In this document: positions 1 through 64,000 of the stretch, piece by piece | Numbering within the stretch: position 1 is the first letter of the stretch | Layout: the number at the start of each line of letters is the position of its first letter | DNA from: Adineta vaga | Taxonomy: Eukaryota > Animalia > Rotifera | DNA length: 64,000 nucleotides | NCBI GenBank assembly: GCA_021613535.1 | Contig: CP075492.1 | Location: 8,370,001-8,434,000 of the forward strand | Reading direction: 5' to 3' | Program-made: the position numbers and the translations under genes | Notes under the pieces: generated by a model | The model's database searches: none | What the model saw: only the letters and a program-made list of their open reading frames with translations | Told to the model about the DNA's origin: nothing

Positions 1-395
1 ATTTTCAATAAAGTTTTCGTTTTCATACAATAGAATTATATTTGTTTACGATCTTATTCTGTTTAGTCTTGATTAAAAAAAACGAACGACAGATGATACA
101 CACGCACACAGAAAAAAATGAACAATGATGGTACAAATAGAATAATAGAATCGATTAAAGCAATGAAACAAATGAACGAAATGCGATGGCTAGAGAAAGA
201 GAGAGAGAGAGAGAGACAAAAAACAAAACAGGGAATAAATAGTGCAAACAATTTACAACATACACCCTCATAAACAAAAACAGATATCTGATGTCACATA
301 CATGGAATGCAGTTCGATGGGGAAAAATGAAAGAAAGACGATGAATATGAATGTATATCTGACTGCTGAATTACACAATTGATTCGTTTCTTTTT

Positions 396-3300
396 CTAGG
401 ATGACCATGTGTGATTCTGAAAGAGAAATTATATTTGATAAATTATATTGCAAAAACATATGGTAATGATATCTTACTTCTAAGATTTCTGGATGTTGAT
501 GATCGAGATGATTGAGGAAGTATTGTCGATCATTATTTACCGTATAATTACATTTTGAACATTTATAAACAATGGTACGAGCTTTTTGTTGAACTATATG
601 GAAAGAGAAAATTGTTTATAAAAACTAGCAAATTATTATTCTTACTTGTAGTAAATTGTTTAGTTAATGGATTATTTTCCAACCAATGTAATTCTAAATT
701 ACAAGAAAAATGTTTCTGAATATGTCAAGTAAAAACTTTTAGAAATATACCATAGTCAAACATTTGTTCATCAAATTGAATATCGCGACTTTTTTCTTCC
801 TGCAAAAAAGGAAAAGAAATCTTAGAATTCATATGATTCTTAAGTCGAATATCATACTTCTTGTTCATCGTCATCGTTTTCAATATCACTAGTATTAGTT
901 GACGGTTTTTGTTGTTGAAAATCTTGTTCAAAATTATGAGTGTATTTCATTGATGCATGTCCTTTACGATGAACAAGTAAATCAGATAAATCTTCAGCTT
1001 CATAATCACATTGTCGACAACGAAGATGATTATTTTGTGTACGTGAATTATTTGCAATACGTTTTTGTTTTTCATCTGTTTCATCTTGTTGATGATTTTC
1101 ATCAACGATAATTAAACTATTATTTTCATCATCTTCATCTTCATCTTCTTCGACAATTTCTTCTTCATCATCGTCTATTTCCAAAGATTTCTGATGTTGT
1201 TGTTGTTGCTGCTGTTGTTGAGCAAAAAATGTTGACATTTGCATGGCAGCTGCAGCAAATGCAGCAGCATTTTGTTTATCAGATGATACATTCTTATGCA
1301 CATCATTATTTCCAATGACTAAACCAAGACTCTGAAATAAAAGAACAATTTATTCAATCCTTGTTTTCTTTTCTACGAAGATTGTTTATTTACCTCCATA
1401 ACTTTAGCCATAGCTTTTCGTCCAACTAAAACAGGTCCATGATGATTACATAGCCGCATGTGTTTTTTAACATCACATTTCCACTTCGATTTATAATCAC
1501 AATTGAAACAATGATATGGACTTTCTGCTGAATGAACAATCAAATGTCGACGTAATTCAGCCATTGAATTTGCAGCAAATGGACATTGTTGACAAGCTAA
1601 TGTTCGATCACGTGTATATTTCATTGAAGATAATTTTTGTTGAACATCAAGTCCAAAAAAACTATAGTCTTCATCGGTTAATGGAGCTGGTGCTAATGCT
1701 CGATCATCAGTTCCTTCATATTTCGCTTTCAATGTTGTTTGAAATAAATATTTATCCGGTAATTCAACAATTTTTGCACTATCATGAGCATGTTGTTTTT
1801 TTACATGTTTCTACAACAACAACAACGAAAAATTCCGTATTCATTTAATATTTACTAAAAAAAACCTAAGAACTTACTTGAACATCCCATTTCCAACTCG
1901 AAGCATATGGACAAGCTGAACAATGATATGGTTTATCTCGAGCATGATGACATCGCATATGTTGAATTAATTCACTTCTCCAGCGTCCGCGATAATCACA
2001 CCAACGACATTGAAAATTTCGTTCTTCTTTTTCAAGTTTTCTTTGTTGTTGTGTCTGCTGCTGCTGCTGCTGCTGCTGTTGTTGTTGAGGGTGTTGTTGT
2101 TGTTGTTGTTGTTGTTGCTGCTGTTGTTGATGATGATGGTTTCTCAGATGATTATTATTGCCACTGGCTGCTGCAACCATAGCTGCGACTGCATGCATTC
2201 TTTGTTGTTGTTGTTGTAAAGGTGATGATGTTCGTGGCGATGATGATCGTGATGAATTTGGCGATTTAGTTGTTCGTTGAACAAAAGCAGATGCTTGTTT
2301 AAATAAATCTAAATTGGCATTCATTGACATTTGTGTTGGTCGTGATGAATAATTAAATTTTGGTTGAAGTAATAAAGATGAGTTGAGAAATGATGAAAAC
2401 ATTGGATGATGTGGAAAAAATGAAGGTGGTGGAAAAAACATATTTGCAGTTGTTGTTGGTGGTGGCGGTGGTAAAAAGTTAGGTAATGATAGATTCGATA
2501 AGTTCTTTTCATAATCTTGTTTCAAGCGTTTCACTTGTTGTTGTTGATCATCATGATCAAAAGTACTCGAATGTTTACTATGTCCATCATCATCTTCATC
2601 GTCATCATCATCGACACCTTCATCATTATCTTCATCACCACGAATGGAAGTTTTCTTTATCGTTGATGTAGATGATATTGATGAACAAGTTGAATGATGA
2701 TCACTTGTTTTTGTTGATGCTGTTGTTGGAGCTAAATCCATCATTGAACGAGCTTGATCTCGATCACGTTTTTTATATGGATTAATTAAATTAACACCTT
2801 TACCACCAGAAGCATGTGCACGATCCCAATGTTTAGCTAAATCCCAACGCCATTTGTAAGTTAATGAACAAACTAAACATTTGAATGGTCTTGATGTTGA
2901 ATGGGATGCAGCATGTTTTTGAAGTTCTGTTGGCCAACGACCAACAAAATCACATTGAATACATTTTAATGGATTGACAGGATCACTTAAATTCCATTCT
3001 TCATTTTGTTGAGCAACATTGGTATTACGTGGTGGTGATTTACCAGCAATTTCATTTTCTAATTCAACAAGATGATTTTTCAAAAAATGTTCATTAATGG
3101 TTTCAACAGCAAGAAAACGTTGTTCACATATAGAGCAAATGAACACCTTTTGTCCATATGGATTTGGTGGACTTGATGATGAGGCATGTTCAGAATGACT
3201 TTCATCGTCACTATCATTTTGATTGTAATTCGAACTATCACGTTGTTCATCATTACTACTATTACTATCACGATGATGTTTTTTGGCTGGAGGGCTGAGT

Positions 3301-6300
3301 TCTGATTCAATTGGTGAAGAAGTTTTCTTATGAGATTTAATTGTTAAATCTAATGGAGCATTTAATGATTGATCATTTGTTGTTGGAGGAAAGATTTGTT
3401 GAAAATCATTTCGCGTAGAAAAATTTAACCATGCATATGGATTGAATGGAAAAGCAGGATGATGAGGTGGCGGTGGTGGTGGTGGAATAGAAAGATTATT
3501 GGATGTATGTGGAAGCATTTCACTAGCTCGATTCGTTGGTTTCGTTTGAATAGTTGTACTTGATGTAGATGATTTCGGTGGACGAATAGTAACTGGTGCG
3601 TCAAGTGGTGGTGGACTTTCGTCGTTATGTTTTTCTTTCCAATGTTTATTCAAACTTTTTCTCCATTTGTATAAATTACCACATAATGAACAGGCAAATT
3701 TGACTAAAAGAAAGTTTTTTTTTCAGTGTTTATCTTTTGTTCTATTTTACAAATGAATTAACATACCAGCACTAGCATCATCTGGATCAGGTACACGACG
3801 ATATCTTGCAGGATCAACAGAGACGTTGTAAGGACGTTTTCGATCAGGAACAACTAGGTTGGATGTGTTGTAGTTGAATGAGACGAAGTAACGGATAGAT
3901 TAAGTTTCTTGTTTGTGCTAGTTGAAGGATTCTATACGACGAAAGAGAAAGAGAGAAATAGAGAGACAGAGAGAAAAAAATCAATATGGATTGGTTGAAA
4001 AAAAAGAAGCTGAGTGAAAATGAGAAGAAGAGAAAGCAATGGCATCTTATTTTATGAGTGCCCAATAATAACAACCATGACCGAAAAAAAATGATCTTTC
4101 GAGCAGGTGTCAGTGAGCAGAAAAAAAGAAAACAGAACTATTTCTGATTGTTAGATCCTTCTACGCGAATGAAACGAAAGAAAAATATCTCATAATATAG
4201 TGTTAAAATAGAATTACATGCGTGAGCGCAAGTCTCATATTCTCAAGAGAAGACATTTAGAAAAAGGAGAAACATGAATGTGTATTTTATCATTGAAACA
4301 TCATCGTTTTAATCGAAAAAAAAAGCTCTGTACACCTGCGAATGATAAGAAAATGAATTGATCTGTTCACATTCTGTTGTTTTATTGTAACGAGGAAGAA
4401 GAGAGGCAAAAAAAGAACGAAAGGTTTCACACATCATTACTGATTTTCTCTCTCGTGCGAGAAATTAAAAATTCACTTTAGATTAGTGTTCTGACATGGA
4501 CACATAAAAATTTGATCCGTTTTTATGATCTCAAATGGAAATAATTAATCAAACGCTTCTGCTGAATATGATTGAAAAATGAAACTTTTGAAATATGCAT
4601 AAAATAATAGTTTTAATCCGATGAAGTTTTTTTATGCAAATCTCTTGTAATAGTAACTGTCTGACTGCTGTTTTTCTTTTTACTTGAAAAAAATGAAAAG
4701 AAATCTAGACATTTGCATTTACGGAGAAGAATGGTAATTATCATAAAGGTTTGTTTCGTTCGTTGTTCTATTATGTCATGAAAAAATTTTGTTCGAACGA
4801 ATGAAGATCAAACGAAAAGATACAGAGACGAAGAGAGAAAAAGAAACTGATGTCGACATACTTGACAACGATCATTTTTCAAGTGGAATTATGGTAAAAC
4901 AAGTGTCAACTTCAATCAGAAGATCAAGTGAAGAAAGATATTTAATATCCGATTAAGTCTTTTCTTCGAACAGAAGTTCACTTTTTTTTCTTCTTTCTCT
5001 TTAGAAAAGATTGTTATTTAAATAAATTTATGCTTATTATGATAGGATTCGATTTATGAGAAAAATTGTTGCTTCATAGACGAGATTATATGGACATATC
5101 GTGCTCGATCTATGATTTTTTTCGTTCTATAATAAGAAAATTGATATAGAGAAATAATCTTATCATTAAGTTGCACGATTGTTTCTCGCGTAAGAAAGAG
5201 AAAATAAGTAAATGTATTGGTAACATGAAGAGTATTCAAGGTGTTCGCTTCTTTGGCTTGATTACTAGTTTTCTGAATGATATGAAAAAGTAAAGAAATC
5301 GACATGTTACTATTATCTTTTACCTGAATTATTTGTATTACAAGAAACTCAATACGATAAAACAAAAAGAAAGAAAGAAACGCTTTGTAGATTACACGCT
5401 TCTTTTCTTTTACTATGTTTTAATGTATTCATGTCTATTATCTACATATACAATAAACATTTTTTCATCTTGCATCAATAGTCAATTGTACAAGTCTGTA
5501 CAGATTGACAAACAAAAGTTCAATCATACTAATAGAATATTTTTGTACTGAAATATCAATTTGACTAGAGTAGATTGAAACTATTGCACTGATCATAAAG
5601 TTCGAGTTAAATTCAATGTGATCATATCATACTTCATTTCTAGATATATCAGATCGAGTTTGAACGTTATCTACTCTAACATGAAACTTTCAATCGAAAT
5701 TCTTACTTGTTCATCTTCGGAAATTTGTTCATCATTTTCAAAGATCATGGAATTTTGTTCTTTTGCGTACATATTGATTACATCGTCATCTTCCATTTCA
5801 CCTTCAGATTCTATTTGTTGTTCATTTGCGGATATATTCAGTTTTGTCGTTGATGATGACGCTGCAGATAATGTTTGATGATTTGTTCTTAAAAGAGAAA
5901 ATGATACTTAAAAAATCTTCAATTTTAAAATAAAAAGAATCTTACTGATGAGAATTTAAATGCAATTGATAGTCAAATGAGGATAATGAATAATATCGAC
6001 AAATATCACATAGAAAAACTTGCTCTTGGCCGTGGTCAAATTTCATATGTGTTTTAAATTCATTGATATTTGATGATGAAAATTCACATTCTTCACATTG
6101 ACGAACAAGTCGAGAACGAGGAGCTAATTGTTTTCGTCTAAAAATACAAATTATTAGTATTAGAATTCTTCGAATATAGTTTTAATTTTTAACGAAAACC
6201 AACGATTGTAGATTTCTGTCTTATCTAGATATCGTTAGTATCATATGCAATACTAGTAAGTATTATGTGATGATTAGATCTCAATAAGACGAAGAAAATT

Positions 6301-7246
6301 CAGAAACGCATTCAAATCTGCAACGCTAATCTTTCTAGATGTCGTTAGAGGTTTGTCCGATGAAACGAAAAATTATTTTCGTTGAAGATTTGAAATTTTG
6401 AATATATTGAGTTTTGCAACTATGAGAAAATGTTCTTTTAGAAAAACAATTTTGAACAATATCTTTCGGATTTAAATATATAGATTGAATTACAACGTTA
6501 AAAGTTTTAGAATAATATACTCGATATCACTGATGTGCGTTGATGGTCAAAAACTCGGAATAGATTCATTGAGCAAGTAAATCTTTTTATGGAAAGTCTG
6601 CGATCGAGTGGTATTGTAATAGTGAATTTGATAGAATGGTCTATATTCATTCAACATAATATATTATATTTGCATTTCTATTCAACTATGAAGTTTAAAG
6701 CTCTTGATAGATTTTGCTGAATTCTTTTTCATTTCACAACTAGAAATATTACCTGCTACTTCTGCCAGTTGTTTCACCATGTATTAATTTCTGTGTATGA
6801 TTTCTTCCATTATTATTATTTGAATTTGACTTGTCCGATTGAGCATCACAATCACTGAAATAAACATAGAAAGAAATATCGACATAGCACTTGTCTAACA
6901 TATTATCAGTATTATTGTTGATATCGTATCTTATTTAGGTAATGATCAATATAGAAGGAAAAGAAATCGTAGTATGAAGAAAAGGTGTTGTTGAATTTTA
7001 AAGATTTGATGTTTATTTAAGATGCACTCAATTGATCAAAGATGAAACATTCAAATCATTTTCTTTATTATTTTTTTTTCGGAAAATTTTAAATCTGATA
7101 GTCGAAAAGAAAAGTAAAACGAAAGATTTTAATCTTTTCGCATCAACAGTCATTAACCCCAACGGCGGCAGAGACACCGATGAAGCAGACACATTCACAT
7201 GTTGAGAGGTCGATTGAATCAAATGATAATTCATATGGTCAGACAT
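396..7246 (-). CDS. Large multi-exon C2H2 zinc-finger protein (~12 fingers, polyQ/acidic linkers)
   Basis: Exons with GT-AG boundaries join ORFs 1866..3653, 1373..1732 and 852..1301. Further exons at ~5946-6137 (CEECEF..HMKFDH, CDICRY..HLNSH), ~5706-5888, ~6754-6854 and ~477-594 (CSKC..HLDHQH). Last exon reads NHTWSS* with the stop at 396. First exon (MSDHMNY.., 7246) is less certain. Apparent 1-nt frameshift near 3866. Confidence 0.85.
2041..2130 (-). repeat. CAA/CAG/CAT trinucleotide tract encoding polyQ/polyH in the zinc-finger protein
   Basis: (tgt/tgc)n on the + strand, translated as HHHQQQQ..HPQQQQ.. Confidence 0.9.
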
Positions 7247-7330
7247 CGACCAGGCATGACATTAGACTTTACTCTCCGTTTTCTTTTCTCTCATTACTCT
7301 GTTGCATCGATCGACCACCACAACCACCAC

Positions 7331-7336
7331 TTTATA
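7331..7336 (-). promoter_or_regulatory. Candidate TATA box for the zinc-finger gene
   Basis: TATAAA on the minus strand ~85 nt upstream of the ATG at 7246. Motif-only evidence in AT-rich DNA. Confidence 0.3.
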
Positions 7337-10300
7337 GTCAAAGAAGACACAGAGAGATAGAGAGAAAGAAAGACAACGTAAAGATTTCTTGTTCTTCTCT
7401 GTCTCTTTCTAAATATATGTATATGTATGTGCACGATGCGATTAGAGGGGCGTCACTGCGACAGGTAAAGAAAAAGAGAGGCGATCGTTCACATTAGCTC
7501 GTTGATTGAAGATGGTAGAGAGAGAGACATTCTTTATCTAGTACCGATATCAACAAAAAATGCCCCCGAAAGGCATTATTATACCGTTCGATACGCATCA
7601 CTAATTTCACAGAGAAAGCGAAAGAGAGAAGACAGCGAAGAAGAAGAAACAAAAACGAAAGAAAGAAAGAAAGAAAGCAAATCTAGCTGGATTAACATTC
7701 TGGCAAGACTTTTAATCTTTGTCAACATTAAATCTAAATAGTCGATTTTATAATGTAAATAATACATTCGGATATCCGTTTTCGGTAACTGCCGTCAAAT
7801 GGTTAAATAAACATTCCTTTACCTGATATCATCAGTATTGGTTAGGAAATAATCCATGGTATTGTTGGTAGTTTTTTCAAAGATATCAAAACGATGTTGT
7901 TGTTGTTGATGTCGTCTAAAAGAAAATATAGAATTAAGAGAACCAATGGCATCAATTAACAGAAATGTAACCAATCGAGTTCGAGAAGTAAAGAAAAAAA
8001 ATGATCCATCGTATTTATTACAAACGACAATCTCACATCGACATGGATCATTAATTTTGATTTTTACCTTTTTTTCTCTCTCAGGTTTCTGCTAGATATA
8101 GGATATCTGTTTATTGTTCTTTGTATTATATAAATAAAGAGACGCAAAAGAGAAATGAAGAAAAAAAATAACGATATCGGATCATCATTATTGCTTTCTC
8201 TAGAAAGAGAAAAATAACTGACGCATTACCTTACCTGTCGAAGGAAGAAGCAGAGACAGCATCGGTAGCTAGCATCATCGTTCTTTATGTGCTATCTTAT
8301 GAATAGACAACAAAACGAAAATGAAGAGACAGCGACATAGAGAGGGGAGAGAGAGAGAATGTTACTTTCTCTTTCAATCTATCGAATGCAAATCAGAAGA
8401 ACGAGAAGAAAAAAATCCATTTTGATGAGAAAGAGAAATCTGCACACTGCTGTTCTATGTATGTGTGCGTTCACCGATAGATAATTATGAGAACAAGGAG
8501 TAAATGTGTAGTAGTAGTAGTAGGAGTAGTGGACATTCATTTCGTTTGTTCGTTCTGTCTCTTTTTTCGGTGACTATACTGCAATATCTCATCTCTTTAC
8601 TTCGATGTGCTCAGACAGACAGACAGACAGACAGTCGGTGATGATGGTAGCGTCGAAAGAAAAGAGAGTGGGAGGTACTGAGACAAAGTTCTACCAATCA
8701 CTAACATCGATATACGTCACGGATGAACGCTTTTAAACAAACTGCCAGCAATATTAGTCGATTTCTGGCTCTTCTTTGCTACTGTATTTACCTATCTGAC
8801 TGCAAAAACATCGTATCTCATTCGTTTCGTCGCCAATAATGATGACACTCATCCATTCTTCTTCTTCCCTTCTCTTTCTATCTCTCTCATACCTTCTTTT
8901 CCTATATACCGGTAAGACGGTGATGCTTCAGGTTGATCGATGGTAGAGGAGAAAGAGATAAATATATGTACGCATGCAATGGTGGGATTGGTGCGTGTGG
9001 AATTGCAAATAAGCAGTTTCGATTCTCTCCAATAGAATGTCAATATGTAGGTGTGATGATGATGACAACTATGAATGTAGCCTAGGGGTTTATATCTATA
9101 AAATAGTCATTCATTTTCAAGAGATATATATCCGTTGCACATCGTAAATAAATACATACATATACACACGCGATCTGATTCTTTGCAAACAAATGAAGAA
9201 AAAAGATGGTAAAAGAAAAAAAATCCCTCCAATACATAAGAAGAATTGTTGCACATTCAAGGGATTGACAATGAGATGTTGGAGCAAAAGAAGAGGTTGA
9301 GCATAGTGGGAGGAAGCAAAGGCAATGTTCAGAGTAAATGTATGTATACTCTGCCGTTCGGAATTTTCGTCGTTGTATTATGTCAACAATTAGAAGAGAA
9401 GGAAAAAAAAGAAAAAAAAGAAAGAAGACACACGAACGAAAAGAACTATCATCAGATGATCATATCTTCGTTGCCGACGACATCTTCTAAGGATTGACAT
9501 TTTTCGTAGCAGACACGTTCTTGGGAAGAAGCGTATATATAAATACACTAAAGAAGACACACAAAAAAAAGAAAAGAAAAGAGGACTGCGAAAAAAGGTC
9601 AGAGATTATGGAAGAAACGAACGAAAAGGATTATTCCTTCTTGTTCTTCTTCAACACGAACATTGTCTATCCTACCGAAAAAAGAAGAAGATGTCAATTC
9701 CAAGAAAAGATTATTCCGTATGTTTACATTCAGATTTACTCTGCTAACGAAAATGTATGAAGTAAACAAAGAAGAAGAAGAAGGAGATTACTGAGAAATG
9801 ATGTCGCATGCGTTTTCTTTGTTTATGACAAAACGAAGAGAAAAAAAAGAACAGAAGGACACTGCCAGAGATAATCGAATTTTACGAGCATTATATAGCA
9901 AAAAAACGAATATGAGAGACAGGGAGAGAAAGAGAATTTTATGCGGCACATGGAACTTCTTGTTGTTGACATAAGAAGGCAGGCAGGCAGGCAGCAGTTA
10001 TAGACTGATAAATGGTCTTATCTTTTGGGTGCTAAAGAGAGCAGCACCACAAACGTCTCACATACGCGCATACATGCACTTCAATTCTTTTTTCATTTTA
10101 AAAAACAGAAAGAGAGAGAAAAAGAAGGAAAGATCATAAAAGTAGTGGAACTCGATAGAGATTAGGATTGACGCATCCACTTTAAAATATACTTGAACAT
10201 AATGATCGTCCGAAAAAGAAGAAATGAATTTATTTAAAAGAATTCATTTGCCAATATGACTGACAATAGAGAATATTCATCAATGTTGACTTAGCAAGAA

Positions 10301-10978
10301 CTAAGACGATGATATATAAATATATATAACTACTGTTATTCTGTATTCTCTCTCACGTGGATGAAGTCGTTTTTTAGAAGAATGAAGAACTGCCACTTCT
10401 ATTCGTGTCGAAAGTAGAAAAGAAGAAAATTATTAAGAATGTTGACAAAGAATTTGTCGTCGTTTGTTTGTTGTTTGATAAACATTTTGTCAATTGACCA
10501 CCTGCAGATAATTTTCATTTCAATTAAGAAATATGAATCAATTGATGATTATCATCATACGAAAAGAAGAATTCCAATAAATGTATAATAAATTAAGATC
10601 AGCTCTCTCTGATAATCAGTCAATTTTTTCTCGATGGGTTGAATACATAGTTTGTATAATGATACTCCAGAAACAAAAAAGTTGATTTCGTTTTACTAAT
10701 TAACTAGTAATCACCGATATCTGTATATGATAATGATCAAAAGGAAAAATTAAATTATGAAAAAATCGAGACTATGAAGGAAGGAAAAAAGATATATTTT
10801 ACACGTGTTTCAAACGAATATTTATTGAGCTGAATCGAGTACTTCAAATAGCATAACGTCATGCGTACAGCTTCTTATGTGGTATTTCCACATCAATCGT
10901 CGACCGTTAATAATTTCAAATGTAAAGATTTTCTCCAAAAATTCTGATTGACTTTTGACAAAAACTATACAAGAAAGT

Positions 10979-11914
10979 TCATAAATTATCCACTCGTGAT
11001 TGACTAAGTGTTGAATATGTTGTATATTGAATGATATTCTGTGTTACTGTATTGCTTGTAACTTGTCCATTTTGTCGAAATATACTTCGAATCTTCGGTG
11101 TAATAAATCCTAAAATAATCGCTGTTATAACCAATCCAACTGATATATTCAATGCTTGAATATCATACGCAAACGGCGTTAAATAATCAGTAATTATACA
11201 GATAATTAAAATAATCAATGTTGGAATACCAATAAGAATTAAAGAGACAAGAAGAAGAAGAATGCGTCTAAGAATAATCACATCTCGTTTATTTGCTCGA
11301 CGTCGTTTTCGACGAAGAGTTACTGTTTGACGAACATATCGAAGAATAGACATATAAATAATCATCGTTAGTGCAAGTGGAGCAACATAGATTGTTAATA
11401 TTGCTAAGAACATTCCACGAAGATTTCGAAATGAAATCCAACAATTGTAATCTAAAGATTGATATTGAAAATCATCGAATAATATATGCGGAAAGATGAA
11501 TATCAATGAAAAAATCCATTGTAAAAGAATTGCACAGATGAAAGTTTTCATGGATTGTAAGATTTTCTTTCGATAAAAGACGACACGAAATAAACGAAAA
11601 ATAGCTTGTAAAACAAATGAATAGTAGAATATACAGAAACAAACATGAGCAAAATATGCACGTAATTGACATCCTTGATTCGAGAATGATGTGGAAGGAT
11701 GAATATGACCATAAATACTACGAATACATATGTCAAATAATATACAACAAAAGAATATTATTGATAGATAAGTATTACATGTCAAGAGAAGTGAAATATT
11801 CATTAGAGATGAACGTTTGAAGATGAATATGAACAAAAGAAGAAGAATGGATATAAGACAACTAAACGATACGAATAAAAGGACGAAGCAATTGAGAATT
11901 ATCGATAATAACAT
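10979..11914 (-). CDS. Intronless orphan class A-like 7TM GPCR (lineage-expanded type)
   Basis: 311-aa ORF with seven hydrophobic segments, TM3 Cys (GCQLRAY), TM4 Trp (LQWIFS..P), ECL2 Cys (YNCWI) and basic ICL3 (RRKRRRANKRD). DRY is replaced by QAIFRLFRV. Confidence 0.85.
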   Translation of the reverse strand: MLLSIILNCFVLLFVSFSCLISILLLLFIFIFKRSSLMNISLLLTCNTYLSIIFFCCILFDICIRSIYGHIHPSTSFSNQGCQLRAYFAHVCFCIFYYSFVLQAIFRLFRVVFYRKKILQSMKTFICAILLQWIFSLIFIFPHILFDDFQYQSLDYNCWISFRNLRGMFLAILTIYVAPLALTMIIYMSILRYVRQTVTLRRKRRRANKRDVIILRRILLLLVSLILIGIPTLIILIICIITDYLTPFAYDIQALNISVGLVITAIILGFITPKIRSIFRQNGQVTSNTVTQNIIQYTTYSTLSQSRVDNL

Positions 11915-12942
11915 TATGCTATAGAATACTAAAATAGATAAAAATGAATTAAAAAAACAAGTTATTCTCTGTAATTTTACTTCTTGTGAATGGAAACTAA
12001 GATGAGAAGTTAGAAGATTTAATCTTTAATTAGATGGATATATTCATCTGTGTCATGAAAAGATATATAATGTTTTTCATGCTTCAAGTAAAAATTTGTT
12101 ATATAGAATACGAATCCTAGGAGTAGAAATTTAATCATCCGATAAATTAGTCAATAGAAAAAGTACGGATGTCATTCTGTTTCTACATGCTAGTTGTTTT
12201 ATCTCAACAGTCAACTGATATTTATTAATTTATATTAAGAAAAATATTTTTCTCTTTCTTCCAGAACTTCTGCCTATAGTTCAAATATCTTACAGATCGT
12301 GATACTTTTTTCTTAAACAAAAGTAGTTTAACATCTAAAGAACATGATCGATATAAGAGATAATTCCTATTTTTTTTTCTAAATTTAAAATAGATTTCTT
12401 CGTTTTTTTCATAAATAAATTTTCGACGTTACCAATGTGTACGTACTGGAACAGTGACTTCTTCTTGTTTTTAATAATAAATATAACAGATAATAGAGTT
12501 GTTGCGGAAAGAAAATTGAATAAATAAATAGTGAAGGAAGTTCATGCAAATGCTTTGGTGCATCCGCATTAGAATTCTTAACGTTAAATAATTGCCTGCT
12601 CTTTTATTAATGAGAACTACCCTTTCAGACAACCAGCGGCACACAGAAAAAGAACATAAAATTAGGTTAACTCAACACAGTTAATAAAAAAACATCTAAG
12701 AAGAATATCTATCGCGTTACATATAAGACTTTATGTAGAATATTTCTTTATTTTAAAAGTAAAATCATATGAAATTATTCGTTTTCCGTGCCAATTTGAT
12801 ATATATATTGAAATAATTTTTTGCTTCATATAATCGTTCAAATGAATAGATTGTATCATTTCATGTAATTAATTCTGTAAGACCAAACTTTTCATCAGAA
12901 AATTCAATTCAATTAAATCGATACAAAATGAATATTGATGAT

Positions 12943-13500
12943 CTAATGGTTCAGCATTAGTTGAACTTGTAATATTGATATATATTCTTCATTTGCACAA
13001 AGATTATTTGGAATTTGTTCGAGTATTTTCAGATAATCGGGAAATAATTGACGTAAATTAAATGCAGTATATTTATAGAATACGACAAATAATTGTGAAG
13101 ATTCAATTGGAGATGCATTCGGTAATAACCAATTGCCATAAGAATCAGTTGATGGTAAGTGACCATTTCTAATTTAAGGTTTAGTTAGTTCATTTGTAGT
13201 TAAATCCCTAAGTAATTTGAACCAAGTTGCTTCACATTTTCATTCATGGTCATTGATCGTAAATCAATTCATTGTAAAAAACGTTCCTCCATCAGGTTTA
13301 TAAGAATCTTGAATGAAACCAACAAACATTAAATCATCCGTGTATGATAGGGTAAAATACATCGACTTATTGGAAACATTGTTGATGTATTTTATTTAAC
13401 TAATTGATAGGGTTCATCGTATGTATATAGTAAGTAGATGAGTGATCGGTTCGAAGAGAGACCATTAATATCATTGATATATGAATTGGATTCATTAAAA
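12943..13500 (-). pseudogene. Probable decayed protein-coding remnant, family not recognised
   Basis: One frame reads DDLMFVGFIQDSYKPDGGTFFTMN*FTINDHE*KCEATWFKLLRDLTTNELTKP*IRNGHLPSTDSYGNWLLPNASPIESSQLFVVFYKYTAFNLRQLFPDYLKILEQIPNNLCANEEY. The composition is protein-like, with three in-frame stops. Confidence 0.4.
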
Positions 13501-14660
13501 GTAATTAAAATTTCAAAATTATTCTTTGCAAATATAGAAGGTAGAAAAAAAACAAAGAAAAATTAATGTTGATAAAAGAAGAATGGACTGTGCTTATCTT
13601 TGTTTTGAATAGATAAAGAAAGTTTGATTTAACGTGTAGTTAAACAACAAATTCTGAAGCATCGTAGAATGAAAATGATGGAAATATTCCATTCAATTAG
13701 GCAGATCATTCTCTTCAAAGAGAGTAAAATCACACATACTCATTATATCCCGTAGCTTTTGTTCATTTTAATGAGCACAATTAAGGAAAACATCACTTGA
13801 GAATTATTCATGTTTTTCTTACGATGAACATAGTGTTTTATTTGTTTGTCAATTGACAATAAATGAATTCATCGTTATTCAATTTTCGAAAATGAAAATA
13901 TATCGATACATTCATAAACCATTCGATGTATAAAATTTGTTTCTGTATCAAGAAATAAGAAAGTGTATGTTCATTCTGAGTCAAGTACAACTAAATTGCA
14001 GATTTTCATTCATTGTCCTCCGGCCATAAGCTACTTATCTGCTTACGTTTTATGAGAAGCGATTTCACTCGCCATAAAGATATGAGTAGGACGAAGCCTT
14101 AAAAGGTTTTCTCGTCACATTATATGTGTCTTTATCTCTCTTTACTCATGCTCATACGAGACCAACATTCATTTATACAGAAACAGAATGGAATATCATT
14201 GTCGTTTTTTTTCTTCTTCTTCTTTCATATTTTGTGACATCTAAGAAAACAGATTCACAAATATTTATGGACATGGAAAGAGTAATGTGTCATTTATGAT
14301 GAGCAGATTTTCGGATTGATCTCTACTTGTCGTCTTCTTTTGTGTTGTTGTTATTGTTGTTGTTGTTTAAGATGAACATCAACATCATCGTTTTCTCAGT
14401 GTTACTCTATACTTTTTCACTGGCACCCTGCGGCCTGTCAGCAAAATTTTTCGACATACAATGAATGAACAAAAAGGCAGTGATAATGTTGACGGAATAG
14501 ATCCAAATGCAAAACGACTAACATAGACGATAAGAAGAAACAGCAGTAGCAAGAAAATGACTAAAATCAGATTCTTTTTTATTCTGTATAGACATCGAGT
14601 AACATGAAACGAATGGCAAACAAATAAACATTGTTTTCAGACGATTTACTTGGAAAAACA

Positions 14661-16159
14661 ATGGTTAATTCTACTTTTACTAATTCTTCAAATGATGTTT
14701 TTTCATTCAACGGATTACCTCTATTTATTCAAGTAAGTAGGAATCAATTTTCTTAGAATTCTGTTCGATAGTTTTGATTTCATTTTAGTTCATCTTTTTA
14801 TTCTTATTTGCGATTGTTGTACTATTAGCTGTATGTGGAAATAGTATTGTTATTTGGATTGTTCTTGCACATCGTCGTATGAGAACACCAACGAATTATT
14901 TTCTTGTTAATCTTGCTTATGCTGATGTACTTAATGCACTTTTCAATATTCCTTTTAACGGCTATTATATGGTCGCGCAAACTCTTTGGCCATTCGGAAT
15001 TTTTATGTGTCCGTTAGTACAAGCTGTTTCTCATATATCTATTGCTGCTAATGTTCTAACTTATGTAGCAATTAGTTTAGATAGGTAAAACAAAAAGAAA
15101 TTGTGAATAGAGATGAAATAAATCGGCTTGTTTATTTGTTTTTTCTTCGTCAGATATTTTGCGATTATTCATCCATTACGTACGAAACTAACTCATAGTC
15201 AAACAATTATGATTATCTGTGGTATTTGGATCTGTCTTTACTTGTTTCATCTCCAGCTATTCGATCATTTAGTAGAGTAGAATATGATTGTAAAATGGAT
15301 GATATTGAAAGTCATGACAAGTATACGAACATTTTCTTTGCTTTCCTTATTTTATTTCAACGGACAAATATATTTTTCATTAGATATGAATGGATCTTTT
15401 TCTCCGTCACTTATATTTGTCCGATTGTTATTCTAACAATAACTTATTCACGAATAGCCATTGAATTATGGGGACAAACTGGTATGTTGAAATCGTGATA
15501 TTATATTTGATGCATTGACGATGATGATTATTCTTTTTTTTTATAGCAATTGGAGAAGTGACTAAACATCAACAAGATTCTATTCAATCAAAACGAAAAG
15601 TAGTTAAAATGCTCATAGCTGTCGTATTAATCTTTGGAATTTGTTGGTAAATGATTTCTTCATTGTTCTTTTGTTTCGTCACTTTTGATTTCAGGTTTCC
15701 TCAACAACTTTATTTCATACTTGTTTCTGTATATGAAAAAATTCCCGAATGGCCAGGTACACCCTATGTCTATTTGATTTCCTATCTCTTTGCTATGAGT
15801 AATTCAATGTACAATCCATTTCTGTATTGTTCAATGAATAATCGGTAAGATTAAAGTTTGTTATTTTTGATTAAATTTGTTGTTTCTTTTAAAAATTTCT
15901 ATTACCAATGTTTAGATTTCGAAATGGTTTTCGTAGTGTATTTCGCTGGTGTCCATGTGTAAATTGGTTACCGGAATATGCTTCTGATGGTCATGTATCA
16001 TGTCGAAGTGTATCGGAACCAACTGCACTTAGTGCAATTTATTTGTCTCAACGTAAAAGTCGAACAGTGGGTTCACATAATTCTCCACAACAATCGATTG
16101 TTACGGAATTATCGGTCAATTTCACTCGACATCCACGACAATATGAAACAAAAAACTAA
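14661..16159 (+). CDS. Tachykinin/neurokinin-type neuropeptide receptor (class A GPCR), apparent frameshift in TM4
   Basis: Spliced exons give GNSIVIWIVLAHRRMRTPTNYFLVNLA, AISLDR|YFAIIHPL, SKRKVVKMLIAVVLIFGICW|FP, AMSNSMYNPFLYCSMNNR|FRNGFRSVFRWCPC. These are tachykinin receptor signatures. Confidence 0.88.
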
Positions 16160-16299
16160 CGATTTCTCGTCTCTTTTTGTTTGCTGTATAATGGATTTTT
16201 TTATTGATGTTGTCAAAGAAAATATAGAAAGTAGAATTCAGTATGATTTATAAAAATAGAACTAATGAAAATCAGAATGTCTGATATTTGATCTGTTGT

Positions 16300-19200
16300 C
16301 TATTGTAACCAATTACCATTGAGTCGAGTGAGAAGACGAGTCCAATGATTATCTGTCTTAGAATCTGATGTTGATTCACTATCGGGAATGAAATCAGAAA
16401 TATATTCTTTTGTTTCATCTATACTTTGATGATGATCTGATGGATTCATCCGATACATCTTTTCCTAGAAAGAAAAAGTGAATATCGACTTCATTCTTGA
16501 TGATTTTCTCTTACACTACGTTTATTTTGAATTGTGTTATAATTTTCATTATATACTCGTGGTCCAGATTGTAAATAATGAGGAATATTAGGTGTACCGT
16601 GTAAAATTAAACGGAAATTTTCTAAGAAGCCATAATGATCAGGATCACCGGTCTAAATTTATGTTACATAGATACAGAAAAACAGTCGAAGAAAACATAC
16701 ACTATCTATGATTTTTATAGTCCATAAACCAATGGGATTTTCTCCCCAATTATGTACACTCATGAATGGCCAATTTAAAAAGCCTTCCGATGATTTATCT
16801 TGTTCACGTTCAGTTAATAATGTTGTTTGAGTACCTAAATAGATGACGATAATTGACACTATTATTTACAAACATTTTTTATTTTACCACGTGGACTAGT
16901 AATATTGATTTTCAATGCACCACGATTAGTATAACTAATTGTGATATAAAGTTGAATATGTTCAAGGAAACGAATGACATTATTTTCTCTTTCACAACCA
17001 GTGACTTCAAAATCAATAATTAATGAATGTTTAGCACTTAGTTTTCTTCAATGAAGAAAATATTCAGGTGTATTTGAACGTACAAACTAATCAATTTTAC
17101 TTACTGAGTATGAAAATTTGCTGGTTCTATTTCACAAATACTTTTCTTAGGAACTGTAACCCATTTTAGGGCAGCTTCCGTTAATGCTGCTGCATTTAGA
17201 AGACCAAAACCAAATCGACTATTGATCTATAAATAAGTTTAGTCATTTTTACTTATAACATGAACAGATGCATAAGATAAATAAACTAAAGTTTTATCCT
17301 GTGAATAAGTATCATTCTTCTGACGTCATTAGTAATATTTATAATTAATTAGCTATGGTAAATATTTATCATTAATAAAAACATTTTTATAGAGCACCTC
17401 TATCGTTAAATACGCATGATCGACGAAGCGACTATCATTCTTACGTCTGATGTATAATTGATAAATTTAGTTTTATGAAATAATTTAAAACATACTTTAA
17501 AACCGGCACCATTTGTTGTCCAACCATGATTATTTGCTAATGGAGCATATTCTGACGTCCATGCAACTAAATGTTGTAGGTCACGCCATGTTATTTCAGG
17601 ACTACATCGAATTGAATAAAAAATCACATATTCGAAAAGAAAAAAAATTAATTAATCATTACTTTGCTTCTAGAACAAGTGCGAATATACCAGCTGCCAA
17701 TGGTGCAGATGCTTAAAAAAATGGTATTCAATTAATAACAAATTAGAAAAAAAAGAAAAAATGTAACAAACCAGACGTTCCAGTATGATCATCTGTACAT
17801 GAATTGTAAAGATCTGTTGTCGTCTACAAGATATGAAATGAAATGAATTTATCCTATAAAATTTTCTTAACATACCACTTTTTGATCTTCATAAGCTCCA
17901 GATGAATACGTTGTTGCCATAGTACTTGCACAACGCTCAGCATACCATGGTGATTGTTGATGTTCCGAGACGGATGAAATTGATATCGTATAAATTGAAC
18001 CAGTATAACCATCACAACTGTAATAAAAAGAGATCTAACAAAAAATCAAAAGGAATAATAAAACTTACTTGCAATTATCTTGACGTCGTCCGCCATTACC
18101 TGATGCCCAAACATAAATAACACCTTTTCCATTACGACCTTCAGTGATACCCTTAATAAATGCAGCAGAAGCTAAAGTACCTGGACCTTCGACCTAAGAC
18201 ATGAACAAATCTTCAAAAATAGTTTTCTTGAGGAAAATTTGATCTTACCGTTCGTCCATCATCATTTGGTCCCCAAGACGCAGAATAAATATCGATATAT
18301 TTATGATTATATGCAATTGCTTCAGCTTCAACTCGATCACTAACATGACCATCTAACATTCGAATACCACCAATTTTTGCATTATATCTAATCAATAATA
18401 AAAAAAAGACAAATAAGTCTCTAAGAAGAAAAATCTATCTTCTTACGCTATACCAACACCGCAAAAAGAATTATTAGCGACCATTGCTATTTCACCTGCA
18501 CATCGTGTGCCATGTCTAACAATTATAATCATATCCATTTTTTTACACAATCAAAAGATGGCAAATCAAGATACCTATTCTCATTTGTTGATTCATATCT
18601 TGGAGTTGGATCAGGATCATTATCATTTAAATCATAACTTGCTTGAGGATCATAATTTGCCAAAATATCCGAATTATTCCATTCAAGACCATCATCAAGT
18701 ATGGTAATTTTAATTCCCTTGCCAGTATAACCCGCAGCCCATGCAGGTAAAACATGTAGATCTAGTTTTGGTAATTGACTTGAACTTTTTTTTCTTGTAT
18801 CTTTCTAAAACAAACCTCCAAGATACATATCGCGTTTGAATATGAACGAAATACTTACTAAATACCATTCACTATTCCATTGTGGATCTGAAAATGAAAC
18901 GGATCGATAGACTCGATCTTCTTGTGCACGTTTATCCAGATAATCTCGTTTAACTCGATTTCGTGATTTTTGTTGTTCCGTCCAAGAAACTTTCTCATGT
19001 TCATTGAGTCGATTGGTTAAATCATTCGTAGCACGTTTTGATCGTCGAGGAATTAATGGATATGTAAATAAATAATAATTATCAAAAATCTATGAACAAA
19101 AAATTAAATTTCTCTATGATTACAATCATAATAAAATCGTATACTTTTCGTTCGTTTTTTAAGCCAAGTTCACTCGCGACAAGATCAGCAATATCATCGC

Positions 19201-19345
19201 CTTCATCAATTCGAACAACCCATTCATTGGAATGTTCAGGAATGAATTGCACATCATCAGTTGATTTATCATATTCCACACTGTTGAAAACAACTTGGAA
19301 AAGACTTAAGAATCCAAAGAAAATAGGGAGAAGAATAGAAAACAT
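16300..19345 (-). CDS. PCSK1: Prohormone convertase 1/3 (neuroendocrine convertase 1)
   Basis: Signal peptide, prodomain RRSKR/RVKR, catalytic [23 protein letters not shown] and HTGTSASAP. PC1-typical [25 protein letters not shown] domain present, no TM segment. Confidence 0.92.
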
Positions 19346-19503
19346 TCTTATCGGTACTGAAATTTAAAATGTCACGCAATTTTTTCTTTCTTTTATGCTT
19401 AAATACTTAAGTTCTTTCTCTCTCTTTCTCTCAAAGGTTTGAACTGTTAGTTTTTGTATTTTCCCTCATATTCCTTTCCTTTTCTCATCCGTTCACGTAA
19501 AGC

Positions 19504-19511
19504 TGACGTCA
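19504..19511. promoter_or_regulatory. Palindromic CRE (TGACGTCA) upstream of PCSK1
   Basis: Perfect TGACGTCA ~160 nt upstream of the PCSK1 ATG. A second copy lies at 17321-17328 in the longest PCSK1 intron. Confidence 0.45.
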
Positions 19512-19774
19512 AATTTTGCAAGCCACTACATAATCCATATGATGCAAAAATGTTGTTAACTAACAGAAAATATAATCATTATCAACAGATTTTACTGACT
19601 TTCTCAATTTATTCCAGTATAATCAGAATATAATCTTTCTAAACATACGATTTCAAGCATTTTAGTTATCTTTATCGTTAATATATTCAGAATAGTACGT
19701 TTTTTTCTCTTTGTCAATACATAACTCTCAAGGTATTCTTTGTTCCGGATGAATAGATATATACGTCTTATTCG

Positions 19775-20371
19775 ATGAAAAAAAATAACATGAATGAAAA
19801 CGAAAATAAGCAACATATGGAAGACGAAGTTAAAAGTTTTAAAAAACAAATTGCACCAGAAGTGTTTATATCGAATATCGTAACAATTGGATTATTTTTC
19901 TTGAGTTTTTATGATTATTTACCATGGAAAATTGCTGTTAATCAAAGACAAAAACAACTTTCATTGAAACATCGATATATATTTACATTACAATTAACAT
20001 TCATTGATATTCTACCATTATTAATATGTATATTTGTTGTTTTTAATCGACGAAGACAAACCTATGCTATCGATCCAATGGATCCACGAGGAAAGAAATT
20101 TGTTAAACGTTTAAAAGGTATTCTATCAAATACATTTGAACAATGTGTCGTCAAAATTATATTATCATTTATTCTTTGTACTATTTTACATTCGAATGAA
20201 TTGATATTATTACCTACATTTACTTTCCTTTTTGTCATTGGAAGATTAACTTTTGCATTGGGATATCCAACTCATCGATCATTTGGTATGGCAATGAATT
20301 TTCTTAGTATTATATTAGTTACGTCTTTAATCATCTATCGACTTTTGTTTCAAGGTGTTTTGTTTCAATAA
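19775..20371 (+). CDS. MAPEG/TMEM79-like multi-pass membrane protein (intronless)
   Basis: 198-aa ORF with several TM segments and MAPEG-like motifs LSNTFEQ and LFVIGRLTFALGY..RSFG. Start codon choice is uncertain. Confidence 0.75.
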   Translation: MKKNNMNENENKQHMEDEVKSFKKQIAPEVFISNIVTIGLFFLSFYDYLPWKIAVNQRQKQLSLKHRYIFTLQLTFIDILPLLICIFVVFNRRRQTYAIDPMDPRGKKFVKRLKGILSNTFEQCVVKIILSFILCTILHSNELILLPTFTFLFVIGRLTFALGYPTHRSFGMAMNFLSIILVTSLIIYRLLFQGVLFQ

Positions 20372-20389
20372 ATTTATTGGAAATAAAAA

Positions 20390-20933
20390 TTAAAGTACAT
20401 TTTCATCAAAAATATCTTCATGATTATCATTATTATTATCTTCACTGTTATTTAAACTCGCTAATTTTGAACTAACATCTAATATACTTAATGATTCATC
20501 ATCAATACCTTCATCTAAACTACTATTTGTTTCTTGATGATCATCTTCATCTTCATCATTCAAATAGATACCATGTTTATGTAAATCACACATTAAATTT
20601 GTTAATACTAATCTAAAGAAATAAACATTAGAAATAGGATAAACGAATCGAAAATAAATGATAAAATCCTACCGTTTTGATCGTATATTTTTCATAATTG
20701 ATTCTGATTGAACTAAATAAGAATTATATGCATTTAAATGATTCGATGATGGATTATTGTTTAAATCTGCTAATGCTTGTTTTACATTGTCTTCTAAAGA
20801 AATTTACTATTAATGAGTAAGAAGATAAATTTGTTGTCAACATACTAATTTGAAAATATTCGTCAACGAATTGATTATGTTCATTTTCTACTTGTCGAAT
20901 CTGTTGAAGAAGGTCGGCTATGTTTTGTTCCAT
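20390..20933 (-). CDS. Small uncharacterised 3-exon protein (helical N-terminus, acidic C-terminus)
   Basis: MEQNIADLLQQIRQVENEH..FQI|KDNVKQALADL..IRSK|RLVLTNLMCDLHKHG..DEDEDD... The two GT-AG introns keep the frame. Confidence 0.7.
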
Positions 20934-21527
20934 GATTATTTGATATGATGAAATGATTCGAATGTTTGCCTTTCTGTAAATATACATATATATATATATT
21001 TCTTCAGAAGGAGAGAAAGAGGAAAGAAAAAGGTGTGAATGACCAACATGAATTGAAAATGAGTTGCATTGTTATCCGGAAGACAAGCTGTGCTTTGAAC
21101 TTGTTCATTTCAGCTGTTCTGACTGCTGATCTAATCGATGAATGATGCATAAAGAAAAAAAAGTCATATAAAGTTGTGATAGCCGCCTTTGATATTCATT
21201 TCGAAATCGAATATTTTTGCGTTTAGAAATTAGTTGTGAAAATAAAATAGGTAACAAATAGATGATTCTTCTTGATTAATGATAATGATAATCAGAAAAT
21301 TTTTTCAGTCAGAATGATCTGTATGTAAGAAAAGAACCAATCAAAATAGAGAGCACTAATTTTTCCTGAATGTATTGCAATCAATCGATGCCAGTTGTAA
21401 AAATCTCTTAAGATTTATCATACTTTATAAGAAAATAAAGATATTTTCAACATATAACTAAATCAATACAATCTAAATTGCTTCACATATATGCTTTTTT
21501 TTATAGTTTTTATTTATTATCAATAAT

Positions 21528-23531
21528 CTAACGAGTAACAGGCATAAGGAGATCATATTCTCTAAACAATGGCATGTTCTTTTTCCGTTCAATCTTTTCT
21601 AATGTTCTTCCATACCATTCTCTTGGCCAATTATCAAAAACAATATCTTTAAATAATGCTGTCATCATTGCATACCGACGATTGAACACTGTTGTGCCAT
21701 GAGAAACTTTTGCCCATCGATGATGATCACGACTATCTTGTTGATCAAGTTTCACAATTTCGTAAAGATTACGTATAAATTTCTTATAGCGTTCATCAAG
21801 ATTAGTTAAATCTTCAACATATGGTCTTAAATTCCAATTTGGTTCTTGAACTGGTTCATTCAATACGAAACGTAACAATTGTCGAAGTACATCATCATTA
21901 AAATTAACTAATTCACCATTCTCTATTCGATCATAAAGACTATTGAATAAATAAAAACAAAACAATCGATATTCTCTATTCTAGAATTAAAAATTCAATT
22001 CATACTTCATCAATGGCGATACCCAACAGATATTTGATGTTGTATGTGCATCGTATGGTTTAAAATGTGCAACAGTATTTAATTGATAAACACCAAAAAT
22101 CCATTGACGACGATTACTAAGAACTGTTTGAGCTATTAATGGATAAGTTGGTTCTCTCCACATTGAGAAACCTAAATAATAAGCTTGTGCTAAAAGTTCT
22201 GCATGACTAGCATTAACAATCCAAGACATTAAACTAGGTAATAATTCATCTTCACTAAAATAACTATCATGTCGATAGATCGAATCCATTGGATAGATAG
22301 TTAAAAGATTATAATCATGTCCTTCTCCATGCCAATGACCTGTATAGAACGACAATGACAATTTAGAATTTTCCTCAATTACTTTTACCTGGTATTTGCA
22401 TAGGTAAATATCGATCAGTGAACACCTTATATGAACTTGGACTATATGGACAAAGAGGCACAGGTGTTTGACATAAACTACTATTAGGATCAACGATCTA
22501 AACAAATATTAAAATTTTGTTTTAAACAAAATGACGAGTGAATTCTTTTACACTTCTCAATGGTCGATCAGTTTTAACTTGAACAGATGCTTTATCACGA
22601 AATTGAAAACTTGTTGTATTTGAATCATGATGCCATTTAGCTCGATCTATTTTCACTCCATTCATATTCGAACTCCACCATGCTTCAATGGGCACATCTG
22701 ATCCAATCTATAACAAACAAAATTTCATCCAATCTAATCTAAATAGTAAATCTTTTTCACTAACCAATGTTTTTCTTAAATATGGTTTATGTTCAGCAAG
22801 AACATTGACAATTGTTCGAACCATTTTTGTCAGTACATTTGTTGTTCGTGTTTTATCCTTTTCAGTTTGTTTATCTCTCATGATTGATGGTATTTTATAA
22901 TCACCTTTATCATACATATCTTCTAATGGTATATCTTCTTTTTGCGCATATTCATCAGTTAATATTCGTTCGATTAATATCGGTTTAACATAATTCAATA
23001 GACTTTCTACATCCATTTGTTCATAAAATTTCGGTAATTCATCTGTAACATGTGTTTGAGTAATATATTTATAGAATGGTAAACTACGTGGTGAACGTGG
23101 TCGACCCGTTAACATCCATATTAACTTTGAATTGATTTGTTCAACATCTAATTCATCATAATAACACATCATATTTTGATATGCCATAATAGTTAAGCGT
23201 TCTTTAACACATTTTAAATGTCGATAATATTTTTCTCCTAATTCAAAATGCATCCATGCCTTTTTAGGATCCATTGAACCCCATGAGCCTAACATGATAG
23301 ATTCTTGAAATACTAAAAGATTTCGATGAAAAAAATACCTGGAGGATGTTTCGGTCGAATTGGTGGATAAAGTGGCTGTTCAGCATATTCATCTGGAAGA
23401 TTATATGGTGTTTGATATTGTACACCATGTGGAATATGAACACCTGGATGATTGAGACGATGTTTATATCGACATATATTTAAACGATACCATAATAAAG
23501 CAGAAGAAGATGTACGATGAAGAACAACCAT
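21528..23531 (-). CDS. MRPS30: Mitochondrial ribosomal protein mL65 (MRPS30/PDCD9 family)
   Basis: Presequence-like N-terminus, LYPPIRP and the family motif AQAYYLGF..YPLIAQTVLSN..IFGVYQLNT..NICW. Confidence 0.8.
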
Positions 23532-23690
23532 TATTTTGAATTTTTAGAATACATCTAGAAAGATTTTTTTTCAAAATCTTTTTTTGTTGGTTATACAAAA
23601 TGTAAATAAACAAAAAACCATGTTTAATTCACTTTTTTTTTCTCTTTATTTTAAACGAATCAAAACAATTGATAACAAACAAGAGATATA

Positions 23691-25585
23691 TTATTTTGGA
23701 TGATAATTTTCTCTAGAAAAACAAAAGACGAGATTATTAATCGAACAATCATGTTAGATATGACATACCCAACTTCTCGTACGGATCGTTTTTCGTATTT
23801 TTTCATCTTGGTCTTTGTTGGTCTAGAAAAAAGGGAGAAACGAAGATAAGAATTCAATAATAAAAATGTTCTATTCTTATACTTTGCTCGAATACGTGTT
23901 TCGATAATATTTCGTTTTTGTAATGATTTAAATCGATCATGAAGAAGATTACCTTCCGCCTAAGTAAATAACAAATGAATAGAAACATATTTATTTCTTT
24001 TTAGAATTTATTTTATTTACTTTCATTGTTCGTAAATTTCCAGTAATGTCATCAGATAAATTCAAATCTAGATCAGCTTCTTCGAATCTATATCGACCGA
24101 ATTTTTTCGTTCCATATTTTTCATGATTTTCATATTCAACTTCACGTTTTTTTAATTCTTGTTGATGTTCTTGAGCTTCTTTATCAACCTCTTTTCGAAT
24201 TGATTTAATTCTAAAAATCAACAATGAAAAATCAATAATACTGTTTTTATTTTTCTTACCGAAATAATTGTGTATCTCGAATACGTTTCTCTTTTGCTGC
24301 TTTAATTGAAGCTTCTTTTTTCTTCTGAAGTTTTTCTTTATTACGTTGTTGAACAGTTTTTGTTTCAATTGTAACTGGTTTACCAACACTAACCGAATTG
24401 AGTTCACTATTCTCAGTTGTTAGTTCATTTTCGATATTATCATCAAATATACCAGATGACATTTCTTTTAACCATGCTTGCTAAAATTAGATGAACAAAA
24501 CGCTTTTATTTTTATTATTATTTGCAACTTACTTTTATCGGTCCAGCTTCACTTTGGGTTAACATTGCTGGTAAACGTCTTTGTAATTTGAGTTCTTTCC
24601 GTTCTTTTTCTAATTCAACATCCACTGCTTTGAGAAGTAAATTCTGAAAAAAAGATAATTCAATCTTTAATAAATCTATTTATTGTTTTTATGTCTTTTA
24701 CTTGATGATCATCATAAGTTGGATTGTACGATGTACCAGGTAATGGTTTATCAATGGCTGGTAATTTCGATGGTTTTTTAGTGATATGCTTAGGAACTTT
24801 CCAATCATATGTTTGATAAACTTGTTCCATGTATGACGCTAAATTAGAACCGACCGCTGCTCGAACTTTTTCTAGAAAATCGAAATACATGTACAAATCA
24901 TGGTTTACTTTATTCTTCTAACCTTTTTTCTCATCTTGCGCATTCCAAAGATCATAACCTTGTGAAACTTGAGGATCATGAAATTCAAGTTTATCAGCTT
25001 CATCAAGTGCATTTTTCCGTAAAGCTTCAGAACGTTGTTTGACTGCAGTTTGATATTTTTTTGTAGCCGATCGACGTGTATCTGCAAGCTTTTGTGATTC
25101 AATCAAACGTTTTGTCGATTTCGATGTTAAACTTCTAGTTTGTCGTGAACTAAAATATTACATTGATTATTTTTTTACAATAATGAGAGTAATTGCTTAA
25201 TTCTTACTCAGTTCCTGGAGGTTGTACACTACTATGTGGTTGCAAGATTTTATATGTATTAAGATTATTTAAATCTAATTTTGAACGTTTTTTCGGAATT
25301 GAACGAAGAATAGATGAAGAAGTTTCCATTTCTTCTGCTGATGGAGATTTTGAACCAAGTGGATGTTCAGTATCAATATGATATAAAACATGATCAGGTT
25401 GTTCAGATCGCACACCACTAAAAATAGAGAACATGGAAATTCAAGTGAGATGTTTGCACGATAATATACCCTGTCATTTCTTGTACTCGAACATCTTCTA
25501 ATTGATCTTCAATATCTTTTGTTGAAATTTTTCTCCAATATTTCTTCTGATTTCTCGGCACATGTTTCGCTGTTTTACGTGGCAT
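23691..25585 (-). CDS. NOP53: Ribosome biogenesis protein NOP53 (GLTSCR2/PICT1)
   Basis: RNQKKYWRK.., YDLWN, PGTSYNPTYDDHQ, KKFGRYRFEE, EGNLLHDRFKSLQKRNIIE, KMKKYEKRS. Confidence 0.92.
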
Positions 25586-25702
25586 GTTGTTTCTTTTTGT
25601 CTTTTATATCTACAACAGTTCGTTTGTTTTTTTTTCAATAGTTAAATGCAAGTTAATAAAGAAGAAAGTTTTCTTAAAAAAATCATATTAAAATAAGACT
25701 CT

Positions 25703-26448
25703 TTAGTTTTCATCTTGTTCATGTTTTTTGAGAGCTTTAATTGTTTCAGTTAGTTTAACAATCACTGAACACATTTCATTGATACGAGCTGGATTTTGAG
25801 ATTTTGCTAACTATGAAAAAGAGAATAGTAATCATAAGATGAGATGAAAAACTTTCGAAAGACTTATTTTACTTCGTCAACAGCCCATTTAAGTTTATTT
25901 TCGAGCTGATCACAACTGTTGCGTGTTTCATTCGATTCTTTTTTTGTTTTTTGTTTCTTCGAACGTTTTTTATCTTCCTTTTTCTTATTAGCTGTTGTTG
26001 TCAGTTCTCCATTCTCACTTTTTTCTAAAAGAAATATGCATATACTAACGAAGAAAACATCTTTCAATACGAACCATTATTCATATCAATTTCATTACAA
26101 CCAACGCAAAGTAATTTATCATCAGTTGTACGAAGAAGAATGCACTATTTCAAAACATAAATTACATATGAATATAATCGTTGATATTGATACAATACAT
26201 ACATTACATTCAGGACAAGTATCACCTAACATACAATAACCTTTTAATAAGTATTCACCAAGTTTTTTCGTTATTTCATTATCACGAATACGACGACGCT
26301 AAAATATCTAGAACTCATGATTGGATATAGTCAATGAGAAAGTATTTACTTCGGCGACGACAGAATTTTTCTTTGGAGAATCGCCCATACCCATCCATTC
26401 GAAATCTTCATCATTATCATACATAGTATTCGTTTGATTTTTATTCAT
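25703..26448 (-). CDS. ZNRD2: ZNRD2/SSSCA1 zinc-ribbon protein
   Basis: Spliced KKLGEYLLKGYCMLGDTCPECN|CILLRTTDDKLLCVGC followed by the C-terminal LENKLKWA helix. Confidence 0.88.
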
Positions 26449-26630
26449 GATAAAATTTTCGAATGTTAGAAAGAGATGTAAATGAATGAATTGAATCGCT
26501 TTTTTTAATATATAGTAGATTCTACTATTGATTCGTCGAGAATAGTTACATTCTCGTATACAATCATTTCGTTTTATAGATGTCGGTAATCATCAATACA
26601 TGAATGAATTTCATTAAAAAAAGTCTTTAT

Positions 26631-27597
26631 TCATCTGACAACTCTTTGTTTTTTATTATTTACAATAAAATTTAAAACTAGTTTTCCATATTCATTTGGA
26701 TACAAACGAAAATGATTGACATGTCCTGAATCTACAAATTGATGAGATGTTACTTGAACGCCGCGTTCTTTTTGTTTGTTCATAAATTGTTCTAAAAAAA
26801 AAATAGTTAACTTGATTCCAATCGTTTTCGAAAAGCAAGTAGAACCTACCAATAACATGATGTGGAATAAGACGATCTGAATCACTATATATATAACATT
26901 GTTGAATATCTTTAGGTGTTTCATTTAGAAATAGCAAGAGTTTATCTGATGAAGATAATATATCAGATGATAAATATCTTTGATAGAAGAATCGTAAAAA
27001 TAAATAATAACTAATCAATGGTGACCAACTGAAATGAAAATATTGTGCTCGATTAAGTATGATACTAACACATGGTCGAGATGCACCTATGGCTGATACG
27101 AGAAGCCATTCTGATGATCTATTTAAATGCACATACGGTGCAGAATCAAGAATAATTCCTTTGATATTTGGTAATAGATGACTATAATGTTCATTTGTTT
27201 TCATTATTTGAAGCATATATCCCCAAACTAACGATCCATTATTGGAATGTAAATGAATAATGATTTGATTTCCATGACGATTTTCATGTAGAAGAAAATC
27301 TAGTACACGTTCAATTTGTTTTCTATCCACACCAGATAAATAGTTGAACATTGGATTGATCCATGATACGGTTGAAATACCTTGAGATGAATAAAATTCC
27401 AATAAACGTCTTAAATGTCGACGTGTACATCCACCCCAACCGAGAACACAAACTAATGCAGGAGAATTGGATGAACCTGGAATATATTCAGGAGTATGAT
27501 CAGTCGGATTAAAGGCTAAATATCGACGAGAATAATAATCAGCGATTTTATATAGGAGAAATCCAAAAATGATAAAAATAAATAACTGAATCAGCAT
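26631..27597 (-). CDS. TMEM53: TMEM53/DUF829 alpha/beta-hydrolase-fold protein
   Basis: VLGWGG, HLHSNNG, GIILDSAP, YIYSDSDRLIP and FVDSGHVNHFRLYPNEY. One intron at ~26792-26850. Confidence 0.82.
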
Positions 27598-28457
27598 GTT
27601 TGTTTCGTCTAAAAGAGAAACAAGAAGAAAACGTATTTTTTTATGATTCGTTGTCAACAACAGAACGTTGTAGAAGAAAGGGTAAATACTCAGTAAAGAA
27701 AATTTTACTCGTTCTGTCACTCAACCCGCACTCTTCTCCAACGTACTTTTCTGTCGCACTTTCACAACATCGAATACACATATACTTTTTTCTTAGCTTG
27801 ATGAATATATATGTTAGATAATATGTGAGACTAATTTAATCGACTAGGAAAGTAAAAGTAATCCTCCAGCCATTAATGTAAGTTGAATCTGTTTTAAATT
27901 TCTAAAATTACAATAAATCAATAGAAAATTACATTTTATTTCGATAAAATTATAATTTACGTTAATTAAAGTGAAATCTCATTGAGAAATTGAGAAATAA
28001 GTTACTTTTTTACAATCTATAACAAAAAAAAACAAATTGAATTGATTTGTTTAATCTTTTGTTAAAAAAAATTTTTAGTTTCAATAGAATTAATTTTAAG
28101 TGAGTTTCAAGTCACGTTTTCGTTCGTACTTTTTTTTGACCTTTGCTTCTTTTCCTTTGAAGACATAAAGCCTTCGTTTTGTACTATTAGTATGGTATAC
28201 TCGATTGGATGTTCTGTCAAACATTAATATTTCTTTTCAAAACGTCTCAGAAAAAAGAAAATCATTTCATATAAACTAATAGGAAGGTGTGACATTTGAG
28301 TACATTTTAAAATTTTGATCAAAGAAAATGATAGATGGGTTAGAAATTTGCAAATATATATATATATATATATATACGTCTCTTGATTTGAACGATATAA
28401 AGGCCTTTTTATTTCTTCAGATAGTTTTTCTTCGGAAACAATCATTCTTTTCCTATC

Positions 28458-30201
28458 ATGGATTCTTCATCATTAGCTACGAAAAAACGTCGAATAATGA
28501 TAATTACAGCGGATGAAAGTGTTATTGAACAAATTCAAAATAATAACAATGGATCGCTTCTTAAATCAATTGTTTTGGATTCCAATGGTGATGATGTTGA
28601 ATTTTCACATTCACATATTAAAACGATCCAAACGGAAGCACATTCGCCATCACCAAAGAAACATAAAACTGGCTCGTTAACTTGTGTTGTTTGTGGTTCA
28701 GCAGCAAATGGATATAATTTCGATGCAATAACATGTGAAAGTTGTAAAGCATTTTTCCGTCGAAATGCATTGAAAGATCTTGTAAGAATCTAATAGAAAA
28801 CATGAATTTAAATTTATTGATTAGTTGTTACTATAGGCAACATTTGAATGTCGTCGTGGAAATAATTGTGATATTACAATTGAATCACGTCGCCGTTGTG
28901 GAGCATGTCGATTAGCAAAATGTCTAAGTAGTGGAATGAAATCGGATCGACTTCTAACGGTATTTATTCGAAAAGAAAATCGAATAATCTGATTGTACGC
29001 GATATTTTAGGCCGAGCAAAAAGCACTGAAATTACGTCAAATCGAAGAAAATCGAAATTTAAAAACACACCTTGAAGATGAATCAAATGACACAAAATTG
29101 AAAGAAGTTAAATCAGTATCCGCAACAGTTTCTGATAATGTAAGTTGAACAATTCTATTTCGAGAGAATGAAGCTCTTAATACAATCTTTTCTTAGACAC
29201 TGAATTCAACAAAAACAAATCTACTTTTGATAAAAGATATAACTGATCTTCTACCAAATAAAACAGTATCAGAACAACGAAGTTTACTTAGTTCAGAAGA
29301 TTTACAACGCGTAGAAACAATTCAACTATCCTATGAACAACGTATTGAACTTGGTAAGTAAGCGACAAAATGTCCTATATTTAAATGAGTCTTAATCTGC
29401 ACTTCGCGAAAAAGATCATCATAAAAAAAGTACTGCAATGTGTTCCTATTTCTCAGGAAACACGACGATGATGGATACACACTGTTATAAATTTTAGCTT
29501 ATTTTTCTCGGAAAACTATTCCTTTTTTTATAGCAGCTCGCGAAGGTCTTCCATGGAATCCAACAATACATGCCACAACACTTCTGGATCATATCAATTC
29601 GCACTCAGTATCCGCTTTACGACTTCTATCTTTCTTCAAACAAATTCCTGAATTTAACGGCTTGAATGTTCATGATCGTGTGACATTGATTAAATATAAC
29701 TTAATGCCACTTGCCATCCTAAACTGTACACTTTCCTATGACACCAAAACTGAAACTATTCAAGAAGCAAAATCTGATGCTCCATGGGATTCATCGATTT
29801 TACTCACAGTTCATGGTGATGATATCTATCAACGTGTGAAAAAAGTCTTCGAATCGTTTAGTCGTATTGCGCAACATGATCAACGAATCATTCAATTAGC
29901 ACTTATTACACTTATTCTAACGAAAGGTTTTTCGACGAATAGTAATGTATTGGAACCTATTCTTAACGATGGTCTAGCTGTATATCGTGCACAAAATTAC
30001 TATACAGAATTACTATGGAAATATTTAGAAACAGTACATGGTTATGGAAGAGCTATTCGTATATTTAATGAATTAGTCGCACATTTTATGTCCTGGCAAG
30101 CACTTCAAAATTATCTAACACGTAGTTTATCGAAAATTTTAACACCTGCAGAAATGAATGACTTATTACCAATTATGAAATCATTGATAAATATTCCATA
30201 G
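28458..30201 (+). CDS. Nuclear hormone receptor, NR1I/NR1J (VDR/HR96/DAF-12-like) type
   Basis: [28 protein letters not shown]|..[23 protein letters not shown] and LBD signature [16 protein letters not shown]. Five exons in frame. Confidence 0.9.
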
Positions 30202-30548
30202 AGTAAATAAAAAGGAAACTGTTTTCGGAAATATCTGTTTTTTTTTCTCTTCATTTGTTTTGTGTCTTCATCAGTAGTTATTCATACTTCTCTAATGTTT
30301 ATGTCCGATTGTTTCTTTATATCTGATCATAAAATATAATTTTGAATTTCTTCTGTTCGTTTGTAAATAAGTTATGCTAAAATAATTGATTGTTCTAATA
30401 CATTACTTCTAGAATCTATTCGAATAAAAACCCAGCCTTTGTTTATTTATCTTTGTTCATCATTTTTAAAGTACATGCAAAAGAAAAAAAATACGAAACA
30501 CCTTGATAAGAAATGATTCATTGCACCGTTAAAAAGCAAAAACTTTGT

Positions 30549-32341
30549 TTATGCTAATGATGAATGAAGAGGAAGTGCCGGTTCGTTAATAGAACCGAAA
30601 TCGATTAAAATTATATGTCGAACATCTTGTGTTATTGGATTCGAACTTGTCGGAGTTGGTGTACTAACAATAGGAGAAATACCAACAACACGATGTTCAA
30701 CAATAAATGCACCCTAGAAAAAGAAGAAAAAATATATATCCAACACTTTAATCTGTCTTTCTTTTTTCATAAAGTTTGTTCAACTTACAAGAATTGTCTT
30801 CACATCTGAAGATTTTATTTTAAGAAAACATCGAATAGCTATTTTAGCAAATTTTCGATACAGAACTAATTCTTTGGAATCACTCTGTCGAAATTCATCA
30901 TCCATTTTCGTATCTGTTTCATTCGGTTCAACATGTGCATGTAATCGTATGGAACGATCTTTATTCAATGGTAATGTTAGTTGACTTGTTAAAATATATT
31001 CATCTAATTGATTAATTCGAGCTATTAAATCTTTATCCGTATTTTCTTCGCGAATTTCATCTAATGTATATAATTTCAATGTTGTTTGTTCGTCAAGTTG
31101 ATTGACAATGGAAACAACACATGGATTATTATCATTGATGGACCATGTTGGATGATGCCAGATGCGTATCTGTAAAGCAAAGTAGTATTGATATTGAATC
31201 TTTCAATACATATATATATATATATATGTCTTACTTCGGGAATAAAAAATAATGCCATTTGATGTAACTTAAATTTAATTAATTTTGGTGATGGTTCTGG
31301 TTTGAGAACATTATGATCACATTCTTTACATCTTTTCGATTGTTTTGAAGTGAAATGTTTTGCCAATGGATAAAGTCGATCAATAGTAGATGGTTGAATT
31401 TCAACTGAATTTAATCGTTGTGTTATTGTTGTTAATTTATTAAAATCATATGAATTATTTAGAAAGAAATTTTCATCAAGTGGTTCTATTTCTGTAATTG
31501 GATCCGATGATTTTGGTGTTGGATTTGTTGTTGTTGAAGAGTCATTTAATGATGGCGTTTTCAATATTCCACCTGTACGAATTCCACGACGTGTTAATGG
31601 TGCTAACAGACCATATTTATCCGATGATGATCGAGATGTTGTTGGCGTTGGAATACCTGTGCGTAATTTAACAGTTGAATACCGTTTTCGATCACGTTCT
31701 TGTTTTTCTCGTGTTGCTATTTGTTTATAATGTTGAAGAAGTTCATTAAATCTTCCTTCATGTATATTATCTTGTGCTTTCCATGAATTCAATGTTGGCT
31801 GATCAACAAGACGAATATCTCTTGTTGACCAACGACAAACACTACATGCCAAATAATAAACTTTTTTCGATGGTGTTTGTAATCCACTCGCATTCGTACT
31901 ACTAATACTATCATCCGGATCAATACCACTAGCAGCAGTACTTGCACTATCCAGTGTTGTATTTAAACTAACTGGCATCGTTGCTGTTGTATTCGTTGCT
32001 CGTGTCACTAATGTATGATCACAACATGGACAAGAGAAACAACTTTGACAACGATTTTTTCGTGTTATTGCTTCATGAGATTGAAGATGTTCATAACAAC
32101 TTGGACAAAAACGGCAATCAACCTAAATAAAGATATCAACATTATTACAAATCATTTAAAATGGAAGTGAATGTTTTGCATAACATAATATAGATTCTTT
32201 TTGTCAACGTACCTCTAATATTACACAATCTTTACATTTTATTTTCAAGCAATGTCGACAAAAATACAAATAACATAATGATTTAAATGATCCACAACTA
32301 CATTGATATTTCACTCGATGAACATTTAGTAATGTTGTCAT
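30549..32341 (-). CDS. DCTN4: Dynactin subunit 4 (p62)
   Basis: LYFCRHC, FCPSC, RKNRCQSCFSCPCC, YYLACSVCRWSTRD, SKRCKECDHNVLKPE..IKFK. Confidence 0.93.
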
Positions 32342-32583
32342 AATGGAAAATTATTCTACAAGACTTTCTTTTTTTGTTATATCTAAAATACAAATGATCA
32401 AATATATCTATATATTCAAATAGTAAAATTGCAAAACAATAATGAACTAATTTGTGTCTTTTTCTACAATTTTTTGTTGAAACATGCTGACAAACTTACA
32501 TACATACATAATAGAAAACACAGAGAACAAGAAAAGAAAGAACATGCATTTTACTATTTGATTTTAACTATAAAATGATCCTA

Positions 32584-34226
32584 TCAAAATTCCCATGATA
32601 AATTAATACTATTACATTCATTATTGGAACGATCTAGACGAAATACATAGACATTCATATATCACTAATAAAAACATTCTCCTACTGAAGATTTGATCCA
32701 TAGTAGTTTCTGTATGTATCAATTGTTTTTCTTGAAGTGAGCTAAGAAGTTTTGTCATGTCATCAGCAAGAAGTTGAGGATCGTTGCTGATTTTTTTAGG
32801 ATGCTTTACAAATGGATGAGCTAATAATTCATCAACAGAACATCTAAAAGCAATAAAAAGAGATCGAACGTTATATTAATCGAATATAACGATCTTTTAC
32901 CTTGTTTCAAGACGTGTCGAAACACAACTTTTTACAAATGAATGGAATTCTTTCGAATATCGTCGTTTTTTTATTTCTTCAACATATGCACTGGAATTTT
33001 CATCACTCAGAGCGATCACTATATGACAAATAAGAACTAGAACGTAAAGATTGAGAAACTTTCAAATAACTTGCTTTCATCTGTTAATTGAGTTTGATCA
33101 AGTAGAATTGGTTCTGAGCCTTGCATTTTTGCATATAACATCTAAATTAACATATTTCTATTTCAACATATAAAATCATCCATTCAAAGCGGATGGATGA
33201 TGTATGTTTTACTTACACTTAAATGTCCAAAAGGCATATCAAGATAAGCATTACTTCCATTAGCAAGTTCACATGCAACAGTACCTAAACTATAAACATC
33301 ACTTTTGAAATTATAACCTTCAGCATTCTAAAGAGAGAAAAAAACATAAATTCTTTTTCTTCTCAAATACACAAACAATTTCAACAAACTTGAAAGATAA
33401 TTTCTGGTGCTAAATATAACAATTCATCTTTAAGACCATCTGTATAATCGTAAATCTGGCGTCGTAATTTCCCATCAAATGGTGATATCATGGATATACA
33501 ATGAGAAAAATTATCTAATAATATACGTCCATCATCACATAGATAGATATTATTCGAGGAAACTCCACTAGAAGTAAAATCAGAATGTCAATGGTGTAAA
33601 TCGAAGATGAAAATTAATTTACCGATGCATAATATGTCTATCTTGTAGATAACGAAGAGCTTGTAATATTTGCCACATGATATGAGCAATTAATTGCTCA
33701 CGTATACCAAAAGGATAAACAGTTAACAGATCCGCACAAGAACCTTTACAAATACAATATCAAAGAGTCAATCAATAAAAAATATTCTATTTCGTTTCTT
33801 TTATTTACCAAATGATGCATACGGTTTCACAAGATGAAGTTTTGTATCCAAAAGAAAACAATCTCGAATTGACATTAAATTCTGATGATTTAATTGTTTA
33901 TACCATGAAATATCTTTCTGAAAAACAAAAAAAAACCTTAATTTAATGCACAATTAACTTCGTTTTCTCTACATACAATAAATTCACTAAGATTTGTTAA
34001 TTTTTCCAGATCAACAATTTTCATAACATATTTTGCTTTAGTTTTATCTTTGAAATCATAGATTAAATAAGATCCACAATCTTCATTATCATCAGTATTA
34101 AAATCAGGTCGTTCTAGAAGACGTGAAAGAAAAACAAACGAACTCCTTTAATCGAAAAACAAATAGATCGTTTATCTTACTTAACATATCAAGAATTCGA
34201 TAAGTTAAATGATAATTATTCGACAT
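32584..34226 (-). CDS. STRAD: STE20-related kinase adapter (pseudokinase)
   Basis: Kinase fold with HRG in place of HRD and NFS in place of DFG. FGSCADL, YLAPEIIFQNAEGYNFKSDVYSLG..CELANG. The spliced last exon ends in the MO25-binding WEF* motif. Confidence 0.9.
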
Positions 34227-34270
34227 GATTTTGTTTTTCTAATCTAAAACAAGAAAAAATCGAAATCATT

Positions 34271-35215
34271 TCATTGCCAATGATCAAGAATTTGTTGAAG
34301 TATATTTTTAAATAATTTCATAGCTTCAGTTTCTATAATCATTTTAAAACCGTTCTCAACTTGTTGAATACCCTGATCAAGTATTGTATTCAATTGATTA
34401 TCAATTGGTAATCGACCTAGAAATGGAATAGAATATTGTTCAGCTAATAACTGACCACCACCTTGTGCAAATATATTTGTACATTCACTACAATGTGGAC
34501 AAACGTAACCACTCATATTCTCAATTAAACCAATGATATGAAATGATGTCTTTTGGCAAAATGTTATCTCACGACGAACATCATTTATTGATAACATTTG
34601 AGGTGTTGTTACAAGAATAGCACGAAGAAAATCTTTGGCATGCTCATGCTGCTTAAGAACAGTCATTACGGTAATATGTTCGTCGGATGTACCAGGTGGT
34701 GTGTCAATAATCAAATAATCAAGTTCACCCCATTTAACACCGGTTAATAAACGTTGAATCATTGCCATTTTTCGTGGTCCACGCCAAATAATTGCATCAT
34801 TTGGATTATCTAATAATAATGCCATAGACATTAATTTAAATCGTGAACTTTCATTCGATGATGAGAAGACATTGACCGGTGTCATACCTAGATGAAAGAT
34901 TGTCGAACGACAATGATGAAGAATATCAAATCAAAATCATACCTTCTTCAGTTTCATAAACAGTATTTGATTGGGAAGTTTTATCGACACCAAACATTTT
35001 CGGAATCGATGGTCCACATAAATCAACATCTAATAAACCAACTCGATTTCCACTAGCATATAAGCATAAAGCAAGTTCAGCTGATACTGTTGATTTGCCT
35101 TAAAATTCAAAAATATCATTTAATTAGTAATAAAAATCTCAAAAATCGACTTACCAACTCCTCCTTTACCGGACAAAACGACAATAATTCGTTTAATATT
35201 ATCTAAACCAGTCAT
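34271..35215 (-). CDS. NUBP2: Cytosolic Fe-S assembly factor NUBP2 (Cfd1)
   Basis: [51 protein letters not shown]. It lacks the N-terminal Cys cluster of NUBP1. A possible ATG micro-exon lies at 35292. Confidence 0.92.
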
Positions 35216-35399
35216 ATCTAAAAAAATTAAAACATTTTAAATATTATTCGAACAAATAGATATATGTTCATTGGTTAAATCTTCCAACCCATGTAGACGA
35301 AAGTATTCGAGAATGAAAACAAAAAACAAATTTTCTTTCAGGAATAAAAATACAAATAAGAATTTCGATTTATTTGTGAGAAAAGGAGATTATTCAAAA

Positions 35400-37974
35400 C
35401 TATTCGGGTAATAATTTAATTGTAAAATCAAGTTCAAAATCATGCGACGTAAACATTTCATCACTGTTTTCAGTTAGCATTGTAAATGAACCACGTTCAC
35501 GAGTTGCCATTGTTGAAAGACCATTTTCGGGAAACTAAAACAAACAAAAATAAATCATGAAATTACAATCATTTCGTTGTTATAATTATGGATCTTATCA
35601 AAAATATTTATTATTACTATTAATGTATCCATAGTTGTTTGCATGGTTTTTGTGGTCGTTTTTGTATGTTTAGCTTCACTTTTCTGTATCTATAATACAA
35701 ATATATACTTGAGAACGTGCTGAAATGAATGATTCTTACTATTAAAAGTTGTTCATCAGCTTTTTGCTTTGCTGCTTCTTCGTCAGCTGCACGTCGTGAA
35801 TGTAATTCTCGAATAAGTTCTTCTTTTGTTTGTTGAGCCTACACAAAACATAATCATTGATCTATTAACAAATTCGATTTCCAAATAGAAACATACTTTG
35901 GAAACAAGAACAGGTGCACATCGACGACGTGTAAATGGATCAGAAGCTGCATTTGGATGTTCTTGAGCTTCACGCTATAGATTTACAAATTTTCTCTTCG
36001 AAGATAATCATCGCTTGATGAATGTCAATATTACTTACAGTTAACGCCATTTCAACATTCTCCTGTGTATTTTTTCGATTTCTTTGATTGATCTGACTAG
36101 AAACATAAAATTGAATTGATTTTCTACAATAGTTTTCGTTTTAAAGTATCATTGTCTTACGCAATAGCTGAAATATTTTGTGATCGTATTCGATCTAATT
36201 CTGATGCACGTTGTTCTGTTTCATTCAATTTCTTTCGTAATTCAGTTTCTCTTTCAATATCATTTTCATCTTTGGCAATATCCTAAACATCATAAAAGTA
36301 TATCAATGAATAATTTTGTATTTTCAATAGTTACTATTTCTTTAAGTAATTCATTTTTAGCCATAGCATAATTAATCGGAGTTTTTCGAAAGCGACTTTT
36401 TTCTTCGACTATTTTACTTATATCTTGATTACTTAAAACATATTGTTTACATTTATTTATTTCTGTAACTTTATTGTCCAGATCTTTCACAGTTGGTAAG
36501 GATACACCCTAGAATGAAGTCTTTTACTATTAGAGGAAAATGTTAAAATGTTATTCTTACTTGTTTGATTGTTGTTTCACGCCAACGTTTAAATTCACTA
36601 TCGGAGATTTCACTGTTCGAAACGAATTCAAGACGAAAGACACGTTCATTATGTCCATGTCTAAGCAAAAATCTTGATAAATATCAAATTTTCCCAGGAA
36701 AAATCGAATTTGATACTTTAGACGAAGTCCTTTATTTGTACGTGTAGCACCAAGATTATAGATTTTTCCTGTTTCTACCACATCACGAATTTCACAAATC
36801 TAAATTTTGAATTCAATCGAATCAATGTATAAAAACTTTCTATAAACTTACTCGATAAACGGGTGAACCATTATTCTGTCCGATATTGATTCGAACAAAA
36901 GCACCTTTGGCTACTTTAGGAAAGAATGGCGCATGACACCATCTAGATAAATTCATTAGACAATCTCTTTTTTAAGTATAGTAGAAACTGACTTTTCCAT
37001 TCGAAATCGTGATAGAACCATCGATTTAAGTTCGGATTTAGTAGTAATCTGAGTACGTTCTTTGCGACTGGATTCTTGTTTAGCTTGAGACTTTTTATCA
37101 CGATCATCCGGTGATCTGATAAAAATATAAAATTTGTAAATAAGATTTGTTTTATGGATTCTATTCTTACCGAGATCGTCGACGACGCGAATAACCCATA
37201 TTATCACCTTCTTCTTCATCCGAACTTGAACTTGAACTTGAATAAATTTCATTGACAGTATATTTTTCTTTCTTATTTATTTTTGATATTTTTCCGCGAG
37301 TTTCATCATCATCGGGCGATTGATCAATAGATTTTGGTACAGATTTTTTCAGTTTGTCATCTGGAAATAAATACATAGATCAATTGAATTTCTAAAGATT
37401 TTGCTACCTTGTTTTTTCTTTCTTTCTTCAATCAAAGCTTGAAGTGTTTTACTATGTTGTGTTTCTTTTTGTTTAGAAGCATTGGCTTGTAGTCGACGAT
37501 TTGCTGGTCCACGGTGATCATCATCATCATCATCTTCTGCATAAATATTATCATCAAATAGAGTCGATTTTGTTTTAGATTCTTTGTCCGTATCATCGGT
37601 AGGCTTCTGTTTCGATTTCAACTTTTTACTAATTTCTTCACTAAGAATCGACAGAAGATCAACAATGATTATTTAATCAAAGTTTTCAAAAACATTTTCC
37701 CCTACCGATGATTTAATATTTCCCGTTCTTCATGTCTTTTCAATAATTCCGATTCACGTTCACGTTCTGTTAAAGTATTTAGCCAGGCTCGATCATCAGC
37801 ATTTCCACGATATTCATCGTCATATCCATCAGCATAAATTTCTGTACGTATACAAAATAGTAAACATGTTTATTCAGAAGAATTTTATCGTTTACTTTTT
37901 GGACGTGATTGACCATCATCAGAATCGGAGTTACTAGCCTTTCGTTGACGTTTTCTTTGATCGATTTTACTCAT
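35400..37974 (-). CDS. RTF1: PAF1 complex subunit RTF1 (Plus3 domain)
   Basis: [27 protein letters not shown]|[56 protein letters not shown]. Confidence 0.93.
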
Positions 37975-38106
37975 ATTGAGATAGTAGATGATGATAAAAT
38001 TCAATGTAAATATATTACTCTTCTTCTAAACTAACCATCCCTCTGTTATTTTTCACGTTACTGATTCATATCAACTATGTTGGTTCTCCAATGAAACAGT
38101 TTTGAG

Positions 38107-38115
38107 AAGATGGCG
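38107..38115. promoter_or_regulatory. YY1-like motif AAGATGGCG upstream of RTF1
   Basis: Motif lies ~130 nt upstream of the RTF1 ATG, at the head of the co-oriented gene run. Motif match only. Confidence 0.3.
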
Positions 38116-39843
38116 CTAACAAATAGTACGGTTTTATGGACAATTGAAAAAGCAACTATCAAATATATATCACAACGAAAACAATACTATATGACTCTCT
38201 TTAGTTGAACAGTATTAGAGGGCATATGTTTCAAAGATACAAAATCTCTTTAGCTACTATATTTGTTGAAGAAATTTTGTTCTATATGACTGTTTCGTTT
38301 GTTATATTCAAATATAAAAGATACTTTCGTAAGTTTCCACTTGGAATTAATCTATATATAAATCAGTTCTTTTCTTTCTCTTTGAATACACTATGTTATG
38401 GAAATTCCTAGAATCATTAATCATTGCTTTGAATGTATAGTAAGTAATAAAGTCTATCATTGCAGTAATTCATCACATTCTCTATTTTAAAAATCCTTTC
38501 GAGCACATAAAATAAACTATAGTCTAGTTCATACTTGTCTTATTAAATTGACAAATACTTCCACCGATCAATAGAATAGATGAACTTCATGAAATTTTAA
38601 TCACACAAAAGAGTATTGTGAACATCAATGCTCGGCAACGTTTTGAAATAAAGACCTTGAACTGTATGTTGAAGTGCAACATATGTTACAAATTTCCGAT
38701 TGATCTGTTATGAAATGACCTTAACTCTATTGTAATTAAAGTCTAATAGTATACTTTCTTTTCATAAAGAAAAAGTATACAATAAAATGACCTACTGCTA
38801 GGAGAATAATGAGTTTTATTAGCACAAGTGAAGTTAATAATGAAATAAGATTTAATTATATTTCATATCCTCTTATAGTTAATAGTATTACATACTTCAT
38901 TGGAATATGTTGACATGAAAAATATGTATGTTCTTATTACTGAAGTCATTAGAAATTATCAAAACCAGAAACTGTCATATCATTAATATAGACGAATATC
39001 TGCATTTGATCGTATGAAGTTAAAAACCACAAAATAACTTCATATATATTTCTCTAAAATCTTCATATCACTTTTCTCGTTCTTTACGAACTGCAAAAGC
39101 TCCATGACATATAGTTCAATGAATTCACACATTTCTTCCAAATTGAATTCAACCATCCACTTTATTTCAAGTGCATGTTCATCTTCCAACCGTCATTACC
39201 TAATAACCATTTGTTCACACTTGGAAAACTCAAATGAAACTTCACATTGATTTTAGTCAGATTTACTCAACACGTTCATAACGTTTTTTTTTTCTCTTTT
39301 TATTATTAAAGAAAAGAGCTGATGATAATAATAATAGAACAAAATGAAACATAACCACGAATGCAATAAACATGAAGAGAAAAGAAAACGCAAGTGTGCA
39401 ATTTGTTTTAAATATGAATCAACTAGAACGTTGTTTCATATGTATTACAAGCACTAAGCAAAGAAAGAAAGAAAGAAAGAAAAAGAATTGACTATTAAGA
39501 ATTTCATAGGATAGTCTTTTTTCAAGTTTAAGTAACACATACACAAGACAATAAGATCATTCTCATGAGACGAATATGTATTTTTTTATTTTTGAGCCAG
39601 AAAAGACAAGAAACAAAACGAGGGAGATTCAGTATTGAATGTATTCTATTCTAACAAGAATTCTAATCTATATACACACACAAAACATAAGATGAAGTAG
39701 AAAATAACTATGAGAAAATAAGCAAGATGAAGTGAATAATAAACACATCAAAACAACAAAAAGAGAGAGACACACACACATGAAATATCGCCTATTTCTC
39801 CTCAACTAAACGCAAACGTCTTTTTTCTTTCGCTTTGCTTTTT

Positions 39844-41622
39844 TTAAGCTTTAACAGCTTTGATCGTTGTTGTTCCTGGACGTTTAACAAACATGCGACG
39901 ATCATAATGAGCCCAGACCGTTCTAAGATAGAAAAATTTTATTTCAAATAAATAACATTTCAATTTTCCAATTAAATAATCTTACCGATAAAGAAAACCA
40001 GCAACAATTGCACCAACGATTGGACCAATCCAATAAACAAAATGATTTTCCCATTGATTAGCAAAAATAGCTGGACCAAGTGAACGAGCCGGATTGAGTG
40101 AACCACCGGTATAGGCACCACTAAAATAAATTTCAATATTCTTTTTCTTTTTATTCTCAGTTTCTTTGCACTTACACAGCAAGAATATTAACAGCTAATG
40201 TAAATCCAATAAGAATTGGAGCAAGACCTGTTTTCGATTTTGTATCAAGTGCAACCATAAGGATAACAGTAACAAGAACAAATGTTACAATAAATTCAGT
40301 GGCAATACCCTGTAATATGAGACGAAATTTATATCTTTCTATTACATTTCAATGATGTTATAAAATACATACTTGCCAGATTCCAACCGAATCAAAGGTA
40401 TAAACTGGATACACGACCAGCTGTTTCATTATTAATAGTGTATTTAGCTAATAATGTAGCTCCACCTTTACATAGATTATAGCTATATCCTGCAAGTAAT
40501 AAACGTAAAAGACCACCAGCAGCAATACCTGAAAATGATTGAATACGATGGTTATTTTATTTTTTTGAATCATTTCTTTTAGACCTACCTCCTAAAAGTT
40601 GCATGATAACATAGAGAACAGCCATAACTGCTTGCATTTCACCTGCAATTAAAACGCCAAGTGTAACAGCTGGATTGAAATGAACGCCTGAAATATGTCC
40701 GAAACTAGCAGCGAGAACCATCAAAGCAAGACCGAATGATAATGCTGCAGCAATAACACCACCACTTGAGCAGGCACCCCATATACCAATAAGAACAAAT
40801 AAAGTTGTTCCAATCTTAATGAAAATAAAAGTATTAACAAATTTTATTAGTCTGAAATAAGCGATGTATCGATTAATAGACTTACAAGTTCAACCAATAA
40901 TGGTCGAATAACTTGAATAAATTTGTTTTTGTCTTCGGGTACAACATCAACATTCCTAGAAAGAAGAAATCAGACATGTTTTGGTATCGAATTCTTTATA
41001 CTAAAAGCATAATCTGATATCTAATGTGTTGATCGCAACAATGCGCTCAATGTTTGCCTTATGTTTTTCTCGTACATTAATTCCGGTTCATAACCGTTTG
41101 ATACGTATTTGATTGATGACATCGTGGAACGTTAAAGGATATGCGATGAAGACTGAAATGAACGATTTATCTCTCTGTCTATCTGTCTATATATATATAT
41201 ATGGGGTGAGCCTATGGAAGGAAGTCTGATATCTTATCAAAAAACAAAGGCATGCGATTGTTTGTCTAGATGTGTTTTGTTTTATCATCTTACAATTACA
41301 TGTGAAATTTTTCACTTTTATATACATATTTGATTTCCTTGTCTATATCCGATATGCAAATCAAAAAATTAATATCATAGTGTTAATTAGAAGAATTTAT
41401 CTATAAGAGAATAGCGGGTGATCAGAGAGAGAAAACGAATATAAAGATTGCGGGGGCGTCATTCGGATGGAATATACATATGGTGCTCACTTACTTTCCA
41501 ACAACAGTCGTATGAGTATCAACTGGTACTGTTGATGCAGCAACCGGATTTGAATGAATAACTTCTTCGGATGAAGCTAAGATTGGTTGACGTTCACTAA
41601 GTTGAAGTTCGGTAGAAGCCAT
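39844..41622 (-). CDS. Aquaporin, AQP8/TIP-like
   Basis: Two NPA boxes ([13 protein letters not shown] and [15 protein letters not shown]), [15 protein letters not shown]. Multi-exon, starting at MASTELQ. Confidence 0.93.
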
Positions 41623-44486
41623 GGGTTTCTTTCTTTTAAATTTATGTTAAAGGAAAAAAGCGTCTTGTCTACAGACAAAAAGAAGATGAGAAAGAGAGAG
41701 AAAATGCTGTATATATGTCCGCTTTGCGGTTGGTAATAGTTAGTAAAAAAAAAAGGAGAAAGAAGCAAAAGTCGACGCTGATGACGGCGACCAAAAGATA
41801 TATTAAGAAATGAAGGAGAGAACACGCGATGAAAATTTCTCCGGACAACTACTTTCTTTTGTCTTTCATTGACTAGAGTAACCACTATATGTGGTATGTG
41901 GTAGAGAGAAGATAGGAAGAAGAGAGACAGAGAAAGAGAGAAAGAGAAAAAAACGGGAAAGAAACGAACAAACAGCAAAGAGAAAGGATAATTAGCGGGC
42001 ACATCTAAAAAAAGACGAGAGAGAAAAAGAAACAGAAAGAGAGGTGAACTCGGTTTGGACGACACTCCAATCAGGAATTAGTGCGATGGGGCTCATTACA
42101 ACAGGTTTTCATCTTCTTCCTATTCTCTCTCTCTCTCTTTCTCATTTTTCTTATTCTCGCGCGCTTCCGCCTCATCGCTCCTGTTTGTATGCAGACTTAC
42201 ACGTTCGGTCAAGATAATAACGATGATGATGATGATGATGATGATGAAAAAAAGAAAGAAAGTATAGTGTGTTGAAGACACAACTGCAGCTAACTTTAAA
42301 ATAAATGTAACTATAACAACTGTTTAGAGTGCTCCTAGTTTTTTTTTGTTTCTGTAATAGAAAAAAAACGTACCTAATGCTCTGTCAAACTAGAGGAAAT
42401 GGCGATTGTCAAAAATTGTTAATAGTTACATTGATCGACATATTTGGCATTTAGCCAATATGTTTAAATGAATGATAGACAATATACAAATGGATAGACG
42501 AACAAACAAAAAACCAATATTAAGAAACTCTCGCTTTAAATGAAACATCTGCATAGTAATTATGCGAGGAATTTTAATAAAGAAAACAGAGTATTTAGAT
42601 ATAGTAACAATCGATCAATTGATTGTCCAACAGACCGGATAATGGTTATTATCATCATCTCTTCATATTTTTTCTACTTATCCCCTTTGAACATATTAAA
42701 CATGCTCATCTAGACGCTCTTCGTTATTCATTGAGGTCAACATCTAGCTCGTCTTTCTTTTTTTCCTTTTTTTTGCTCAAGCACATACAGACAAATATTG
42801 ACATTGTCGTTTTTGCTTTATATCGATTGTGATTATCACGAATAAAGCATGACCGTTGGCAGTATCAGTATTAATTGCTACTGCACATAAACTAAACTGA
42901 TAGTTAAATTGATATAAACGTTCTTTATCAATGTTTCCTGTTGTGAACTAATCATTCATGGTTGTTTCTTAATAATCAGTAATCGTTTCTTTTCTTTCCA
43001 TCTGTGCAAGAAATTCGCAACACGAACATATCTCTTTGTATAGCTTACAATAGACTTTATCAAAATATAGAATATGATCGATGGTATTACTATATATATA
43101 TATACTGTGGTTTAGCGCTATGTCATCCATCTGTCAATTTTTTCTTTGATAATGCCTCAATGGTATGATATATTCTAAGAATAACTAATCGGAAAAAAAT
43201 GCAGAGAAAAGAACAACAACAACTTTACCACCCACTGATATTGCATTTTTATATCTCTAAGGGGAATCTCATCTAATGATGATGATCATGCCTTTTCGTT
43301 TTGTTTTGTTTTGTTTACGTCGTGCTCTTATATAAATCATCAAAGGAGAGCGATAACCTTCTCTAACAGGTTTTCTCTTATGTACATATTGAAGACAAAG
43401 AGAGAGAGAGAGAGAGAGAAAATCAACTCATGTAAATTAACTTACTTGGTAGTATTTGTTTTTTTAATGAATGCAATTTCATCAGGCGACGTTGCCAAAA
43501 GATCTTTACGGTCGCTCATTTCGCGTTCCATTTATTTGGACAATAGAATGATCTGTCAAGTAAAATAAATAAGATGAAATTGAGAGAAATGAGACGATGA
43601 TGAAAGACGAGCTGTTTGTATCTCTTAAGTGGCTAGAAAACAACAGCTGGCATTGATGAGAAAAAAAACGAAGGAAGAAAGTGATGTCGTCTGTTGATCA
43701 AGGACTATCAAATTTAAGGATCACTTAGATGATGCCGGTTAAATGTAAATGAAGAAGATCTATTATTACTTACTTAATTATCTGATATTAATCTTCGTCT
43801 ATATATGTATATATTCTAAAATGAAATAGACAAGAAAATGACAATATAAAGAGACATATCTACACACACACACACGTTGATTAAATCAAACTACTGTCTT
43901 GCTTGTCTCTCGTCTTTTAAATGAACAGAGACATATGTATAGATCCTCGTGGATGTCGTTAATCAGTGAACAAAAAAAGAGCATTCATTTTTCTCTCATT
44001 TTCCGTTTATCCAATCAGTGAACAATTGTATTTGATATGATATGTATGTATGTTCATGTATAAAAGGGCACAAAGGAAACGAGGTCGATAACTAAACAAA
44101 CACATTTTCGTTGAAAAATAACGTTCAGATATACATGTGCGTGCATGCTTGTCGACGCCTTTAGTCTATCTACTACTGTTGACCTTCTCGTTTCTCCTTC
44201 GAGGCTAATACAAACGAAAGAAAGAAAAAGGAAATTGCTTTTGGATATGTACATATACACATCTGAATGTATGTTCGTTCAATGGCATATATATATATAT
44301 ATTGTTTGAAATATAAAAAGAAAACGAGTGAATTGACCAGATGTTGATTAATCACATATTCATTGAAAAGCAATGAGTCATAAGATTAAGGTACTTTCAT
44401 CAAAAATAAATATAAAGGTAAAAAAGTTCTGCATGATTGATTGTATATAAAATAGATGAGAAAAAAACATTCATGTGCATATTAGA

Positions 44487-45269
44487 ATGTTTTTTGCAAC
44501 AATCATTATTGGATTTTGTTTATTAATAACAATTGCTTGTCAAAGCAATAGTTATGATACATCATGCATATGTACACAAGCTTCGTCGAATGGAACATTT
44601 TGTTGGGCATGGAAATGTCGAACAGATCAAGTGACCAAATGTTTTCCTAATGATGCAACAGTTGAACTTATTGAGACACGTCAACGTATACCGATGAAAA
44701 ATTTAAATATAGGAGATCAAATACTTGTTGATATTGATCAGAATGGGCAACGTATCTATGAATCTATTTATGCTTTTATTCATGCAAGTGAAAATGGAAT
44801 ATATGATTATTTGAAAATAACTGTAGATAAGAATCTTGAACAACCATTGATTATTTCGAGTAATCATTTGATTTTTCGTTTTAATCAAACAAAACCATGT
44901 TTTGCTGGACATTTGGAAGTTGGTGATCAATTACAAATCATTTCAAAAGATAGTACATATCAAGCAGGGACTATTATAGATATCAGATTAATTAAAAGTC
45001 AAGGTTTCTATGCACCACTGACACGCAGTGGGAAATTATTTGTCGATGGTATTTTGGTTTCAAATTATGCACTTGTGGCTAATCATCAACTCGCTCATCT
45101 AGTTATACAACCATATCGATGGGGTATTCAACTTTTAGGATCATCATCATCGTATTCTGAACATATTCATTGGTATTGTCAAATTCTATATAACATGGTT
45201 GAAAAAATAAATAAATGGTTATTTTCAGTTGATCTTTATGATGGATATGTAACAGTTTCATACTTATAA
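44487..45269 (+). CDS. Secreted Hint/Hog-domain (hedgehog-related) autoprocessing precursor with a very short Cys-rich N-terminal peptide
   Basis: Intronless. Hydrophobic signal peptide, K|CFP start of Hint at 44640, LNIGDQIL, ISSNHLIF (TxxH-like), FAGHLEVGD, GFYAPLT..G..VDGILVSNYA, and sterol-recognition region HQLAH..PYR..HIHWY..L. TATATAAAA at ~44444. Confidence 0.9.
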   Translation: MFFATIIIGFCLLITIACQSNSYDTSCICTQASSNGTFCWAWKCRTDQVTKCFPNDATVELIETRQRIPMKNLNIGDQILVDIDQNGQRIYESIYAFIHASENGIYDYLKITVDKNLEQPLIISSNHLIFRFNQTKPCFAGHLEVGDQLQIISKDSTYQAGTIIDIRLIKSQGFYAPLTRSGKLFVDGILVSNYALVANHQLAHLVIQPYRWGIQLLGSSSSYSEHIHWYCQILYNMVEKINKWLFSVDLYDGYVTVSYL

Positions 45270-46246
45270 ACATTAATTTTCCACATATAACAGAAACTAT
45301 AGCACGCAGCCATACTTTTTTTTCTCTTCTATAAATAAATATTCCAATAAAAATCATCTTCGAATTTTTCGTACATTTATTTCAATATTATGATATGAAC
45401 GAATCGCTTATCTGATAGATGACGATTGTTTGATATGTGCATAGCAGAAGAGATCATTCGATAAAATCTGAATGTATTATTTGCTCCTCTATATCGTTGT
45501 TTTTTCTCTCCATTGACTTTCGGTATTTTTCACGGTCTAATTTTCATACGCCTTCCTTTCCGCACGGTTTACTCATTTTTATTTATGTTGTCATTTCTCG
45601 CTATGCAGATTCTTTCTTCCATTTGTTTGTACGATGAATATAATCATATTACTAGAATGTCTGAATGATATCTGGAATGATAACGGCTCTATACATTATT
45701 TGAATCAAAACGAAGCTTTTGCACATCAATAGATTTCTGATTCAGAAAGAATACCATATTTATCAATAATGAACAAACTCCTTAATTCACACATGAATTT
45801 CAAAATCGTTAGAATAATTTCATCAGTCTTTTTTGTGCATGTAATAAACATACTAAACTATCGTTTATGCAATTTCACTATTCCAACAGGATCGAATTTA
45901 TCGTTATATATATTGATACCAAAGTGTAACTAGTATTTGATCGATATAGGAAATCTTACATTCTTTGCATATGAACAAGATTTCATACTTTCTTAACAAC
46001 TCACTGTTTCATTTACATACGTTGCAATGATAGAAGATCTTTTTTTTGCTGTGACTATAACTAAAGATTGTATTACAAAAAATAAGGCTATTTTCTTAAG
46101 CGACATCTCCATGTTCATTCATCCATTGGTTACCATCATCAGTCAAGTAAACGGACGTATAGATATATATATTGATTCAACTCAAATCTACTTCTTTCTT
46201 GTATCAGCATAGTTCTCGGATTTCATCTTAGCTCAAATTGATATTG

Positions 46247-47379
46247 ATGTCAACAGAACATGAGCACACAGGTGTTTCAGCCAGTGATAACACAAATGCT
46301 GCTACTACTTATCACACAACTCATGGTAAATTATTTAAAAAAAGCGCTCGATTTCGGTTTTGTTTCCAACTAGTCATTTAGATATTGATCTCGATCTGCA
46401 AACGCAACAACAAAGTCAAATAGAAAATGAAGTATTAGAATGCTTTCTTTATTGTATGTCCAATAAATTTTTTTCTCACAGGTTGCCTTGAATCAACCGT
46501 TGATCAGTGAGAAAATTCCCTCAATACAATTACAAAATGAATATGCATCCGATGATAAAATTTATCAAGATAAAGTATCGGTAAGGATTCTTCTTGAATT
46601 TATAACCGATCAATTTGTTTCTTCACGTTCATAGGAATTAATTAAACGATATAAATATATTCGACGTACTCGTCGTGATGGTAATTGCTTTTATCGTGCA
46701 TTTGCATTTGGTTTTCTTGAAAAAAACCTAAACAATCAAAGTGAACTAGAACGATTTCGTCAATTAACCAATGATCTTAAAGATCAATTAGTAAAATTAG
46801 GATATTTAGAATTTACAGTTGAAGACGTTCGAGATATTGTTCTTGAAATTATTGATAATGTACGAAAGGAAGGAAGCGAAAGAAATCTCATAGAAAGTCT
46901 TTCATCATCAAATTATTCAGATTATTTTGTTGCATATTTACGGTAAATAAGAATATCTAGATGATTTTCAAACGATTATTCTCATATCTATTTCAAATAA
47001 TAGATTATTTACGTCTGCTTATTTACAAATGAATCGTGAATTCTTTGAGAATTTTATCGAAGATGGCAAAAATGTCAAACAATTTTGTAGTACTGTAAGT
47101 TTGCATTGTTCTTCGTCTATTATCAATCGAGACTTTTATTTTTTGTTTGTATTAAAGGAAGTAGAACCTATGGCACGTGAATCTGACAATATTCATATCA
47201 TAGCTTTAACTAAAGCAGCCCTTGTTCCTCTACGAGTGATCTATATGGATCGAAGTGAACAATCAACATTAACTACACATGATTTCGCAGCTCATGATGA
47301 TGAATCGAATGAAACATTCCAACCAATGATTACAATGCTGTATCGACCGGGACATTATGATCTTCTCTATGAAGACTAA
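46247..47379 (+). CDS. OTUB1: Otubain deubiquitinase
   Basis: YIRRTRRDGNCFYRAFAF, SDYFVAYLR|LFTS, EVEPMARESDNIHIIAL, MLYRPGHYDLLY. Confidence 0.93.
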
Positions 47380-48026
47380 TGAGCAATTATTGTCGAGTTA
47401 ATAGACACTCCGGTGATTTATTTGTGAATCTATATTGTTTTTTTCTTCTCTTTGTTCTCTCTTACATATGATGGAAAATTCATTTCAATAAACAAGAATT
47501 CTTTCTTTCTACTAAAATTCATTTTCATTAGAAAGAAAAGTCAGGAATGTATGAAACCAAATCGTACCTCTATATATCAGTAATAGAATATCTATATGTA
47601 TAAATGAGTCGTTCAAGCGTAACTATAAGATACGATGAAAAAAAAAGTAGAAATACGAACGAGAGAAGAGAACAAACTTTTTTCATCCTATCTGTGCATG
47701 TAAAATAAATGATTGGAAAAAAAAACAATTTCACTTCAAAGTCATGACTGTTCGTATAGAACGAACTAATGTATACTGATGGGCAAAGAAAAACATAATA
47801 TTGTTTTGATTTATACAATCGAAAGCGAGAAAAAAAGTAATGATGAAAAGGAAGAAAAACGATTGACGGTTACACATCACTGCTTCTACTAATAGAGAAA
47901 CAAAGAAGAAGAGAGAAAGAGTAAAAAGAAAACGATGTGATTCTATATTTTATATAAGTATATCATCATATTACATTCAATATCCAAACACGATCAGTCC
48001 TATCTGTTTGCTACAAAACATAAAAC

Positions 48027-49098
48027 ATGATGAGATTATTGATGACAATTTTTGTAGCAATTTTGCCCTTGTTGATACTCGGTGCGACTAGTGAACGAGA
48101 CTTGAAGAAACGTGATGTTATTGAAGTTCATATCCAGTCAGTAAAAACGAACGACGTACTCAAATGGCTCTGTGAAGATAGTCCATTTGCTTCTATTCTT
48201 TCCTTCTGTCAATCATCGGCAACAACGACGACCAGTACTTCATCAACATCAACAAAATCTGGTACTTCGACACGCGTCGATCAATCTATTGCAACATCAA
48301 CATCAACTACAGAATCTCCATCAGCTCTTGAACGTGCACATTGGTGTCGTTTCTCCAATGGTACATATATTTCACGTGGTTATACATTTATGCATACATC
48401 TTGCGACTTATGTCAATGTACACAATCACGTCTTATTCGTTGTACTACACTCCAATGTATGCCAACATATTGTATTGATAATACTGTTCCAAGCCGTAAA
48501 TCAGGTCAATGTTGTACACAATGTGCATATGAAGCCAATTCAACACAATGTGTTCAAAGTGGCATCACTTTCCCACATGGTTAGTTCGAATATTCTTTCA
48601 TATAATTTGCATCGATTAATGATATTTGATTATATGTTTCTAGGAACAATTATCAAAAGTACATCCAATAAAATTCAATGCTGGTGTCAATTGGGAACAA
48701 TTGAATGCCGTAAAATTGGTATTTCTATCTTCTCTGGTTTAGATCTTTGGGGTGAAGGTACAGCAGTCTATGTTCTCGTTATTGTCTTATGTGTAATGTT
48801 GATTTTTGGCACATTACTTTGTGGTGGATGTTCACTACTCTATTATTATTATTACTATTATTATAATCAACAATCAGCTGAACAAGCTTATTGGGAAAAT
48901 GCTGGATGGCAACCAATGGGCGAAGAAGAACAAGTTGCTGATGCTGATGGTGAAAAGAAACAAGCTGAAGCTGAACAAAGTCAACATGAACAAAGTTATC
49001 CAACTGGCTTTTCAGAAGAATATGTTCCACCACCATATGCACTCTATAATGGTACTTATGATAATGAACAAGCACATAAAGAACAAAAACATATTTAA
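48027..49098 (+). CDS. Type I membrane protein with VWC-like Cys-rich ectodomain and cytoplasmic PPPY motif
   Basis: Signal peptide, LKKR, S/T-rich segment, CDLCQC..C....C..GQCCTQC. Intron 48580-48643, then CWC....EC, a TM helix, a Tyr run and EYVPPPY. Confidence 0.8.
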
Positions 49099-49784
49099 AG
49101 AAAATTTCATCTCATCTTCCAATTGAACAAGACAATCAATTAAAATAACAAAACAACAAAAGAAATACAAAAAAAAATAAACTTTATTTTTCTTTTCAGT
49201 TATCTTTTTCCTTTTTCTTTCCATCAAAGCATTTTTATAATCTGTGATAAGGATTAAAATCTCTGTATATAGTTAGAAACCTATTTATATTTCTACGTAA
49301 GTATTTTTCTACGTAATAACCCATTTTCAACAGTTCATACTAACATTTTAAGAAGAAATAAAACGCTAGAAAACTCATTTCGGATGACTGAAATCGAATA
49401 ATTATAGAAAAGCAATATACATATGAGAAAATATCTGCGTATAAGTATATTACAGTTAAACATATTCAAACTAGTGTTTAAATATTCATATTAAAATGAA
49501 AAGAATAGAAACTATTGAAGAATCAATAGCGATCATAAATAATTATTTTCCATCATTCTCTTTTGAACTAGGCGCATAGGACGAACTACGTTTGTATGTA
49601 ATGTACTTGATGAAGTTAAACTTGAATTTATTATTTAGATGGAGAGTTTTAAACAGAGCGGCGGCATCTATTGTTCGTTCTGCAGAATTTGTGAAGAGGC
49701 AACTACTAGACAACAGAACAGTACGAAATGGAACAATTATGGTTTAGTTGACGTGCACGTTTAATCATTAATATTGACAAAACG

Positions 49785-52700
49785 ATGTCGAACCTTCGAA
49801 GTACTGGTCATATGCCATTGAAAACGTCCATGACGAATAAATGGAAATCTCAGTAAACAAGTTCATTCACATCTTCTTTTCTTTCTAAACATTATATTTC
49901 TTCAGGGCACCAACGAGCGAATTACTCGAACGACAAACTCGAGCATTAGAAGATAGTCTTAATAAACTTAAACTTGCCATGCATCCTGACAAAACTAAAG
50001 CAACGTATAATATATTGTTATTTATGAAAACTTATCGATTCGATCTGCCTTTATTTCTAGTACTGAAACAAATGGTCCTATTTGGGATAAAGGAAAAAGT
50101 GGACCATTATCACAGTATGCAAATCATGTTTTACGTGATGATCCACGACGACCATTTGATGTAAGTAATTTCTAATTCAAAATTTAATTAAGAAATGATG
50201 ATTTTAGGCAAATAAACCAACAAAAATTCGTGTTCTGACTGATGAACCACCAGGTATAGTAATTGTGATTCGATTGAAATAAATTAATATCAGTAATTTC
50301 TTAGCTCCAGTCAATCGACCGTCTGTTGTGGCAAATTTATTTTCCACTAAATCCAATACCAGTAATAAAAGTCTTAGATGTGGTCAATGCGAAAAGGATG
50401 AAGCAAAAATGGTAAGAAAATTTTGTTAATTTGCTGGAGAAATAATTTGTTTGTTGTTTAGAAATGTTTGGAATGTGCTGAATCATATTGTACGACTTGT
50501 TTTGCACATTTTCATCTTCGTGGCGCTTTACAACGACATCGCTGCATTCCGTTAAGCGAAAGTCGACCCTCAACACCTCAAAAGAAGAAAACAACGTAAG
50601 ATTTCTTCATCAAGGAAAACATTTATACATTAAAAATAATATTTTTCTTTTCTTATAGTGTTGGTGCTGATGTCATTTTTAAAGAACTACGAGTCGCTCA
50701 ATCAAAAGATGATTTCCTTCGAAAATCGACAATGGGTACAGAAGTATATGATTATAACGATGAAGCTGATGATATTGATTATGAGGATATTAATGAAGAA
50801 AATGGTGGACAATTGCTTAACGGAAATTATGATGAGAAGACAAGTGCAGCATCATTTCAACAAGCGCTTATGCAATGGCGACAACAAGACAATGGTAATA
50901 AAAAGAGTAAAAAGACAAATCAGTCGAAAAAGAAGAAATCTACTCATGAAGCAGCTGTTGATACAGTCTATGATACAAATGGTGAAATCAATTCCAAAGC
51001 AGTGCCAAATATTGAATTTCATTCGTCAAAATTAACTTATGCAGAAAAATTATTAGTTAAAAAGTATCGACGTTCAAATAGAAATAATCAAGAATTTTTT
51101 AATCAAAGAACCAACAAGCCAAAGCTAACACCAAGGGATAAGTCGAAGAAACCAGAGCAAATTCAAGTAGATTATTCCTTACCTGAAATAATTAATTTAA
51201 ATAATGCAAATATTGAAATTGAGGTAAATTCGAATCTATAGATTGAATTTTAGAGAAAACATTTCCATTCTCTTGTTTAGCCAATGTATGATGAGTTATC
51301 AACAATGCGAACAGATGAAAGGTAATAAAAAGAATATCAGTTTTCATTTGAATAATAAATCACGCATGCATAAGCATATTACAAGACAATAGTTTGAAAC
51401 ATACGTAACTAGATTTGCTTTTATTTTCAGCGCACGAACAATAACGACCGAAAATACTCGTAATAATCATTATTTTGAACAAGATGGTGATGATGAAGAA
51501 GAAGAACTTGTACGATTAAAACAAGAACGACCAAAAAGTCGTACATCAACTAAACCAATATCACGTCCAAATAGTTCTGCAATGAGAAAAAATTCAACAG
51601 CATCAAGACCGAGTTCAGTAGCACTTTATCAACATCCTTTGTATGTTCATTTTCTCTAATAATCTATTGGTAAAGATTGATAAGAACTTTTCAGACCTTC
51701 ATTATTAACAACCAATCCAAGTGATGAATTTAAATCTGTTGTAGATGGTCAATCACGACCATCATCAGCTGCTTTGAAGAAACCTACAAAACTTGATTAT
51801 CGACGTATGTTTTTCGTTGAATTTTTCCTATGAAATAACCTGTTTTATTATAGTTCCATCCTTATGGAATCGAAATTGGAAACCTGAACAAAGTATGTCA
51901 GATGGAGTGAACATGAATCTGATTAAAATTGATCAAGAAGCTGTCACTCAATTTGATTTAGCATTAGATGATTTACTTGATGAAACTAAAATTGAAAATG
52001 CTAGTCGATCAGATAATCCACCTCCAACAAGCCGACCATCGACAGCCAAACAAGCAGCATCACCATTACCACCACCACCACCACCACTACCACCACTCCC
52101 ACTACCATCGGCACCACTACCATCACCAAGTTCTATTAGTGCTCGTTCAGGGAAAGAAAAAATTGTAGATTCAGCAACACCGACACCACGCCAAAGTTCG
52201 CTTTTTAATCTATCCAATTCGCCTCGTAAAGTGGATTCGTCGTCATCCATTGATGCAGGTGATGGTGGTTTTTTTACTGATGTTCATCCTCCACGAAAAG
52301 TTGTTAAATCACCAGCTCCACCGTCGATCATAGAACGTTCACTAGCCAATGAATTGAAACACTCATTTACCAATCGTTCCGTTCGTTCATCAGCGGAACA
52401 CCGTCCAGTTATTCCAAATTTAATGTCATTACGTAAAACTTCTATTGAAACTTTATCGCCTCCACCTCCGAAACGTTCGATTACTCTCGAAGAAACTCAT
52501 AATCAATTCGATGATTTAAGTCGACCAGGATCATCCGTTTCTTCTGCTTCACTTCCCGTTTCTATTATATCATCTAAAGCTGATCTGATTACACGACCAT
52601 TAGTAGAACGATATCCAAAAGCCAATAATCCTCAACCAGCTCCACAAACAACCAAAAAATTTCGTGTTGAATTTCCGAAAAAATCTGCTCCACCAATTGT

Positions 52701-53814
52701 TCCACCAATGATAATTGAAGGTAAAAAAGTCACATCAGCAAGCGCTTCCGCACGTGATAATGATGATCATCTCCAACAATCAATGAATTCAACACGAAGT
52801 AAAATTTCAGCTGGTGCACAAAGATCACAAAATATCGCAAAAATTAGTACAACTAGTTCAATGACATCAGTAACTCGCGATGAAAATGCTTTAAAAGATG
52901 AAAGTTTAACAATTACTGATACACTACCGAATAAAAGTATCAATCGTCGATCGACAAATATCGAACGAAAACCAACGAAATCAAGAACGATGGAGTTTAC
53001 AGTTCGAGATGGAGCTAAATGGCAAAATGGATCATTAGAGTAAGAAACTATTCATACACGATACGAAAGAATTGAATTTGAAGTGAGACTACTTCTAAGA
53101 CTCAGCCTTACCTACTGTACTCAGTATATCAGCTAAGAAGAAATTTCAACTTTGATAATATACATTCAAACCACCTGTAGAATATCTTTTGCGTAGTTTT
53201 AAATATATTCCGTTTTTTTAGTTCAGTACCTTCGAAATCCATTTCTTCACCTGGACCTCGTCAATCTTTGCGAGGTAGTATGGCTCGACCATCTACACCA
53301 TCAAATCCAACGAATTCGAGTAAATAAATAAAAATATTTTCTAATCGTTCTCATCAATGAATGATGTTATACTTCAGAATTGGCTAATCAATTTATTGCA
53401 TATGATATCGATGATGGTCGATCATCGCGTGCATGTCAAGATATAAACGATGAAGAATCATTCAATCAACTTCGAGAAGAACTTTGTTCAGAATGTTCGT
53501 CTCGATTTTTCTTTTCTTTCTATTTTCTTTACATTTTTCTTCATAGTGGGTATGAATAGTCCAGGGTGGGATGCAAGCTTAAGTGAACATGTATTGAAAA
53601 ATCTTCCTGAAACTAAATCGCATCTTTATGAAAAAAAATTACACGATAATTTAACTATGCTTGAAGTCCAATTACGGTTAGTTTTATCTCTTAAAACAAA
53701 AATATTTTAATTGGAATTGTCGGTTTTTGTATTTTTAGAGAGAGCGAATCATTTCAACGTACACAGAGAGATGATGATGATTCAACAGTACATGAAGAAA
53801 TTCGAAATTTATAA
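49785..53814 (+). CDS. ZBBX: Zinc finger B-box domain-containing protein (ZBBX-like)
   Basis: N-terminal coiled coil and IWDKGKSG. B-box CGQCEKDEAKM|KCLECAESYCTTCFAHFHLRGALQRH. Conserved GNYDEKTSAASFQQALMQWR. Long S/P-rich tail. Confidence 0.8.
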
Positions 53815-54272
53815 ACATTCTCTTATGTACTGACCAGTGATCTTTACTTCATATGATATGCTAGTAGACTGTGTGTTTATATATATTTTTTTGGTTTTCA
53901 TCTAATCGATTTATTTCATTGAATAAAAAAGAAATACATTCAAATGCTATAATATTCAAGATTTGAATGCTTACAGTATTCAGTACTTCAGAACACTATG
54001 ATTTCTTGAAAATCACTCATTTCTCTACGTCCGAAACCTGGTTGGTTAAACCTCCAAAATCCATCTTTTACTATATGGACGAATACTTTTCCGTCTTATT
54101 GTTTCTTCTCAACAATTAAAGGAAAAAAATCATTGCACACAACATTACATCATTTTTTTTATGTACGACTCATTATTTAAGATATAATAATATGTCCTCC
54201 TTTAGATTGACATCATTTCATCATTTATTTCGACGTTGTTATTTTACTAATACAAGCAATCTATTCTATCCA

Positions 54273-55501
54273 ATGGAAGCTATACAAGAGAAAGCTAAAC
54301 TAGCTGATGAACGTATTCAACAACTGAAATCATTAATTGCTACTATGGGTACGAGTAAGTAAACTGAATTTGTGATATTTTACTAACATTTTCTTTCGAT
54401 TCTAGGACAACTTGATCCCGAAGTCTACTTTAAAGTACTTCAGGAGGAAAATACACGACTAAAATCACGAGTTCAAAGTCTTGTCAATGAATTAAGTACA
54501 TTAGAAAACGAACGTGGAGGTAGTTTTTCTATCGATACTTATTAGAAAGTATTTAGAATGTTGCTACTTCTAGTAAAACAAGAATATGATTTTGTGAACA
54601 AAGTTCCAAAAGCTCCTACTCAATCAACAAATAAACCCGTGGAAATCTCAAAAGCAACTGGTGAACCTGCGGCGGCGGTTACTTCTACTGCCAGTGGAGA
54701 ACAATCAGAAAATAAAGAGAAGAAAGAGAAGAAAAAGAAACCTGCTAAAGAAGGTTCGAAGAAAATTTGGAAACAATCTTTTGAAATGAATTTGTTCTAT
54801 TTCAATAGAAACAGCAGCAAAACCAGCAGCTAATACAGCTATTGATATCACTCGATTTGATTTACGTGTGGGAAAAATTGTATCAGTTGAAAAACATCCT
54901 GATGCCGATTCCTTATATGTTGAACAAATCGATCTTGGTGAAGAAAAACCACGAACAGTAATGAGAAACTTTTGATTTTTCTGTCTCTTTTCAATCATAT
55001 ATCTTCGTGCTTATTTAGGTATGTAGTGGTCTTGTAAAACATATGCCAACAAGTGATGTAAGTGATAAAAATAATTCTCATTATTTTTTTATGATCAATG
55101 ATATATTTTAGCTTGATCAAAAATTGGTTATTGTTTTATGTAATTTAAAACCAGCTAAAATGCGTGGAATTATGTCCGAAGGAAGTATGTAGAAATCGTT
55201 TAATGTAAATACATGTACTTAATTCATTGTTTCTCTAGTGGTTATGTGTGCATCTACACCGGATAAAGTTGAATTACTCGAACCACCTACTGATAGTAAA
55301 CCTGGTGATCGAGTAGAATGTGAAGGCTATGATTGCACATTACCGGATGCTCAAATAAAGAAGGAATTGTCTGATCAAATTTTACCTTCTTTAAGTACGA
55401 ATGATAAAGGTGAAGCAACATTCAAAGGTGTTCTATGGAAAGTAGGCAGCGGTAAAGGTGTTATTAAGTCTAAAACATTGATCAATGTACCTATTAAATG
55501 A
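54273..55501 (+). CDS. AIMP1: Aminoacyl-tRNA synthetase complex protein AIMP1 (p43/EMAP II)
   Basis: N-terminal coiled coil (LQEENTRLK), K-rich linker, and OB fold [34 protein letters not shown]|[25 protein letters not shown]-type motifs. Confidence 0.92.
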
Positions 55502-57455
55502 TTTCATGAAAAACACGTTCTTTTTTTTGGGACAAGAATGTTTTCATTATCATATTGTTAAACTCTTTTCTTTCCGACTAAATAAAGAGATGGATGATAT
55601 GATGAATCGTTTTAAAAGTAAAAGTCTGTTTTAATTACTGTCTATGATAAGAATAGCATTTATTACACATGTTAAATTAATCTATTTCTTCATTGATAAT
55701 CCATCTATCTAACAGCGTCCTCTGTCGTTGGCAAAAAAACAGTCGAAAAATCTGTCAATCGACTACATATATTCTGTCTAATATCTATGCGCAAGATTTT
55801 TTAAATTGATGAAATACCACAAGCAGTTGATAGATAAAGAGGCATGAATTCTTGACTAATGGTCGTCATTTTTTCCCTGTTAGTTTGACTTTAAGCGTCT
55901 CTGCATGTATCTCTGTTTCTTTCTCACATACCATACCCTTCTTCCTTTCTTTCGGTTGGTTTCTTTCCCTTTTTTTCTTTCCTTTCTTCCAGCTAGCTTA
56001 CAGTCTTTTCTTCATCTTCATCGTTTTCTTGGCCTTATTTTTCACTGATTTAGTCTGTACATAATTCTGTCGGCAATTTTTCCATGTGACGACTAGAAGT
56101 TTTTTTTCCCTCTTTCTTTTGCAATTAAAGTGAATAAGTGTATCTTTTCATACATGCAATTTTTTTTCCCGGTGATTTACAATGTTAAAAAACAGCTATA
56201 ATCTTGTTGAGAAAGTGTATTTTGATGTTTATTTGACTATGAGAAAGAGATAAAAAAAAGCGCAATGTCATCAATAAATAGAAACAATAGAGAAAAAAAC
56301 AACATGCTCTTCTTTGTCTTATATTCAATGATAAGAGACAACAAACAAATATAGTAATAGAGCTACTACATCGTCCTCGCCGTCTATATTACGAATGAGT
56401 ATCTGTTTCTCTCTTTTTCTCTGTACGTCTTTCCTTTCTAGCGCTCTTTTGCTTGCTTTCGATTAGAAAGACGAGAGGGGATGTTGTGTATATTGCATCC
56501 CCCTTCTCATACCTCTCTTTTCTTTCTTCATTCAATCTAAAGGAATAAAGAAACAACGACAACGTACATTTTGCCCCCATGCAATCGTCTTAATACACAA
56601 CAAAACTCGTCGTCAGATGGCCGATTGTTATTTTTTTTGACGAGTCAAACTTTCTTTCTATCTTCTATCAAGTTAATACTCATACAACGAAAGTCTTCGT
56701 TCCTTTTTTTCCACACTTTTAATGTACGTGTATGTTTACACACATCGTTCTCTTGACGTTGTATAGAATCTAAAAGACAAACATTGCTTGTATATGTATG
56801 TACGCACGCATATGAAATAGACAGCGACGGAAAGAATGCGCATGCACACACACATACAACCTCACGACACTTGCTATAGCTGTTCGGGCATCTGTCCGGT
56901 GAGTTGAACTCTATTCTGTTTTTGGCTTTCTTCTTCTCCTTTTTTTCTTTCTTTTCTCTTCATGATGTTGTTCATTCTTTCATTTACTTGACGAATGAAT
57001 AAACGGGCACAGTAGATATATTGCAGGAGAGCAAAACGGACGATATATGTGTTGGGGTCGACGTTTTCTAAGCGAAGAGAGAGAGAAGAAGAAGAAGAAA
57101 AATATTAAGCTGTCGTCGATTTTTGACAATTTTGCCGGCCAATGCCATCATCATCATCATTACCCTTCATCTGACTTGTTATTATTCTAGATCATCATCT
57201 TTTGCTTTACATTTCGTTATTGTCCATGCTTGTCAACTGATCTCTATTCATTTTTGCTACATCTGACAATACAAACAAGATAATAATATAACAAAATTAT
57301 CAAAAAAAAAGAAAGATAGAAAGACGATACACGCGCTATTTGTCTTTCACATTTGTTCAAAACAAACAGTAGTCTTTACTCTGTGATCGACGAAATTACT
57401 CGTGTGATAAACGAGTATCCGTTTTGTGTTTTTGTTGAAATCAAAAGAAAGTAAT

Positions 57456-58302
57456 ATGATGATGACCATGGACCAACCTTCGTCTTCTGGTAAGACAAGA
57501 AACAATTTCCGTATTTTCATATTGTGCTTTTTTTCATTAGGTTTCGGTGATTTTGGCGGTGCTTATGCATCTGATCCATTTGTATCAAATCAATCATCTT
57601 CACCACCCATTGGTAATGATCCAGATGTTGATTGGAGTGTTTTCGAGAATGCTGGTATGTAAACGAGATCCATATACATGTTTGCGTTTAGTAATAAAAC
57701 AATGACTGATTTTTTCCCTCTATTTTATAGACCGATATTTATTACGCGATGATAGTGCATGGATAACACGATTAAGTAAAGATTTTTGGTGGAATCTTGA
57801 TCGTATATCGGAAATGATAACATACGATACTCCATCTGCTCAACAAATGAATAATCGTCCTACCCAACAGAAATTTAATCAACAATCTTTTATGCAACAA
57901 TCAGCTCCACCTTCGAGCAAACCTTTTCCTCAACAAAATCCAGCTCCAATGCAATTTGCTGGTGCTCCACCTCGAAAAATTGTTGGTCAACGTGCAGGAG
58001 GAACAAACGTTTATCGAAATCCTTCAATGTTTAACAATGGTTTTGCTTCACCACCACCATCATCCTCCTCTTCTTCATCATCATCAGGTTCAACCATTGT
58101 TCGACCAACAAATACAAATTTTTCAATGAATACAAATTTTAACATTCCAGACAAATCAAATTTCTTTCAAGCTTTTTCATCAATGTCAATGGCTGGTGGT
58201 CCTAATGATCAAGATATTGAGTATAATCCATTTCAATCGAAAATATCATTTGATAACAACATGTGGGGAAATAATTCCCAACAACCAATCCCGTGGCAAT
58301 AA
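57456..58302 (+). CDS. Uncharacterised 3-exon low-complexity protein with endocytic-type short motifs
   Basis: Exons 57456-57489, 57541-57654 and 57731-58302 splice in frame with GT-AG boundaries. Q/N/S/P/F-rich. Confidence 0.7.
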
Positions 58303-61300
58303 ATGTAAGACAAATTGAAAGAAAAAAATATTACAAAGTCAGTCAAACGTATCTCATCCTCCTTTTTTTTTCGCTTTTCTTTTGTCTCTTTCCCTTACTC
58401 TCATCGACAAAATATGCGCACTTCTTTTTTTTCCTGTGATTTACTCTATTATAATTTCTTCTTGTTCCTAATAGTAGTTAGCCGTCTATACATGTATGTG
58501 TGAGTGTGTGTGTGGGTCTTTGCAATAATAGCGCGTGTGAGAAAGCTTCTTCCAAACTAAAACAAAATTAATTCTCTTTGTATGAACAGCAAAACAAATT
58601 TCTTTCTCATTTCAAATCTTGCTGTATTATTGACTACATTTTCTGATGATAGGATGTTTTGTCCGTCCTTCGAATGACGCGTTGGGTCTCTCGAGTTCCT
58701 TCCATTGTCTATCGAAATGATAATGTTGACTTTAGATATACATATAAACCTACTTGGCTAGTTTCTTCGTGCACGAATGTCTGATGTCGTCTCTTGATTC
58801 GTTCTTCTTTTTGTTTTCATTGCGCAATAATTTTCTTTCTTCTTCTACTGCTTTTATTTGAATGCACAAAAAAATGTTTTTTTTTCTTCACAACAGTGAA
58901 ATGCAACGATTAGATCAAAGGATCTCATGACAAATAATTCCTAACGACGAAATCTATTTGTGCGTGTGTACAGAAAAGAAAACATTTCTCTCTTGTTTAC
59001 AGTGATTCTGCGAACAAACATACGCACTGTATTCTATCTTATCGTTATGTGCTAGTCCTCTACTTCTTTTTTTTGTTTCTTTATGGTTTTTTTCTCTCTT
59101 TTATTTCCCATGCTGACCAACTCCGGTGTTTGTTTATCTCGCTTCCAGTAACATACATTTATCTATTTGTCCCATTGATCAGCATTGTTTATCATCAGGG
59201 ATTGAAGTTTCTTCAGTCAAAACAGTGAATACATTTTTCATCCCCTATTTCTAAAGTGAAAACAACGTACACACACAACAGAGCCTTTCCTTCTCGTTAG
59301 AAACAAACCAAAAAGATACAATAAGACTTGAATACAAACACTTTTCCTTACTCTCTTCGTTTTGAATGCTCATTTTTCTTTTCATTATCTAAAATCATAA
59401 CTCAGATATTTCTTGTTCTTTCGACATTACTAAAAAAAAATTAAAAAAAGATTCTTCAAGCAAACGAAAAACTAGATGCGAAGCCAAAAGTTTCTCTCTC
59501 TTTGTTCCGGTGTGTGTTTGTCTCCTTTTCTCTCTCTCTCTCTTTACTGCGTATTGGGTGCTTGTTTGAACATGCGTGAGATATCGAGTTTGACGCATTC
59601 TCTCCATCTTTACCCACTTTTTTTGTACATTGATGCGCATTGATTTTCTTCGTCAGTCATTTCACATTACAGTTATATACAACTATTCATGCCCGCATTC
59701 GTGCGGTGTTCGTTTTTTGTTCTCTCGTGTGTTTATGTATATTTTTTTTCTGCTATCGCCTCATTGAAAAAAGAAATCCTTCCAAATATCAGTGCATTTT
59801 CGCTGCTCTTCGCCAGTGAACTTTCTCTTCTTTGTTTTTTCGTTTTCATCTGATCGTCTTTCCAAATAACAAAAGAAAAATGGAAATAGAGAAAAGTTGT
59901 AGGAAACCAATATGTATGTATTTGAATTCCATTAACTTTTTTCAGTCATTATCTGTCTCTTTTTTTCGATTGTTCTGAAATGATCAAAAACAAAGCACAC
60001 TTATACTGTTATTTCTACTATTAAATATATATATATATATGTATCTCTTTCTTCTTTCTTTCTCATTTTGTGCGCGGTTGTGTTATTGTGTTGTTGTTTT
60101 TTTTTGTTTCTTTGTTCTCTGTCGCTTTAATGAACTCAATCAATATAAAAAATTTCATGCACAAATTTAAATAAAAACCAGAACTTTAAATAAAAAAAAA
60201 GTGATTTTTCATTATTCACCTACATCTATCTGTTAATCGTGATAGTTAATAACTTCAGCAAAATAAATGAACTATTGTCATTGTTGTAAACACAACTCAT
60301 AGATAGCCAAAGATTATTGAAACTCGGTCGATGTTTTCCGTACGTGACATCAATTCTATTCAAGATCAAAATAAATAGCATATGTAGGAGATTGATTAAA
60401 CTGATATACACGTGTGATGATAGTACCAAAGATTTGATTATATTCCAGTTTCAAGGCTATCGAAAAACTTCTTATTAATAAACTTAATTTTAGTTCGTAC
60501 ATATATATATAACTACTTCAAAAACGTTGACAAAAGTCAATATTATAATAGATGATTTATAGATATAAACGTTTCCCGACAATATCGAAAATTGTCTATC
60601 TGAGTTATACTATGGAAAAACAGATCCACAAGGACAATTTCTCATGCTGTTAACACAATTTCTGGTGTTTTTCACTATGTAATACAAAATTGTTGTTGAA
60701 ATCCCTGGTGTCTCAATCAAGCATGTCTGTGACAGATTGTCAACAGTAGTTATAAAAATATATCATACACTCTGTAATTCTTGTCTAGACCATGGATGTA
60801 AAAACTATTACAGATATTTTCGAATAAAATAATTTTATATAAAACTTTCGCATTGATATAAATGACGTAAATGAAGATAAATCTTAGAATTCATCTTCAT
60901 TTTTTTCCTCATTGTCCAATCGGCATGTGGTAAATGGCATTTCAATATGCAATAAATTCTCAAGACAAAAATATCACTGATCAGACTGATGAGCAACATT
61001 GAAGAAATGCCATCGGGAATGGATAGACATGAGGAAACAAAACAGAAACTCTGTATCAATTCTAAATATCATCGTTATTACTACAAAGAAAAGAAATACA
61101 GAACTACTAGATATAGAATCTGTCGAGTACATAGAGTGTCGTCTACAACTTTTGTTTCTTATAAATTATTAATGATTTTAACATATCTCATGTTGTAATA
61201 GATGTTAGTTAGCATATTGTATTTATATCTTTATATCAACAGGATATTTCTATTGTTGCCATTTAGTATAGGAAATCAAATAGACCAAACAGCAGTTCAT

Positions 61301-62266
61301 CACTTGATATTACTATACTTGTCTGGTAATGATAAATAAAAGTGCTCGTCAGGTGTCCAATTTATGAGAAAATGTTAACATAATATGATCAATGATTTAT
61401 TAAAGATTATCAGTTCTATCAGTAGCATTGACTAGAAAATTATCACTCGTATTCATCAGAAGTTGATGATCTCGGACATAATCTTGATTAATAAAGAATA
61501 TTTAACTATAACAGACGACTAAATCAACTTTTGTAACAAAAAAAAAAGTGTCATTTAAATATTTCTCAATCAGAGATATCGATAAGCAATAGAATCTTTT
61601 CTATAGCATTTATTTCTTCGATTAGATGAACATGTCATATAGGTGAAAGGGAAAGAGTGAGAGCAGAGAAAAAAAAGGAGGAGACTTGTACAGAATGTTT
61701 TTTTCTTTGTTCGAATATCTTCTTGTCTATTCACAAATAATTACTCTTTCTTATCTTCTATTTGTCCTTTTTCTTCGAGCATAACACCATCCCTGATTTG
61801 ATTCATGTGTTGTGTTTACATGAAGGGCGGTCGTGCATCTAACTCTATCTGTAAAGGGACAATTGTCGTCATCGATAAGTCAATGCCATAAGCAGGAAAA
61901 GAATATCGCGTCTATACATAGAGAACGATAAACGTTATCCTCATCGTCAAGGGAATCTTTTTGTGTATGTGTATATATGTGGCAAGAGATAGATAATAGC
62001 TCAGTACCATCAACGTCGACAATCAAGTAAGAAAAGAGAGGGAAAGATGATGAGAAGAGAAGAAAAGACGAACAAGACATTGCTTTCTGAAGGTGATAGA
62101 AAAAGCATAACATTGCCAAGAATTGCGAACGAGACCAATGTTGTTTTTTCATCAATCTAACTAGGTTTTCACCGCCTTGTCACAATGCCTAATAATAATA
62201 GAATAACACATTGAATTATTCATGCTTAAAATTTCATTAAACTTCTCTTCTTTTAGATTTCAAACA

Positions 62267-63420
62267 ATGACAAGTATTCGGAATGCTCCGGTTGATATTG
62301 CATCAGCACGTATTTTACATTATCTTCGAACACATAATTATGATGATTGTGCTATTTATATTAATCGTCTAAGTCCAAATACATTCCGTAAAATTTTAAT
62401 AAATGATATCTCAATTGATATCTTAATCGCTCAGTTACCATTTTCAATTGAAGTTTTTGAAGTTATCTATTCGAAAATCTTCATTCATGATCCAGATACA
62501 TTTCCTTTACGAATTTTAAAACCAGAACAAATTATATCGAAAATGATTAGTATCTTTGCATCATCATTAACAGAAAAATCAACAAATTCAACAACAATTT
62601 CTTTAATATCAAAAGGTAAACAAATGGGTATCGATGATGAACGTTTATTAAATAATCTTTCAAGTATTCTACGAATCATATCATATGTACAACCAATTTT
62701 ATTTAAACGTCTCCTACGTCAAAAAGAAACAATTGACGAATGTATTCTTCATTTTGAACAACGTCCTTCTCATTTAACTAGTACACCATCTCTTCACAAA
62801 TCAATATCAACATCATCATTAATACCAAAAACTCTTGAAGAAACAATTCGCCATGAATTAGAATCAACCATTGTTTGTTGTCAACAAGCATTACATCGAT
62901 TAGAAAATAAATCATTAACATCATCAACAATATTATCAGGTCATTCAACACCAATTATATCTCGAAAATATTCAACTATTTCAACAGGACATTCACCAAG
63001 TTCATTTGATGATATACAAACACGTCTTTTTCAACATAAATCTATTTTAAATCTTGTCGAACCTTATCTATCTCGTACAAAATTATATTCAGTTATGGAT
63101 AATCTTGGACAAAAAGTATCAATAGATAAGAAAATTTTACTTGCTTATTCTCATATAAAAACACATGAAAAACAAATTGCATTCGGTGAAACTCTTCTAC
63201 CATTATTTAAACGATTTGCTTTTGCCTATGAACGTATGACTGTATATTCATGGATATGTTTATATATATATACATGTATCAAGACTGTTTTAGGCATTAT
63301 TCAATTATGGAGACGAGTAACTGACAGTACATTAATCGACGAATGTAATGACGATGTTGTGATTGATACTACAACTGTTTCAGATGTTGGTGGAAGTTGT
63401 TTCGAACGAGCACGTTCTCG
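62267..63420 (+). CDS. Uncharacterised helical protein, 5' part only (continues beyond the donor at ~63420)
   Basis: 407-aa ORF with an acceptor just before MTSIRNAP, an in-frame intron at ~63234-63293 and a GTAAGT donor at ~63420. No family recognised with certainty. Confidence 0.75.
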
Positions 63421-64000
63421 TAAGTATCCTTTTTTTAGATTTTAGTAAGAAATAAAAAGCAGTTGTTAGGAAAAAAGAAGAATGAATATACATTTCATAG
63501 ACTTATTCTCAGTTGATTTCTAATTCTTCGGTTGTTTTTTTGCCTAATGTTTATTTATTTATTTATCCTTTTAATTAATATTGAATGATAATGGAATGTA
63601 TATGAAAAGAAGAAAAAAGATCTTGAGTTTTTCTTCTGCTTCGTAAATGATTCAGATCTGTGGTAAATCCATTCAATCACTCGTTCTTTCTTTCATATAC
63701 ATAGATATATAATATGTTTATCGAACAGCAGTAGTCGACATGAAACATGCCAAAACGATTTTTTCTCCCTTTGGGTCTTTCTAATAAGCATCTCAAATGA
63801 ACAGACAAACGAGTGAGTAGTATAGCAATTATAGAAGAAAAAAAACGTTTGTAACTGAATACAGTTTAAAAGCAAAAAAAATCATCGGGATAGAAAAGTA
63901 ATTGTGTCATATATATACATATCGAAAAAAGTTCACCTTCATCTTTTCTTTCGTAAATAAAAAGACAGAAGTTGTGTGTGGTTAGTTTTATGTCTGATCG

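Follow-up and report, generated by a model that had tools for sequence, protein, structure and literature searches.

A probable polycistronic unit resolved by spliced-leader trans-splicing in Adineta vaga, a bdelloid rotifer

Polycistronic nuclear genes are known from nematodes, tunicates, flatworms and chaetognaths. The closest described counterpart of the locus reported here is that of Ciona intestinalis, in which operons without intercistronic DNA are resolved by a spliced leader (SL) (PMC1488885); the minor SL1-type operons of Caenorhabditis elegans are similar to the Ciona kind. Operons of Oikopleura have spacers of 23-30 nt (PMC1488885), and those of chaetognaths are gene pairs less than 250 bp apart with an SL (PMC12460157). 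For bdelloid rotifers, SL trans-splicing was reported by Pouchkina-Stantcheva and Tunnacliffe in 2005, a study (cited in PMC3795323) which, as later papers quote it, described the leader and not operons. According to a methods paper of 2021, there had been no report of operons or polycistronic mRNAs from rotifers (PMC7986045), and the chaetognath study mentions rotifers only in passing (PMC12460157). No rotifer operon is described in the literature that we searched; what has been established there since 2005 is SL trans-splicing itself.

In A. vaga, four unrelated housekeeping genes, namely RTF1, NUBP2, a STRAD-like pseudokinase gene (hereafter STRAD) and DCTN4, lie head to tail on the minus strand of a 64,000-nucleotide stretch of contig CP075492.1 (positions 8,370,001 to 8,434,000; hereafter the window, to which all coordinates refer). 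We consider it rather probable that NUBP2, STRAD and DCTN4, with RTF1 probably at their head, form a polycistronic unit that is resolved by the SL, and that this unit is closest to the Ciona type. The initial annotation of this DNA had proposed such a unit. Its proposal gains from SL sequence on NUBP2 and DCTN4 and from an RNA contig that crosses the shortest gap, whereas SL sequence on STRAD was not seen in four RNA runs.

[quoted passage not shown] The locus differs from Ciona in its phylum, in that contig ends are here the grounds for inferring poly(A) addition precisely at the AG, and in the seeming proximal poly(A) site of STRAD, which lies ~150 nt before the DCTN4 acceptor and would leave a worm-like spacer. 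With the SL2-type operons of C. elegans the run shares a common strand, spacing of ~100-250 nt, downstream trans-splicing and housekeeping genes. However, those operons employ a second leader, whereas the leader on rotifer NUBP2 is the main SL variant, and the rotifer junction of 44 nt is far below the usual worm spacer. Short spacers, a single SL pool and housekeeping enrichment are likewise shared with Oikopleura and chaetognaths, whose operons have been established genome-wide with reads, while the rotifer case is a single locus with contig-level RNA.

The gaps from stop to ATG are 184 nt (RTF1-NUBP2), 44 nt (NUBP2-STRAD) and 242 nt (STRAD-DCTN4), all on the same strand and below about 250 nt; on recheck, these three values and the coordinates of the initial annotation were correct to the base. 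The RTF1 coding region (35400-37974; ATG 37974-37972, stop 35402-35400) has 15 exons and a Plus-3 domain (1.5e-9), and its introns are removed in RNA contigs from four runs. NUBP2 (34271-35215; ATG 35215-35213, stop 34273-34271) has three exons, matches ParA/NUBPL (1e-59) and is 50-60% identical to NUBP2-named relatives. A close second NUBP2 copy, sought in the genome as an ohnologous copy of the run for an internal test of conservation, was not found; the search returned only paralogues of 42% and 38% identity. STRAD (32584-34226; ATG 34226-34224, stop 32586-32584) has ten exons, all of its introns are spliced in RNA contigs, and its protein shows the changes of a pseudokinase (HRS, no DFG). 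The Pkinase match is weak. Among solved structures, one exon matches STRAD alpha best (6e-7), the next kinase scoring 5e-3; since protein searches were run exon by exon, by reference, the identity of this gene rests on short exons. The last cistron, DCTN4 (dynactin p62; 30549-32341; ATG 32341-32339, stop 30551-30549), matches Dynactin_p62 (9e-16). A canonical AATAAA motif lies 3' of it (30442-30447, minus strand) at the end of the unit (RTF1 has AATAAT), and a zf-C4 gene on the plus strand converges on DCTN4, with its stop at 30201. There were no Rfam matches within 30000-40000.

The NUBP2-STRAD gap (34227-34270, minus strand) carries a T-rich tract, an AG at 34245-34244 and a second AG at 34240-34239. 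Its content is as the initial annotation described it, with a T-rich tract and AG, no AATAAA and no usable donor, and neither AATAAA nor ATTAAA occurs in the gap or within the final 100 nt of NUBP2. Our RNA evidence consists of assembled contigs of four runs (X2, X5, X6 and X16); these contigs are paths through a de Bruijn graph, not molecules, and are no proof of a single transcript or of where one starts or ends. One X16 contig (contig 1, 1951 nt) runs free of introns from NUBP2 exons 2-3 through the gap into the STRAD exons, and the predicted read-through, whose absence would have counted against the proposal, is thus present at the level of a graph path, for which reason a promoter hidden inside NUBP2 is possible. 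The RNA contigs contain 26 splice joints, which correspond to the 25 expected introns and at most one more, so no cis-spliced 5' UTR intron leading into the gap, which would have spoken against trans-splicing, is evident. Two contigs of relatives (L023 and L025; Logan, ENA) were considered as spliced dicistronic RNAs and rejected, since both retain at least one intron and are hence DNA. Across eight rotifer lineages, including one of 51% GC, the gap measures 29-51 nt, and in all eight aligned sequences it has a T-rich tract that leads to YAG followed by AT; the second AG is not conserved among them.

The published rotifer SL gene is present in 59 copies in the genome (100.8 Mb, six contigs), against none for the reversed control. 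The genomic SL sequence equals the published one (PMC3795323), so that the A. vaga genome carries SL RNA genes for a leader identical to that of 2005; GT directly follows each copy (GTAAAT), and the 3' part of the SL pairs with this donor in an SL-RNA-like fold (z -3.6). Acceptors had been predicted just 5' of the NUBP2 and DCTN4 start codons, and both predictions held. At the NUBP2 acceptor (AG 35219-35218, minus strand, in the context tttttttAG/atATG), an X2 contig carries 19 SL letters (CTTATTACAACTTACCAAG, mRNA strand) exactly at the AG. The NUBP2 mRNA is therefore SL + AT + ATG, in which only 2 nt of 5' UTR follow the SL. The 19 letters equal the main genomic SL variant, and nothing points to a second leader specific to operons. 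At the DCTN4 acceptor (AG 32384-32383, minus strand, after tatttt), an X16 contig from a different, independent study carries 10 SL letters (ACTTACCAAG) exactly at the AG, too few to assign an SL variant. The first AG of the 44-nt gap (34245-34244, minus strand) is the predicted STRAD acceptor on the basis of its conserved T-rich tract, YAG and AT. The expectation of SL at all three acceptors is borne out for two of them; on STRAD, no SL letters were seen in the RNA contigs of the four runs, whose loose ends were read from 8 letters upward, and a scan of metagenome contigs, some from gut assemblies, for an SL-STRAD junction gave only chance matches, none of which extends into the rest of the SL. 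Two loose contig ends, at 35203 and 34079, were considered as alternative upstream exons and rejected: they belong to unrelated genes, located on C2 and C5, which have 18-20 nt in common with the window. In other animals that use an SL, single genes also receive it by trans-splicing. For this reason, SL on NUBP2 and DCTN4 is insufficient on its own as proof of an operon.

The 184-nt spacer between RTF1 and NUBP2 (35216-35399, minus strand) is transcribed as RTF1 3' UTR up to the acceptor, with contigs extending to 35277 (X2), 35246 (X16) and 35217 (X6). An AATAAT hexamer at 35243-35248, 23 nt before the NUBP2 acceptor, is the likely RTF1 poly(A) signal and is conserved in relatives L018 and L026, where it stands 14 nt ahead of the acceptor AG. 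In X6, a run that looks 3'-biased, contigs end for RTF1 at 35217 (with 7 further letters), for NUBP2 at 34229 (with 2) and for STRAD at 32365 (with 1), which is 0-18 nt past the next acceptor AG. The NUBP2 contig thus stops within the 44-nt gap just past the acceptor, in agreement with the suggestion that NUBP2 3'-end formation coincides with the STRAD acceptor as far as the contig end goes; poly(A) addition may occur there. The STRAD-DCTN4 spacer (32342-32583, minus strand) is traversed by the X6 contig to 32365, while X2, X16 and X5 show no contig cover between about 32529 and 32384 (by bin arithmetic). The STRAD contigs have their ends at about 32529 in X2 and about 32543 in X16, close to a conserved 3' UTR element (32543-32559, minus strand) with AGTAAA, which is AATAAA in Rotaria and L018 and likely a proximal poly(A) signal. 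No conserved block was seen in the spacers besides poly(A)-like and acceptor motifs.

The initial annotation had suggested comparing order and spacing in other bdelloids, and NUBP2-STRAD-DCTN4 is indeed kept in both Rotaria and L018. In Rotaria, NUBP2 is followed after 42 nt by STRAD and after a further 220 nt by DCTN4 (gap list 194/42/220/198); in L018, the order is RTF1, 79 nt, NUBP2, 38 nt, STRAD, 215 nt, DCTN4. One Rotaria assembly fuses STRAD and DCTN4 into a single gene model. The AG/atATG context before NUBP2 is common to Rotaria, L018 and L024, and ttttAG/AT before DCTN4 to Rotaria and L018. Flanking synteny is also kept, including that of an opposite-strand gene, and since this neighbouring, non-operon synteny is conserved as well, gene order is not specific evidence for an operon. 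In the Rotaria flank, the convergent ML and zf-C4 genes are 67 nt apart.

It is possible that RTF1 is the first cistron. In L018 and L026, too, NUBP2 has RTF1 upstream of it, and UBR5/EDD replaces RTF1 on the same strand in Rotaria and L019. Because UBR5/EDD stands at about the same distance from NUBP2 in Rotaria (194 nt), RTF1 is the weakest link of the unit. A distance of 1.85 kb separates RTF1 from MIP, the nearest gene upstream, and the zf-C4/DUF829 gap, a divergent one, measures 0.7-0.85 kb; these gaps, which require promoters, far exceed those within the run, and we count this in favour of an operon. RNA contigs upstream of RTF1 reach 38018. Beyond them lie candidate promoter motifs (38084-38117, minus strand), namely GCGCCATCT(TC) at 38117-38106 and ATTGG, the reverse of CCAAT, at 38093-38084, both of which are kept in the 51% GC relative L018 and may act in initiation. 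An exact GCGCCATCT occurs only here in the window; as a general promoter marker it was rejected, being uncommon in the genome, where the exact 12-mer was counted 9 times and the control twice.

A serious though less likely account is that the four genes are independent and tightly packed, each downstream gene having a promoter within the 3' part of its upstream neighbour, that the SL trims the overlapping outron, and that the bridging contig merges overlapping transcripts from two units. Graph paths could indeed merge NUBP2 mRNA with a STRAD pre-mRNA starting inside NUBP2, the genome is generally compact, as at the Rotaria ML/zf-C4 pair, the STRAD-DCTN4 spacer is without cover in three of the four runs, and synteny is conserved beyond the run. 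Yet a gap that stays at 29-51 nt through eight lineages is too small for a promoter, where a promoter is known to be required the gap measures 0.7-1.85 kb, poly(A)-like and acceptor motifs are the sole conserved blocks seen in the spacers, and the upstream 3' ends adjoin the acceptors.

That STRAD is not trans-spliced at all, and is instead translated by re-initiation 44 nt after the NUBP2 stop from a stable bicistronic mRNA, we regard as improbable. Such an mRNA would suit both the fully spliced X16 contig, which carries NUBP2 and STRAD at one depth, and the lack of SL seen on STRAD in the four runs. In X2, however, NUBP2 contigs (depth 52-61) are separate from the STRAD contig (20.8), the X6 NUBP2 contig stops within the gap, and a T-rich tract with YAG kept in eight of eight lineages, even at 51% GC, fits an acceptor better than a re-initiation spacer. 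Least credible is an origin by chance or artefact. AG after runs of T is common at 31% GC, SL-like contig ends could be assembly noise, and the loose ends at 35203 and 34079 in the same table did prove to be unrelated genes; against this, the ends of 19 nt and 10 nt are identical to the SL and stand exactly at the predicted AGs in two studies, the SL gene stands at 59 copies to none in the control, and the acceptors are conserved among lineages. The pattern exceeds chance, given that the two testable acceptors carry the SL and that the gap acceptor is kept in eight lineages, the one of 51% GC included.

Returning to the SL-resolved polycistronic unit, we propose the following model. RNA polymerase II would start upstream of RTF1, as suggested by the 1.85 kb of upstream space and the conserved GCGCCATCT and ATTGG, and would transcribe all four genes, which is shown in part by contigs lying over the spacers and spanning the 44-nt gap. 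The 22-23 nt SL would then be joined at the AG of each downstream gene, giving the cap and nearly all of the 5' UTR; this joining is seen for NUBP2 and DCTN4, and conservation suggests it for STRAD. The 3' end of each upstream mRNA would lie at, or a few bases from, the next acceptor, so that hardly any intercistronic RNA, or none, would remain, as in the Ciona operons; to this the X6 contig ends and the AATAAT 14-23 nt before the NUBP2 acceptor point, and STRAD may have an additional proximal poly(A) site ~150 nt before the DCTN4 acceptor. More speculatively, one precursor may give rise to the upstream or the downstream mRNA but never both, in a design that would be of independent origin in a third animal phylum and common across the genome.

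The conserved junction of 29-51 nt offers a compact, testable case of 3'-end formation and trans-splicing sharing one site. Such an operon would also matter for the annotation of bdelloid genomes, as the fused STRAD-DCTN4 model in one Rotaria assembly illustrates. A documented rotifer operon would extend the short list of groups with polycistronic nuclear genes by one phylum, and would inform the question of whether operons arise repeatedly from SL trans-splicing.

We read the minus strand of 30300-38400 to check the coordinates of the initial annotation, and all of them matched. RTF1 (ATG 37974, stop 35402-35400), NUBP2 (ATG 35215, stop 34273-34271), a STRAD-like gene (ATG 34226, stop 32586-32584) and DCTN4 (ATG 32341, stop 30551-30549) follow one another with stop-to-ATG gaps of 184, 44 and 242 nt. 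By sequence reading, the 44-nt gap has neither AATAAA nor a usable donor; it does hold a T-rich tract with an AG at 34245-34244 and a second AG at 34240-39. NUBP2 (35219-18) and DCTN4 (32384-83) likewise have their ATG directly preceded by a T-rich tract and AG. The four gene names proposed initially hold too. Searched exon by exon, two NUBP2 exons match Pfam ParA/NUBPL (1e-59 and 5e-15), DCTN4 matches Dynactin_p62 (9e-16), RTF1 matches Plus-3 (1.5e-9) and the STRAD-like gene gives a weak Pkinase match. A NUBP2 exon finds rotifer proteins at 77-91% identity, and the closest non-rotifer relatives in a word search are the cytosolic Fe-S assembly factor NUBP2 (50-60%). For one STRAD exon the best structural matches are STRAD alpha (2wtk, 3gni; 6e-7), with the next kinase four orders worse, and the translation is pseudokinase-like, with HRS replacing HRD and DFG absent. 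In the assembly that holds the window (G000, 31% GC), the only other NUBP2 matches, C5:8289536-8290090 and C2:13352347-13352865 (42% and 38% identical), are by sequence probably NUBP1 and NUBPL; a close second (ohnologous) NUBP2 copy for comparison was not found there. An Rfam search of 30000-40000 gave no match.

The genome carries genes for the rotifer spliced leader (SL). Our query was the rotifer SL, with the reversed sequence as control; the same 23-nt sequence is the sole rotifer SL in a review (PMC3795323). It gave 59 genome matches with one or two mismatches against none for the control, and in the 42 one-mismatch copies the sole difference is the first base. GTAAAT stands directly 3' of the SL in each copy read, many of the SL RNA genes are paired head to head in inverted orientation, some 154 bp from each other, and the predicted SL RNA, in which the 3' part of the SL pairs with its donor, folds better than shuffles (z -3.6). 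The genes are clustered, for example at C5:9.88-9.93 Mb and C5:10.91-10.93 Mb; L001:1490-1680, equivalent to G000:C1:2551160-2551336, is one example of many. Variant leaders are also present (A at position 10, AAATTACC, ACGAAGAG).

Logan assembled contigs from four RNA runs of four studies (X2, X16, X5, X6) were aligned on 32150-38149, and since introns are removed in contigs of all four, the contigs are RNA-derived. An X2 contig starting at 35219 carries 19 extra letters, CTTATTACAACTTACCAAG on the mRNA strand, which the genomic AG at 35219-18 completes to the SL; the NUBP2 junction is thus SL|AT-ATG, with a 5' UTR of two bases downstream of the leader. Similarly, an X16 contig starting at 32384 carries ACTTACCAAG, completed to the SL by the genomic AG, so DCTN4 is trans-spliced at 32383|32382. 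The proposal that SL acceptors precede the downstream genes is therefore borne out to the base for NUBP2 and DCTN4; for STRAD, no SL-bearing contig end is listed in the four runs, and a scan of metagenome contigs for an SL-STRAD junction returned only chance matches. Two long loose contig ends in the RNA table belong to unrelated genes. A contig of X5, a 2013 run, begins at the DCTN4 acceptor (32384) with 12 non-SL letters, ACGACACGTATG on the mRNA strand, which could be adapter, another leader or a chimera; the 14-mer of ACGACACGTATG plus AG has no match in G000. AT lies 3' of all confirmed or predicted trans-splice acceptors (window 35217, 34243, 32382; L014, L018, L024, L026), except for AG|AC at L026 NUBP2. 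AG|AT occurs in about a third of RTF1 cis-intron acceptors, so that AT, from these sequences, may belong to the consensus for trans-splicing.

The upstream mRNAs may have their 3' ends at the same AGs. X6 behaves like a 3'-biased library: its coverage is limited to 35217-36760 (RTF1), 34229-34555 (NUBP2) and 32365-33914 (STRAD), with zero depth over the 5' halves of these genes. Its RTF1 contig ends at 35217, one base past AG 35219-18, plus 7 further letters, its NUBP2 contig at 34229, 15 bases past AG 34245-44 in an A-rich run, plus 2 letters, and its STRAD contig at 32365, 18 bases past AG 32384-83 in an A-rich run, plus 1 letter. This pattern would be expected if poly(A) tails joined to the AG were aligned onto A-rich genome, and we infer that upstream mRNAs may end at the downstream acceptor AG. 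In Ciona operons, upstream cDNAs end in AG, the downstream acceptor, followed by the tail, and most lack AATAAA (PMC1488885). Neither AATAAA nor ATTAAA occurs in the last 100 nt of NUBP2. RTF1 contigs reach 35277 (X2), 35246 (X16) and 35217 (X6), so that the 184-nt spacer is essentially all RTF1 3' UTR; AATAAT lies there 23 nt ahead of the NUBP2 acceptor, and is kept 14 nt before it in two GC-rich relatives (L018, L026). The STRAD 3' UTR has a conserved element (32559-32543) with AGTAAA, AATAAA in Rotaria and L018, and in X2 and X16 the contigs of STRAD stop 7-21 nt 3' of the hexamer at 32555-32550. As the 145 nt from there to the DCTN4 acceptor have zero cover in the bin depths of X2, X16 and X5, this junction looks more worm-type, with a distal alternative end. 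Adineta (30505-30520) and Rotaria (L014 about 12585-12600) share a short element of the DCTN4 3' UTR, TTAACGGTG..TTGAAT.

Rotaria and L018 share the NUBP2-STRAD-DCTN4 order with the window, and in Rotaria another gene takes the place of RTF1. Four Rotaria assemblies have, on one strand, UBR5/EDD, NUBP2, kinase, dynactin p62 and an ML-domain gene, separated by 194, 42, 220 and 198 nt, followed by a convergent zf-C4 gene. The 771-kb metagenome contig L018 (51% GC) has aquaporin, then RTF1, NUBP2, STRAD and DCTN4 at spacings of 79, 38 and 215 nt, and L026, like L018 a metagenome contig from ENA, has RTF1, NUBP2 and STRAD at 78 and 44 nt; the NUBP2-STRAD gap is 29 nt in L019-22, 51 in L023, 37 in L024 and 43 in L025. 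Because the surrounding genes (zf-C4 on the opposite strand, DUF829, aquaporin) are syntenic too, conserved order alone is no evidence for an operon. The gap itself reads T-rich tract, YAG, AT in all eight aligned lineages, and the tract persists in 51% GC genomes, where composition predicts no T run. The NUBP2 and DCTN4 acceptors are also kept, where readable, in all lineages but L023. Since the gene upstream of NUBP2 varies by lineage, RTF1 or UBR5, membership of RTF1 is least secure, although UBR5 too shares the strand of NUBP2 and, in Rotaria, is separated from it by about 190 nt.

Several features of these relatives deserve record. The L018/L026 lineage has about 51% GC against 28-39% at the other loci, with the same gene run, partly shared intron positions and an intronless NUBP2. 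The Rotaria ML-domain (E1_DerP2_DerF2) gene (L014:12745-13296, same strand, 198 nt past DCTN4) has no counterpart at that place in the window; in Rotaria, 67 nt separate its stop from the convergent zf-C4 gene. In one Rotaria assembly (L016:8978-12546) the STRAD-like kinase and dynactin p62 are annotated as a 644-residue fusion, probably an annotation error from tight spacing or read-through RNA.

Space for promoters is found outside the run: the aquaporin-RTF1 tandem gap (1.85 kb; 0.9 kb in L018) and the zf-C4/DUF829 divergent gap (0.7-0.85 kb) are several times those inside it. Upstream of RTF1, GCGCCATCT (YY1-like) and ATTGG (CCAAT-like) at 38117-38084, which lie 66-100 nt upstream of the point that RNA contigs reach, are kept between the 31% GC window and L018 (about 5480-5515), and are candidate promoter motifs of RTF1.

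Read-through RNA, also foreseen initially, is seen in part. X16 contig 1 (1951 nt) links exons 2 and 3 of NUBP2, its stop and the 44-nt gap to the whole series of STRAD exons from exon 1 onwards, and all introns are spliced out, the one between the two NUBP2 exons included. Such a path requires some RNA that spans the acceptor, so junction-crossing RNA exists; however, a contig path is no proof of a single two-cistron molecule, as a STRAD pre-mRNA starting inside NUBP2 would produce an identical path. That start is what the main rival supposes, namely independent genes whose promoters lie hidden within the preceding gene, with the SL doing its ordinary trimming, which we regard as possible but rather unlikely. 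A cis-spliced STRAD 5' UTR intron ending in the 44-nt gap, named initially as a sign against an operon, is not evident among the joints (15 in the table and 11 more); with 25 introns counted in the stretch, no more than one joint lacks a matching intron. Re-initiation on a stable bicistronic NUBP2-STRAD mRNA would fit the missing SL on STRAD, but leaves the conserved gap acceptor without explanation, and we consider it very improbable.

A 2021 methods paper describes operons and polycistronic mRNAs as unreported in rotifers (PMC7986045), a 2025 paper includes rotifers, without data, in its list of lineages where trans-splicing and operonic transcription occur (PMC12460157), and our literature search beyond these two found no description of a rotifer operon. 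We think it fairly probable that NUBP2-STRAD-DCTN4, probably led by RTF1, is an operon resolved by the single rotifer SL, and the closest design to the NUBP2-STRAD-DCTN4 unit would be that of Ciona operons without intercistronic DNA.

Follow-up and report, generated by a model that had tools for sequence, protein, structure and literature searches.

No enzymes other than Hog domains are known to join a sterol to a protein, and little is understood of their cargo outside Hedgehog (Hh) or of its purpose. The Hh active site is made up of C1, D46, T69, H72 and C143 (PMC12054796), and cholesterolysis by SHH requires H374, P379, R381, H433 and Y435 (PMC7242414). Hogs preceded by very short N-terminal peptides were described by Bürglin in 2008 for Enoplea nematodes, with N-peptides of 15, 25 and 34 residues (PMC2362128). 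Thus, the claim of a new 'mini-hedgehog' architecture, made in a preliminary description of the locus presented here, is overstated. This locus lies in a window of 64,000 nucleotides (the whole stretch of DNA that was analysed) from Adineta vaga, and encodes a precursor that probably releases a lipid-tailed hairpin peptide by self-cleavage.

The gene is real and has transcript-like coverage. Its open reading frame runs from an ATG at 44487 to a stop codon at 45267-45269, as checked on the sequence; all the coordinates given previously were verified in the same way, and variants from other strains or haplotypes introduce neither a stop nor a frameshift. The transcript-like contigs (Table 1) are unspliced, and free of joints, gaps and loose ends. 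Their 5' ends fall at 44477-44509, the 5'-most one (44477) coming from run X5, while the flanks (43300-44463 and 45434-46200) had zero coverage in four runs from four studies; that these runs are RNA is a guess, which is based only on the coverage pattern over the open reading frame. The preliminary description had named exons splicing in before 44487 as evidence that would overturn it; none was seen in the transcript-like contigs, and both upstream exons and a larger gene were rejected since the contigs begin where they do, without joints or loose ends. The TATATAAAA box may, judging by its sequence, be a promoter element. The ATG that lies upstream, at 44473, is not in frame with the gene and falls outside the contigs, and a second AATAAA is found at 45346-45351.

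Table 1. Features of the Hog-family locus (positions in the window; residues numbered from the initiator Met).
Feature	Position	Strand	Basis or remark
TATA-like box TATATAAAA	44444..44452	+	~33 nt 5' of the 5'-most transcript-like contig end
Transcript-like contig extent, monoexonic mRNA of ~870 nt	44477..45345	+	five contigs, runs of four studies
CDS, Hog-family precursor	44487..45269	+	260 codons + stop, intact, single exon
Predicted signal peptide MFFATIIIGFCLLITIA, residues 1-17	44487..44537	+	hydrophobic N-terminus; -3 Thr, -1 Ala
N-peptide ('cargo') CQSNSYDTSCICTQASSNGTFCWAWKCRTDQVTK, residues 18-51, 34 aa	44538..44639	+	3.8 kDa, pI ~7.8
Cys18 codon TGT, Cys/Ser polymorphic, unconserved	44538..44540	+	ortholog alignment, run variants
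Four-Cys hairpin core C27-x-C29-x9-C39-x2-W42-x-C44	44565..44618	+	alignment, AF2 strands
NGT sequon / Asn-Gly turn, hairpin loop	44589..44597	+	sequence
Predicted autocleavage site K51 / C52-F53	44637..44645	+	aligns with G257 / C258-F259 of Drosophila Hh; cleavage predicted
Hint module, residues 52-196	44640..45074	+	Pfam; AF2 pLDDT 86-97
His99 at the general base D46 position (Dm D303)	44781..44783	+	alignment to Drosophila Hh
S124-x-x-H127, equivalent of the TxxH motif (T69/H72)	44856..44867	+	alignments
Asn193 at the C143 position (Dm C400)	45063..45065	+	ungapped alignment ...VSNYA / ...ASCYA
SRR-like tail, residues 197-260	45075..45266	+	helix 200-217, loop, helix 229-244
AATAAA polyadenylation signal	45334..45339	+	X14 contig (longest) stops at 45345

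The layout proposed earlier, a signal peptide, about 34 residues and then a complete Hog made of a Hint module plus a sterol recognition region (SRR), was borne out by the sequence and by the Pfam Hint match. Pfam PF01079 (Hint) matches residues 48-241 over profile positions 9-211 of 213, with 132.5 bits (cut-off 29.7) and E=2.1e-38; the two other Pfam matches in the protein, DrmE_C and Dna2_Rift, are sub-threshold and probably due to chance. A sequence search of the PDB returned Drosophila Hh and human SHH, with the SRR included in the match. Judged by these sequence comparisons, membership of the Hog family is far beyond chance. The fold was predicted by an AF2 run with 43 sequences (overall pLDDT 86), which supersedes an earlier run with 19 orthologs only, where the peptide and the SRR were poorly modelled (pLDDT 65.6). 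The best Foldseek matches of the model are 6TYY and Drosophila Hh 1AT0 (TM 0.86-0.87, rmsd 2.4-2.6 Å), and an ESM Atlas look-up returned Hint families only.

We then compared the active site with that of other Hogs. C52, F53 and H127 do not vary across 19 orthologs and 24 diverse members, and S124, H99 and N193 are invariant among the orthologs. At -1, the orthologs carry K, R, T, V or H; the Lys reported at this position is indeed present, and a residue other than Gly is ordinary in non-Hh Hogs, only 23 of 123 representatives having Gly there. His occupies the D46 position in 96/123 of these representatives and is thus the commoner state in the sample. Engineered Hh carrying D46H keeps activity and takes more sterols (PMC9163320), and it is the crystal structure of this variant, 6TYY, that best matches the model. 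Ser replaces Thr at the T69 position in 70/123 other Hogs, and Asn is found at the C143 position in 20/123, as well as in the grass-carp Dhh P0024. By sequence, the three departures (Lys at -1, His at D46, Asn at C143) all fall inside natural Hog variation. It should be noted that processing of SHH is abolished in cells by C143A and C143D (PMC12054796), and that, with Asn193 in place of C143, the rotifer protein cannot go through the branched-intermediate step put forward for Hh. The remaining Cys of the Hog part, C138 and C231, are unconserved in orthologs.

The equivalents of all five residues required by SHH for cholesterolysis are present in the SRR-like tail (H204, P209, R211, H228 and Y230). 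The tail aligns with human SHH helix 1 and with its HWY motif (H228-W229-Y230, at 45168-45176), and its helices were modelled with a pLDDT of 78-90. F377 of SHH helix 1 is replaced by Ile or Met (Ile in the window protein), and a bdelloid-specific C-terminal L-Y-D-G motif ends the tail.

The peptide that precedes the Hog is less conserved than the Hint module, with a mean pairwise identity among 19 orthologs of 0.61 as against 0.72. Its four hairpin Cys nevertheless do not vary in these orthologs, nor in another five paralogs of the genome or in the 24 diverse members, and C27 and C44 are lost jointly in P0082, P0147 and P0154. The AF2 model has strands at residues 25-32 and 39-46, with a pLDDT of 95 for residues 31-40, and the disulfides would pair C27 with C44 and C29 with C39. 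The N-peptide is thus a conserved mini-domain, predicted by the model to form a beta-hairpin, and the invariant Cys, the joint loss of C27 and C44 and the predicted hairpin indicate that it is a selected module. The loop carries a sequon in 22/43 members and Asn-Gly in 20/43, and could thus equally be read as a glycan site or as a turn; NGT as a strictly conserved glycosylation site was rejected on the same count.

No Pfam family, Hedge (PF01085) and Ground-like among them, matched the N-peptide at E<=1, in agreement with the earlier statement that it is unlike Hedge and Ground domains; for Wart, also named there, we know of no Pfam model. A protein query of the genome with the 34 residues, a search of low sensitivity, matched the peptide itself and one paralog (E=0.02) and missed four known paralogs.

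The preliminary description had further proposed a possibly doubly lipidated product, in which signal-peptide cleavage would expose Cys18 and this residue would be palmitoylated as in Hedgehog. The signal segment is a helix (residues 2-17) in the AF2 model, a comparable hydrophobic start is present in all orthologs, and the window copy does have a Cys straight after a plausible cleavage site at A17. Yet among 19 orthologs this Cys is found in the window copy only, the other 18 having Ser, Gly or Ala; the in-genome paralogs also lack it, a G>C change at 44539 gives Ser18 in runs X5 and X14 (2/4 runs, same species), and the CGPG-like HHAT context is absent. Since Cys18 is neither conserved nor fixed, we rejected double lipidation through an N-terminal Cys, a reading that is scarcely credible, and a doubly lipidated product is very unlikely.

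The gene belongs to a multigene family. At least six genes of the genome combine the four-Cys peptide with a Hog, and all six members are intronless open frames. In the tandem paralogs L002 and L006, nucleotide identity rises from ~45% to 85-100% at precisely the codon of the catalytic Cys and falls past the stop; the cleavage site is thereby also an evolutionary module boundary. The genome as a whole has dozens of Hog loci and no detectable Hedge domain: PF01085 has no match at E<=0.001 anywhere in it, and a fish Dhh query matches through the Hog part only.

The same design was found in Rhodelphis marinus (P0059), Copromyxa protea (P0171), Plagiopyla frontata (P0105) and a marine protist transcript from MMETSP (P0162). 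In these protist Hogs the overall layout and size are the same, the C-x2-W-x-C element and all four Cys align, and the catalytic Cys-Phe follows 4-10 residues on; in contrast, they are only 24-34% identical overall, their active sites vary (position 46 holds Asp or His, and position 143 Cys, Ser or Ala), and they form no single clade with the bdelloid genes in a weakly resolved Hog tree. A profile search of the protein database with the diverse alignment added nearly nothing beyond the first search. This sharing of the peptide across the bdelloid family and protist Hogs had been passed over previously, as had the His (D46 position) and the Asn (C143 position) of the active site. Literature searches on Hog domains in rotifers and on bdelloid or Adineta hedgehog found nothing on these genes. 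The gene appears to found a Hog subfamily without a description in the searched literature, the peptide itself being the undescribed part.

We consider it fairly probable that the precursor, as a bdelloid member of the Hog superfamily, cleaves itself between K51 and C52. In the proposed mechanism, the precursor would enter the ER and lose its signal peptide near A17, and the hairpin would be stapled by the two nested disulfides, with a loop that is perhaps N-glycosylated. Cys52 would attack the K51 carbonyl in an N-to-S acyl shift aided by S124 and H127, and the thioester would be resolved by a lipid hydroxyl activated by His99, most probably that of a sterol held in the helix-loop-helix SRR. 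The released peptide of 31-34 aa, its C-terminal Lys esterified to the lipid, would stay on membranes, where it may have a signalling or effector role. Asn at C143, Lys at -1 and the change of F377 to Ile or Met count against this mechanism.

Some of these features would also suit cleavage at the same bond followed by attack of water or a small non-sterol nucleophile on the thioester, so that the peptide would be free and soluble and the Hog a self-removing pro-domain. C143 is missing, the position of SHH F377 is non-aromatic, the L-Y-D-G extension is absent in Hh, and the tail of non-Hh Hogs was named 'adduct recognition region' by Bürglin, the adduct being unknown (PMC2362128). However, simple hydrolysis would have no need of a helix-loop-helix tail with H..P.R and HWY, both conserved across orthologs, and we regard this outcome as unlikely. 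It is decidedly improbable that Asn at C143 and Lys at -1 have made the domain inactive, the product then being an intact secreted or membrane-associated protein of ~27 kDa with the hairpin as a fixed appendage. Such a loss of activity would be in line with the block of SHH autoprocessing by C143A and C143D, but the invariance of C52, S124, H127 and H99 in orthologs that are 59-74% identical to the window protein suggests that the chemistry is still selected. Moreover, Asn at the C143 site is shared with the 20 other Hogs mentioned above and with a bona fide fish Dhh, plant and algal Hogs have Ser, Thr or Asp at the motif-J Cys (Bürglin, PMC2362128), and the paralog conversion tract, which begins exactly at the Cys codon, fits two separable products.

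Given that Asn193 is invariant and stands where the last Hint strand ends, and that the Hint fold is common to inteins and BIL domains with a catalytic terminal Asn (Foldseek lists BIL2 'C1A-N143A'), an intein-like second cut was also weighed, in which Asn193 would cyclise and cleavage between N193 and Y194 would part Hint module and SRR tail. We give this reading very little credence. Hh C143 has been equated with the intein C+1 nucleophile and not with the terminal Asn (PMC12054796); in place of the terminal His-Asn followed by Cys, Ser or Thr of inteins and BIL domains, the rotifer protein has Ser192-Asn193-Tyr194, with a penultimate Ser; and the same VSNYA motif occurs in fish Desert hedgehog.

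Release of a lipid-tailed peptide, the mechanism that we favour, is compatible with a horizontal acquisition of the bdelloid mini-Hog clade from a protist, as opposed to inheritance through animal Hedgehog. The absence of introns from all six in-genome members, the occurrence of the four-Cys design in four protists and, among animals of named sources, in bdelloids only, and the presence of diatoms in the sister clade of the Hog tree all point that way. This origin is nonetheless doubtful: the backbone of the tree, from a quick search, is weak (SH-aLRT 91, with many forks left open), animal Hh-C gives the best sequence and structure matches, the base composition resembles the rest of the window, and most matches are unnamed metagenomic proteins, so that taxon sampling is poor.

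That rotifers share the hairpin cargo with an amoebozoan, a ciliate and Rhodelphis points to an old pairing of Hog and cargo, of which no description was found in the searched literature. As a speculation that we hold only tentatively, and that may well prove wrong, the four-Cys hairpin and Hog could form an ancient apparatus, spread across eukaryotes, that produces lipid-anchored mini-peptides, expanded in bdelloids with the Hog homogenised by gene conversion and the cargo diverging, and yielding sterol-tailed signals or surface effectors in place of or beside Hedgehog ligands. The apparent lack of Hedge together with many Hog loci resembles the situation in Caenorhabditis elegans, in which we know of no bona fide Hedgehog, and is relevant to the evolution of Hedgehog signalling in Spiralia. 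With a 260-aa precursor, a 34-aa cargo, a natural His46, Asn at C143 and a non-Gly -1 residue, the protein is a compact test case, and the gene bears on the generality of the Hedgehog branched-intermediate step and on the adduct of non-Hedgehog Hogs.

Among described systems, Trichinella Xhog3 and Xiphinema Shog1 and Shog2 also have a signal peptide and then just 15-34 residues before the Hog, and Xhog3 retains the Hh-like motifs K and L and has Ser, not Cys, at the C143 site. Their peptides, by contrast, are low-complexity linkers without C-x-C...C-x4-C, for which no conserved family was reported; these nematode short-N Hogs (Ts Xhog3, XC Shog1 and XC Shog2) were therefore rejected as members of the same family. 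Warthog, Groundhog, Quahog, Lophohog, Hoglet and 'Enop' Hogs likewise join a lineage-specific secreted N-domain to a Hog and have undergone multigene expansion. They differ in having other, much larger N-terminal domains, and Nema-Hog domains are marked by a Cys pair conserved inside the domain and by divergent K and L motifs, neither of which is seen in the rotifer protein. The latter has no Pfam family other than Hint above threshold and its internal Cys are unconserved, which sets it outside Warthog, Groundhog and Quahog; for Lophohog, the comparison covered descriptions only.

In its predicted shape, the rotifer cargo resembles protegrin/tachyplesin-type peptides. These are disulfide-stapled beta-hairpin peptides, also short and two-stranded, with two nested cross-strand disulfides. 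The likeness is one of resemblance only: there is no sequence relationship, the rotifer cargo is not strongly cationic (net charge ~+1, pI 7.8), and it is predicted to mature by Hog autoprocessing, whereas the protegrin/tachyplesin type is matured by proteases.

Compared with Hedgehog, the rotifer protein has no Hedge domain, no Gly-Cys-Phe site and no conserved N-terminal Cys; it carries Lys for Gly at -1, His for Asp46 and Asn for Cys143, an extra C-terminal L-Y-D-G tail, and a cargo of only ~30 residues. With Hh-C (1AT0, 6TYY, SHH-C) it shares the Hint fold, a start at Cys-Phe, (T/S)xxH and an SRR of helix-loop-helix form that bears H..P.R and HWY, and in both proteins the Hog is positioned right after a secreted N-terminal cargo.

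Re-derivation from the sequence confirmed all coordinates of the preliminary description (see table). The window gene lies in a six-contig, 100.8-Mb assembly, in sequence of ~30% GC and uniform base composition, and the proteins nearest to its product come from Adineta steineri and Rotaria species. Contigs of four sequencing runs from four different studies are confined to 44477-45345 and contain no joints, indels or loose ends, and zero contigs from any of these runs cover the flanks 43300-44463 and 45434-46200. This pattern matches the RNA assembly of a monoexonic mRNA, the RNA label of the runs being a guess. Since, moreover, the contig ends agree with the sequence signals on both sides, the splicing of an upstream exon, which the preliminary description had considered, is not seen. 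Five amino-acid changes (C18S, I28V, E102R, E144K and S156R) and two silent ones occur in the contigs, with no stop or frameshift in the window gene. This is a real and apparently expressed gene, and clearly a member of the Hog superfamily. Upstream and out of frame, a 17-codon ORF (44473-44526) begins with an ATG at 44473; this ATG is probably untranscribed, since the 5'-most transcript-like contig starts 4 nt downstream of it. The closest recognisable neighbour is a Peptidase_C65 (otubain) match in an open frame at 47029-47379 (+) (E=3.7e-29), probably the last exon of a downstream gene.

Features of the window gene, and tandem pairs of related loci in the whole assembly (G000)
Feature	Position	Strand	Basis or remark
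Open frame, 260 codons	44487-45269	+	sequence
Signal-like segment	44487-44537	+	sequence, coordinates re-derived
34-aa peptide	44538-44639	+	sequence, coordinates re-derived
Cys52-Phe53	from 44640	+	sequence, coordinates re-derived
S124..H127	44856-44867	+	sequence, coordinates re-derived
H204/P209/R211 and H228-W229-Y230	tail	+	sequence, coordinates re-derived
TATATAAAA	44444-44452	+	~33 nt upstream of first contig base
AATAAA	45334-45339	+	immediately before last contig base
Tandem pair L002/L006	G000:C1:15037186-15039585		contig 1
Tandem pair L003	G000:C2:1118864-1120892		contig 2

The Pfam Hint profile PF01079 matches residues 48-241 (E=2.1e-38, 132.5 bits against a cut-off of 29.7), and no other Pfam family matches the window protein credibly. 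The best sequence matches among solved structures are Drosophila Hedgehog and human SHH, covering the first helix of the sterol recognition region (SRR) and the HWY motif. The predicted model is structurally closest to the Drosophila Hh-C D46H mutant 6TYY and the wild type 1AT0 (TM 0.86-0.87), with BIL domains and inteins ranking next.

The Hedgehog active site consists of C1, D46, T69, H72 and C143 (PMC12054796), and the corresponding C52, H99, S124, H127 and N193 are all invariant among orthologs. His is not exotic at the D46 position: it occurs in 96 of 123 scorable non-bdelloid Hog representatives, a sample skewed towards query-like sequences, and the engineered D46H enzyme remains active and accepts a wider range of sterols (PMC9163320). 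The Asn at C143 is a real question mark, because C143A/D abolish SHH processing (PMC12054796). It is found in 20 of the 123 in this skewed sample, and the motif-J Cys is replaced by Ser, Thr or Asp in algae and mosses (Bürglin 2008, PMC2362128). A bona fide Desert hedgehog of grass carp with a Hedge domain (P0024, 455 aa) shares the stretch FVDG(V/I)LVSNYA with the window protein; it reads FVDGVLVSNYA and thus has Asn at C143, which conflicts with the view that all Hedgehogs need C143. Its D46 region, FLHLDRE, places His in the D46 column of the profile alignment, with Asp two residues further. The third-best structural match, the Tetrahymena BIL2 domain of the BUBL locus (6Y75/6TMM), was crystallised as C1A-N143A; its residue 143, mutated from Asn, is presumably the catalytic terminal Asn, which bears on the possible chemical activity of Asn193. 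Lys51 does stand at -1 as previously described, but the Gly held to be usual there occurs in only 23 of the 123 query-skewed representatives.

The tail, a predicted helix-loop-helix (200-217, 229-244), retains the residues required for SHH cholesterolysis (H374, P379, R381, H433 and Y435; PMC7242414). The likeliest mechanism, and one that we consider reasonably probable, is that the precursor would autocleave between K51 and C52, the hairpin peptide being transferred to a sterol-like lipid. All members of the bdelloid clade share an invariant C-terminal motif, L-Y-D-G-x-[FV]-x-[VI]-S (45234-45266, residues 250-260), which Hedgehog lacks; in this segment the pLDDT of the model is <50.

The preliminary description had further suggested that an N-terminal Cys18 could be palmitoylated, giving a possibly doubly lipidated peptide. 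We reject this: among 19 aligned orthologs, window protein included (59-74% identical to it), only the window copy has Cys18, with Ser, Gly or Ala near that position elsewhere, and within the species runs X5 and X14 encode Ser (44539 G>C). N-palmitoylation of the Hedgehog kind is thus not conserved.

By contrast with Cys18, C27, C29, C39 and C44 are invariant in this alignment. At least five other intronless paralogs are present in the genome, with ~37-41% identity to the window protein: two tandem pairs (contigs 1 and 2) and one single gene (contig 3), all with the layout [YF][DE]x[ST]-C-x-C-x7-9-C-x2-[YW]-x-C-x6-8 followed by C-F. A profile search over 1.8 billion representative proteins gave 6224 Hog proteins; among the best 150 of these, many non-bdelloid sequences carry the four-Cys motif directly before the catalytic Cys, including Rhodelphis marinus, the amoebozoan Copromyxa protea, the ciliate Plagiopyla frontata and one MMETSP protist transcript. 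An alignment of 24 such sequences, whose identity to the window protein is 24-74%, shows no variation at the four Cys, C52, F53 or H127. Three representatives (P0082, P0147 and P0154) have jointly lost C27 and C44 and kept C29 and C39, a pattern that favours a nested pairing of disulfides, C27-C44 and C29-C39. The AlphaFold model from a 43-sequence alignment (overall pLDDT 86) predicts a hairpin with strands 25-32 and 39-46 (pLDDT 95 at residues 31-40), in whose register C27 would lie opposite C44. In its loop, 20 of the 43 members have Asn-Gly and 22 have an N-x-S/T sequon. Judged from these alignments, the N-peptide is a conserved mini-domain.

In a Hog-domain tree of 124 rows (quick search, LG+G4, SH-aLRT support only, fragments with <165 aligned residues excluded), all bdelloid mini-Hogs group together in a single clade (support 99) that divides into two subfamilies. 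Diatom proteins are among the members of its sister, which is weakly supported (91), and the remaining four-Cys proteins are scattered on an unresolved backbone. Within the L002/L006 pair, nucleotide identity rises from ~40-50% upstream to 85-100% exactly from the catalytic Cys codon and drops directly after the stop. The Hog parts are 95.7% identical, whereas signal peptide, hairpin peptide and flanks have diverged, the peptides having little in common beyond the Cys framework (by eye ~8/28 positions). The L003 pair shows a milder trend (93% vs 70%). Such a pattern could reflect either homogenisation of the Hog module by gene conversion or diversification of the cargo; either way the predicted cleavage site is an evolutionary module boundary, consistent with two separable products.

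Some bdelloid relatives, from Rotaria and metagenomes, look broken: P0039 is truncated, with Tyr for the catalytic Cys, P0029 has Cys-Cys for Cys-Phe and ends early, and 98-aa Rotaria models among P0190-P0194 stop early, past the first Hint strands. Either loss of function as pseudogenes or errors in gene prediction may account for them. In P0187 (Adineta ricciae, 424 aa), a complete mini-Hog is linked to another Hog copy cut at its N-terminus; this model is probably a fused prediction across a tandem pair like those of A. vaga.

A six-frame, exon-by-exon search of the whole genome gave no match to PF01085 (Hedge) at E<=0.001 and 54 pieces matching PF01079; full-length fish Dhh matched ~30 places, solely through its Hog part. 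Patched-family matches are present. To judge from these matches, the genome may resemble that of C. elegans in combining numerous Hog genes with the lack of a true Hedgehog.

Lineage-specific secreted N-terminal domains on a Hog autoprocessor are an established principle (Warthog, Groundhog, Quahog, Lophohog, Hoglet, Enop). We found no literature joining Hog domains and rotifers, which, given incomplete coverage, is absence of evidence only. The 'mini-hedgehog' architecture put forward in the preliminary description is new in its conserved cargo but not in the shortness of its N-peptide, since Hog proteins whose processed peptides would have 34 (Trichinella Xhog3), 25 (Xiphinema Shog2) and 15 residues (Xiphinema Shog1) were already reported (Bürglin 2008, PMC2362128). 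The dinoflagellate EST Alexandrium Hog2 in the supplement of that paper resembles a two-Cys version of the window motif, and is not discussed so there. Unlike the window peptide, those of Xhog3, Shog2 and Shog1 lack the four-Cys motif and consist of low-complexity linker sequence (supplement sequences of Bürglin 2008). The window architecture is thus a variant on the known Hog principle, in which a small conserved domain is the new cargo and the active-site combination is unusual, not unique.
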